From Adineta vaga (taxonomy: Eukaryota; Animalia; Rotifera), in contig CP075497.1 in the NCBI GenBank assembly GCA_021613535.1, positions 10,912,001-10,976,000 on the forward strand: DNA of 64,000 bases. The letters run 5' to 3'. Under the pieces are notes generated by a model. It saw nothing but the letters and a program-made list of their open reading frames with translations. It was not told the DNA's origin and did no database searches. Made by a program: the position numbers and the translations under genes. Of this stretch, positions 1 to 64,000 are shown in pieces (the first letter of the stretch is position 1; each line of letters starts with the position of its first letter).

Positions 1-1348
1 AAAGCCAAATGTTTGATATACGTACATCGTTTATGGTGTGATGGAGGTTTAAGCCATCGATACAATGCAATAATACCATAATTTGTAACAAACAAATCGA
101 TAAATGCTTTGGAATTCAAATCCAATCGAAGTTGATTATAACTTGCAATGAGATCAATTATTTTATTACATGTTAATAGAACAATTAAACAAGCATAAAG
201 TCGAATTAATGGTTCATTATCATCAAAAAGATGTGGACGATCCTTTAATAATCGAAAAGATCGATGTTCTTAATCAATAAATTTATCTTTTTTAAACTTA
301 CTTGATTTTTTTCACATTTAAGTATTTGTTCACATAATCGTCGATACGAACAAGAATAAAGATGTCGTGTTTGTCCGCTTGTTGTTGGACATTCAATTGT
401 TATCAGTGAATAATAGACTAATTTTAAATATGAAATTATTAAATTCGAATGATTTTTATTTAAACAATAATTTGATTGATCAGCAAGAATAGTTAATAAT
501 TTTGAATATCGTTCTAATGTGTCCGATGATATTGAAGGTGATATTGGCCATTCGGATAAAGCTGCTTGAGATATATCAGATAACCAATTGAATAGAAAGA
601 TTAAAGAATCTGTAGAAGCAATTGTTGGTATTTTTGAATTAGTTGTTGTCACTAAATAGAAAGATAGAGAGGATTTTTGTTTGATGAAAGGTTATTTACC
701 AAAGGTTGATTGTTCATTGGATTGATCGATGATGGATGTAGATTTAGTAGGTTCATCGGTTTGATTTATGGGAAGTTTTTTATGAGATTCGATTGTTTTT
801 TCTAATTCTTTGATTTTCTGTTCAGAAATTTGATTTAATCTTAATAAATTTTCTGCACGTTTTTCTGTTTGTTTACTTTTTTCAATTAATTTTTCATTTG
901 TTTCACGTAATTCATTGAAATTCCGTTTTAATTCACAATTTTGTTCACGTAAAACTTGTAAATTTTCATTTGTTCGTTTCAAATCTTTTGTCGCGACATT
1001 TAATTTTTCTTTATAACTATTCAATTCGGTATCAAATTTTTCTTTATGAGCTTGCCAACCATGTTCAATTGTTTCACGCATACGTTGTTCCCATTGATTT
1101 AATAGATCCGATTTTTTCTTCAAACGTTCGTTTTCTTCTGATAAACGTTGACGAATCGATAGAAGTTCACTATAAACAGCTTGAACGTTCGTTGAAGAAT
1201 ATCGTATGGATGCTAATGTTGTATCAATATCCGCATCGGCATTATCTGCTGCTGAACTATTGAGAGTTTTAATTTCATCATCAGATGATTGTTCATCACC
1301 GGAATGTAATGAAGAGAGAATAGTTTGATTTAAATCCACACAATTCAT
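1..1348 (-). CDS. CCDC138: Coiled-coil domain-containing protein 138-like, multi-exon, 3' end beyond window start
   Basis: ATG 1348 (MNCVDL). Coiled coil (VYSELLSIRQRL...) followed by LFNWLSD and LKLVYYSL...SYRRLCEQILK...DPLIRLYACLIV, resembling the CCDC138 C-terminal region. Intron at ~652-698. Confidence 0.7.
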
Positions 1349-1397
1349 CTTTTCTTTGATTCTGATTGATGAGAAGAGATTGACGAAGAATTCTTGT

Positions 1398-1411
1398 GTC
1401 GATATGGTAAC
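1398..1411. promoter_or_regulatory. Candidate RFX X-box (GTCGATATGGTAAC) upstream of CCDC138
   Basis: One mismatch to the GTHNYYATRRNAAC consensus, ~50 bp from the ATG of a centriolar/ciliary gene. Confidence 0.5.
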
Positions 1412-1944
1412 GACATGGATTGGATTTCGTTGAATATGGATGGTGTATTTTAAATCCAATCATAACGAATAAAATATTCTTTTTTTCTTATTAGAAAATC
1501 TTTTTTCCGAATATAAAAGATTATTTTCATAATCTGAAGAAATTTTTGTCATCGATTTGGCAAGTCCATTTTTCAATGGGTAAAACATGGATTATATAGT
1601 TGTTTATTTATGATTTTTTTCTCGATTGTAATTACACCTTATTTTTTGAGAAAAAGTAGGTAGAAAAAGACTTTTTAACTTTTTTTTATTCCTGAATTCA
1701 CAGATTTCTATATGGCGAATCATTTTCAATGTACAGATAACTATTGGTAGACAATATTTCATCATATGAAGTTCATGAATATCATTAATCAAAAAGGTCG
1801 ATCTTTTTCTTCGCTATACTGTATTCGTTTTGGCTATTAAATATCAATCATTTTGTATATAAAATACCTGAACTTCGTGTTTTTTTTGTACTTCGCCGTT
1901 TCGAGATTTGTAACTTCTTGTTTCATTTAGATCTGATCTCTTAA

Positions 1945-2593
1945 ATGACAATACAATCAATTTCTCATCAAAATTTTTATCTTTATCTCATATGTGTATC
2001 GATTGTAGCTGGATTTGATGCATACAATTCGATCGTTCGATTACAAACTTAAGAAAATGAAGAATAATAAATAACAATCCGAGTGAGATAAATCGAAAAC
2101 GAATGATAAAAACGCAAGTCAAAGTAATGATAAAGGTACATTAACATTAATCTATATTTGCTAAATTTTTTCCCAATGCTCTGGCTATGTTTATTTATTA
2201 TCTCTTTCGACATTCTCATTATTATCATCGAGTACATCAGCTACATTGGGTATTCTCATATTTATAGCTGGATTTCTTCTTCGATAAATCGTGATTTTAC
2301 AGTTGGGTAAATTTTATACATATAAAGTGAGCATTAGTAATGATCATCAAATGATTGATACTGGTCTATATTCATATATGCGACATCTAGCATATACAGG
2401 TACATTTTTAGAATTCACTGGTGCTGCACTTCTTTATAATCATTGAATTTTATCATAGTTTCTTTCATTACCATATCTTATTGTTGTACTTCAACGAATT
2501 AAACAAGAAGAAAAGGTTTTAATCGAAGAATTTAGATCAAAATATAAAGATTATATGAAAAAAGTTGGCATGTATTTACCAAAAATGACATAA
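1945..2593 (+). pseudogene. Isoprenylcysteine carboxyl methyltransferase (ICMT/Ste14)-family pseudogene, bacterial-like, no introns evident
   Basis: Manual translation: NDKGTLTLIY...GILIFIAGFLLR*IVILQLGKFYTYKVSISNDHQMIDTGLYSYMRHLAYTG...NH*ILS*FLSLPYLIVVLQRIKQEEKVLIEEFRSKYKDYMKKVGMYLPKMT*. In-frame stops at 2285, 2444 and 2456; the 5' part is frameshifted. Confidence 0.85.
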
Positions 2594-2699
2594 GAAATTC
2601 TTTAATCTTGCATTTATTCTCCTGTCGAACACAAATGATAATAATCAAGCTCAGATAAATCTTATAGATATTTTGTTTTCTAGATTTAAATAATTTTTA

Positions 2700-5600
2700 A
2701 TGCTTGAATTTACACTTAAATTTTTGAGTGGTGATAGTCGCAAGTATGAAGTTGACGAATCGGTATGAAATTTGTCTTGACGATTAATTTAAAATTCATT
2801 TTTAATCTATTGCATAGACAACTGTTCGTCAATTTAAAGAACGTTTACGCGATGAATTAAATATTCCAACTGAACGGCAACGTTTAATTTTTCAAGGAAA
2901 AGTTTTACAAGATGATACAAAATTGATTGATAGCAGTAAGTGAAAGATAGATTTTATTCTGATTGAATTTTTTAATCAAAATTTTCATTAGATATTCAAG
3001 ATAAAACAATTCATTTTGTTGAACGTGCGGAACCAATTCCGCCGCCAGCACCTACAAATGCTTCTGGTGGAGCATCAAACGGTACGGGTAGTGGTTCAAA
3101 TGATGGCGGATTAAATCAAGCAATGATGGATGAAGTTAATGAAACAACAAGTATTTTTATAAATGCGTTTCCAGGTGCTGGAAATTTACAACCGAATGAT
3201 CTTCAAGTTAGTTTCAAGATTTTGTTTTCTCATTATATATTTGGATCTTATCAATAGAATTTGGTACAAAATCTACTCAATGATTTGGGTGACGTTGGTC
3301 GACAAGCGCAAGTGAATACCGCAATGGCTGTAAGTAAATAAAAATTGATTATTATCAAAGGTTAATGAGACACTTTGCATTGTTTTCTTTAATTAGTCCG
3401 ATGGTCATGGTGTTGATATAAATATTGATTTTGGCAATGTAAATCAAATTTTCGAACAACAAGAAATAAATGAACGTTTTCGATCTATTGGACGTATGTT
3501 AACACGACTTAAACTTCGTATTGATCGTATCGAAGTAAGATTTCCAGCATCATAAATGCTCTACAAAATCATATCTTAACATTTTTTGTAGCAAATTGTG
3601 CAGTCAAATTTTCGCCTCACACCCACTCCACCACCACCAACTTCAGAAAGAACAGCAAGTCCAGCACGAGCGACTACAACACAAACAGAACCGACTACTC
3701 TTCCTCCACCACCGTCAACACCACCACCACCATCACAACCAACAACATCAACAACATTTCTTGGCATGGAAGATATAACATCAACTGAAATGGATGCAGA
3801 ATCACAAGGTTCAATAAATGCAACTGAAACACTTCATACACCCTCAAGTACAATTAGTACAACATCGACAGACAATACTGCAACACCAACAACAGCTACA
3901 AATAACAATCAAGCCATAACACCACCGTATGATAGTTCGACTATTCACTTTCATATTCTATAAACAAAACATTTTCATTGTAGACGAACAGCTCGCGATT
4001 TAGCTGAATTAATGAATACTATTGATACAGAACAACAACGATTACAAAGATATTATCAAACTTATATAACTACTATAACACAAAGTGATGCATTTGTAAG
4101 TGATTTAAAGCTAACTTTATTCGATCATTGAAAACGAATCAATTTACTTTTCTTTTTTTTTTCAAGGAACAAGAATTAGCCGGTCGTCAACGTTTCTATT
4201 CATTATACAATGAAGCAACACATTTAATTGCTCATGTTTATCATAATGTCACTGATTTTACTCTTGATTTGAATGATCCATTGGAAACACGTTTATTACA
4301 TTTGGGAGAATTACCAATTTCACAAGCTGGTCTTGCTACAGTTGCACAAAATGCTACAGGTGCTTTAATATCTGGTCAAGATGGTGGACCAAGAATCTTA
4401 CCACGTACTTCACGTTCTATCGGACGTCGGGTAAATACATTGATTTTCTTTTCTTTTCGAGATTATCAAAGATACAATATGACATATTTTCTAGCCAGCA
4501 GCTGTAGCAACAGCACGTATCATGGGTCCAATACAAATAACTGCGGGCGCAAATCCAGCAATGATGTCTGGTGAAGTTCGAATGCCATTTCAAAATCCAA
4601 TGGTACAAATGCCTCGCATGGTTAGTTAGCTAATCAGTCCATTTAGTCTCCTATACTCTCTTGTTTAGGTACTCAATACTAATCCACGGCCAACAATGCC
4701 TTTCCGTCCTTCAACACCAGCAACAGCTAATAATGGTGGCATGCAACAATCCATGCGTTTCAACTTAGGAACATTACCATATACATTCATGCAAATGGGA
4801 CCTGATGGAATTACTCTAAATCAAGTGTCAGCATCCGTTGTTGCAGATGTACAAACTGCAAACTCTCCACCATCACAATCATCTGCAACAAATAATTCAG
4901 CAAATCAATCAATACCAAGTAGATAATTAATCTTATCTAATATTTCTTTACTTTCGAATGATCAATTATTTTACTTTTAGTTAATCTTGGTCAAGGTTCT
5001 TCACATATGATTTCAAGTCCTATACATATAAACGGTGGTCAATTAGATAATAATCTTGCTGCTGAAATAGCTCAACGTGTTTCAAATAGTGTTCAACGTT
5101 CGTATTTCATTTTCCTTTCTCCATTTATTAAGATCGTACTATGATTATTTTCTTCATTTTATAGAGCATTTTGCTCAAATGGCTAATCAATCAACAGCAG
5201 GTGCTACAAATAACAACACTCAACCACTAAATAATAATCAAAATATAGCTGATTCTCTTCTGCGTTCAGCATTTACTCTTCAACCAGACTCCGTTTTATC
5301 AACTCGTGATCGTAATGACGCAATACGATCACGTTCTGCCGATTCACGACCATCTAATCCTAATACTGGTGTTTCAACCGGATCAATTGTCGAAGATGAT
5401 GATGGTGAATGGATTGATGTACCATCAATGGATCTTCCTCTTCCAACACAACAAGTCCCAACACCACCAATACCACCGATTCCTCGCCTTCGAGGACCTG
5501 CTATCATACGTAAGACATTTAAGAAAAGATAAAAATCGAAATTATAATCTTTATTTCAGAATCAATTGATCGAAGCTTACCATGTGCATCACCGTATTTT

Positions 5601-8199
5601 ACACAAACACTTCGTCCACCATTCGATAATCCAAATAATGCCACAAACTTAACACCAAATGAAGCAGCTGCATTAGGTAACACAGCAAATCGTGCCGTCA
5701 TCTTTGCAACAGCACCACAACGTCCACGTGGTCGTCATCGTCATCCAGCTGGACCATGGGCACAACAAAACCAACAACAACAAATGCAAAATTTTATGCT
5801 CTCATCACCTGGTGCTCCTGCAGGTGCGGCTATGTTTACACCTGGTGGTCATGCTTATAATATGACAGCACATTCCTTTGAAATTCCAATGGTTATCTCA
5901 ACTACAACAAATACTGCGATGCCTCAACCACCAACACTCTCAGCAGTATCAGCAGCAGTATCTAATGATAATGCACAACAACGTCCACAATCAACAACGA
6001 ATGAAGGAGAACAAGTTCAAATGGTAGTAATTCAATAAGCTTTTGTTTTTCTGTTTCTATAACTTTTATTTGACTGTTTTAGAATGCCGTCTTAAGTCAA
6101 GTACTATCCCAAATTTTACCTGGTGTTTTACGAAGTGGTAATGGACGAGTCCGATGTATGTAGAATTGTTCTTGATAGCAACTATATTCTCTTCTCTACC
6201 ACGTTTTTTTTATTTAGTAAATATTGGTCAAAATAATCCTAACAATCAAAATACTCAAACTTCTCAACCAATACCAGCACAAGCTACTGGAACAAATCCA
6301 ACTCAACAAGCAACACCTACAGTTAACAACATTCCTGGAGTTGTTGCTGGTGGTTTAGATTTTTCAAATTTTGCTCGATCAATTAATAGTATGGTACAAG
6401 GTATAACTGGACGACTTATACCTGGAGCAACATTAATTAATTCAACATCATCGACAGCTGCCCCAACATCGAATACAGGTTCTTCATCGCAGAATAGTAA
6501 TTCATCGACAAGAACAAACAACAATAATAATGAAAATGACAATGTTACTGAACACATGTTATCAGGTAAATTCAGTTTGAAAGAAGAAATGATTTTTCTA
6601 ATATTAATTTTTCTAGAATTATTACGTTTATTGGGTGGTGGTCTTGATAATCCAGAATTAGAAAATCTTACCATTGGTGCATTTATGCAACGTTTTGGTG
6701 AAGATGTGGAATCTCGATCAACTGATGGTACAAAATTTCCAACGATTAGTATCTTATATTAAACATTACTTTCTTTTTATCTTAGGAACAAATATTATTA
6801 GTGAATTATTTTCTACAATGACAACGCGTATGCGCTTTACTGATGTTTGGAATATCGTTTTGGGTAATCCAGTTGGAGCACGTATCAATGAAGCACGTCA
6901 ATCAGCAACTGAATATTTACAGTAAATTAGTTCTATTCTTGATTAATTGATTATATTTATTTATTTTTTCAAATAGAACTGTTGTTCTTCGTGGACGACC
7001 GATAACAGAAGAAACACTTGAAGAATTAACAAATAGTCTTTATGAATCACTTTTACAAGAAGCTTCTATTAATTTTGTATGTGATAAGAAGAACTCAATA
7101 TTTTCGTAATGAATCTTTTTTTTCTCCTAGAATGAACTTCGAGTTAGACCAAATATTAATATTGCAAATGTTATGAAACGTTTCTTTCATCATCATGCTC
7201 GGAAATTATTACATATTTTATTCAATGATGGTATGTTAATAAGTTAGAAATGTATATTAATAAGTCATTTTTATTTAGCCGATAATGTTTGGTTTGAACA
7301 TTTTCGACAACAATTAACAACAATGAGAAATGAATATTTAGCAGTATCATCACAATGTCTTGAAGGTGGAGAAACAGCTGCAATAGATTTCATTCTAAAT
7401 CGACATGTAATTTTATTTTTATAAAAATGAAATTAAAATTTTCTTCTCATTTTTGTTTAGCGTGTTATTTTTCGTTCGACAAATCCAATGATTGTTACAT
7501 GGTCAGAGACTTATCTTAGAACATCTTTAACAAATGCATTCAGTACGGTTCGTACCTCACCACCTAATGTACAACAATTTCTAATTGAACCGACACCGGT
7601 CATTGAACGTCGAGTCCCTCCTCCTCCTTCTGTTACTACTGCCACTACTTCTTCTCCTTCAACAACATTAATTAGCAGTAGAATAAACCGAGTTGATCAA
7701 GAACGTGGACCAGCAACGACATCAACTACACCAAGTACATCTTGGCAAGGAAATTTACCTGAGGTTTGTATGATACTTGAATTAAATTGACATTCTTTAG
7801 AATTGAAATCTGTAGGATTGGATTCCAATTGTTATTCGTGATGTAAACAGTCAACATGATGCACCTGCACAACCTCCATTTAGTGATGTTTATAAAGAAG
7901 GTATGCCAGCTAAACGACGTCGTGTTCATATGCGTGAAGATTTAACTTCATCAAATTTATTACAAACATTGGTTTTACGTGCTTCATCCGCTAGTTCATC
8001 AACAAATCAGATATCAAATCCAACAGCATTAACAGCTGAAAATGTTTTGACTGGTGAAGCGGCATCACCAACACTTGTCGATACGTTTGAACAAGAACTT
8101 AAACGTCTATTAGAACAACGTCTAAGACAAGATCGAGATTATCCTGAAGTACAAAATCGTATGCCAAATACAAAACGTTATTTGGATGGTGATAAATAA
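2700..8199 (+). CDS. BAG6: Large proline-rich protein BAG6 (BAT3/Scythe), many exons
   Basis: N-terminal ubiquitin-like domain (MLEFTLKFLSGDSRKY...ERQRLIFQGKVLQDD), long P/T/N-rich middle, C-terminal WIPIVIRD...PFSDVYKEGMPAKRRR...RLRQDRDY...RMPNTKRY. Confidence 0.9.
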
Positions 8200-8615
8200 C
8201 ATGAAAATTATCTTCTTTCTATTTATTCATGTACAGAATTCTTCTAAACAAGAGACACATGGAAAAGCAAACTTTCTCTCTCTATATACAAATATACATA
8301 TTGTTATCCTAAACAAAAAAAAATGTTTTTTTTTCGTTTTTTTTCTGTGTTCTTTCATATTTTGGATGATTCGAAGACAACGGGACGTTAAAGATTTGTG
8401 TATTTATATTTATCTAAGCGGTCTGTTTGGTTCTAATTCTGAGCAATCGATCTGTATCGTTTCGTTTTCATATTTTCTCTCTTTTTTCTGTTCGAAAAAA
8501 ACAAAACACCGCTAATAGAATGTGTAAGACATATAATAAACACGCGTGCATGACAATAAAAACAAGTGCTTGAAATTTTAGATAAAATATTCTCGAATTA
8601 TTTTAGACAAGCAAT

Positions 8616-9485
8616 ATGTTAAAATCGTTACGAGATTCATTTGAAGTTCTTCGTGATCAAGTATGGTTCTTTCGATTTTTTGTCATCCTCAGTGTTGTAT
8701 GTGTTTATCGAATGTTATTACATTTTGTTTTACGTTCAAATCATTGTCCAAATCCATTTTGTTCGAAATGTTTGGGCACAGGATCTGTTCGTGGTCGTGC
8801 AATTAATCGTATTAAACAAGATAATAATGATGAAGATAGTCCTTCAAATTCAATTATTCACAATAATTTAATGCAACATGATCGTTTATGTCAGAAGAAT
8901 GACGAAAAACCAACGGTATATTTTCATCGTGGTTTAAGTAGTACACAAATTCAAATAATGGATGAAAATATTTTGTTAGAACATTATGACGAACTTCGAC
9001 AAGAACTTGTAAAATATTTTCAAGAAAATGAATCGATTTCATGGACAGATTTGAATCTCTATGAAAATGGTGAAGAAAATCTCGAAAATTGTAAAACATT
9101 TCCAAAACTATTTGAAATTCTTCAAACATTACCTAATGCGATCTGTATTAATAATCCTAAATGTCTTTTTGGAAATTGTTTTCTTACACGTTCAACATCT
9201 GAACATATTCAAGAAACTTCGAATGGTTCAACAAATTGCTGTATTCGAATGCATTTTGGTTTGATATGTGATGATCAATCTTCTGCATATGTTCTTCTCA
9301 ATAAACGTAAACGTTTACCGATCAAAAATAACAACTCAATTATTTATAATTATGCACTTGAACATTCCATTGAAAATCCAACGGAAAAACAACAAGTATT
9401 TTTAACAATTGACTTTTGGCATCCTGATTTATCAAAGGCAATGCGTCAACAATTAACATCTATTTTTGATATGGATTTAGCATAG
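8616..9485 (+). CDS. Aspartate beta-hydroxylase domain-containing protein (ASPHD1/2-like), single exon, N-terminal TM
   Basis: TM helix, CPNPFCSKC, CKTFPK, FGNCF, TNCCIRMHFGL and IDFWHP motifs. Confidence 0.8.
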   Translation: MLKSLRDSFEVLRDQVWFFRFFVILSVVCVYRMLLHFVLRSNHCPNPFCSKCLGTGSVRGRAINRIKQDNNDEDSPSNSIIHNNLMQHDRLCQKNDEKPTVYFHRGLSSTQIQIMDENILLEHYDELRQELVKYFQENESISWTDLNLYENGEENLENCKTFPKLFEILQTLPNAICINNPKCLFGNCFLTRSTSEHIQETSNGSTNCCIRMHFGLICDDQSSAYVLLNKRKRLPIKNNNSIIYNYALEHSIENPTEKQQVFLTIDFWHPDLSKAMRQQLTSIFDMDLA

Positions 9486-9698
9486 AAACTGATCTTGTTC
9501 GTATTATTTTTAGTTCAATTTTCTAATACTCAAAAAGTAGTCTGATAGATTAATGTCCTTTTCTGTTCTTTTTCTTTTTTTTTATTCTTATTACATCGAA
9601 ATAAATCAAAATAGGAGAAAGATCACTTCAATAATCAATCAAATCTCTATTCAACTCCATTTTTCTTTCTAGTTGAATGATTGATTTTAGTTTGACGA

Positions 9699-10348
9699 AT
9701 GTTTATACTTGGTAATATTTGCAACAAGAAAAAAACATATCAAACATATTTTTCCTTTAGCTTTTGAAATTATTATATGTGTTTTATTAGCGATTGGTTT
9801 GATAGTAACATTAATCTTCTGTAATAAGTATAAATTTCGATTTCATCTCATTTATGATCGATAAAAAAATGGAAAACTTCTTTAGTATGCCTTCGAGAAA
9901 ATCCAACAATGAAAAACAGGAAATCATTAAATTTTTACCAACGACAATCAATGAAGAATTATTAGTACAAAGTACATTGATGGCATATTATGAACAACAA
10001 CGAAAGGAATTGATAGAACGACAGAAGTCAGTGTTTACATTTTCATAAAAGTTTTACTTTGGATTTCTTAGAATGGCTATAGATGATTCACTAATGGATA
10101 TAACCGTTTTAAAAACGAATGATTCATGCTATTCATCAATACCTTCACCATCTGGAACTCCTCATTCTGTTTATGAATGTAGTGGTTTTGCTTCTGTAAG
10201 TCATAATATTTTTAATTCACAATTTCTGAATAATTTCTTTTTTGTTTCGTAGATGGATAATCTCGAAGTATCAAATCCTTTATTCACAACTGATATTCTC
10301 GGTGACTATGAACAACAATCGCTAACATCATTTTCAACAGCTAAATAA
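9699..10348 (+). CDS. Small single-pass membrane protein of unknown function (5 short exons)
   Basis: In-frame GT-AG splicing gives MFILAFEIIICVLLAIGLIVTLIFCNNMPSRK...RQKMAIDDSL...GFASMDNLEVSNPLF...STAK*. Confidence 0.55.
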
Positions 10349-10716
10349 AAACTTTTTATTATATAATTCTTTGTTTGAGTCAGATACTGCTATTGTCATG
10401 ATAGTTTTGATGATATTTTTCTTTATAACGTGATGACGAATTTAATATAAAAACGATAAATGCAGATAACAACTTCAGGAAAGAATCTCAATACATTCTC
10501 TTTGTTATTTCATCATAAAATATCTAGTTGTGTATGATTGATTTACATTGAGATGACCGGTTAAAGACCAGCGTCATCTATCTTTTCTTTTTATCAAAGA
10601 CTATACATCATCACGTCGTCTTTGTTTGACGTACGAATTGAATTGAACCGTTCGTTCTTTCTTTCTTCAAAATTGTCTCATTGCTCGTTCTATTCTTCGG
10701 ATCTGAATTGTACAAA

Positions 10717-13700
10717 ATGGAGAAAGCAATTCGAACTATTCTTGATCAAGCACAAAATAATAATATTCGACATGGTGAACATCTCAAAACACTTGCTGAT
10801 CTCTATACAAAGGTTTCTTTTTCATCATCTTCTTTGTTCTTGAAATTTCCTCTCTTTTTGTTTTCCAGTGTAATCAACAATCATTTCATGATGATTTTCT
10901 TCGTTGTATTGCTTCAACTATTAGTTCTCCATCCAATTCAACTTTCGTTGGACATGCTCTTCATTTCATTTCATCATTTCTTACTTTAGAAATCGGTTCA
11001 ACAACAGAGAATAATGATGATAGTATACAGGGCGATCTTTTTCATCCTATTTTACCACGTGTTATTCAATTTTTTGATGAAGTAATTGAAAATCTTCTTT
11101 GTATTTGTTGATTAGTTTTGTTTACTTTGTTCTTCTAGCATAAAAATCATCCGAGTGATTATGTTCGTGCAAATATATGTGTTCTTATTGGTCAAACTTT
11201 GGAGAAAATGGCTGAAAATGCTGAATTAGATGGAGAGTTATTTGAATTATTAGTTAACATTAGTCTCGATCGTATGAATGATCGAAGCTATCAAGTTCGA
11301 GCTCAAGCAGCAAAAGCAAGTGGTCGATTACAAAATACCAAAGATCCTGATGATCTCATTACTAAACGTATTTTTCTTTTCCTATATTAAATAGATTATA
11401 ATCTTAAATTCTCTAGGTCTTATTTGGTTAATGGATCATGATTCTCATCCACTTGTTCGTAAAGAATCTCTTCGATCGATTGCTATAACACGCTCAAATT
11501 TACCTCATTTCTTACGACGTCTAACCGATACAAATGCTACTGTTCGTCTATGTGCATACAATGTTTTTGCACAAAAAGTACAAACATTAAAAGTATTACC
11601 GACAAGAGAACGATGCAATATTGTTCGAATGGGCATGGATGATCCAGAAGAGCCAGTAGTTCGTGCTTTTGTTGAATGTGTTGTTCATACATGGATTGAT
11701 AAATTACCAGTTCCACCTGGAGCGGATGTAACACAACAGCCCGATGCTCATAAAACTGTAACTGGCTTTTTGAAAATGATCGACGTTATGGATATTGGTG
11801 AACAAACTGGACGAATATTAAAAATGTTATTTGATGATAATTTAACAAAACATTATGATCATTTTAAAGAAGTATTTATTAGTGATAGGTAAAGAATACA
11901 TCTTGTACAAGAATTGTTTCCTTTACGGGCTTTATTTGATGTTTTAGAAAGTTAATTGAAGTTGAACAACTCGATTGTGAATCGGCATTTTTTTGGCAAC
12001 ATCTTGTTGAATATCTTAGTCGACATGATGAACATAGTGACAAATTAGAAGCTATTCTACCTGAACTTGTTGATCTTGTCGATGTACTTTACGAGTAAGT
12101 TCTTATTTAGCTGATTTATTCATTTCAAAACTAATTCTTCTTGTATTCAGATTAATTCGTTCGTATCATGATGATTCATCAAGTGATTCAGTTGCTGCTG
12201 AAATTAATTTCGTTGTTGATTGTGTTTTACATGTAATGGTTCATTGTAAATTTGATGATTTAGCTGGAAGATATCGCGTTGAAACGTTATGTCGTGATAT
12301 GTTCTTTATGGAAGAGATCAGTACGACGACATATAAAATGATTATGAATATTATGAAGAAAATTGAACCAAAATTTGAACATCGACAGAGAAAAACCATT
12401 GAAATGTTAGCTGATTTAGAAAAACGTGAAAGTCGAAGTACTTTACATATTTTAGCGGATCGAAAAAGTGAACATGAAGTAAGTGTGATTAAGATTCCCC
12501 ATTTGACATATTTTCATGTCTATCTTTTTTCAAGATAATTGCTTTACGTGAACGTCAATCCACTCTACAAGATTGTTTACATCGTATTCGTGATCATGAA
12601 ATTGCATCACAGAATGTTGATGAACGTATTCGACTTGAAAAAGATCTTAATCAAGTTAAAGAACGTCTTTCACATTATGATCATACTATGATGTCGACAC
12701 AATCACAATCGCAATCACATATGAGTTCAATTACATCTGCCGGTGATCGTTCAGCGGTATGAATTATTTCTTCTTGTCAAATGAAGGTAGAATCGTTCTT
12801 TTATTTCAATTTTCTATAGATTGATCAACGAAATTTTATGCTTGTTAAACGTTTAACAATTCTTTGTGAACTTTTATCAACAACAATGCCGAATAAGATT
12901 TTACCACCATCATTTGTAACTTATGCACGAGATTTAGTAAGAAATTTCCCTCAAATTGTAAACTAAATTTAGTTTGTTAACTGGTTGATTTAGGCTGTAT
13001 CAAGTTTGATGTCACTTGATATTGTAGTTCGTCGTCATGCCGTTCGTGCAGTAGGATTACTTTCAGTATATGATAAACAATTAATGATTGAAAGTCTTGA
13101 ACTTATTAATAAAGTAAAACACTAAAACTTTCGAATCATTTCTTATATTTATATCTATGAATTCCATTAGGTTATTGAAAATGATGCATCAGTCGTTGTT
13201 ATTGAAGGTTTGAATGCTTTGGGTGATATGTTCATTCGTCATAATGCATTGAGTATGATGAAAAATTTGAATAACACTCAACAAGTTATTCAAGCCGTTG
13301 AACAAGGATTCAGTCTTATAGCTCAAATGGTCGATAGTCGAGTAAGTTCGGTGATGAAATAGTTCAGAAAACAAATGTTGACTAAATTTTTTTCATTCTT
13401 ATTCAGATTGTAAATGTTCGTCTAACAGCGTTAACGAATATGATAAAATTATTTTTTGTTGGTCAAATCAATAGTGGCGAAGCATTTGCTAAACTAATTG
13501 TTGCTTGGTATGATGAATCTACAGATGTTCGTGTGGGTGGTCTTCTTACAACATTTTTTCCAGCTTATGCTGATAAATTCTGGTAAAATTTCCTCAATTC
13601 TATTCTATTTAATTATATTTTCTTTTGAAGGCAAACGGATAAATATTTATTTAATGCTTTACAACCATCGATTGAAGGCCTTCTGAAAAATGATTTAACT

Positions 13701-15158
13701 AAACAGGAACCAACATTTGTTGCTGATGCAATCAAACTTTTTCTTCAATTACATCAAATACGTGAACGAGCTGTTCTAAATCATTTAATGCAAAATGCAC
13801 CATCGTCAGAAAATGATCCGATAAATGTTGACTTAAACGATCCAAATACAACTGATCTTGATTTAACTATTCATGCACATTTAAATTGTTCAACAGTATC
13901 GATGAATAAACAAGCATTAGATAAAGAAATCGTGGAAAAACAAAAACATGAAGTAAACTATTCGATCAAATGAAGTATTTCATTCCTATAAGTCATTTCT
14001 TTTCTTTAAGGCTCGATTAAAATATCATTTTTATGTGGCACGTGCAATTCTTATGCAATTAAAATCTTCAACAAATGATGATTTGATTCGTTCATTGATA
14101 ACTACATTAAATCTAATTGATATAACGACAGATGATTGGACGATTATTAAAAATATACGACATAAATCCAAGAAGATTAATAAAGTAGGATTCATAGTTG
14201 AATTTATTTCCATATAAAATGTTTGATTGTTATAGTATTTAACAGTCAACAAACGAAGATCAAATCTGAAATTATTTATTAAAAAATTGTCAAGTCGTAT
14301 TGAATTATTACGTGGATTTGATGATGATAATGATACAACATTGAATGAATCAACACTTGTAAGTTGAGATATGTTTCTATTGTTTTCACACGTTTCTTTT
14401 TCTTTTTGTGTAGACGGATTCGTCTCAATTGAATGCCACTGTTATCAGTGCAGTACCATCACATGTCACAAATGCAACTTCGACAACACCTGGTTCGCCA
14501 ATGATGGATACAGCTTTTCGTGGTCTTGGAAAGAAAAGTAAACCCTATCTGTACATTGCACGAGCCATTCTAAATATGTTTTCCCTCTCTTATTTTAGAA
14601 CGTATTGCAAAAGATTCACTTCTATCACAGAATTCAACTGCATCATCAATTGTACCGCCACCACCTCCACCACCACCACCACCACCTGCACTTTCTCGCA
14701 GTCCTCCAGTACCATCAGTATCTGCCACTCGATATGACAAAAAGACAACGAAACTTCCAATAACTCCTGTTAGTAAAGCACGTAGTGGTCATGATTCATC
14801 ATCATGTTCATCACCATCATCATCATCAGAAAGTGAAAATCCAACATCAGATATTGAAAATGAAAATCCTCAACCTCAAACCACTTCATCACTGAATAAA
14901 CGAGCACGTGCAGATGCAACATCGACTGAATCACTTAGTCCACCACGTGACAGTCTTGGAAATTCATCTCGTATGATACTTCGTTCCAGTGCACGTCGAA
15001 AACAAGACACATCAAAGCAAAATCCTGTCTCAACACCTTCGTTACGTCAACAGCGTAAACATCGTCGTATTGATCTTGATATTACTCCTTTAAATAGCAA
15101 TAACAATAAGAAAAAATTACCGCCTACTCAATCTTCTACACCTCATATTAATAAATAA
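10717..15158 (+). CDS. NCAPG: Condensin complex subunit 3 (CAP-G), multi-exon
   Basis: MEKAIRTILDQAQ...H..L start; HEAT repeats DRMNDRSYQVRAQA..RLQ, DHDSHPLVRKESL, RRLTDTNATVRLCAY; ESAFFWQ; disordered S/P-rich tail. Confidence 0.85.
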
Positions 15159-15795
15159 TTTCTTATGTGTACATGTATATATCAATATAGTTATGTGAAT
15201 GTTAATTTCTTGCTGAAATATCTTCAATAGATATATATATTTTCTATGTTATATATAATAGCAGCTTGATTGAAACTTCTTTTTTGAAAATTGTTAACAA
15301 AATATTTCATTTAATAAATAAGACATCTGAACGTTGTCGTTTGCATTCGTTAACAATGGATAAAACTAAAAAAATATATCAATCCAATGTGATCTCATCG
15401 ATCCTCAGAAATGGATGCATTAACCGTTTGTTATTATTGGATCTAATTACTTGAGGGTGTGAATGAGGCTTAAGAGCATAGCCACATCCTGAGAAATTTT
15501 CATTATCCATCCATTTTTATTAAAATGATTGATAAAACCATTACTTAAAAATCTATTTCTTGACGCAAACAATGTCCGGAAAATAACGTGTTATTGTAGA
15601 ATTATGGTAAAATGAAGGGAAAATGTTGTGTATCCTTTGTTTTTTTCTCATATTGTATTCCAAAAACAGATTCTTAGATTTTTACTCTCTTCTCGATGTA
15701 TGTATGTATGTAATTATATGTATGTATAACAAAAGCAAAATATTTATTCTTCTTTTTTCTTTTCAAAATAATAGACTAGAGAATAAAACGATATT

Positions 15796-17637
15796 CTATG
15801 ACCATGTTTCTCGTTGAAATTGTTTTATTCGTTCTAATTCACGTAAATAATCATCCGCTTGTTCAGTATTCATCTCACCATATTTCATGAAAACTGTTTT
15901 CAATGCATCGGATACTTGTTCTGGTACTTGCTTTGCACTACCAGCAAGATATATTCGTGCATGTTTATGACTAATCCATTCCCAAACTAAATGACCATAC
16001 TCAATAATTTTATGTTGAACATAGATTTTGTCTTCTTGATCACGTGAATATGCTGGAATATAAATAAGATTGACTGTATCTTTTAGCAGATCATTTTCGA
16101 CAAAAGCATCTTTCTGTCGATAACGACAACCAAAAAAGAGCATATTTAATTTTGCATTGTCTAAACTTCTTTCTAATATCCATCCACGAAATGGTGCAAC
16201 ACCAGTACCAGGTCCAATCATAATTGCAGGTCGATCATCATCAATTAAATTGAATGATGAAGTTATTCGCATCACAATATGTTCACCTGATTGAAGTCGA
16301 CACAAATAATTGCTACATAAACCTTCACGATAAAGAGCTATAATTGTTTTATAACGAACAATAGCAACAAATAGTTGTATTCGATTAGGATGAACTCGTG
16401 GACTTGATGCGATCGAAAATGAACGTGGACGAATATGTGGAAAGAAATCGAAGATATACTCAAATGGAATCTGTGATGCTGTTTGGGGAAAGTCTTGTAA
16501 AACTTCGACACTTGTACGTCGTGGTCGATGACAGTATGTATAGAGATCATCCATATTTCCTGCTTCTAAGAATTCTAATAAACGTTCACGTTCTCTTTCA
16601 TCATCAGCAAACCAAACTAATTTTTCAAAGAATGATCGTGATGGTACACGAGTGATATGTAAATAATCACGAAATAATTCTAAGACTGTCATTGATAATG
16701 ACGATGTTTGATTCGAAGCAATAAAACGATCATTAAGTTTATCTTTCATATGAAAAATCTCTGCAATAAGATGTACTGATGGAAGTGGACACTGTGGAAG
16801 AATGACAGCAACATCACCACATTTATAAGGAAGATTTGTTTCAAATTCGAGTAAACGAACATCTTGCCAATGATCTTCCGATGTCACGCGTGTATTCGAA
16901 ATCAAAGGAACAGAAGAATAACCGGATGGAATTTTTGACATTTCGTTTATTGGTTCCAAACTAAAAATATTTAAGCAATAGGAATTGAAACAAGTTTCAT
17001 GAGAAAATACTTTGATGAATCGTGTTCAGTATGATGATCAATCCATTGAATTTGATATTTACTTGGTAAACGTTGATCAATTCGTGGTTGAAGTTCTCTA
17101 CCAATGAGATCACCAAATGTTTTCCAAAATATGTTTGTAAATGTTTGGTCAATACATCCATCTGTACCTATAATAATCCATAGAAAAACACGTTCAACGA
17201 TAGAATCATTTACATCTATTCTACCTTGAAAAAAAACTCATACCATGTGGATGTTGTTCATCAGCAAGAACTTTTTCACAGATTGATTGTGCACCTAATT
17301 GTTCTAATCGTTTTGATAGTTTTTTTGCCACGAAATTAAATTTTGGATATGTTGAATCACCGAGACCAATTAAACCATAGTGAACACGTGATAAAACTAT
17401 TGGTAAAGATCTTCTCATAATAAATCGCCAGAATTGTTTCATATTTTCTGGTTCTTCACCATCACCCGTCGTTGAAACAATAAAAAGAATATAAGGTCCA
17501 AGGTCATCAATGGATGTAATCGAATTCAATGGTCGCACACGACATTCAACACCTGTCGATCGAGCCATACATGCAAATCGTTCACTCACATCTTCTGCTG
17601 TACCTGTTTGACTTCCAAATAAAATATCCAGCGACAT
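15796..17637 (-). CDS. NDOR1: NADPH-dependent diflavin oxidoreductase 1 (3 exons)
   Basis: Flavodoxin domain FGSQTGTAED, STTGDGEEP, GLGDSTYPKFNFVAKKL; RSFSIASS, GPGTGVAPFR, FFGCR, terminal ETWS. Confidence 0.95.
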
Positions 17638-17722
17638 TTTTTATCTAATAGACAAACGAATATATAACAGACATTCTTTTATTCATTGTTCTACTTTTTA
17701 CTCTCCATGTGGAAACTATGCA

Positions 17723-17746
17723 GAAAGAAAGAAAGAAAGAAAGAAA
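17723..17746 (+). repeat. (AGAA)n microsatellite, mirrored at ~50537-50561
   Basis: Direct reading. Confidence 0.85.
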
Positions 17747-18046
17747 GGAAAAAACGAGCGAGGAGAGAGAAAGAGAAAAACAAACTTCATTCGCTTCTTT
17801 GTAAGTTACAACAGCAGCGGTAGAGAAAGGTGAAACTCAAATCTTTAACTGCTGCTCGAGAATACAGATGAAGAAAAGAGAAAGTTGTCATAGAACGATG
17901 AACTCATAGATTTATTTGCAATAAATCCAAATATTTTCCTGTGTTCTCGAAAAGAATCAATACATAGAGGTATATCGAGTTTTGTTATTTCCTCATTCGT
18001 CTTATTTTCAAGCATCAACAGAAAAAAAGAATACGACCATTTTTTC

Positions 18047-18094
18047 TTCTTCATAGCAACGAGTAATATAGACCCATTGAACATGACTAGCAAC
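18047..18094. promoter_or_regulatory. Candidate RFX X-boxes upstream of CCHCR1 (TTCTTCATAGCAAC; ACATGACTAGCAAC)
   Basis: RGYAAC half-sites; related motifs are retained in copy 2 (~50224-50271) despite local divergence. Confidence 0.45.
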
Positions 18095-18257
18095 CAATCT
18101 GCTTCTTTCGATTTCAAATAGAATTTAGAATATAATTATCGTTATCTTTATACATTATACACATATTGATTTTGTAACTGACCTTGTGTTATTATTTCTT
18201 TTCTTTATCTATATTTATTCAAATTCATTGCTTTTCATATTTTGATGAAGGAACAAG

Positions 18258-20882
18258 ATGACTAGTTCTTTAAGTCCAAATATGCTGCTTTTACCACCAT
18301 CAGCATTTCAATCTACCTTATCAATTCATTCGACAACTGAAAGCGAACATCAAACAAAAACAGTTCATGAACAACTCGAACATTTACAAATCGAAATTGG
18401 AAGATTACGAACAAATAATGAAGCTCTCAAAACATCCGGACGAGGTATACAAAGAAAACAATAACACTAACTATTTTTACTATCCTTCTATTTATTCGCA
18501 GATTTACTTGAACGAGCACCTCAATTGATTAATTTACCTCGTCGATCAAATATTGTTCAAGAAACTCTCGAAGATATCATTCAACAACAAGCAACTGAGA
18601 TCGAACGATTACGTCATGAACTTGAACGTGAGAAATCTCGTTGTTTAAAAGCAATCAATGACGTTGAACTAACATTACAAACAAAAGAATTATCGTGGCA
18701 AGCACATCGCAATGAATTTGAAATTCGTTCAGCTGAATTACAAAAAGTTCAAAAAGAAAAACTATACTATGAACAATTACTGTCATCTCAACAATCATCG
18801 ACATCGACAGCACCAGATCTTCTCAACAACAAACTATCGCAACAACTCGAACAACGAGAAAAAGAAAATGCTAGATTGAATGAAGAAATGCGATTGTTAA
18901 ACTTAAGGTTAAATCTTAGAATTAGTAGAATGGAATTGAATTGAAAGTTGATTAATGGAATGATATTTTTAGATTAACATCAATGAATGATGTATTGACA
19001 TTGCAAGAAGAGAAACTTGAACAAACAACATCAAATAATAGTGAAAAACGTCAATCACTTTTGAATTGTTGGCGAACAAAAGTATATGATTTACTGATGC
19101 AATTAAAATCGATGGAACTGATTTTGAAAAATAATAGTAGTCAATTTTCGAATGGTAAGAAACGTTACAAATGCATTTTGAAAAAAGAAACATACAAATT
19201 TCAACCCTCTATTTGTTCTAAGAGAATACTAAAATCAACGATGACATATATCGAAATTTTAACACTTCGACAAGAGAACTTACAGAAAATATATGTATCT
19301 TTAAGATATATAAAGAACTATATTTATACCTTATGAGTATTTTCACTGTTTCGAAATAATAGTTCGATGAAAGAATGATTTTTTTAAATATTTTATCTGT
19401 TCCATATATTCGATTCAGAATTCATATTTGTACTTTGATTTATTATTCGCTTTATTTGGCAAGACTGAAGACTAATTTTCATTTCACTATTCTATTTAAA
19501 TCGGATATTAGATAAATGAAATAAAATTTACACATCGTAGACTAAAGTCAAAAATAACTTCCTGCTGTTTTTCATATTCTAAAAATATTCTTCATAGATA
19601 TTGGACAATTACAAGGCAAAGTCAATGAACTTCTTCATGAAAATAAACTTCTACAAACTCAATATGACGAACGAAAAGTTCATATTCAGTATGTAATCAT
19701 TATTCATTCTCATTTCTCAATATTAAATTCACTTCTGTAGATATTTAGAATCGAAATTACATCAATCTGATTCAAATTTAACTTTGATTCTTGATGAAAA
19801 TACATCACTCAAACAACATCTTCAATCTTATCAACAAACAGAACAAATCATTCGTCAAATCATTGTCAAATACACAACAAATCCACATCATGATAATCTA
19901 TTTAAAACGATCAATAAAACACTTGCCATCTATGAACAACGTCTTGGTTATATCAACAAACGTTTTCTTATTCTTCAAACATTATTCAATCGACAATTAT
20001 TATCTCTATCATCAAAACAACATGTTACAATTGCAATACAAACAGAAGATGAACAATATCTAGATTTATCATTACTTGAACGTGAACTAAAAACTGTTTC
20101 ACATGAACGTGATTTACTTGCTCACAAACTTGATCAAGAATATAAACAAACTAAACTTCATGGTGAACAACTCGAAGAAAAATATCAACAAGAACTCATT
20201 GTAAATAGAGAAAAACTAATGATGATGCAATTGTTATCTGAAGAACATATAACAAAGATTCATTTCTATGAAACAACACTCATAGAGAAAGATCAACAAT
20301 TGAAAGAATTGACAGAAACATGGAATAATCAACAACATAAACAATCAGAAAATATTGAATTGTTACAACGACAATTTCAAGTAGAATTCTATTTTTACTT
20401 TGAGAAAATTCGATTATCGATATGTTTTTAGGAACGAGAGGAAAGAATACTGAATGAAAAGGATAATTTAGAAAAACAACTCAATGAAGCAAAACGTGAA
20501 CAAGCAAAGTTTGCGGCTAATTATCGGTAAAATCTTTTTATTTCTTTCTTTCTTTCTGAGAAATCATTTCTCTAACATTTACGTATTCGATAGACAAATG
20601 GAACGAACTACAACTCGTGAAAAAGAACGATGGCAACAACAAATAGCTGATGCACAATTACGATCTGATACTGAACTTGAGAAACTTACAAAACGAATAA
20701 TGACATTGGAACGAGAACGAAATCTATTGATGAAAACAATTCATCAAGAAAAATCACATTCACCATCATTTCAAGCAAGAGATGATGGTGATCTACACAA
20801 TTTAGTATCAGAAATTCGTCAATTAGCTAGTCGAGCTTTAGATGAATCGAGTGATGAAGAAGAAACGAACAAGATTTTGTAA
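18258..20882 (+). CDS. CCHCR1: Coiled-coil alpha-helical rod protein 1, copy 1
   Basis: LLPPS N-terminus, IIQQQATEIERL, hallmark LLNCWRTKVYDLLMQLKSMEL, EAKREQAK...RQMER, LERERNLLMKTI. Confidence 0.85.
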
Positions 20883-21571
20883 GAATAACAATCGAATATA
20901 CAGACCTTTCTCTTTTTTATACAAAGTTTGAAGATAAATTTTTATTGAAATAATAAATAATGTGTCTCAAATCGAACGTGTTCTTAATCGTGAAAAAAAG
21001 AAAAAAAACATCGAAAACAAATATTTTTGTCTATCCTGTATCAAATCTGTCATAAAATAAACAAGTGTTGCACAATCTGAATTCGTATTCTAAATAAATA
21101 CAACTTCTAAACGATGTGGCAATGCGGTCCGACACCGGATATGTTATTTGTAATTGAAAAGATCATCCTAATATGCTGAAGGGCCATATCACCGCAATTT
21201 TGCGATGTTGTATACTATAGTGTACAAACATCACTATCACACCTACAAATAACTATTCGGTGTTGCACGATCGCACTTTTTACTATTTTGAGATCATAGG
21301 AACTAAAAGGACAAAATCAAAATATCTAAGTCCGTATTCACGTCGTATTTTGATTGATTTCATTGATCACATGTATCATTAGACAAAAATTGGATGAGTC
21401 AACTTAACAATAATAATAATAATCAGTGATGCACATCCAATTACTCGGTCATTCATGTAGAGCTTAATCGTCTTTTTCCGTTCTATAAAATCGTATTCAA
21501 ATTACCATTTTCTTGCGTATTCACAAACAATATTAAAATCTTACTTGAAAACTTTGTACTTTCGACTATAA

Positions 21572-22944
21572 ATGGACAGGAAAAAATCAAATACAGCAGC
21601 ATCGGGCAGTCAAAAACATGAAGACGAAAAAGATGAAAACTTCTTCAAAAAAACAGCAAATTCAATTCGAGTGAAACTTCGTTTGAAAAAAAAGAAGAAG
21701 AATACAGATAGTAAGTCAAAACCAGCAAAAACTGGCAAAACAGATTTGAGTTCGACCTCGAATGACGAAGGTAGCTCACCCGATTTACCTAGACGAATAT
21801 CTTCTCCAGCAGGTATTTATCTTAATTTACAATCTATTTTCTAACCTATTTTATTTAGAATCAATTGAGAATACCGAAACTGAAAAAGATTTAGGTGCAT
21901 CATCATCATCATCATCATCAGCTAATCCTTCAAATCAAACATCGGTCGAACAAAACACTAATGATAAAGTTCATCTGTCATTTCATGGTTTGCAAACGAA
22001 CAAGATAAAGAAGATTTTAATGTTTTCATCTCGTCTTATTCTTTTTCTTAGGGGTATCAACTGTCGATGATTTACTCGATCGAATTGATGAAGCGATTGA
22101 AAGTGCTAAAATTGTAATCGAAGGTGATACAAACAAGACACTTTTTAGTGTCCAAGGCAAATCATCAAAACCTCGTCCTTCTCCCGCTGACCTTGACAAA
22201 AAGCCTTTAGAGAAATCTGAAGGTAATGAAACTAAAACAAATGATCAAGAAAATAAGAAAAATGACCGAGAAGGAGAAGGAGAACCACTACGTATCGATT
22301 ATAATGAAATACATAGAATCGAAGATTTACTTGATAAAGTTTATGGACAACCGGGAGATCGAAAGATTGTACTAGAAAATGCACCTGACAATGATGAATC
22401 AGTTAGTGTTGAAAAGAAAACAAGTTTACCGCCAACTCGAGCATCGACTGCAAATGAACATCTGTCACCACCACCACCGCCAACAACAACAACAACTGCA
22501 ACTGCATCCAATGACAATGATGATTCTTCAGCACCATTAAAAAGTATTTTAAAAACAAGTCAAGATCCATCATCGTTAGATACATCTACTAAAGTAGCTT
22601 CATTTCAAGATGATCAAATTCATGTCAATATCGAAGGTGTACAAAATGTTGATGATCTTTTAGATCGTATCGATGAGGCAGTTCAAAATATTCCTATCGT
22701 AATTGAAACAACAATCACACAAGAAAAACAAGAAAGTATGTTTAGCAACATCATACTCTCAATTTCGACTCTTTCCTTTTCTCATATAGCTTCGCCAGTA
22801 ACTGTTGAAAATAACAATGATAATCAAAACATTTCTGTATCGAGTTTAAAACATGAAGGTAATGATATAGTTAGTGAAACAATTTCATCTTCATCTACAA
22901 GTGACGAGAAGAAAAATGGAGATGAGAAATCGGATTGGGTCTAA
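21572..22944 (+). CDS. Uncharacterised disordered protein with three ~30-aa internal repeats (4 exons)
   Basis: GT-AG exons join in frame; basic N-terminus (RLKKKKK), repeats VDDLLDRIDEA, C-terminus KSDWV. Confidence 0.7.
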
Positions 22945-23113
22945 TACGACAAAAGAAAAACTACAAATTAATTGAATATTTATCCCCTTCATATTTCGTT
23001 TTTTGTTCTTAAATTCATATAAATAAAATAAGTTGAAAATGACAAAGAAACAAACAAATAAACCCGATTTGAAAGAACAAATATCACATCAATGAAAAGT
23101 TTTATTATGTTCA

Positions 23114-26100
23114 TTATTTGACCATATTTTGAAACCATTTCGAATAATATGTGGCAACTTCAGCTACGTTTGTTGTTAATGGACGAAATGATCCTAAATT
23201 AGAATCATTATCCAACTGATCGTGTGTTTGTTGATGTTCTTGCGTATGAATAATATCACTTTTAAGAATATTTCCTTTCGATGAAAGTGTTTTACCAATC
23301 GATTTCGAAGGAAGATTAGTCGCTATGGGAAGTAATGAAAAACGTTGAGAACAAGAAGATAATGAAAGAATATTATTTGTATCTTGCGTATTCATTGTCA
23401 ATGGTTTCGATGGAATTAGACGATCATTTGTAATCAATGGTCCAAATAAAAGCTACATGGAACGAAAAAGAAAAGACATTCTTCAGACAAAGATAACAAT
23501 CAAACTTACTGAAGAACGTGGAACAATTTTTTGTAAATGACTTTGCATATATGGTGAAAGAACATTTAAATCAAATGGATCAATTTCACTTTCAATATTT
23601 TCAATTAATTTATAAAATCGTTCATTAATATCTTTTGTAGTCTATATTAAATATTAAATCTTTTCGAAATTGTTTTTTTTTATATAAACTTACCGTATTA
23701 CTATCTTTTCGTTCGAGTAACATATGCACAAATCGAAGATCATAAACTATTTGAATGATTCGTGTTTGAATACGTTTAATACTTATTCGTTTTTGACCTT
23801 CTGTTAACCACCATGATTCATAAACATTTAAAAATGTTTGTAACAAACGATAGGACATTTCAAGCGATAATTCTCTGAGAAAAAAAAATCATATAAAAAT
23901 TAAAATAAATTAGTGTTTATTTACTTATCAAGACCATGAGCTAATGCTTGATTGATTTGTTGACAAGAATAGAATAGAAGTTCTTCAATGAATGGTGTAC
24001 AATACATTGGAACACGAATAAGACTTTTGTATGTTTTATCACTCTCAAGACTTTCTTCAATTTCAATTTCATCCCAAATCTAACAAAACAAACTTTTGTT
24101 ACGAAAAAAACAAATAGATAAGAACATTACCAATGAAGGTATATCGTCAAGAAAGGTTGATAATCTATTCCGTAAGTGCATATCAATATTAGCACTCAAA
24201 TGAATAACCCATTGTCTAAGAAAATATCAGGTAAAAGTGGAAAAAGAATGAGGAAAAAGTGTCTTACTTAAATAAATCGATATGTGTTGTCATAAACATT
24301 TCACGTGTTTTTAACCAGGAAGTTTTTTCTGTCTAAATTTAAATGATTACTGATCAGATCATTTCGAAATATTCCTATTCATCTACCTTTTCTAATGTTC
24401 GTTTTGGTTGCGAGATTCCTCGTATTTTTCTACAATAAATTAGTCTAGAAAGACAACGTCATGCTTTGATATCGCTTACCTATCTGGTGATGAACTATTC
24501 GTAGAATCTAGAGCATTATTTGTCACTAATTCCAGTGCATTTTTGAGATTCTTACAAACAATTGGTATCGCTCGAGCACATGTACCAAGCCAAATTAAAC
24601 TAAACTTATATATATATATATATTGATTTTCAATCTATCAATTTCAATTGAAACTCACCTCGCTAAAGTTCGTTCTTCATCTCCAATTTTTTCATTATCA
24701 TTTGCTATTTGTTTTAAACGTGCGAGAAATCTAAAGACTTATTCTATAGAAATTTGAATCGATTAAATCTTGTATTTACGTTGTACAAAATTGAATGACA
24801 CATTCTTCTAAATGTTCTTCAACAAAACCACTATCGAAATACATTGATATTGTCGATTGATTATTATTTGTTGTTGATAAGATCGAATCCGATAGAGAAG
24901 AAGATGTTGATGAACCATCCACAACAGAAAATTCATTCACATCATCGAGAATTTGTCGTAATTCATCATCTAATTCTCGACATAAACTAAATAATTGTTC
25001 GAAAACTTAACAAATGATAAGAAATATCAGATCAATTTACTTTTGAAGATCCATTGATATCGCAACAGCTTTCAATGAAAATTTTGCATCTCCAACTGGA
25101 AATCGACTTGTCGATGGTGTCCAAACATAATCACTTGGAATATGATTATCAACACTACTCCAAATATAATCCAAAACATTGAATTCCAATGATGATCTAA
25201 ATCAATATGATCACGTTTTTTTTGTCTATTAGAATTTAAATCCACATATAAATACTTGTCAGTTTTATTGCTTGATTTCTGAAATGCTTCAAGACATTGT
25301 TCAATTCGGTGTATAGCCGTTTGATTAAATTGATCAAAACGAACATGAAGAACTTGCTAAAAGTTATTATGAATGTCAGAATAGAAAATTTAGAGAATCA
25401 TTACTTACCTTCGCACGTGTACGTAATTCTATTTTAATTAAATTATTCCATAATCGAATTTCTTTATCATTTCCATTAAGTAAACGATTACATATTGTTG
25501 ACCATTGTTGCATACGTTCCTATAATAAAATTATTAATATTCATTATCAATGATTAAAGAAATAAATTATACCTCAGTTAATAATGATACAATGCTTAAT
25601 TTAAGATGAAGTAATGGTTTTAATAATGTTATATGATGAAGTAAATCACTTAAACCTGTCTTAACAAGATCTAATGCTCTAGAATATATTCAAATATAAA
25701 AGAATCAATAGACAAATTCATTGTTATTTTTACTTTTGTAACCATTTTTCAATAGTATTTTGAACAAGTTCTTGTTGTCGAGATTCATATTCAGTAAGAT
25801 CAATAGGATCACAATCTAGAATAAATTTTTATCTAAAGTCAAAAATATCATTATGAAATATAATTACTTTTGAAAAATGTTTCTTGCATATTTAACATTT
25901 GTTGTTGTTCAAATGATAAGATTGTTTGATTCTTAAGATTATTCTCAGCATTCGAAACATTATAAAATAATAAGACATGTTTTTTTAATTGATCATATTT
26001 ATCTAGGAGAAGCAAAAAAGAAATATTTTGTGTAAAAAATATCGATTTTGTTTTATTCTCATACCAGGATTATTATTATCATCTTTACTGAAGAGAATAT

Positions 26101-27243
26101 CCAATTCAAAAATAGTATTGATAAAAAGAACGACTAATTGTCGAACTGTATCTTTTGAAGTTTGTGCTAAACGGAAAACAATGATAATTAGAAATTCAAT
26201 AAGATGATAGAAAACATGTCAAATACTTACTAATATCTGCATTTTTATATGAATCTTTGATCATATCCTAAATAATAGAGATTAAAAGTTATTCTTGAAT
26301 TGATGAAATAACAAACCAATTTAGCAGAAAGGAATTCATCTAATACTTGTTCGATTGTTTTGTTACCAAATACAACAAGAGTTGACAGAGCATTGGCAAG
26401 AATCTAAATGATATAGAAATTGTAAACTATTTTCACTATGAATGTAAAACATAAGTCGTCATATCTCAAGATGATTTGACTTATATTTACTTGAACATTT
26501 GTGTCTGTATTCTTTAAATACAATCGACATTTATCTAAAATCGTTGCTTTCATATGTCGAGTTTGATTCCATAATCGAGTTGCTGCAACAATCGCTTTTT
26601 GTGCATTACCATCTAATTGTTCATCCATAGTATTCGATGATAAAGACGATGCCATATGTTGTGCTAATGAATATTGACTAGAATATCTCTGTTTAGTTAC
26701 AAATTAATCAATCCAGATTACAATTAATTACCGAGCTGCTGCTGAAAAGTTGTTTTCTTCTAAAAACATCCAACATCGTCGACGTGTTTCTGTGAGAATT
26801 TTCACAGAGTTAATGAGTGTTAATTTAAATAATTGTTTATCTGATTTAGAATTTGATGAAGAAGATTGTGTTAATAATGTATGATCGATTTTTCCACATT
26901 TTTCATTGAGTAAATGTACAAATTCTTCGACCTTGAATAGAAATTTAGAATCGAATAGATTTCACAAATGATTTAAACGAGAAACTTACACCTTTTGCAC
27001 ATGTTTTCATTTCAAAAATGGCATCAGCAGCTTCAATTAAATCTCGATATCGTTCTCTATTTAAATAGATTCATTTAAAGTGTACAAAAAGAAAAGTCGA
27101 ATCTCCTACCCAACCATCGATCGTAATTCTTCTTTTTTTCTTTCCATATCATCTTTTATCTTTTGTTCAATATCCCGTATTTCATTTATAGTATATTTGA
27201 CAAATATAGAATCAATATCAAGTTTTTCGATTTCCATATTCAT
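23114..27243 (-). CDS. COG1: Conserved oligomeric Golgi complex subunit 1, many exons
   Basis: Vps51/COG1 N-terminus IDSIFVKYTINEIRDIEQKIKDDMERKKEELRSMVGERYRDLIEAADAIFEM; later IWDEIEIEE...KSLIRVP, QIVYDLRF, DPFDLNVLSPY, RFSLLP. Confidence 0.9.
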
Positions 27244-27633
27244 TTTTATTAATAATTTCAAATTTCTATCAACTATAAATAAATGAAAAATGAAGTTTAA
27301 ATGTGACACGTCTGCGTGCGTTGCGTTTATTCAAAATATGTAACCATATTTATATCTGATATTTTCCAATAGAAACATCGTCGAACGATGTCGCTGTAAA
27401 ACATAATCATTAATTGACTAACAGAGTCATCTAATAGATATTTATTGAAGCCACCAATAAATATCAAACGAAAATCTGGACTTTCCGATTGGCACATGGA
27501 AATAAACAATGGCATTATATAGGTTTTGTAACATTTTTCTTTCTTCATTTTACTGAATATATCAATGAGGTCGATGTTGATTTTGTTTCATTCTTTTAGA
27601 TATTTCACAGTTCAATCATAAGAAAAAATCAAC

Positions 27634-30600
27634 ATGCCTGAACGACCATTCGATAATGATGGTAAACAACAAAACACAGAACAGTCTAACAATGATCTTG
27701 ATGAAAATTCACCAACAAATAAAAATGAACAGTCTGGTGATGAAGAAGATTACGATGAAAATCGAAACGAAGTAGCAGATGATCAAGAAGTAAGATAGAT
27801 GATGATCGAAAAATTTCGAAATTTCACTTTTTCTCTATTATTTTAGGACGATGATGATGATGAACCAACACCTGATTTTACCGATGATGATTATGGAGCA
27901 ATTTTCCCGATGATGGTAGAAATTTCTAACTTCTTGTTTTGTGTAAAAATTATATTTCGCTTTGATTTTATGTAGTTCTTTGTCCTGAATTGATGGCTGA
28001 ACGTCCACAGGAACATGAAAGTCTCAATAATATAATTGTTGTTGATAATTTACCCAAAGTTGATCCAGCAAAATTGGAAAAATTAAAAGTCGTTATTTCC
28101 AAAGTTTATAGTAAATTTGGAGTATGTCGAAATGAATACTATCCATTGGATGATGAAGGAAAAACGAAAGGGTAAAGAAATGATAATATTAATCCATATG
28201 TAATTGTTTTTATTGATTAGTTATGGATTTTTTGAATTTCAAAATGAACAGATGGCTGCAGAAGCAGTCAAACAAACGGATGGTTATCGATTAGATAAAA
28301 ATCACACTTTCTCCGTTAATTTGTTGTCTGAAGTTGAGCGGTACGAAAACTTTATCATTATAAGAAACGAAAAAATATGAAATATATTTGTATATTTTAG
28401 ATTAACACAAGTTCCACCGGAATCTGTTGAAATTGTATAATAGATACATAGATAATCTTTCTCTGTTTTTAAATAATATGTTTTTGTTTTGTCAATAGAA
28501 TAATCTTTTATCTTGGTTAACAGAATCTGATGCAGTCGATCAATTTGCTGTTCAATCGGATGATCCGAAAAAGACAACTATCTATTCCAATGCTTTATCG
28601 CAACCTATTGTTATTGAAGATAGAACTGTAAAAGATTTATTGATCGTGTACTTTGTTATCTGATGTTATTTTTCTGATTTAGAAATGGACAGAAAATAAT
28701 TTCGTTTGGTCACCAAAAGGTACTTATTTAGCATCATTTCATGAGCAAGGTATTGCTTTCTGGGGTGGCAAAGAATTTCGTCAAGTACAAAGGTACGTGT
28801 CATGTTATTACGAAATTATTCTCTTAACATTGCTGTAAATGTTATCAGAGAATGAATAGGAAAACAATGTGAAACGACAAATAATATGATTATTGTTATT
28901 CGTATAGATTTGCTCATCGTGGTGTGAATTATATTGACTTTTCACCATGCGAACGTTATTTAGTCACATTAGCACCACGACCAGGTAATCCTGATGCATT
29001 CATCGTTTGGGATGTTATTACTGGTCTAAAGAAACGTTCATTTCCAATTGATCAACATCTCCCACAAGGTCCATCTTATTTCAAGTAAATTTTATTTGTT
29101 AATTAAAATCTATAAAACAAAGAATGATGAAAAGAAAAGGCCGAGTTAAATGCATATTCTTCAATGAGTATGCCATGACATAACTGGCGAAGCGATTAAC
29201 TGACTTTGTTTTTTTTATCTATAATCTTCTTTTGAGACATAATTTACCATAAATTTTCTCATAGATGGTCATTTCAAGATCAATATTTTGCTAAACAAGG
29301 TCCTGATGGTATCTATATGTATGATACGGAAGTAAAGATTTCTGTGAATAAACAAAAATGAGATATTGAATACTTTCGTATATGATAGAGCTTCCAATTG
29401 GTCGACAAGAAACCATTTAGAATTCCATCACTTGCTGATTTTCAATGGTCACCCACGGATAATCGTATTGCCTATTGGACAGCTGAAGATGGCAATGTTC
29501 CAGCACGTTTAGTACTTGCAGAAGTCAACGGTCTTAAATTGGAAGAAATTCGATCGAAAGTATGATGTTGAAATTTCCGTTTTTTTTCTAATTTATTTTT
29601 TTTATTTTCATAGACTCTATTCAATGTTATCGATTGTAAATTAGCCTGGCAAAAACGTGGTGATTATCTTGTTGTTAAAGTCGATCGATATACGAAAAAG
29701 AGCGGTGAAAAAACTAATATAAAATATTCAGTAAATCAATTGAATTTTCTATATGTAATGATTAATTGGGAAAAAATTTTAGGGTTTAATTTATAATTTC
29801 GAAATCTTTCATATGCGTGAAAGAAATGTTCCCCTGGATACATTGGAAGTAAAAGGTATAAATTAGTAATCTGATTGAAATGAAAGATATACACATAATA
29901 TGATATCGTTTTTTTCAGAAACAGTCCAATCGTTCGCTATTGAACCAGTTGGCCATAAATTAGTTGTCATTACAGGTGAAGGTATACGAACGAATGTGAC
30001 ATTCTATAAAATGGGTCAAGGACAAAGAAGTGGAAAAATTGAAACACTCAAAGTTATGGCTCAACCAGTAACTACAGCTTATTGGGCTCCGAATGGTCAA
30101 TATGTAGTTTTAGCTGCGATGAAAACTGGGTAGATCATCAATAAATCTTTCTTCATTATCAAATTTACTTTCCTATCATTAATATCGTTTAGTTCATCGT
30201 CAACTGCTGGAGTATTAATATTCGTTGACGCTAATGATATGTCTATAATGACTAAACAAGAACATCCTGATCTGTCTGATATAGAATGGGATCCCACAGG
30301 ACGTTATGTAGCATCATCTGTCAACTTATGGAATGCTAAGGTAGATTTCTTTACTCAAATTTACAATTGAACAAACGATCTAATTATTCCAAACCTTCTA
30401 TTAGCGTGATCATTCATTTAAAATTTGGACATTCCAAGGTAACTTGGTATTTGAAAAGACTGTTGAACGATTGGTCGTATTTCATTGGCGTCCACGACCA
30501 GCATCATTGCTGTCAGAAGAAACAATCAAAGTACGTCGAATAATGGATTTTGCTTCTTGTTTTTTGACTAATGATTTGATAATATGTAGGAAGTTCGTCG

Positions 30601-30877
30601 AAATCGAAATGTATGGACACCAAAATTAGATCAACGTGATCGTATTTTACGTACCGGTGAATCAGCTAAACAACAAGAACAGCGACGAAAACAATTGGAT
30701 GAATTTCAAAAAATCAAAGAGAAAAATATCAAACGTTTGGCTATACAAAGACAACAACGAGTGGAATTACGTGGTGGTGTCGATACAGATTCATTATTTG
30801 AACAGCAACCATCGACTGTTGGCGAAGAAGTAGTAGAATTTCTTATTAAAACAGAAGAAGTCGAATACAAACCGTAG
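27634..30877 (+). CDS. EIF3B: Eukaryotic translation initiation factor 3 subunit B (apparent 1-nt frameshift near 27900)
   Basis: Acidic N-terminus, [13 protein letters not shown]...KTKGYGFFEF...[55 protein letters not shown]. Confidence 0.95.
28800..28889 (+). ncRNA. Candidate structured intronic RNA (H/ACA-like) in an EIF3B intron
   Basis: Enlarged intron (28793-28907) with hairpin 28816-28855, ANANNA (ATAGGA 28856-61), ACA at 28876 and an outer stem 28800-09/28880-89. Confidence 0.35.
29114..29212 (+). ncRNA. Box C/D guide RNA (snoRNA/scaRNA) antisense to the U2 snRNA 5' end
   Basis: 9-bp terminal stem AAAACAAAG/CTTTGTTTT, C box ATGATGA 29124-30, D box CTGA 29200-03, internal hairpin, degenerate C' ATGACAT; located in a 180-nt intron. 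Confidence 0.85.
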
Positions 30878-31058
30878 GAAAAACAGAAGAAAACAAGAAT
30901 ACTATCATTATTATTATTATTATTTTGTCTGCTAAAAGGAAACGATTTTTTCTTTGTTATATCCGTCAACATTTTTTGTTGTTATTTTGAATAAAAAAAA
31001 GAACGAGAAAAGGCTAATGATTCGAGCAGACGAAAACTATTTTTCTTCATTTCTTCAG

Positions 31059-31609
31059 ATGCCACGTGTCCAATTTATCGGACAAATCAGTTTATCATAC
31101 GGTAATACTCTACCGGAATTATGTTCGAAACTAAAAAGTTTTGGTATTGGCCGTATGTTTGTACGTACTGCTCAAGATCAAAATCGAGGTAATACTATTT
31201 TCAGTATTACATCTATTCAACTATAAAAATATGTCATTTTTTTATAGAAATATCATATGTTGTCTTAACTCAAAGTCGACCTGTGATTACGCAAACACCA
31301 CCTAAAGTAGTCACTGGTAAACTTGATGAAATAGCTGCATTAACACGAAAACCAGTCGATACGAAAAGTGAATTTTATGGTCGTATTGTTGATCGTGGTA
31401 TTTTATTAAATGGTGGTCGAGAAATGAAAATTCGTAGTGCGATTAATCCTGATTGGCGCTTGATTCGAAAAGAAGATGAAGACTATTATCGAAAGAATAC
31501 AATGAAAACACAAGAAACAACAGTTAAAAGTCAAGATAAAAAAGGAACGCATTCTTTACAAGAACATATTCCTGATATTATCAAATTTTGGACAAGAACT
31601 AACGGATAA
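31059..31609 (+). CDS. MRPS34: Mitochondrial ribosomal protein mS34 (2 exons)
   Basis: MPRVQFIG...GNTLPELCSKLKSFGIGRMFVR...SYVVLT..RP...YGRIVDRG...PDWRLIRKEDE. Confidence 0.75.
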
Positions 31610-33159
31610 AAGGAATGAATTCGTTTTGTGAACCAATAGGAAATATGGTTTGTTAGATTTGTAAAAGTTTTTCAAATAAACACAGAAAATCTACACTTCT
31701 CTTATAAAATATTTCATCACAATACATCTTTGAACTCACATAATCATCATTTATATTTTCGTAAAGTTAATGTTTAGAGAATAAAGAAGCTGAAATAATG
31801 GATTAAGTATATGAACTGTTATTAAATCATTGATTTGTCTTCTTGAATTGATTCCACATGGAAATTGTTGATTTTGTTTATCATAAATATAATCTTCTGT
31901 TGGAAATCATTTTAATCACTATTTTACATATTCTTCAACGAATTTTTTTTAATGATTTTGATGTGAGTAATCTATTAGTTGGAATCGAAGAAACATAATG
32001 TATATGATGATACATCAGATACTGTTATTTTGCTATTATTATCGCTGAATGAAAGGACTCCTAAAACCAATACAATTTTATGTGAATAAAAATGAATAAA
32101 AGATATCTCGAGCTTGATTGAAATTGTAGAGCAGTTCTGATGAAGATCTTTATGAATCTGAATTATTTATTTTCATCAGTACTTTTGTGTTAGTTGCTGA
32201 ATAAAGTAAAGATGATAAAGAAATGATTGTTTCCTCTTCCATATCAATCAAAGAATAAGTAATATCAAATGTGATCTTTAATTCTTTATGAATACCATCA
32301 TCAAGTTCTTCGAAAATTCATCGACAATAATATGCTAAAACTATCAGTTCTTAAATTTGCATACGAGATTATCAAATATATAAAGCGATTATATTTCCAT
32401 AATTAATGTGGACACTCTAGTGATGCCACTGACTATTTTGCAGTATGATACAACAAGTATCGGAATTAAAACTTCTTCTAAAACAACGCTTAAAGTTTCA
32501 TGCAAGAATAGTCATCGACTGAATGTCAGTAAAGAATGTTGGAAGTATGGTACTTATTGGTCTACACAGGTTCTTCATCTTATAAATCTACTAAAATTAT
32601 TTCCTTTTTTTGTTCTTTGACTGAACTATATTAATAATTTATGGGAATGAAAAAAGAAACCCTCAAAAAATGAACCAAATGGATTGAAGATAAGTACTTT
32701 AGATGTTCTCAGGTAATAAAAATGATCTGTTTATTTATACACTTGAAGTATGAAAGTAGCGCATCATTCCTGGAATTTTCTACTAAAATGATAAAATATT
32801 GTCATTAAAAAGATGGCAAAAAATGTATATTGATTTATATTTACTTAAGTACTCGTTTAAATTTTCCAACAAACTAAAAAAACTGTTGCTAAAAATAAAC
32901 ATAAACTTTCCGTGCTTTTGACTCATGAAAGATTATTCTGCGAAAAAACGACGCTGCCTTACATTTTTATTTCACTCACGGTGACAGGTATTTTACTTTT
33001 CTTCGACTTCTGTGCCAGTAAATTTTGCCTGTAAAAGTAATTTACGTATTGAATCTACCTGGAAGAATGAGTACATTTCACTGCAATATTGAGGAATTTT
33101 CCAACATAAATTTGAGTCATTTAACTTAACACAGATACTTTCTCACTTCCGAAAGGTGC

Positions 33160-33169
33160 TATATAAAAA
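33160..33169 (+). promoter_or_regulatory. TATA box (TATATAAAA) upstream of the TauD-family gene
   Basis: ~45 bp upstream of ATG 33205. Confidence 0.45.
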
Positions 33170-33204
33170 CCATACTTTGTTCCCTTCGTTCATAATTGAA
33201 AACG

Positions 33205-33978
33205 ATGGAATCCGATCAATGTTATATTATCGATTGTGGCAATAAAAACAGTTCGCTCTTTGCGCAACTACGAAAAGAACTCACTACCAGTGGTTATGTG
33301 AAAGTAAAATGTGAAAATCTACCCAATGGAGACTGTGATAAAGCTTGTCTTGATGTGATTACAGATATAGGTGGTATTTGTTGTCCATATGACGATGATC
33401 CAAAATCGTTGATTTGGCCTGTCAAAGTGTTGGAACTCGATACACCAGATTCGAAGTTACAAGCATTTCAGTTGGATCGAGAGTTGGTCTTCCATACTGA
33501 TTGTTCGTATGAACATGATGCACCACATTTTGTTGCTTTGTATGTGGCTCAATGTGACCGAACGAAAGATGGTGGCAAATTTCAAATGGTTAATACTCAA
33601 GAAGTTATTAATAAATTGTCTCCGACAACAAAGCGTTTATTGCGTGATGAAACATATAAAATTAATGTTCCACCAGATTTTCGGAAAGGTAATCTCGATT
33701 TCATCAGTGGACCCATTCTACTTGATGGTGATAAGTATATTCGATATAGGAGAGATATTATCGATAAGAATCACTTAAAGGAAGAATCAACAGAAAAACA
33801 AGCAGCAATAGCTGAGCTCAATTCAATCATATTAGGAGAAAATCAATTAAATGTATTTCAACCAAAACTCGAGAATAATATGATGGTATTATTTGATAAT
33901 CGTCGTTTTCTTCATGGTCGCACAAAAATTAAAGATCTTGAACGATATATCTTACGTGTTCGTTTCAATTTAACTTGA
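33205..33978 (+). CDS. TauD/TfdA (clavaminate synthase-like) Fe(II)/2-oxoglutarate dioxygenase, intronless
   Basis: FHTDCSY (HxD), DGG, FDNRRFLHGR (distal His and Arg), RYILRVRF. Confidence 0.9.
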   Translation: MESDQCYIIDCGNKNSSLFAQLRKELTTSGYVKVKCENLPNGDCDKACLDVITDIGGICCPYDDDPKSLIWPVKVLELDTPDSKLQAFQLDRELVFHTDCSYEHDAPHFVALYVAQCDRTKDGGKFQMVNTQEVINKLSPTTKRLLRDETYKINVPPDFRKGNLDFISGPILLDGDKYIRYRRDIIDKNHLKEESTEKQAAIAELNSIILGENQLNVFQPKLENNMMVLFDNRRFLHGRTKIKDLERYILRVRFNLT

Positions 33979-34448
33979 TTGAAATGATTTTTATTCTAAT
34001 CTCCAAAAACTTTTAAAGTTCATGTAAAAATAAATATTTGAGAAAATGACTCAAAAAGATGATCATTTGTTATTCTTTCCTTGTTTTGTCTATTGATTTA
34101 CAGTAGTGTACGGATATGATTAAAGACATGATACTTTCACCCACGCCCTGAGGGTTCGCGATCATGCTAGATAATCTATACGATGTTCGATAATGCACAT
34201 AATACCGACATAAACGTCTTTTATTTCTCGTTAAATAATCCCACCAAAACAAACAATACATTAAAACAATAGATCCCACAAACAAAATAAAATAACATAA
34301 AATAAACGTTTACTATAAATAATAAGAACAAAAACAAAGAAAAATACACGTTCACATCTATAGTTGACTGTATTGCACAAAAAAATACGACTCACTAAGT
34401 TAGTTTATTGTATATAGAACTAACATATTAGATCTTGAACATATTTAA

Positions 34449-37400
34449 TTATGTTCGTGATAAGATTGCTTCTTTTCCTCCATGTTTCATTAAAATATCC
34501 AAAAGTAAATTTTTCAATTGCCGATTAGTAGCATTCGTTGCACAGACGAACAACCATCGTTCAAGTGATGGCATTAGGAGATTATTACCCGATCCTGATG
34601 TAGAAAACCAACAACCATTTTCTTGTAAAGATTTAGCTAAATATAAGCATAAATCATTCCATCCATCTACATAAAGTTTCAATGCAATTGTTATATGTTC
34701 AGCATATCGTGTAGATAATATTTCTTGCAATGAACGTTGTTCGTCACTAAATGATAATAAGATCGATTCTTTTTTATATGTAATAATTTCTTGAGATAAA
34801 ACTTACGGGTTAACTTTTGTATGTTCATTAAATAACGATTGAGAAAAGAATCGTTGATGTGTTGAAGGTGATGGTGATGGATTTATTGAACTTTTTCGTT
34901 GAATAGGTGATGGTGAAGTTGGTGTTTCAGCTTTACGAACTGTTTTGTAATCATTCAAAACTCGACAGATCATTTCTTGATTGACAATAAAATATTCGAT
35001 TTCATTTTCTGATACAGAAGATCGTCTGGAAATGATTGGTGTTGATGATGGCGGTAAAAACTTATCAATTAAATCTTGATCTGCTCGTAAAAGATACAAA
35101 CCACATTGATCCGTCTTGAAGAGAAAAAGAAAACAACTAGAAAAATTTCCATTCATTATGATATATTACTTCAAGATGTGTTTCAAGTCGATTACAACCG
35201 GTAAAAAGAAGATCAGCAATACCATCACTGATCATTTTCAATAATTCAATATAATTATACGATGAAGTATCAAGTGATGTTGCGAATCGACTAAAAAATC
35301 CAACTTGTTTTTCAATATTTCCAACTATTGGCTGTTTTGGTGATGATGTTTCTGGAAATGATTCATAGGCATCTGTATTTTTAAGTATTTGTTCATCATT
35401 TTCCTAGAAAAATATAAATTTTAATATTAAATAATTGATTTTATCAATTTTACTTGTTGTAGATTTGAATTAGCTGAATCAATTGATTGTTTTACCAATT
35501 CATCTTTGATTCCACACATTAAATAATCCACAAGATATTGAAATGCAATTCGTTTCATATGTTGAAATGTAACAGCTGGTGGATCAAATGCAAATAATTG
35601 TTGTAAAATACTTTTCAAACCGAAAATATTCGTTGTTACATCAAATCGTTCAGCTAAATCAATTGTTTGACTTAAACATGGAATTAATTCAGACCAATTC
35701 AATTCACCAACGATATGAATTAATTGTAGATGAAAATAATTCAAATAGACAAATGTTTTCATTTGAATTTCATGTGGACTTGGATCATTTGCTGGAATTG
35801 TTGGTTCTGTTCGAAATGTAAATCGAAAGATTTTTCCTTCAGGAACTTTGATATGTTGTTGCTGTTGATGTTCATTGAAAATTTGTTGACAAAGTGAAAA
35901 AATTGAATGATCACCATTGGCGATTCCATATGATGATGAAGAAGAATTGGCATCATTTTGAATATAAACACGTACATTACGAAGAAGATCTTCAGGTGAT
36001 GAAATCAGAAATTCATAGATTAAATATTCCGTTGGTAGAGATGTGAGTAATAACGCATGTTGAAGATTATCCACGCAGATAGATCGAAGTGTTTGATCGA
36101 ATTTATGCGAAATATTCGTTAGAAGATGTTTAATACATGATAAACCTAGAGATAGTTGAAATTAAGATACTGTACTTCCTAAGAACAACGAAACTTACCA
36201 AGTCGACCAACATATTCATTAGCTACACAAAGCCAATCAATCATCAATGATTGAAAACAATCAAATAGAATATGATGATATTCTTCAAATTCTTTTGCCA
36301 TTTCAAATATATACAAAATATGTTCAAGTAAATTGCCCAGAAATAAACGCCAAGCTGTAATATTCATAAATGTCGAATTTTGTCGTTGTGCATGTCGTCG
36401 AAAAATCGTCAGTTTTCTTAATGATGAAGTCATTTTTAAAAAATTTGAGCAAACAAATGATTGTAACCATGGAATAATGACACAACAAATGAGATAAATA
36501 GAAAATCGATGACCAACACTATCATAGGTTAATTTTAATATATGAAAATATTGATCGATGATTTTAATATGATAATGATTTGAACAGGAAAATATCGTAT
36601 CAGTAAGACCTTCGATCATATATGACCAAACATTGAGAAGATGTGTTGTATTATCAATAAGATCAAGATCATCGGATAATTGTCGCATATAACCAACAAG
36701 TTTCAATTCAAATGAACGGAGAATTGTTTCAGATGATATTGACGGATCAAGATAAGAAAAAAATGAAGGTGAAAAATTTGAAAATGACGAATAAGTAAAT
36801 GAAGTAGATTCAAATTGTCGAGTACTAAAATAATATCTTGGCATAAACATCTATTCAGATATTCTACAAAAATCAAATTTACCGTTTTTTCGTTGCAAAA
36901 ACATGATCTGTTGACGTAACATAACAATGTACAAAAATCGTTGTAAATTTTTGAATCATATTTAGAGCTGGCATAACCAATTCGATTTGATTATGTTCTT
37001 CATCATTTTCATCAAAACTATCATCAAATGGACTGTTTATCATAGGTGTGAATGGCTCTAGAACAATACGTTAGATTACTTATTCAATCCCTCAATCAGA
37101 AGATTCATTACCTGGTTCACGCAAATAACAAAATAAACATTGAAGACAATCAACGGATGCTTGAGATATAACATTGAGATTTTCACATGAAAAAAAAGCT
37201 TCAAGAACTTCTAGAATAGCATTGACTCGGTATAATTCTACACCTGCTTGTTCTGTTTCATCTTCATCGGTTCTATTTTCTTTTGATGTCGAATTTTTCG
37301 ATCCAATCGAACGACGATGTTGCTCAATTTTAACCGTTTTCAAACAAGCAAATATCGAACGCCAACCAGACATAATTGCATTAGTATTTAATTCTACTAA

Positions 37401-40400
37401 TTCACATATTGAATTGACAATCTATCGAATAAAACGAAATATTCAATGATCATACTGTTTAGGTTTTCGTCTTCTTTATGAAATCTACCTGATTTTCAAC
37501 AATACTATCACATTGTTCAGTACAAATTAAATGTTCAAATGGTTTGAAAAATGTTTCATTCAATTGAAAATGAGGATATTCAGGACGAACTGAAAGCCAT
37601 GAACGTAAATCTCGATGCATATGAGAAATCGTTCGTTTTGCTAATTGAATATCTCGATGTGTTGCTCCCTGAAAAATACACGATTATTTTTCTCTTCTTC
37701 TTCTTCTTTATCATCAAGTTACTTGAATAAATAATTGAGAGACACAACTCCATACTTTACAAACATGATAACGTGGTCGAAGTGATGCAATAGTTCCTAG
37801 AGAAAGACGGAGAGGAAATACAAAAAATTGTTTTTTCTTCTCTCGTAGAATAAATCAATTCGAATAGGTTTACCTAATGTCATATCACCAATTCTTTCGA
37901 TGACTACATGCATAGGAAAGAGATTTTGTGGTAATAATGGTGAAATATCAGAAGTTCGTTTTGATACGGGTGTTTCAGTTAATAAACGAATTTGTTCGAA
38001 AAATTCAAGTAAAGACTCAAGATCAAGATGACGAACAGCAAGTTCATATAATCTATAGAAAAAATTATCAATAACCCGTAAGAGAATTAAAGAAATCTTA
38101 CTTGTCTGATCGACATGATAATGCTTGAAGAATATTTGCACATGATTTATCATGTATATGACCAGTTTTATCAATATTTGATAATTGAAGAAGAGATGAA
38201 GTTGACGAATCATTTGAAGATGATGAAGCACTACAAAAACAAAACCCTTCCTTCACATTGATTTCTATCGAAAATATTCACTTACTTTCCATTACTTAAT
38301 TCATATGAAACATGTCCATGTTGATGAAGTGTTAAATCAAGTTTGTCTTTCGGTGGACAACATTGCATTTCCAACAGAGATAAATGAACACAACATCTAA
38401 ATATTACATTCGACACTTTCCTCGATAAATCAATACCACAACATACCGTAAAATATGTTTATAAGTAATATTTGGACAATTATTGATATCATTCATATAT
38501 AATTGAAGAATAAAATTAATTGCCATAACATCAAGATAATGTAAACGAGCTTGTTTTGTAAATATTTTTCTTTGATTATCCATAATCCAACCTTGTTCAA
38601 TTGTACTAACCACACAATGCAAAACATAACAAGCATTATTTGGTAATCCTTTAACATATGAAATTGATAATTATCTATTTCAAATAATAAAATGTCATCT
38701 AACATACCGACAGTAACTGCTAATTGAAAAACTAATTTTAAACCTTGAAAAACTAATTCATGTGTTTCAATGAATTTTTCACTGATCGTATTCGATAAAA
38801 CTAAATTTGATGAGGTAAGATCTGCATCCATTGAATGGTTTTTTGTTAACATCGGTGTCAATGCACCTAACAATGCACTCCAACACATTTGAACCAATCG
38901 ATGACAAACCGAAAGTGCTAATCAAACATGTGAATATTATGATAATCTTCTGTTCTTTTGTTTTTCTTCTTCTAATAGAAAGTTTCATACCTGTTAGATG
39001 TGCATCATGTTTTGATGTAGAATCGTCTATTGCTTGTTTAATTGATCGAATATTAAACGGACGAATATCTATTGGAAAAAACATCATTTTTCTAAAATAT
39101 TTCATTTCAATTTCCTTTCATTACCTATAAACATCTGATGAAGAACACTTTTGAATTGATCAGAAACGTTTTCGAAAACATTAAATTGCTCAAAATAAAC
39201 ATCATATAACGTATCCATCCAATCAGGTTCAATACAAAGCATTAAACCACTATTCATTATATCAGTAATAAATGCGCTCTTGAAAAACAAATAAATAAAT
39301 AAATAAATGAAAAGTTATGCGAATTAAATTACTTTGGAAATCGTTGTTGGAATATTTGAATCGAATAATTGTTGAAATTGTCGTCGACAACAGAACCATA
39401 AGAACCAAATTGTTGTAGCGTAGATTCCATCAGGATTCGTGACGATTGTTGTTGATGTATCCGATGAAAAGGACATTTTCAATGAATATTCTATTCACAT
39501 AAAACATTGAATTGTTAAGTACAAAAATCTTACAGATAACTTTACCATTGCTAACGAATGATGAAAATTGCAATAGAGCATCATCAAAATCGGAGACAGT
39601 TGTTATATGTTGTTGATCACTTGTTTTCAATAGAATTTTCAAATGTTGAATATAGAATTGTACTTTATCCAATGTTGTTGAATCAGATGTTAAATTAATT
39701 TCAGTTTCAACTTCATTTCTATTGCTATTGTTAGGTTTTATCAAATGTAGAAGATTATTTGTATCAATAAATAATGGAATAATAGGATAACCAAATTTCT
39801 TGTAAACTTTTCGAATAGCTTGTTCTTCATCAGTATCAAAAAAGACTGCTTCATTACTGAACTTTATCAATTGTTCGAGACAATGATTCAAACATAGATA
39901 CGCATTGTTTACTAAAATTCGATCATCCGATGAGGAGCATTCGGAAATAATTGAAATGATTCTAGAAAATCAATCGCATCGTTATCTGTAATAGACAAGT
40001 CAAGAGAAACGTACTTTCGAAATAAACTCAAATCAGAATCATTCGTTGCTTCAGTAGAATGAATCCAAGGTGGTGAAATCAATGATATTAATGATCGACT
40101 TGTAATAACCTATTTATCAATAATAAGAGAGAATACAAGTCAACGTTTGTTTTTTAAATAGTTTCTTACTTCATTTAAGACGATCAATAAATCTAATCGT
40201 TCATTTGTACTTTGAGATAAACATAAACGTTGAAATAAAGTTTCACTAACAGATCGTAATGAACCAATAGGTGCAATAAAACAAATGAGATTTAGAATAA
40301 TTCTAATAAAATTCAAATATAAATCAATTGTATTAAAGAAAACAATATTTTTACCGATAAACAGTTCGTCGAAGATGTGGATCAGATGCATTATTTTTCA

Positions 40401-41669
40401 CATACATGATACATCGAGCATCAATAATTGGACTACCAAGAAAAGAAATAACAGCTGGAGAATATTTTTTCCTATAAATAAAAAGCAAAAGGAATAAGTC
40501 TTTTGTTTTGATGAAGAATTAATTTTACCAAATAAAATCGATGAATGGTTGATAGAAATAAACTATTCGAGATAATGATCTAATTAATAAATCATGAAGT
40601 TCAAGAACAAATATTCGTTGAAGTGTTTGATCTGATTTTCTTGATAATTCATTAACAAGTGTTGTTTGATATTCCATTAATGATAATAATTGTTTATAAT
40701 AATCAATTTCCGATTGATTTAATATTAAATTTCCATCCTCTAAATCCCACGAAAAATGACTATTCATATAATCAGAAATTTAACAAACCTGAATATCGTC
40801 GTGCTTCTTTTGGCATTAATGGTCGAAAATTATAGAAAGCTTCTAGTTTCGATGCACATAATTGACATGTTTCTCGTCGTAAATCTGGATTCGTTGTTCG
40901 AAGTATACCCAATGTAAACTAATTGAATAGAAATGAATTCATTCATTTGATTTATTCATTTATAAGATCTTACTTGAATCAATTTACAAAGAATATGTCC
41001 CGATAAAACAAGACATTGAGTTCGAGCAGTATTCAATATTAACTGAAAAAAACGAAATAAAGAATCAAAGAAAATGCACAAATGAAAGTTTTTTTTTCTT
41101 TTTTACGAACCCGAATGCAACCAACAAGTTCACGTTCAACAAATGGTGAACCATTGGGAAAAGCATCGAATATATATTGAAGAAAATCTTGTTTTTCTTG
41201 TATTGTACATTCATGACATGATTCTTCTTCAAGAATTAATGTCTAAAAGATGTTTAAATAAGAAATTGGAGAAAATTTCACAATGAAAAATTCGTCCAAC
41301 CTCAAATCCTTGACTAACAAGTATTCCAATCTGTGCTGTTTCAGTTTCCAAACAACTTCGAATAAATTCCAAAGCTTTTTCTCTAAACAACAACAAAAGA
41401 AAAAAATAAATCCTTTTCTATGTTTGACAGAAAATTTTACCTTCCATAGTGAAGTGTTGTCCCATGTGACAAATAATCTAATTAAATAAATGAAACAGAA
41501 TTTAGATTAAAGACAAAGTTATTTTACCAGATAGTTGTTGACAAAATTCTATAAAATAAAAACAAATAGATTAATTTAAATAGAAATATGATTAGAACTA
41601 TGTACCTCGTAAAAGTAAATTATGCATTCTATCGGCTTCTTGCTGGACGTTTATTAGCCATTGAGCCAT
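34449..41669 (-). CDS. ARFGEF3: Brefeldin A-inhibited GEF 3 (BIG3)-like, many exons
   Basis: MAQWLINVQQEA start; MNSGLMLCIEPDWMDTLY; CWSALLGALT; KTFFKPFEHL; IVNSICELVELNTNAIMSGWRSIFACL; HDS-domain architecture. Confidence 0.75.
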
Positions 41670-41940
41670 CTAAAATAAAGTGTTAATCATCTATTATTAT
41701 TTGATATGCAATATTTTGTTGCTGTCAAGAAAAAATCAAAACACATAATAAATATTAATCAATTTCTCTACTATTTTAATAAGTAGTTTAATGCGTTTGT
41801 TTTTCCATTTCTAAAACTGTAAGTTTGCTATTGAGTACTATGACACGCTGATCATCGACAAACTAATAATACCGGATGGTTCCATTTTCTTCAAATAGAA
41901 AATCTTTTGTAGATGTCACTATTTAAACATCAATGAAGGT

Positions 41941-41954
41941 TTGTCCATAGTAAC
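41941..41954. promoter_or_regulatory. Candidate RFX X-box (TTGTCCATAGTAAC) upstream of DNAAF4
   Basis: Near-consensus match ~75 bp upstream of the ATG of a motile-cilia gene. Confidence 0.5.
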
Positions 41955-42025
41955 GACGATCTCTATAGATGGTTATATCTCTCGTTCTATACGAAATACA
42001 ATTTCATTGTATTAAAAAGAAAATC

Positions 42026-43785
42026 ATGCCTGTAATTATTCGAGATATTAATTGGGAAGAAACTGAGACGCATTTAGTTCTACATATCCCACTGAAAGGT
42101 GCAAAAGCAAATAAACTTGATATACTTTCATCAGATCAATATTTCAAAGTTCGTCATTAAGAAACTTTTTCGATATGATCTTTGCCATTTTTCAATAGGT
42201 TTCATTTCCGCCGTTTTTCTATGAAGTTTTTCTTTATGATCTTGTCGATGATGATAAAAGTCGAAGTGTTGTTCAGAATGGTTTTGTTGAAGTAACATTA
42301 ACAAAACAATTTCCTCGTAAATGGAATCAACTTTCACATGCTCAATCAGGTAATCTTCTAATTTCAGAATTTGATAGACAGAAATCGAATCTATTGTTAT
42401 TGTTGTTGTTTAGAGGATAAAGAAGCAATGAAATGTCTTCGTGAAGAAGCTTTAAATCAAATAGCAAAAAAACAAAAGGAACGTATTGAAGCAAATGCAT
42501 CATTATTAAATACGAATAAACGTGAAGCTGTTCGACAACAAATGAAGGTTGAAATTTGATGAGGAAAAAAAAGATTTTGAGTAATTAGTTTTGTAGATTG
42601 AAGAAGATGAACGAAATCGAATTGATACAATAAAAAGTAATGAACGTGATAAAATCAGCGATGAAATGAAGCAATTTGAAGATAATCAAAAAATTCAACG
42701 AAGATTAGCAATACAAAACCACGTAAGATGAAGATTTTCTTTTAATATATCATTGTCAGACTTATATTTTCTCTTTAGATTAAACCAAACGAAATTCAAC
42801 CACATAAAACAGATGAAAATCAAGAGAAGAAAAAAAGTATTTTCGAACAAAATCCTACTACAAATTCACCATCAGGTAAATGATAGTTCTTTTTTTTAAA
42901 TCAATACCGAAGTGTAGAGAATTACATGAATTAGTTTAGAATCAAAGATTACTGCACCATTACGTGAAACTGGTCGTATTGCTGTTAATTTTACATCTCG
43001 TGTGTTTCCAACACCTATGCGAGAATCTCAAACAGAAATCGAAGAAGAAGTACGTTTTCTGAAGATGAAAAGACAGATTTTTCATTCTTTTTCTAAATAG
43101 TGGTTAAGAAAACAGATGGAAAGTCGTCAAGCCATTACTGATCTTCAACTTGATTTATCTGAAAATGAAAAAGATGTTGATTATCTAAAATCAAAAGCAA
43201 AGTAAATGCTCGTTCTCTAGACACAAATTTACTTATTTTGATTTTCTTTAGTCAATTCTTCCAACAGGGTAATTTTCAATCGGCTATTGGTGTTTATAAT
43301 CATGCCATACGAGTCTTCCCTAAAATGGCTATGTAAGATAAAACTTATTCATTTATTTCAATAAAGTTTCTCTTGTTTTCTTTTTTTTGAAAGATTATAT
43401 TCAAATCGTGCTGCTTGTCATTTTCAAGTTCGAAATCTGATGAAATGCGTCGAAGATTGTTCTCGAGTAAGTGTACTCAATAACAAATGAGTATACGTTC
43501 TTTCTTTTAATTAGGCATTGGAATTACTTGATCCACCTGTACTTGATAATTTACCACAACGAATAAAAGCACATATTCGTCGTGGTACTGCGTTTTGTGA
43601 ATTAGAACTTTATGCTGAAGGTATAAAGAAGACTTTAGTTACTTCTTCACTGATGTCTTTTCTCTCTCTCTCTAGGACTTATGGATTATGAAGCAGCTCA
43701 GAAACTGTCTCCTGATGATGAAAATATCAGAAACGATTGTCAACGTATTCGTAATTATTTAGAAAAAAATCAAGATTTTTCTTAG
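42026..43785 (+). CDS. DNAAF4: Dynein axonemal assembly factor 4 (DYX1C1)
   Basis: CS domain [13 protein letters not shown]...PLKG...[13 protein letters not shown]; [13 protein letters not shown]; TPRs [34 protein letters not shown]. Confidence 0.95.
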
Positions 43786-45965
43786 TCTAATCTCTTTTAT
43801 ATGAATATATGTTATTAAATGTTGAAAATAAAAGTCTAAGAAAGCAAAAGTACTTCATAGTTGAATTCAATTTTATTGATAATATCAAAACGAAATACAA
43901 CGAGTAACAATTTGATGACGTGAATGTATATTAAACACATTCACAATTGGCATATTCTATTTATTTCCATGAACATTCGAAGAAATACTGAACTATTCAT
44001 ATCCATTCAAATGAATGAAATTTCCAGTTTTCTTGATTGAATGAGTTGAGAATTTAAAATTCAGGTAGTTCTGTTTTGTAAAACATCATCATTTAGATCA
44101 TCTGTTATCTTTATTATCATTGGATTGATCACCCGTTGAAGAAACAGTACCTGTCACATAGGCATCCCACGGTTGAGCATCATCATAATGATGAGAGTAT
44201 GTTGTCAAATCTATTCGTCGCATTTTTTGATTAGAATTAATTCTATGCACCGCCAAACGTATTGTTAACTAATAGATACTTTATAATGATTCAAATACCA
44301 ACATATATATATATACATACAATTTTTTATTCTCTTACTTTCTCCAACTAGTATGTAGACGACAAGTAGGAGAGAACGAAAAAAGAGATTAGATGGTAAG
44401 TAGGAGGACAAATGAGTCAGCCATTCGTTTTTTTAAAACTATTAATACTAGCTTTTAGGCGAAAATTCATGACATCAAAAAGCGACTGATTCTTTCAGTT
44501 GATTTAGTCTTTGTGTTACACTAAAATCAATATGTACAAGAACATATGATAAAAAAAGTTGTGCGTCACAAACGTCAAAAGTACAATGAAAGAGGAGGAC
44601 AAACAATACAAAATTGAGGTTTTACGTCAATTTGTACAAGTTAAGTTTGATGACAAGTCAATATTAGTTCAAAAATATCTCATACAAATCTTTGAAATAA
44701 AATCCCCAATCAAAAAATTAAAATCATATATTATCAAAACAAACTATTACAGAGCTGTACCGTTGATAAATACAGAGATTTGGGAAGTAGATAATAAGAA
44801 AAAAAGGTACAGAGAAAAACGTCGTGTTTCATCAGGACTCTAATTATATCATAACGTGTGATTTATGATGAGGAATGAGGAATATTCATGAAATTGCCAA
44901 CTTAGAACTAATCTACTGGGTAGGAAAGAACACAGCTAGATGAAAATCATGTGTTGTATTGGAAAATACCTTTTGTTTTAACATTCTATCGATGATCAAA
45001 CCATAAAGTTCAAACTTTTTCATTTGAAGTATCAAACAACTTGAATTGACTCACATAACTGTATTGTATCAAGTGGCCATGGTAATCGTCATCTAGCTGA
45101 CGTCAATATGTTATCATATTTACGATTAAACGTCATCAATGAATATCAGCGAAATATACTAAGTCGATCTATTGAATCTAAATAGACTTATTCATAGTAA
45201 TCGGATTGATTGATGGTAATAAATCCATATTTTTTTCTGATGTATCTTGCGAAAGTCGTGTAACCAAGCAGTGATTCACAATTAACATTGCATATAATCA
45301 TTTTCGTGACTGGATACTATATGTATGACTGCAGTATACTGATGAGTGTACAAAGAATTAAAGGTAGCATTCCATTGCAGTTGGATTTGATCACTACTCA
45401 TCAATTTTTTGGGGGAGAATAGTTAACTAATTGATTTTTTTCGAAATATTCATTTGTAATACAATTATCAATAATCTATATGTAAATGAGTGAAAAAAAA
45501 CATCATACGACTATTTAACTACTCATCAATATTTCTCTTGAATTTCCTGATAATATTTGCCAACATCGATACAGTATATAGTCAATAACAACAACAATAT
45601 TAGCTCAACAAATATTTTGTATTTTCAAAATAACTATTTAACGAAAGAAGAACATATCGTAGGTGTTGAACAAAATACTTTACCACAATCAATAAATGTA
45701 TTATTCTATTTCTGAATCTTATTACGTATCTAATACAATGTGAATATTTTACTTCTAACTATCATAGAGGAATGAACGACATCTTCACTGAACATATCGC
45801 ATGTTAAATTGTCATACTATGATTATTTATAATAACTCATCAATCAAAATCGATGTTAAAATAAATAGATCAGATATATTCCTTTGAAGTTAAACTTGTT
45901 ACTCACAAAAAGATCATCGCTTCAAAAAACGAATAGTTGTGATTATTCATATAAGAAGAAGTACA

Positions 45966-46787
45966 ATGACTTTGATATTTGTTCTCGCGATAATTATATT
46001 TGTTTTGAATTTAACACTATCAAATGCAAATAATTCAACATATTCGGATGAAGAAGACTCTATTTTCAGGAAGTTTCAATGTGATACTAACAATCCAGCT
46101 GATATATGGCTTAATATATGCAATCTAAATATCGATCAATTCTTATTCAAAGCAGATAATTTCAAAGCACATGTGAGTCTTACCACTACAGTTGGAAATC
46201 TTTTTTCATTCAATGTGAATACTGATGTATCTGTTGATAAAATCAATCTATCCACTACAGGTAAGATCTATAGGAATGACTTTAGTCTATAACTTTTTAT
46301 TTATAGATTTGAATGCAGGAATACAATTAGCGATAAGTCTTGATACTATCGCTAAAATTATAACACGAACATTAGATTCATTTGATTTCAATCCTTTTCT
46401 AACAACAATTCCTAATCTACTTTGTATATTCACGAATCATGATCAACTTATTTATCAGATCATTAGAAGAGGTAAAGAAAAATTTCAGAAACTTAAGTAT
46501 TTTATCTTTGATGACACATAGATGGTAAAATTGCTAATCAAGTATTAGGATCTATGGGTAAAATTCTCTCATCTACTATCGTTGGTGATTATCGACAAAA
46601 TATGACATTGATTGGTATTCCAAGAATATTGGAAAATGAATATACAATTAGTCAATACCAATATCGATCTCCATTCAAATCGTTCACATTAAATAATGTA
46701 TTACTCATTATAATATTTGATGCATTTGGTAATATATTCAATATTCATGTTATTGACAATGTACTGCGATCATTCAAAACTATTTAA
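45966..46787 (+). CDS. Secreted protein resembling an uncharacterised fungal/actinobacterial family (3 exons)
   Basis: Signal peptide; PADIWLNICNLNIDQF..ADNFKAHVSL..GNLFSFNV..DVSVDKINL..SLDTIAKIITRTLDSFDFNP..IVGDYRQNMT. Introns at 46261-46306 and 46472-46521. Confidence 0.7.
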
Positions 46788-47140
46788 ATAATCACTTCTT
46801 ATCTGTTTATATAATAGGAGTGAAATTAATTTTACTTCCATCTATGGATGATGATGTTTTAATTTTGAATGTAGTTCATTTTCAAAACGTTTCTCTGACT
46901 GTTCTAGGAATATATATATATGAATGAAGGTTCGTTTAGACTATCTATATGTCATAATTTGTATAACAAAAGAAAAACATAACATTGTGGGTTATTTCTT
47001 GTAAATAAATAAGAACGAATTTTCCATAAGCAGTTGCAAAATAATCAATTGGATTATAATCATGATCAGCTGATTTTTTTGTTCAGCAAAATACTAAACG
47101 AATATGTCGAATAGCTAATTTGACTTATCCTATTTTCTTT

Positions 47141-50100
47141 CAATGATACATGTGATTACTAAAGTCAATCGACAAAAGATAAAAAAAAGTGCAGTCGTGT
47201 AACACCGAATAGTTACTTGCATGTGTATGGAAGAAGTTTGTATATTATAGTACAAAAGATGGTAAAATTGCGGAGATATGGCCCTTCAGCATACATGCAG
47301 ATAGCATACTCGGTGTCGGATCGGACCGCATCGGCACATTATGTGAAGTTGAAGTTATTTTGAATACGAATTCAGATTGTGCAACACTTGTTTATTTTAT
47401 GACAGATTTGATACAGGATAGACAAAAATATTTGTTTTCGATGTTTTTTTTCTTTTTTTCACGATTAAGAACACGTTCGATTTGAGACACATTATTTATT
47501 ATTTCAATAAAAATTTATCTTCAAACTTTGTATAAAAAAGAGAAAGGTCTGTATATTCGATTGTTATTCTTACAAAATCTTGTTCGTTTCTTCTTCATCA
47601 CTCGATTCATCTAAAGCTCGACTAGCTAATTGACGAATTTCTGATACTAAATTGTGTAAATCACCATCATCTTTTGCTTGAAATGATGGTGAATGTGATT
47701 TTTCTTGATGAATTGTTTTCATCAATAGATTTCGTTCTCGTTCCAATATCATTATTCGTTTTGTAAGTTTCTCAAGTTCAGTATCAGATCGTAATTGTGC
47801 ATCAGCTATTTGTTGTTGCCATCGTTCTTTTTCACGAGTTGTAGTTCGTTCCATTTGTCTATCGAATACGTAAATGTTAGAGAAATGATTTCTCAGAAAG
47901 AAAGAAAGAAATAAAAAGATTTTACCGATAATTAGCCGCAAACTTTGCTTGTTCACGTTTTGCTTCATTGAGTTGTTTTTCTAAATTATCCTTTTCATTC
48001 AGTATTCTTTCTTCTCGTTCCTAAAAACATATCGATAATCGAACTTTCTCAAAGTAAAAATAGAATTCTACTTGAAATTCTCGTTGTAACAATTCAATAT
48101 TTTCTGATTGTTTATGTTGTTGATTATTCCATGTTTCTGTCAATTCTTTCAATTGTTTATCTTTCTCCATGAGCGTTGTTTCATAGAAATGAATCTTTGT
48201 TATATGTTCTTCAGATAACAATTGCATCATTATTAGTTTTTCTCTATTTACAATGAGTTCTTGTTGATATTTTTCTTCGAGTTGTTCACCATGAAGTTTA
48301 GTTTGTTTATATTCTTGATCAAGTTTATGAGCAAGTAAATCACGTTCATGTGAAACAGTTTTTAGTTCACGTTCAAGTAATGATAAATCTAGATATTGTT
48401 CATCTTCTGTTTGTATTGCAATTGTAACATGTTGTTTTGATGATAAAGATAATAATTGTCGATTGAATAATGTTTGAAGAATAAGAAAACGTTTGTTGAT
48501 ATAACCAAGACGTTGTTCATAGATGGCAAGTGTTTTATTGATTGTTTTAAATAGATTATCATGATGTGGATTTGTTGTGTATTTGCCAATGATTTGACGA
48601 ATGATTTGTTCTGTTTGTTGATAAGATTGAAGATGTTGTTTGAGTGATGTATTTTCATCAAGAATCAAAGTTAAATTTGAATCAGATTGATGTAATTTCG
48701 ATTCTAGATATCTACAGAAGTGAATTTAATATTGAGAAATGAGAATGAATAATGATTACATACTGAATATGAACTTTTCGTTCGTCATATTGAGTTTGTA
48801 GAAGTTTATTTTCATGAAGAAGCTCATTAACTTTGCCTTGTAATTGTCCAATATCTATGAAGAATATTTTTAGATCATGAAAAACAGCAGGAAGTTATTT
48901 CTGACTTTAGTCTACGATGTGTAAACTTTATTTCATTTATCTAATATCCGATTTAAATAGAATAGTGAAATGAAAATTAGTCTTCAGTCATGCCAGATAA
49001 GGCGAATAATAAATCAAAGTACAAATATGAATTCTAAATCGAATATATGGAACAGATAATATATTTAAAAAAATCATTCTTTCATCGAACTATTATTTCG
49101 AAACAGAATAAATATTTTCTGTAAGTTCTCTTGTCGAAGTGTTAAAATTTCGATATATGTCATCGTTGATTTTAGTATTCTCTTAGAACAAATAGAGGGT
49201 TGAAATTTGTATGTTTCTTTTTTGAAAATGCATTTGTAACGTTTCTTACCATTCGAAAATTTACTACTATTATTTTTCAAAATCAGTTCCATCGATTTTA
49301 ATTGCATCAGTAAATCATAAACTTTTGTTCGCCAACAATTCAAAAGTGATTGACGTTTTTCACTATTATTTGATGTTGTTTGTTCAAGTTTCTCTTCTTG
49401 CAATGTCAATACATCATTCATTGATGTTAATCTAAAAATATCATTTCGTTAATCAACTTTCAATTCAATTCTACTAATTCTAAGATTTAACCTTAAGTTT
49501 AACAATCGCATTTCTTCATTCAATCTCGCATTTTCTTTTTCTCGTTGTTCGAGTTGTTGCGATAGTTTGTTGTTGAGAAGATCTGTTGATGTTGATGTCG
49601 ATGATTGTTGAGATGACAGTAATTGTTCATAGTATAGTTTTTCTTTTTGAACTTTTTGTAATTCAGCTGAACGAATTTCAAATTCATTGCGATGTGCTTG
49701 CCACGATAATTCTTTTGTTTGTAATGTTAGTTCAACGTCATTGATTGCTTTTAAACAACGAGATTTTTCACGTTCAAGTTCATGACGTAATCGTTCGATC
49801 TCAGTTGCTTGTTGTTGAATGATATCTTCGAGAGTTTCTTGAACAATATTTGATCGACGAGGTAAATTAATCAATTGAGGTGCTCGTTCAAGTAAATCTG
49901 CGAATAAATAGAAGGATAGTAAAAATAGTTAGTGTTATTGTTTTCTTTGTATACCTCGTCCGGATGTTTTGAGAGCTTCATTATTTGTTCTTAATCTTCC
50001 AATTTCGATTTGTAAATGTTCGAGTTGTTCATGAACTGTTTTTGTTTGATGTTCGCTTTCAGTTGTCGAATGAATTGATAAGGTAGATTGAAATGCTGAT

Positions 50101-50584
50101 GGTGGTAAAAGCAACATATCTGGACTTAAAGAACTAATCATCATGTTTTTTTGTCAAAATATGAATAGGACATCTAAAATATGATATAGAAGACATGAAT
50201 TTGCGCGTGAGAGAAACAGATTGGTTGCCGGTCATGTTCAATGGATCTATATGTCTCGTTGTTATGAAGAAGAAAAAATGGTCGTATTTTTTCTAATAAT
50301 GCTTGAAAATAAAATGAACGGGGAAACAAACTTGATATACCTGTATGTATTAATTTTTATCGAGAACACAGGAAAATATTTGGATTTATTGCAAATAAAT
50401 CTATGAGTTCATCGTTCTATGACAACTTTCTCTTTTCTTCATCTGTATTCTCGAGCAGCAGTTAAAGATTTGAGTTTCACCTTTCTCTATCGCTGCTGTT
50501 GTAACTTACAAAGAAGCGAATGAAGTTTATCTTTTCCTTTCTTTCTTTCTTTCTTTCTTTCTGCATAGTTTCCACATGGAGAGT
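47141..50584 (-). repeat. Right arm of the inverted duplication
   Basis: Reverse complement of 17700-21382. Confidence 0.95.
47570..50144 (-). CDS. CCHCR1: Coiled-coil alpha-helical rod protein 1, copy 2 (intact)
   Basis: Same exon structure as copy 1; about a dozen amino-acid differences (e.g. TAPD/TSTD, IIVK/IIGK, QARD/QAKD). Confidence 0.85.
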
Positions 50585-50967
50585 GAACGACAGAATGATG
50601 AATAAATTGCATGTCGTGTGTGATCATTTATGTTAGTCTCATTCGAATTGCTCTAGTTTGGAAGAAACAAATATTTCCTGCAGTTGTGGTGGCGTTGTTA
50701 CTATTCTTCCAATTTCAATGAAAAGCATGTTCATAGAATATCGTTAGTTGTCTACTTTATTTGCTTGTTTGTGAAAATAAAAAAAAAGAAGAATAAATGT
50801 TTTTTTTGTTACACATACATACACACATAGAAAAGATGAATAGTACAGGATTGCTTGAAAATAAAAAAAAAGAAGACTGACTGGCGACGTCACATACAAT
50901 AGAAATCTAGGGATTTGTTTTTGAAATGAAATGTGAGAAAAAAAACGAAAAAAATAGATTGATTTGT

Positions 50968-53962
50968 CTACCAAAGATGTGTTTCGCGCACTTCGGAGAT
51001 GATTTGATTTGCTTTATGTAGTGCCTAGAAGGAGAAATAGATCGATGTAATTGTATCAAACAATAAAATTAATCATTTACTTCAAGCATTTCTTGAGCAT
51101 CTTTTCGTCTTTGAGCGATATGTCCCGATTCATCGAGTAATTCATCATGTTCATGTATGGATGTTTTATAAAGTGATGCAACAAGTTCACTTTGTAATTG
51201 ATCTTTGACAAAATTGACAAGAAAATGCATGATAGCTTTTGGGACAGTATCTTGTATATTCTTTCGAACAATCAGAAAATAGGAACGAATTAATCTCTCT
51301 AAAATGATAGACATAGATGTAGATTTTAACGAAGAAAGATACATGTATTTACCAATAACTTCACAATCACGGTGTTCTCGTGGTGAAAGTTTGCGAGCAT
51401 TAATTGTTGTCTAAATCGATAGAATAAAAATGTTAATATAATTCTTGCTATCAACATCTCTGGAATAGACTTACTCCATCGCCCACTGGTGCCATAGATG
51501 TTGATACGACAGAACTCTGTACTGTATTGACCATATACGGCGATGATTGTTCACCATTTGTTACAGTTTCAATATCAGTACCATCAGTTATATGTTGTTG
51601 AATTAAATTTCGACTGGATGATATGATTTTTCCTAATGTCGATTCATCATTCTGTAAAAAAATAAGTGAAAAGGAGTAGAGATAATAAGGAATGTCTCTG
51701 TTTGTCGTACTCGATTTTCTTTTCCTCGAGATTGATCACGTTGAGGTTTAGTTTGTACTTGAACTGAATTAGATATTGTTGATGATGAAGTGGATGTTGT
51801 AATATAATCACCACCAGTTAATGCTTTGTGAATAAGACCAGCTTCATGGAAATCTGGATGTTTTGTATTAATATATGCTAATTCGATGCCAACAAGATTT
51901 TCAACCATTCGATTTGTTTCGGGTAGACGACGACGTAATAGATGTGTGACAACATCAACAATCTTTTCGTGTAAGCGAGGAAATCGAATAAATTCTTGCT
52001 AAAAATAGATTAGGAAAAGAGAAGGCTTATTATAAAGAATGAAAACTAAAGAAATACCTGTGCACCACAATGTTGAATAATTCGTTGTAATTCTTCATGT
52101 ACAAGTTCAACACATCGTAGACCTGGATCTTCTAATCGTTTGATTTGTCGTTTAACAAGTAATTCAAATGAAACTTCAGGTACAAATAAGGCAGGTCTTG
52201 GACCCTGAAGAAAAGCAATTATTGATCGAAAATTCAACGAATAAACATACAGTCGCATTTCTTATAGCTGTAAGTATATCAAATGTTGTCAATGTATCTA
52301 ATGGATTGATGGATTCAAGAGCACGTGCAAATGTCTCATGAAATATATAGCAAATTCGTGCACCACCACATCTAAATAAAATGTACATATATTCTATTCA
52401 CATGGATTGATAGTTTTGTCATAAAGCTACGAACAATTCTGAAACTTCAATATTCTTTGCTGTGCCTTCAATTGTTGCACAATAACTTGATGCAAACTTT
52501 GTAATGATTTGCAATAATAATCTACCCTAAAAGATATACGACATATGTTGAGTAGGATAATTCTTAATAAAATTCTAACTTTGTCTTCAATTGGTTCACC
52601 AAAAGAATTAACAAGTGTTTGAAAATGAGATACCATTTGATTAATACGTGTTTTTAATGCTGGTAAACAGTCTCGAATATGATGCATTAGTAACTAGATA
52701 AATAAAATAGTCATTTCTCTTGGGAATTATTGATCACATACTCTATTTAATGTTTTTGCAAGAAATGATGTGCCATTTCGACTTGCGATTGATGGATAAT
52801 TCTTTTGAAGAAAAGCCGATTCATAACGAAGTGCTTCTTCAATTGGCTGAAACAAAATCATAAATTCACATTTGATGTTTTAATGAAATGATGAATAAAC
52901 CTTTTTCTTATGAATATCTTCTTGACTTCGATTAACAACACCAATAATACCCAATTTAACAGGAATAATTCTTCCACAGAGAACATCATACGCATCAGTA
53001 CCACGATCCATTAGATCAAGTTTTGTTAGAACAGCTAATGTTCGTCGACCTATAAAGAAAAATAATGTTTTATTTTTCTTTGATGCCAATGTTTAAATCG
53101 AATTTAACCTTCAGGATCAACTTCTTTAGCGAATTTAACAGCTTCAGATGTAGAAAAATCAACATTTGCTGGTGTAATTGCAAGTATAATTGCATTTGGA
53201 TTGGATATATAATGCATAATTAAATCTCGAACTTGTTTTTCAATATCAACTGGTTGATCTTCTACTGGTATCTACGAAACAAGATAGTTGAATGCAAACA
53301 AGTCTGATGAGAGAGAAAAAATATTCTAATTTTACTTTTGTTAAACCTGGTAGATCGATTAACGTTAGTGTAACAACTTTTGGTGAATAGATTTTTAATG
53401 TTATTGGTTCATGAGAGATGTTCTACAAAAACGCATATTGAATATGAAACAAGGATGAGAATATTCAAACCTTTTTTCCACCTAGTCGATCAGTTTCTGC
53501 TTCGATTTCTTGACGAATTTCATTGAAATCCGTGTAAACTTTACCTTTAATATGACTAAATATTGCAAACTCATTTTCATCCGGTACACTAACTAAGAAA
53601 GTAAAAAAGAAAATGTATTCAAAATTGATTAAAATTGAGATATGAACCTCCTAAATTTTGACATTGCACTTCTTTATCTTCGACTGGTGTATAAACAAGT
53701 TGAAGAGTCAATGGACGTCGTGTAACAATACCAGCACCTCTTGGGAGAAAGTCTCGTCCAACTAAATTTTCCAATACGGAACTTTTACCAGCACTCTAAA
53801 ATAAGAAAACAATATTGTATAATGAACTATGTCAATGATTGAAATTCTGGAAAAACACACTTGAGAGCCAACAACAACTATTTGTGGTAATTGGATATTT
53901 TCAGAACCGACTGTATTGAATACATCTTGAAGTTTATTTAAAATTGGGATTAAGGCGTCCAT
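50968..53962 (-). CDS. DNM1L: Dynamin-1-like protein (Drp1), many exons
   Basis: [40 protein letters not shown]; DLPG; TKLDLMD; [18 protein letters not shown]; ends VRETHLW. Confidence 0.97.
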
Positions 53963-54245
53963 CAATCTAAATTAAAAAATTGTAATCAGATCGATCTGAT
54001 TACGAGATTTTCCTTCTTTTTTCCTGAGTTGAAATGCTAAAACAGACGATCGATAATATAGTTTTTATCATAATCTAATTGGCTTAAATAATCCACCAAT
54101 GAGATATATTCTCTTTTCCTCGGTTACTTTTCTTCACATCTATGCATTTTAATCTAACTGATGAAGGATATCTCTAAGTAACAATAACGGTAAAGTGATC
54201 TTGCATGATAAGTCTAGTCGATAATTCTCTTCTTGCGTCTTCTGA

Positions 54246-57200
54246 ATGATAGTAAATATGATTTTATATAAATCATTTTCCTGTTTCGTGCTTCTATTAA
54301 TCTCAATATCAATCGTTTCTGCTCAAACATCATTGTATGTAGGTTATCGAACAAGTTTTTCATTTGTTACATCATGTTCAAATAATCAATATTATGATGC
54401 TGCATTATTACAATGTGTACCTTGTCCAACAAATGCTCAACAAAAAGCTAATGGTAATTTTTGCACAAACGATGTAGATAAGGATACAATTCTACTGACT
54501 ACATGTGTGTCTTTTTCTTTAGATTCAAGTCAATGCGACTGTGTCGATAATACCTACTATTATGGTGTGAATCAAGGCGGAGGTTCATTACTTTGTTTAC
54601 CATGCGGATCAAATTATGTACGTATCAGAATCTATTATTTGTGAGTGAAAGCTTTACCTTTTATTTTCTAAAGGTACGGTCAAGCGATGGATTCGGATGT
54701 ATTACTACTTCTGCCTCGACATGCAACTCGACAGGAACGAATAGTGTTATATGTAAATGATTCTCGTATATATTTCTCATTTTAAAAGAATAATTTATTT
54801 CGTGATTTTAGCTGAATCATCAATTGATGGAAATCTCTATTCACCAGTTACAATTTCTTCAAGTCAACCAAGAACTGGCGCTCAAAACTGTCTCATTTGC
54901 CAAAATGGAACATGGCCTGATCTTGATGGTCAACGGTTAGTTATAGTTTCGAAAACAAGATCTAGATCATTGTCTATTTCTCTTTATTAGTTGCACACCA
55001 TGTGCTAATATTACGCCTCGATTTGATATTGCAACAACAAGTGCTGCATGTTGTACGGCACAGGATACCGAAGTAATTTCAGAATTGATTTTTTTGTCCT
55101 TTTTTTCTTATATAAGAATCTATTTCTATCCGTTTTCGAAGGATGGTATGTGTCTAACTTATGTAAGAGATAATCCTGCAACTATTACCTTCGGCAATTT
55201 AAATCGATTTTCAGTACGTTAATTTTCTTGCATTTATTCTTCAAAAAAAAACAAAGATTGCATTCAAATTTAGTCATCAACACCATCAATATTCATTCAA
55301 AGACATCTTACAGCATCCTTTTATCTTTGTCGAGTAAATCTAGAAAATTTCCTTTCTTTCTAAAACATAAAAATCTCTTTCTTTTGTCTAGATGAATTTA
55401 AATTCAACAATTGTACAATCACCGACACGAATGCTCTTATCGAATGCAACTGCATGTCAAATTTTAGCAAATATTGCTGCCATGCAATTCTACTATGGTC
55501 AACTTGGTTATGCCTACTATCTTTACGATTCTTTCATATGGAATCCACAAATCTCGTCAATAGTTTGGACATCTGTAAACACTCGGTATCGAGAGAATGA
55601 TTTCTTTCAGTATAAGATTATTAAATATACTATTTTAGACCATCAATACCTTTTCTTGCTTATCCAACGACATATTATGATGAGATAACAAGTTCAACTT
55701 ATAATTGGATACCTTCTACATTCAATAAAAATGATATAATTACATTTAAACTTGCAAAATATTCTGCTACTGGACAATTCTTAGGATTAGTTGATGCGTT
55801 TGATGCTCATATGCAATTATGTGGAGGAGGTTATACAGACGGCCGAGCTGCATTTACATTCAGTACATTATATAAACGATCTGTAAGTTAAACTTAGGAT
55901 AAATTGTTATTCCAACTTTCTTTCTTTCCATAGTGTAATATTCGAGCGGATGCATTATGGAGTTCACCATTGTACGAAACAGCTTTCTTCGATCCATGTA
56001 AGTCTTTGACTGAATTGATTATGAAATAAACTATAATTGAATTAGATATTGTATTTACAAAATCTGGTGTACAAAATATGTTACCTGCTTCCGTAGTTAT
56101 CCTCAATTATCAATCAAATACTGGTGCGACTCCTAATCGAAATAGTGAGTTTTCATTGAAGAATTCTTTTTTACAAGACAAAAAGTAAATACTTTATTTC
56201 AGGTGATGAATCACTTTGGATTCATCATCGACGTTTTTTTCTACTTGATCGTCTCTCAGGCATTACAACCGATAATGGTATGTATACAAATTCAATTTTA
56301 TTGTGATCTATTCATTAGATAAATTTCTTCTAGAATTAAGAAGTATTCATTATGCTAAATCAATTCGAATTGTTAATACATTATCCAATGGAGGAAATTA
56401 TATTCAACCTCCTGCAATCTTTATCGAATATGGTGAATTAACATCATCGAATATCGGCAAAGATACTCTTGTTCAAGTAGGAAAAGTCATAGATATAATA
56501 TCAGTTGTTGTGTGTATATGTATTTAGTAATATTTGAAATCTTTATTTTCAAGATTAAGTCGTATGTTTTTGTCTGTTCTTTTATTGCATGATTTATGAT
56601 GAGATGATCGAATGTGCGTGCGCACGGCTTTCATAGATCAATGAGATTTAGTTTTCTTTATTTATTGTTCATCGATATAATGTTTGTTTTTTTGAAAAAG
56701 GTTTCGTTCGAATCGAATTATCAAATGAATCTTGATACGCATATTCGGGATATATGGATTGCAATTGGTGTTTTATCAGGTTTGGGTGTTCTTCTTGCTT
56801 TTGCTCGAACAACAGTTTGGCAATCACGAGAAGGAAAGGAAATTATTGATTTAGGCGTATGTTAAAATGATTTTCTTTACTTTTTTCTGATTTTTACTTT
56901 TTCTTTTCAAGACAATTCGAAAATTATTTCTTTACATATGTAATATTCTTGCTACAGTCTTCTTTATTGTCATGGCAGGTGTTTCATTATGGTGGTTAAT
57001 ATTTTTCAAAGTAAAATCTTATTTTCAATAATTTCAAAATTCAGTAGTCCTATTGTTATCTTAGAGACAAGATGCGATTTATCTTGTTATACCAACGAGT
57101 GTACAACAAATCTCATTTAGTGTATTAGTTGTTGTTGCCTTTATACTTAAAACATTGGACATTCTTCATTTAATCATTCGTCAAGCAAGTATGGATATAT

Positions 57201-58595
57201 TTTTCATTGATTGGGAAAAACCAAAAGCAGGTAGCAAGGTCAATGAATTGTTTGACGGAAAGTTCTTTTGTTTTCTTTTGAATTATTTAGGAAGTCTCAA
57301 TCCTGTGTCTGTCTGGCGAACATATTTTGTTGCAAATGAATTTCATGAAATTCAAACATTTCGTCGTATTAATCCAACAATTCAATTATTCTTTGTTCTA
57401 TTTATGCTCAAAGTAATTTCAATTCTTTTCATTAATAAACTTCATACGGTTTGTTTTTTCTAGGTAATTAATTTAGAGAATGTTGCTACAGTTCAATCAG
57501 GTGTCAATCTTTTCCCATCATCTACTGATTACCAAGCTGATTACAATGGTATTCTTCGTGTTGGTATTGCTTTTTCTATGTGGCTGGGAACAGGTATGAA
57601 TATCAATTCTTTTAGATTAATTATTTCAATCTTTCATTCGTGTAGGAATTATTCAATACTTACTTTATGTCGGTTTTTATGAACGTTTTTTTGAAGATCG
57701 TATTGTTAATTTTATTGATTTATGTTCTGTATCGAATATGAGTGTCTTTATTTTATCCGATAATCAATATGGATATTATATTCATGGTCGATCTCCACAT
57801 GGTACAACGGATGTTAATATGAAAGATATGTTGATTAATCTTGAACGTGAAGCAAATCAAATGAGTGCAACACGTGGTTTACAAGCTCAATCAGAAGAAC
57901 AAACGTTTATTATTAAAATTGATCGAGCATTTCGTGCACAATACGATAATTTACTTCAAAGTTATCAAGTAGAAAAAAAAATAGAATTTCAAGGAAATTT
58001 TAATTTGTTTGTTTCTTTTTAGAATCGATTTTTAACACTTGCTACACAGAAAAATCAAGAACAAGAATTAGAGAATCTAATGCAATCATATAAAAATTTA
58101 AATGAATTTTTATGTGCATTTATTGATCATGCTTTACCAACATATAATTATATAATACGTGTTCGATTTTTTATTGAAAAACTTCTCAATTATGAATTTC
58201 AAGTGTCAAATCCTGATGGAATACAAGGAACAACGGGCAGCATATTCTTTGTTGGTAAGATGAACAAATGAAAAAAAAGTAAATAGATTCGAATATGTAT
58301 CTTTTCATATGAATAGATCCTGAGAAAAACTTTCGAAGAGCCATGTTTGCTGGTCATGAAAATTCCTTATTCGTTTGGAATATGGCAACATTTCTTTTCA
58401 TTGATTATTTTGCATTTAATTATGTTTTAGCAGCAGTTATTACTTATGTACTTAATCTAGTAAGAATTAAAAGTTTTCTTTTCGTGAATCATATTCATAT
58501 TTGTATCTTTATAGATTGCCGTAAAAATGCGTGTTTCATTAGGAAGAAGAAATTTAGCGAAGAAAACATTAGTTGACAAACGATTTCTGATTTAA
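54246..58595 (+). CDS. TMEM67: Meckelin (TMEM67/MKS3), full length
   Basis: Signal peptide, cysteine-rich domain, NATACQILAN, RRFFLLD, DIFFIDWEKPK, VSVWRTYFVANEFHEIQ, FIDLCSVSNMSV, YGYYIHGRSPHG, ends LVDKRFLI. Confidence 0.95.
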
Positions 58596-58712
58596 AGTTT
58601 TGTATTAGTTTGAATTATTTGTTTATTAACAAATCTTTTCTTTTTTCTGTATTTACCGCCGTGTTTGAAATAAATTAATTTATAAAATTATGTTTGTGTC
58701 GTTTTTGTGTTT

Positions 58713-59761
58713 ATGATCGATGCATTATTCTCACGAAAGAATCGAAAAGAGAAAGTTGAAGATCGACAATCAGAAATTAATAAAATCGCTGAAAGATTTT
58801 TATTGAAAAAACGAATTGGTAGCGGAAGTTTTGGAGAGATTTATCTTGCGGATGATTTAAATGAAAATAAATCTGTAGCAGTCAAAACAGAACGAATTGA
58901 TACTCTTCATCCACAATTACCAAGTGAGTGAAAAAAGATATTGTGTTACGGATAGATGATTGTGTGTAGCTGAAAAAATGGCATTTGAACGAATGAAAGA
59001 TTCGATTGGTTTTCCGAAAATGATCTATTATGGTCGAGAAAAACGATATTATGTTTTAATTATGGATTTATTGGGTCCTTCATTAGAAGATCTATTCAAT
59101 TTTTGTCATCGTTATTTTACATTACATACAGCTTGTATGATCATTGATCAAGCGATTAGTCGAACACAGCAGATGCATAATCGATCTCTTATACATCGAG
59201 ATATTAAACCTGACAGTAGGTTTTTTCATCTGTTCAAATAATTGAACATAGTTTCATATAGATTTTCTGATGGGTATTGGTGATCAATCTCATATTTTAT
59301 ATTTTGTTGATTTTGGTTTAGCACAAGAATATCGTGATCTTGTTTCGTATGTTCATCGTAGATTTGTTACGGGTAAAAGTTTAACAGGAACTGCACGATA
59401 TGCATCATTACATACTCATCAAGGTCATGAACAAGCTCGTCGAGATGATCTTGAAGCTATTGTTTATAGTTTATTATATTTCTTACGAGGTTCGCTTCCA
59501 TGGCAAGGTTTAAAAGCTGAAACAAAACAACAAAAATATGAAAAAATAGCTGAATTGAAACAAACGATTTCCATTATTGAATTATGTTCGAATTTACCTT
59601 CACAGATCATTGCAATGTATATCTATGTTAAATCATTAACTTTTGATGAACAACCAGATTATGATTATATTAAACGACAATTACGTGCAATCATTGTTAC
59701 GAACAATCAGAAATATGATTATCGCTTCGATTGGGTTCGTAAAGTAAAAGAAATCAATTGA
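58713..59761 (+). CDS. Casein kinase 1 family protein kinase (3 exons, no C-terminal tail)
   Basis: IGSGSFGEIY, VAVK, LLGPSLEDLF, HRDIKPDN, DFG, KSLTGTARYAS, LPWQGLKA. Confidence 0.95.
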
Positions 59762-59976
59762 AATAAAATATCGATCTAGAAGCTACTCGAAGAACGAAAA
59801 GAACAAAAGTATTACTTTTTCTTTGAGTCTTAAATGCTAATTTTTTTTATTGACGTATTATTGTAAAAGTTAAGAGTGGTATAAGCCTTATGCAAATGCT
59901 CTTTTTTTCTCACTTTGACGAAATAAACTGAGAAGGTTAAATTATTTGTATCTCAATCATTGTAACTGATTTTCCG

Positions 59977-61182
59977 ATGATTTTTCCTATTATTTTCTTC
60001 ATTTTCCTATTCTTAAAAAGTGTTGTTGCTGATACTGCTGATGTCAGCTCTGAATTAGAACCTATTCGGGTGAAATATAACATGCCTGGATTGTCTACAT
60101 TAGCATTAAAAAATGGACAAATTATTGCACAAGGTGCAGCTGGTTATCGTCGACAAGGTGATCCAACACCTCTTCTCGTTACTGATCCTATCAATATAGG
60201 TTCATGTTCAAAATGGATGACAGCGACACTCGCTGGTCGTCTTGTCGATCGAAAACGTCTCTCATGGACTACACAAATTCATGAATGTTTCCCGAATTTT
60301 ATGAGTTTCAATAGTGTTTTTCGAAATGCAACTTTGGAACAATTCTTAGCACATCGATCCGGTGTACAACAAAGTACTACTTTCTACAGCCGATATTATA
60401 GCAAATTGATCGTACAGAAGGGTACATTTCGTGAAATTCGTCACTGGGTTGCTGAAACTGTTTTGAAAGATGCTCCAGAAGTTAAACCAGGTGAATATCT
60501 CTATGCTAATCAAGGTTATGCTGTTGCTGCTGCTATGATCGAACAGATTACAGGTCAAGATTGGGAAACGTTAATTCACGAATATGTTTTTGCTCCATTA
60601 AAAATGACTAGTGCCACTATTGGTGTCATTTATGATGAAAATATTCCACCTAAAACACCAGTAGGTCATGATTTACCTTTAAATGTAAAAACACCTGTTC
60701 CACGTCCACTTCTTCCTGCCAACGTTTTGCACAGTGACCAGAGTGCAACAGGTCCTGGTGGTTATATTGCTTGTACACTACAAGATTGGGCAAAATTTTT
60801 ACATGCACATGTTGTAGGTGTTACTACTGGTTATTTAAGTGCTGAAACAGCACAAAAACTAAAACGTCCATTTATTGGTGTGGAAGGTTATGGATTAGGT
60901 GTTTCTGCTTATAATCGTACTTGGGCAACACCAGGTCAAGCACTTGTTCATAGTGGAGATATTTTCGGTCAAGATACAGTTTTTTGGATGACTCCTAGTC
61001 GTGATCTAATTGTTGCTACTTATGCTAACTGTCGTTCTGATGATACATCAACTGGATCAGCTTTAGATACTGTTGCTGGCATGCTTATCGGTCGATATGC
61101 ATATAATATGACAAAGATGAGAGTTGCTTTTCATGAACCAATTATACTCGATCATTTATCTATTTTACCTCGTGATGCTTAA
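59977..61182 (+). CDS. Secreted beta-lactamase-family (class C/PBP-like) serine hydrolase, intronless
   Basis: Signal peptide; SxxK (IGSCSK), FLAHRSG, YxN (YAN), HSG triad. Confidence 0.9.
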   Translation: MIFPIIFFIFLFLKSVVADTADVSSELEPIRVKYNMPGLSTLALKNGQIIAQGAAGYRRQGDPTPLLVTDPINIGSCSKWMTATLAGRLVDRKRLSWTTQIHECFPNFMSFNSVFRNATLEQFLAHRSGVQQSTTFYSRYYSKLIVQKGTFREIRHWVAETVLKDAPEVKPGEYLYANQGYAVAAAMIEQITGQDWETLIHEYVFAPLKMTSATIGVIYDENIPPKTPVGHDLPLNVKTPVPRPLLPANVLHSDQSATGPGGYIACTLQDWAKFLHAHVVGVTTGYLSAETAQKLKRPFIGVEGYGLGVSAYNRTWATPGQALVHSGDIFGQDTVFWMTPSRDLIVATYANCRSDDTSTGSALDTVAGMLIGRYAYNMTKMRVAFHEPIILDHLSILPRDA

Positions 61183-61377
61183 GAAGTTTTAATTGAACTA
61201 TTTTGTGATTGAATAAAAATCTATTGGTAAAATAGAGGAGAAAATGACATGTTTGCATTCTTAGATTTCTCTGTTGTCATAGTACACTTTCATAAGAGAA
61301 AATAAAATTGATGATGATATATCACAACTATATGTCGCTTGTGTCAATATACACAGCGAGAGAGAGAGAGAGAGATG

Positions 61378-61394
61378 AGGCGTGATTTCTTCAA
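61378..61394 (+). repeat. (GA)n microsatellite
   Basis: Direct reading. Confidence 0.8.
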
Positions 61395-62103
61395 TGATCG
61401 TTTCTACAATAGACATCTTTCATATTCAATTCTTTTATCAGTGTACCATTCGAATAGATGTTTCATAGAATTTGATCATATATACAGATTGCTTGTTTCT
61501 TTCTTTCTCTGTCCGTGTGAAATATTCTTGTTCACTTGATTATTTCTTTCTCAGATTACAAAAAGTACCATGTACATATACATACCTCGTGTCAGTTAAC
61601 ATAGCCAATTAACAGACATCAGTACAATTTTTTCGTCTTCTTCTGTCTTAACGAGTTCTTTCATTCTTCAAGAATAGTTCAAATAATAATTAATCTACTT
61701 TGATCGTGATTAAAAAAAGAACATTAACGTGATCTTTACTTCCTCTTGAAACCTATTTCTATTATTACAATACACCACGATATAGAACATTGTGAATAAA
61801 ACATTGATTCTTCAACATACCGTATAATAAAGCAGATGCAGATGTATATATGATAGGGTAGTCAGTTGCTATCACTACTATCAATAAAGTGAATGAAGAG
61901 AAGAGAATAAATATGAGAGAAGAGAAGAGAATGAAAAAGATTTGTTAGTTGGCCAGAATTCTTATCGATTATGTGTATTTAGTATTTTTGCTGTCAAACT
62001 TCTCGTTTTTCCTTCGATTTTACTTTACACATTTTTTTCTTCATTAAAACACGAACATTCTTCACGATTATTCAAAGCTTTCTATAGATATTATCACAAT
62101 CAA

Positions 62104-63965
<1,862 letters not shown>

Positions 63966-64000
63966 ATATTATGTTTATGATTTGTATTTCATACAATCGC

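What the first reader, a model, noticed from the sequence alone, without database searches (positions are those of the whole stretch)
29114..29212. Intronic box C/D RNA whose two guides tile U2 snRNA nt 1-18, including the cap-proximal nucleotide
Seen: a 180-nt EIF3B intron, about three times the local norm, contains a 9-bp terminal stem, C box ATGATGA, D box CTGA, an internal hairpin (GCATATTC/GAGTATGC) and a degenerate C'. Guide 1 is AAAAGGCCGAG (29135-45) and guide 2 is GAAGCGAT (29189-96). Known: the conserved metazoan U2 5' end is AUCGCUUCUCGGCCUUUUGG, so guide 1 pairs with U2 nt 8-18 and guide 2 with nt 1-8. Inference from the +5 rule: guide 1 with a degenerate D' (TTAA) targets G12, or G11 if the box is shifted by one; both are 2'-O-methylated in vertebrate U2. 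Guide 2 with the canonical D box targets U2 position 2, the cap2 position normally attributed to the protein enzyme CMTR2. This would be either RNA-guided cap-proximal methylation or a clamp that holds the U2 5' end open.
Basis: partly seen in the sequence, partly recalled or inferred. Interest (0 to 1): 0.85.

Follow-up and report, generated by a model that had tools for sequence, protein, structure and literature searches.

The report
Rotifer SNORD89-like U2 methylation guide
An intron of the rotifer eIF3B gene carries the counterpart of vertebrate SNORD89, a small RNA known to guide methylation of U2 spliceosomal RNA at G12/G11; its second U2-matching stretch is conserved across animal lineages and most likely just helps binding, not cap methylation.

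Summary
A 180-nt spliced eIF3B intron holds a box C/D RNA (29114-29212). It has a 9-bp terminal stem, C and D boxes, an internal hairpin and two antisense stretches that tile the genome's own U2 snRNA: nt 8-19 and nt 1-8.

This is not a new kind of RNA. It is the rotifer counterpart of SNORD89, the best Rfam hit at 28 bits, below the 41-bit gathering score. The D' guide of SNORD89 was shown experimentally in vertebrates to direct U2 Gm12, and also Gm11.

Seven further distinct versions lie in the same eIF3B intron of related metagenomic rotifers. Boxes and both antisense stretches are invariant in all of them. SNORD89-like RNAs from other, unidentified animals and from a vertebrate keep GAAGCGA(U) as well, but 8-12 nt from box D rather than 3. 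The conserved feature is therefore an accessory base-pairing element of the van Nues type, not a D-box methylation guide.

The genome also encodes an apparently intact CMTR2, the usual cap2 enzyme. The cap2 reading stays possible only as a rotifer-specific extra (about 0.1), because the +5 register is fixed in all rotifer copies. Expression of the small RNA could not be shown with the runs available.

Verdict: new member of a known family, moderate interest.

The parts
29085..29264 (+). Host intron of the eIF3B gene (180 nt, GT..AG)
   Evidence: Sequence. An exact 180-nt skip in RNA-run contigs. Flanking exons match eIF3B and the orthologous exons of 9 metagenomic loci.
29114..29212 (+). Box C/D RNA, SNORD89-like, including the terminal stem. 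Mature ends not determined.
   Evidence: Rfam RF00578 is the best hit, full length, 28 bits, E=0.0011. The fold has z=-3.0. Conserved in 7 further distinct orthologous sequences.
29114..29122 (+). 5' half of the 9-bp terminal stem (AAAACAAAG)
   Evidence: Pairs with 29204-29212. Seven bp are invariant, and the outermost pair changes A-U to G-U or U-A in relatives.
29124..29130 (+). C box (AUGAUGA)
   Evidence: Sequence. Invariant in all homologues.
29134..29145 (+). D' guide GAAAAGGCCGAG, 12 bp with native U2 nt 8-19. D' +5 falls on G12.
   Evidence: Native U2 sequence. Duplex energy -21.5 kcal/mol. Identical core to the vertebrate SNORD89 guide, which was validated experimentally in PMC6984369 and PMC11863803.
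29146..29149 (+). Degenerate D' box (UUAA)
   Evidence: Same position as UUGC in vertebrate SNORD89 (PMC11863803). It reads UUUU or GUUU in other lineages.
29152..29173 (+). Internal hairpin between D' and C' (GCAUAUUC / GAGUAUGC, 6-nt loop)
   Evidence: Folding. Two pairs show compensatory changes in relatives, and length and sequence vary.
29173..29178 (+). Degenerate C' box (CCAUGA)
   Evidence: Aligned with C' CGAUGA/CCAUGA of the Rfam consensus and of the relatives.
29189..29196 (+). Second antisense element GAAGCGAU, 8 bp with U2 nt 1-8. Best read as an accessory guide. It occupies box D positions +4 to +11.
   Evidence: Exact complement of the native U2 5' end. Invariant in rotifer-like sequences. 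Present in the other lineages and in vertebrate SNORD89 at other distances from box D.
29200..29203 (+). D box (CUGA)
   Evidence: Sequence. Invariant.
29204..29212 (+). 3' half of the terminal stem (CUUUGUUUU)
   Evidence: Pairs with 29114-29122.

Best explanation
This is the bdelloid-rotifer orthologue, or functional equivalent, of vertebrate SNORD89, an intron-encoded box C/D guide (scaRNA-type) for U2 snRNA.

After splicing of the eIF3B pre-mRNA, the RNA is trimmed out of the 180-nt intron and assembled with the box C/D proteins; this step is inferred. Its D' guide (29134-45) opens U2 stem-loop I and pairs with U2 nt 8-19. That places G12, and with the degenerate D' box possibly also G11, at the fibrillarin site for 2'-O-methylation.

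The second element (29189-96) pairs with U2 nt 1-8, immediately 5' of the main duplex and overlapping it by one nucleotide (C8). It acts as an accessory guide that stabilises and extends the interaction, and it does not select a methylation site of its own.

Shown here: the sequence anatomy, the complementarity to the native U2, conservation in orthologous introns, splicing of the intron, and similarity to SNORD89. Inferred: that the small RNA is expressed, that methylation occurs, and that the second element plays a helper role.
For: 1. Rfam. SNORD89 is the top family over its full length, and the alignment puts C box, AAAAGGCCGA, C' and AGCGA in register. The same model scores 101.7 bits on a vertebrate-type contig with the same layout.

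2. Experiments in the literature. SNORD89 guides U2 Gm12 in a yeast assay (PMC6984369). Knock-down lowers both Gm11 and Gm12, through a D' guide with the degenerate D' box UUGC (PMC11863803).

3. Native target. U2 nt 1-19 is complementary to the two elements, and a cofold forms both duplexes at once.

4. Orthologous introns. Nine metagenomic loci (7 distinct sequences) carry the RNA in the same eIF3B intron. Host exon identity to the window is 60-92%. Boxes and both elements are invariant, while the hairpin, positions +2/+3 and the intron flanks vary.

5. Other lineages. SNORD89-like RNAs hosted in an ABCF2-like gene, a further type (L045) and the vertebrate type all keep GAAGCGA(U). Its distance from box D is 8-12 nt in these and 3 nt in rotifers. 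Its distance from C' is steadier: 10, 11, 12 and 18 nt.

6. Fit to accessory guides. This matches the 'extra base-pairing' described by van Nues et al. 2011 (PMC3116282, section 8): such elements sit in the unused second guide region, are 4-11 bp long, and often overlap the main duplex by 1-2 nt.

7. Cap2 enzyme. A CMTR2 orthologue is present and open over residues 70-682 of the 683-residue Adineta steineri CMTR2. CMTr2 methylates nt 2 of U1 and U2 in vitro (cited in PMC9479742).

8. No competing rRNA target. The best 28S duplex of spacer 2 (-18.5 kcal/mol) is matched by 42% of shuffles, and spacer 1 pairs far better with U2 than with rDNA.
Against: - The Rfam score (28 bits) is below the SNORD89 gathering score (41). 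The non-rotifer invertebrate sequences did not reach E = 0.5. Part of the similarity is forced by the shared target, so common descent is likely but not proven.
- No read or contig covers the small RNA in the four runs laid, which look poly(A)/cDNA-type. A stable RNA is therefore not shown.
- No modification data exist for rotifer U2.
- In rotifers the accessory element sits exactly in methylation register next to a canonical box D, and that spacing is fixed in all 8 distinct sequences. Accessory guides are normally not adjacent to a D box (PMC3116282).
- The metagenome pattern required GAAGCGA, so SNORD89-like RNAs that lack it could not have been found.
Confidence: 0.75

Rival explanations
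1. Dual guide. In rotifers the second element together with the canonical C/D motif directs fibrillarin to the ribose of U2 nt 2 (the cap2 position), in addition to D'-guided Gm12. This would be redundant with, or replace, CMTR2 on U2.
For: - Box D +5 pairs with U2 nt 2, and nt 1 and nt 3 are also paired.
- The register GAAGCGAU-NN-A-CUGA is fixed in 8 distinct sequences whose host exons are down to 60% identical.
- Positions +2/+3 vary freely, as expected where the target has already ended.
- Both duplexes can form on one U2 molecule.
- Um2 of U2 is required for splicing in human extracts (Donmez et al. 2004, cited in PMC7960923).
Against: - The same element lies 8-12 nt from box D in the other lineages and in vertebrates, so the conserved function cannot be D-guided methylation.
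- An apparently intact CMTR2 is encoded.
- The duplex is only 8 bp, the target is the second pair from the helix end, and it lies next to a cap. I found no precedent for this.
- All rotifer-like sequences may be fairly close relatives, so a fixed spacing is weak evidence.
Confidence: 0.1
2. Modification-independent chaperone or clamp. The two elements together hold U2 nt 1-19 single-stranded. This could keep stem-loop I open or mask the U2/U6 helix II region during snRNP maturation, with methylation being secondary.
For: - Nineteen contiguous U2 nucleotides are covered, and cofolding releases about -40 kcal/mol.
- G11/G12 lie in the 5' strand of stem-loop I.
- Chimeric eCLIP suggests that some snoRNA-target contacts act independently of modification (PMC11863803).
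Against: - Vertebrate SNORD89 demonstrably affects Gm11/Gm12 (PMC11863803, PMC6984369).
- The intact C/D and C'/D' architecture is the one used for methylation.
- Nothing here separates this reading from a helper role in methylation.
Confidence: 0.08
3. The D-side spacer guides methylation of 28S rRNA rather than pairing with U2.
For: Spacer 2 can form a 13-bp helix (3 of them G-U) plus 5 further pairs with a 28S site. The energy is -18.5 kcal/mol and +5 falls on a U.
Against: - 42% of shuffled spacers do as well on the same rDNA.
- The pairing needs positions +3, U7 and G9 of the spacer, which change in relatives.
- The invariant core is exactly the U2 complement.
Confidence: 0.02
4. A decaying or unexpressed relic in a long intron.
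For: No contig covers it in the four RNA runs examined.
Against: - Boxes, stem and guides are invariant across orthologous introns whose flanks and hairpin have diverged, and the stem pairs show compensatory changes.
- The runs laid are not suited to small non-polyadenylated RNAs.
Confidence: 0.03

Closest known systems
SNORD89 (HBII-289; Rfam RF00578), the vertebrate box C/D guide for U2 Gm12/Gm11
   Same: - Same order of parts: C box, AAAAGGCCGA guide, degenerate U-rich D', hairpin, C' (C-N-AUGA-CA), spacer containing GAAGCGA, box D, terminal stem.
- Same target region of U2 and same predicted site, G12.
- Intronic location.
   Different: - The score is below the Rfam gathering threshold (28 against 41 bits).
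- The host gene is eIF3B; another invertebrate-type lineage uses an ABCF2-like host.
- The guide is extended to 12 bp, matching the C at nt 19 of rotifer U2.
- The element reads GAAGCGAU (8 bp, reaching U2 nt 1) instead of GAAGCGAA.
- It sits 3 nt from box D instead of 8, so that it falls into methylation register.
- Shorter hairpin.
Accessory guides ('extra base-pairing') of box C/D snoRNAs (van Nues et al. 2011, PMC3116282; van Nues and Watkins 2017, PMC5389607)
   Same: - A conserved element complementary to the sequence directly flanking the methylation site.
- It lies in the otherwise unused second guide region.
- It is 8 bp long and overlaps the main duplex by one nucleotide.
   Different: - Those cases concern rRNA targets; here the target is an snRNA and the pairing runs to its very first nucleotide.
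- In rotifers the element is adjacent to box D, which was seen in only one of the yeast cases (snR69).
- A stimulating effect was not tested here.
CMTR2 (cap2 2'-O-methyltransferase)
   Different: It is a protein-only, cap-dependent enzyme. It is present in this genome (L069), which removes the need for an RNA-guided route.

Membership tests
Box C/D snoRNA/scaRNA | C box RUGAUGA near the 5' end and D box CUGA near the 3' end, brought together by a terminal stem | tested here: met
   AUGAUGA at 29124-30, CUGA at 29200-03, and a 9-bp stem. All are invariant in relatives, and the outer stem pair covaries.
Box C/D snoRNA/scaRNA | Internal C'/D' motif with a guide upstream of D' | tested here: met
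   The boxes are degenerate: UUAA (D') and CCAUGA (C'). They stand at the positions of the SNORD89 D' and C' boxes. Degenerate D' boxes can be functional (PMC3116282, PMC11863803).
Box C/D snoRNA/scaRNA | Exists as a stable small RNA bound by fibrillarin, Nop56, Nop58 and Snu13 | tested here: inconclusive
   Four RNA runs were laid. The intron is spliced out, but no contig covers the snoRNA, and the libraries are unsuited to small RNAs. Protein binding cannot be tested here.
SNORD89 (RF00578) | Covariance-model score at or above the gathering score (41 bits) | tested here: not met
   28 bits, E=0.0011 in the local search and 0.1 genome-wide. It is nevertheless the best family and matches over the full length. 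A vertebrate-type contig scores 101.7 bits.
SNORD89 (RF00578) | D' guide AAAAGGCCGA complementary to U2 nt 9-18, with G12 at +5 | tested here: met
   The guide is identical to the Rfam consensus and to the published human primer sequence (PMC11863803).
SNORD89 (RF00578) | Conserved GAAGCGA in the spacer between C' and D | tested here: met
   The Rfam consensus shows AGCG as conserved. It is present in the window at 29189-95 and in all homologues found. Those homologues were selected with that motif, so they are not independent evidence on this point.
SNORD89 (RF00578) | Directs 2'-O-methylation of U2 G12 (and G11) | not testable with these tools
   This needs RiboMeth-seq or primer extension on rotifer U2, or the heterologous yeast assay of PMC6984369.
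Accessory guide (extra base-pairing) | Conserved element complementary to the sequence immediately flanking the methylation-guide duplex | tested here: met
   It pairs with U2 nt 1-8, abutting the nt 8-19 duplex, and is conserved in four sequence groups.
Accessory guide (extra base-pairing) | Not placed in methylation register next to a D or D' box | tested here: not met
   In the window and all rotifer-like sequences the element occupies +4 to +11 of box D. The feature is met in the other groups, where the gap is 8-12 nt. One yeast exception, snR69, is on record (PMC3116282).
Accessory guide (extra base-pairing) | Stimulates methylation at the main site | not testable with these tools
   This needs a mutational assay.

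The most novel reading that the evidence does not exclude
In bdelloid rotifers the ancient accessory element of SNORD89 has been drawn up against box D, so that one snoRNP methylates two sites on one U2 molecule: G12 through D', and the cap-adjacent nucleotide U2 (cap2) through D. This would be the first RNA-guided cap-proximal 2'-O-methylation, acting alongside or instead of CMTR2 on U2.
Probability: 0.1. Interest if true: 0.8.

Novelty: new member of a known kind. Interest (0 to 1): 0.38.

Why it matters
- **Reach of the family.** SNORD89 was assigned to U2 Gm12 only in 2019 and to Gm11/Gm12 in 2025, and is documented in vertebrates. This finding extends it to rotifers and to at least two further non-vertebrate sequence types. 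The U2 Gm12 guide would then be old in animals and would move between host genes (eIF3B, an ABCF2-like gene).
- **A conserved second contact.** The comparison exposes a second conserved contact with the first 7-8 nucleotides of U2. Neither of the two papers that assign SNORD89 to U2 uses the terms for such a contact (term searches). If it works as an accessory guide, it would explain how a guide with a very degenerate D' box can invade U2 stem-loop I. It also gives a simple element to mutate when testing what Gm11/Gm12 do in splicing.
- **A natural experiment.** The rotifer-specific placement of that element in exact box D register shows what happens when an accessory guide lands in methylation position at the very 5' end of a capped RNA.

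Tried and rejected
- **Rfam at gathering threshold over the whole window:** nothing. Only the permissive local search showed SNORD89.
- **Second copy in the genome:** none found by covariance model, BLAST or pattern. The one extra pattern hit, L011, lies inside a coding sequence and is chance. eIF3B is also single-copy, so there is no paralogous intron to compare.
- **Expression:** four RNA runs were laid. They gave clean splicing evidence but no coverage of the small RNA, so expression is undecided.
- **rRNA as an alternative target:** the SSU and LSU models could not be run (errors). I located the rDNA through 5.8S after several busy replies (then 75) and fetched one unit. The best 28S duplex is at chance level, so this reading is rejected.
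- **CMTR2:** the ESM Atlas look-up gave no usable hit. The representative search plus cluster names identified it.
- **FtsJ-domain hits that are not CMTR2:** L071 is a general SAM methyltransferase, L072 looks like an arginine methyltransferase by eye, and L064, L068 and L070 are CMTR1-like.
- **About half of the 47 metagenome pattern hits** are bacterial coding sequences with no box D or terminal stem. They were discarded.
- **Taxon of the non-rotifer groups:** not established. Their contigs carry no marker that I could name.
- **Literature:** the papers retrieved for SNORD89 with 'invertebrate' and for 'rotifer' with 'snoRNA' did not look relevant by title and abstract and were not read further. 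The Drosophila scaRNA paper checked has none of the U2 G11/G12 search terms. The library is incomplete, so this is not proof of absence.
- **Spliced models:** exons were always searched singly by reference.
- **Vertebrate-type contigs (L030, L036):** each differs by one base from both published human SNORD89 primer sequences, so I did not take them for human. L030 was included whole in one Rfam scan. Beyond that, I read only the snoRNA stretch of both contigs and did not pursue them further.
Full report
**Observation**

The window sequence shows a GT..AG intron at 29085-29264 (180 nt). It lies inside a gene whose exons match eIF3B. One exon hits the eIF2A/eIF3B propeller domain in Pfam and eIF3 subunit B chains in the PDB at E about 1e-11. 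Contigs from an RNA run of the same species skip exactly these 180 nt, and the next intron is 57 nt. The intron is therefore real and about three times the local size.

Inside the intron lies a textbook box C/D RNA:
- stem AAAACAAAG 29114-22 pairing with CTTTGTTTT 29204-12
- C box AUGAUGA 29124-30
- D box CUGA 29200-03
- hairpin 29152-59 pairing with 29166-73
- degenerate D' UUAA 29146-49
- degenerate C' CCAUGA 29173-78

The RNA folds better than all 200 shuffles (z = -3.0).

**The target**

The genome is 100.8 Mb in 6 pieces. Earlier notes of this scan call it Adineta vaga. My best CMTR2 hit, to Adineta steineri, is consistent with a bdelloid. The genome has 19 U2 genes, and they begin AUCGCUUCUCGGCCUUUUC.

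Guide 2 is complementary to U2 nt 1-8. The two duplexes share C8. A cofold of the RNA with U2 nt 1-20 forms both duplexes at once. G11 and G12 lie in the 5' strand of U2 stem-loop I, so the guide has to open that stem.

Chance does not explain this. Of 20,000 shuffles of the intron, 60 gave a U2 complement of 11 nt or more and 20 gave the 8-mer.

**What it is**

No Rfam family reaches its gathering score in the window. A permissive search of the intron gives SNORD89 (RF00578) as the best family, over its full length: 28 bits, E = 0.0011, gathering score 41. The alignment puts C box, AAAAGGCCGA, the C' box, AGCGA and box D in register.

SNORD89 is no longer an orphan. It was assigned to U2 Gm12 and confirmed in a yeast assay (PMC6984369). 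Knock-down in mouse cells lowered both Gm11 and Gm12; the interaction uses a D' guide whose D' box is the degenerate UUGC (PMC11863803). The review PMC7960923 lists it as the Gm12 guide.

**Relatives**

The RNA and its host gene are both single-copy in this genome. One scan of metagenome contigs, with the pattern C box + AAAAGGCCGA + GAAGCGA, gave 47 loci. About half are bacterial coding sequences and were discarded. The real box C/D RNAs fall into four groups.

- **Group A** (nine loci, seven distinct sequences). These lie in the same eIF3B intron. The flanking exons are 60-92% identical in protein to the window's, and the introns start and end at the same exon positions.
  - Invariant across the eight distinct sequences: the inner seven stem pairs, C box, GAAAAGGCCGAG, UUAAA, the C' region, CGAAGCGAU, the A before box D, and CUGA.
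  - Variable: the hairpin (length and sequence, with two compensatory pairs and a covarying outer stem pair), the three bases after the C box, two bases of the D-side spacer, positions +2/+3 of box D, and the intron flanks.
  - This is the pattern expected of a working guide RNA.
- **Group B** (nine loci, eight distinct sequences). These sit in an ABCF2-like gene of an unidentified organism.
- **L045.** This locus carries two tandem copies.
- **L030/L036.** These are vertebrate-type and score 101.7 bits on the SNORD89 model.

**The second element**

All groups keep GAAGCGA. All non-vertebrate sequences also keep the next U, which pairs with U2 A1 and was not part of the search pattern.

| Group | Element to box D (nt) | C' to element (nt) |
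|---|---|---|
| Rotifer-like (A) | 3 | 10 |
| Group B | 8 or 12 | 11 |
| L045 | 11 | 18 |
| Vertebrate type | 8 | 12 |

(Distances.)

With a gap of 8-12 nt, box D +5 lies beyond the 5' end of U2, so the conserved role of the element cannot be D-guided methylation.

It does fit the 'extra base-pairing' described for many yeast and human box C/D RNAs. Those are conserved 4-11-bp complements to the sequence flanking the methylation site. They are typically placed in the second guide region when only one guide is used, often overlap the main duplex by one or two nucleotides, and stimulate methylation up to five-fold (PMC3116282, abstract and section 8).

Term searches of the two papers that assign SNORD89 to U2 found no wording for such an element.

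One caution applies. My pattern required GAAGCGA, so I cannot say how many SNORD89-like RNAs lack it. The Rfam consensus, built independently, does show AGCG as conserved.

**The cap2 idea**

Three things speak for it, in rotifers only:
- The register GAAGCGAU-NN-A-CUGA is fixed in all eight distinct sequences.
- Positions +2/+3 are free to vary, as expected where the target has ended.
- Box D is canonical.

Several things speak against it:
- The comparative picture above.
- The duplex is short (8 bp) and the target pair lies next to the helix end and the cap.
- I found no precedent for snoRNP methylation next to a cap.
- The usual enzyme is present. An FtsJ-domain scan of the genome led to a locus (L069, piece C1 at about 8.398 Mb). 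Its exons align, without breaks, to residues 70-682 of a 683-residue Adineta steineri protein named cap-specific methyltransferase 2, and more weakly to CMTR2 of insects, nemerteans, echinoderms and hemichordates. CMTr2 is reported to methylate nt 2 of U1 and U2 (PMC9479742), and its loss removes cap2 from U1 (PMC12592727).

I put the dual-guide reading at about 0.1.

**Other readings**

A 28S site pairs with the D-side spacer at -18.5 kcal/mol, but 42% of shuffled spacers do as well, and the pairs it needs are not conserved in relatives. A relic or unexpressed element is unlikely given the conservation pattern. A pure chaperone role cannot be separated from a helper role with these data.

**What is not shown**

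No run examined contains the small RNA itself. The four runs laid cover only the exons. Nothing is known about modifications of rotifer U2. Orthology with SNORD89 rests on shared architecture and motifs, with a sub-threshold model score. The organisms behind groups B and L045 are unknown.

**Verdict**

The RNA is a new, non-vertebrate member (or equivalent) of the SNORD89 family of U2 Gm12/Gm11 guides. Its second antisense stretch is best explained as a deeply conserved accessory guide to the U2 5' end. RNA-guided cap2 methylation is a minority possibility confined to rotifers.

Noticed in passing
The other groups have A or U there. This is possible guide-target co-variation.
   Followed up: partly
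L045:294-409 and L045:1150-1265: An unidentified metagenomic eukaryote carries two tandem SNORD89-like copies about 860 nt apart. The second has AAAGGCCGAG, one A fewer, and the same GAAGCGAUUUU element.
   Followed up: partly
L050:4216-4497, L019:3235-3486 (minus strand): In the second invertebrate-type group the SNORD89-like RNA lies in an ABCF2-like (ABC-F ATPase) gene, not in eIF3B. The guide has therefore moved between host genes.
   Followed up: partly
G000 piece C2: 13.793 Mb (L070); 15.040 and 15.050-15.053 Mb (L068, L067, L064): Besides a CMTR1-like gene with G-patch and FtsJ motifs (L070), there are further CMTR1-like methyltransferase copies within about 12 kb of each other. One ORF combines a G-patch-like stretch with a CMTR1-like stretch.
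   Followed up: partly
G000 pieces C5 10.91-10.93 Mb, C6 4.52-4.53 Mb, C2 8.685 Mb, C3 19.05-19.06 Mb: The U2 snRNA genes occur in small clusters in both orientations. Several lower-scoring copies on C3 and C4 may be variants or pseudogenes.
   Followed up: no
G000 piece C1 5.39-5.58 Mb and C4 2.63-3.12 Mb: rDNA arrays lie on two pieces with a unit of about 10.4 kb. Some spacings are irregular (11-19 kb), suggesting insertions in some units.
   Followed up: no
L075/L076 (rDNA, sense position about 5966 of the merged unit): A 28S stretch GAAUCGUUUUGCUACGGUAUG can pair with the D-side spacer of the snoRNA, with +5 on a U. By shuffling this is at chance level.
   Followed up: yes
L011:1490-1520: The only other genomic match to C box + AAAGGCCGA lies inside a long open reading frame and has no D box or stem. 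It is a chance match.
   Followed up: yes
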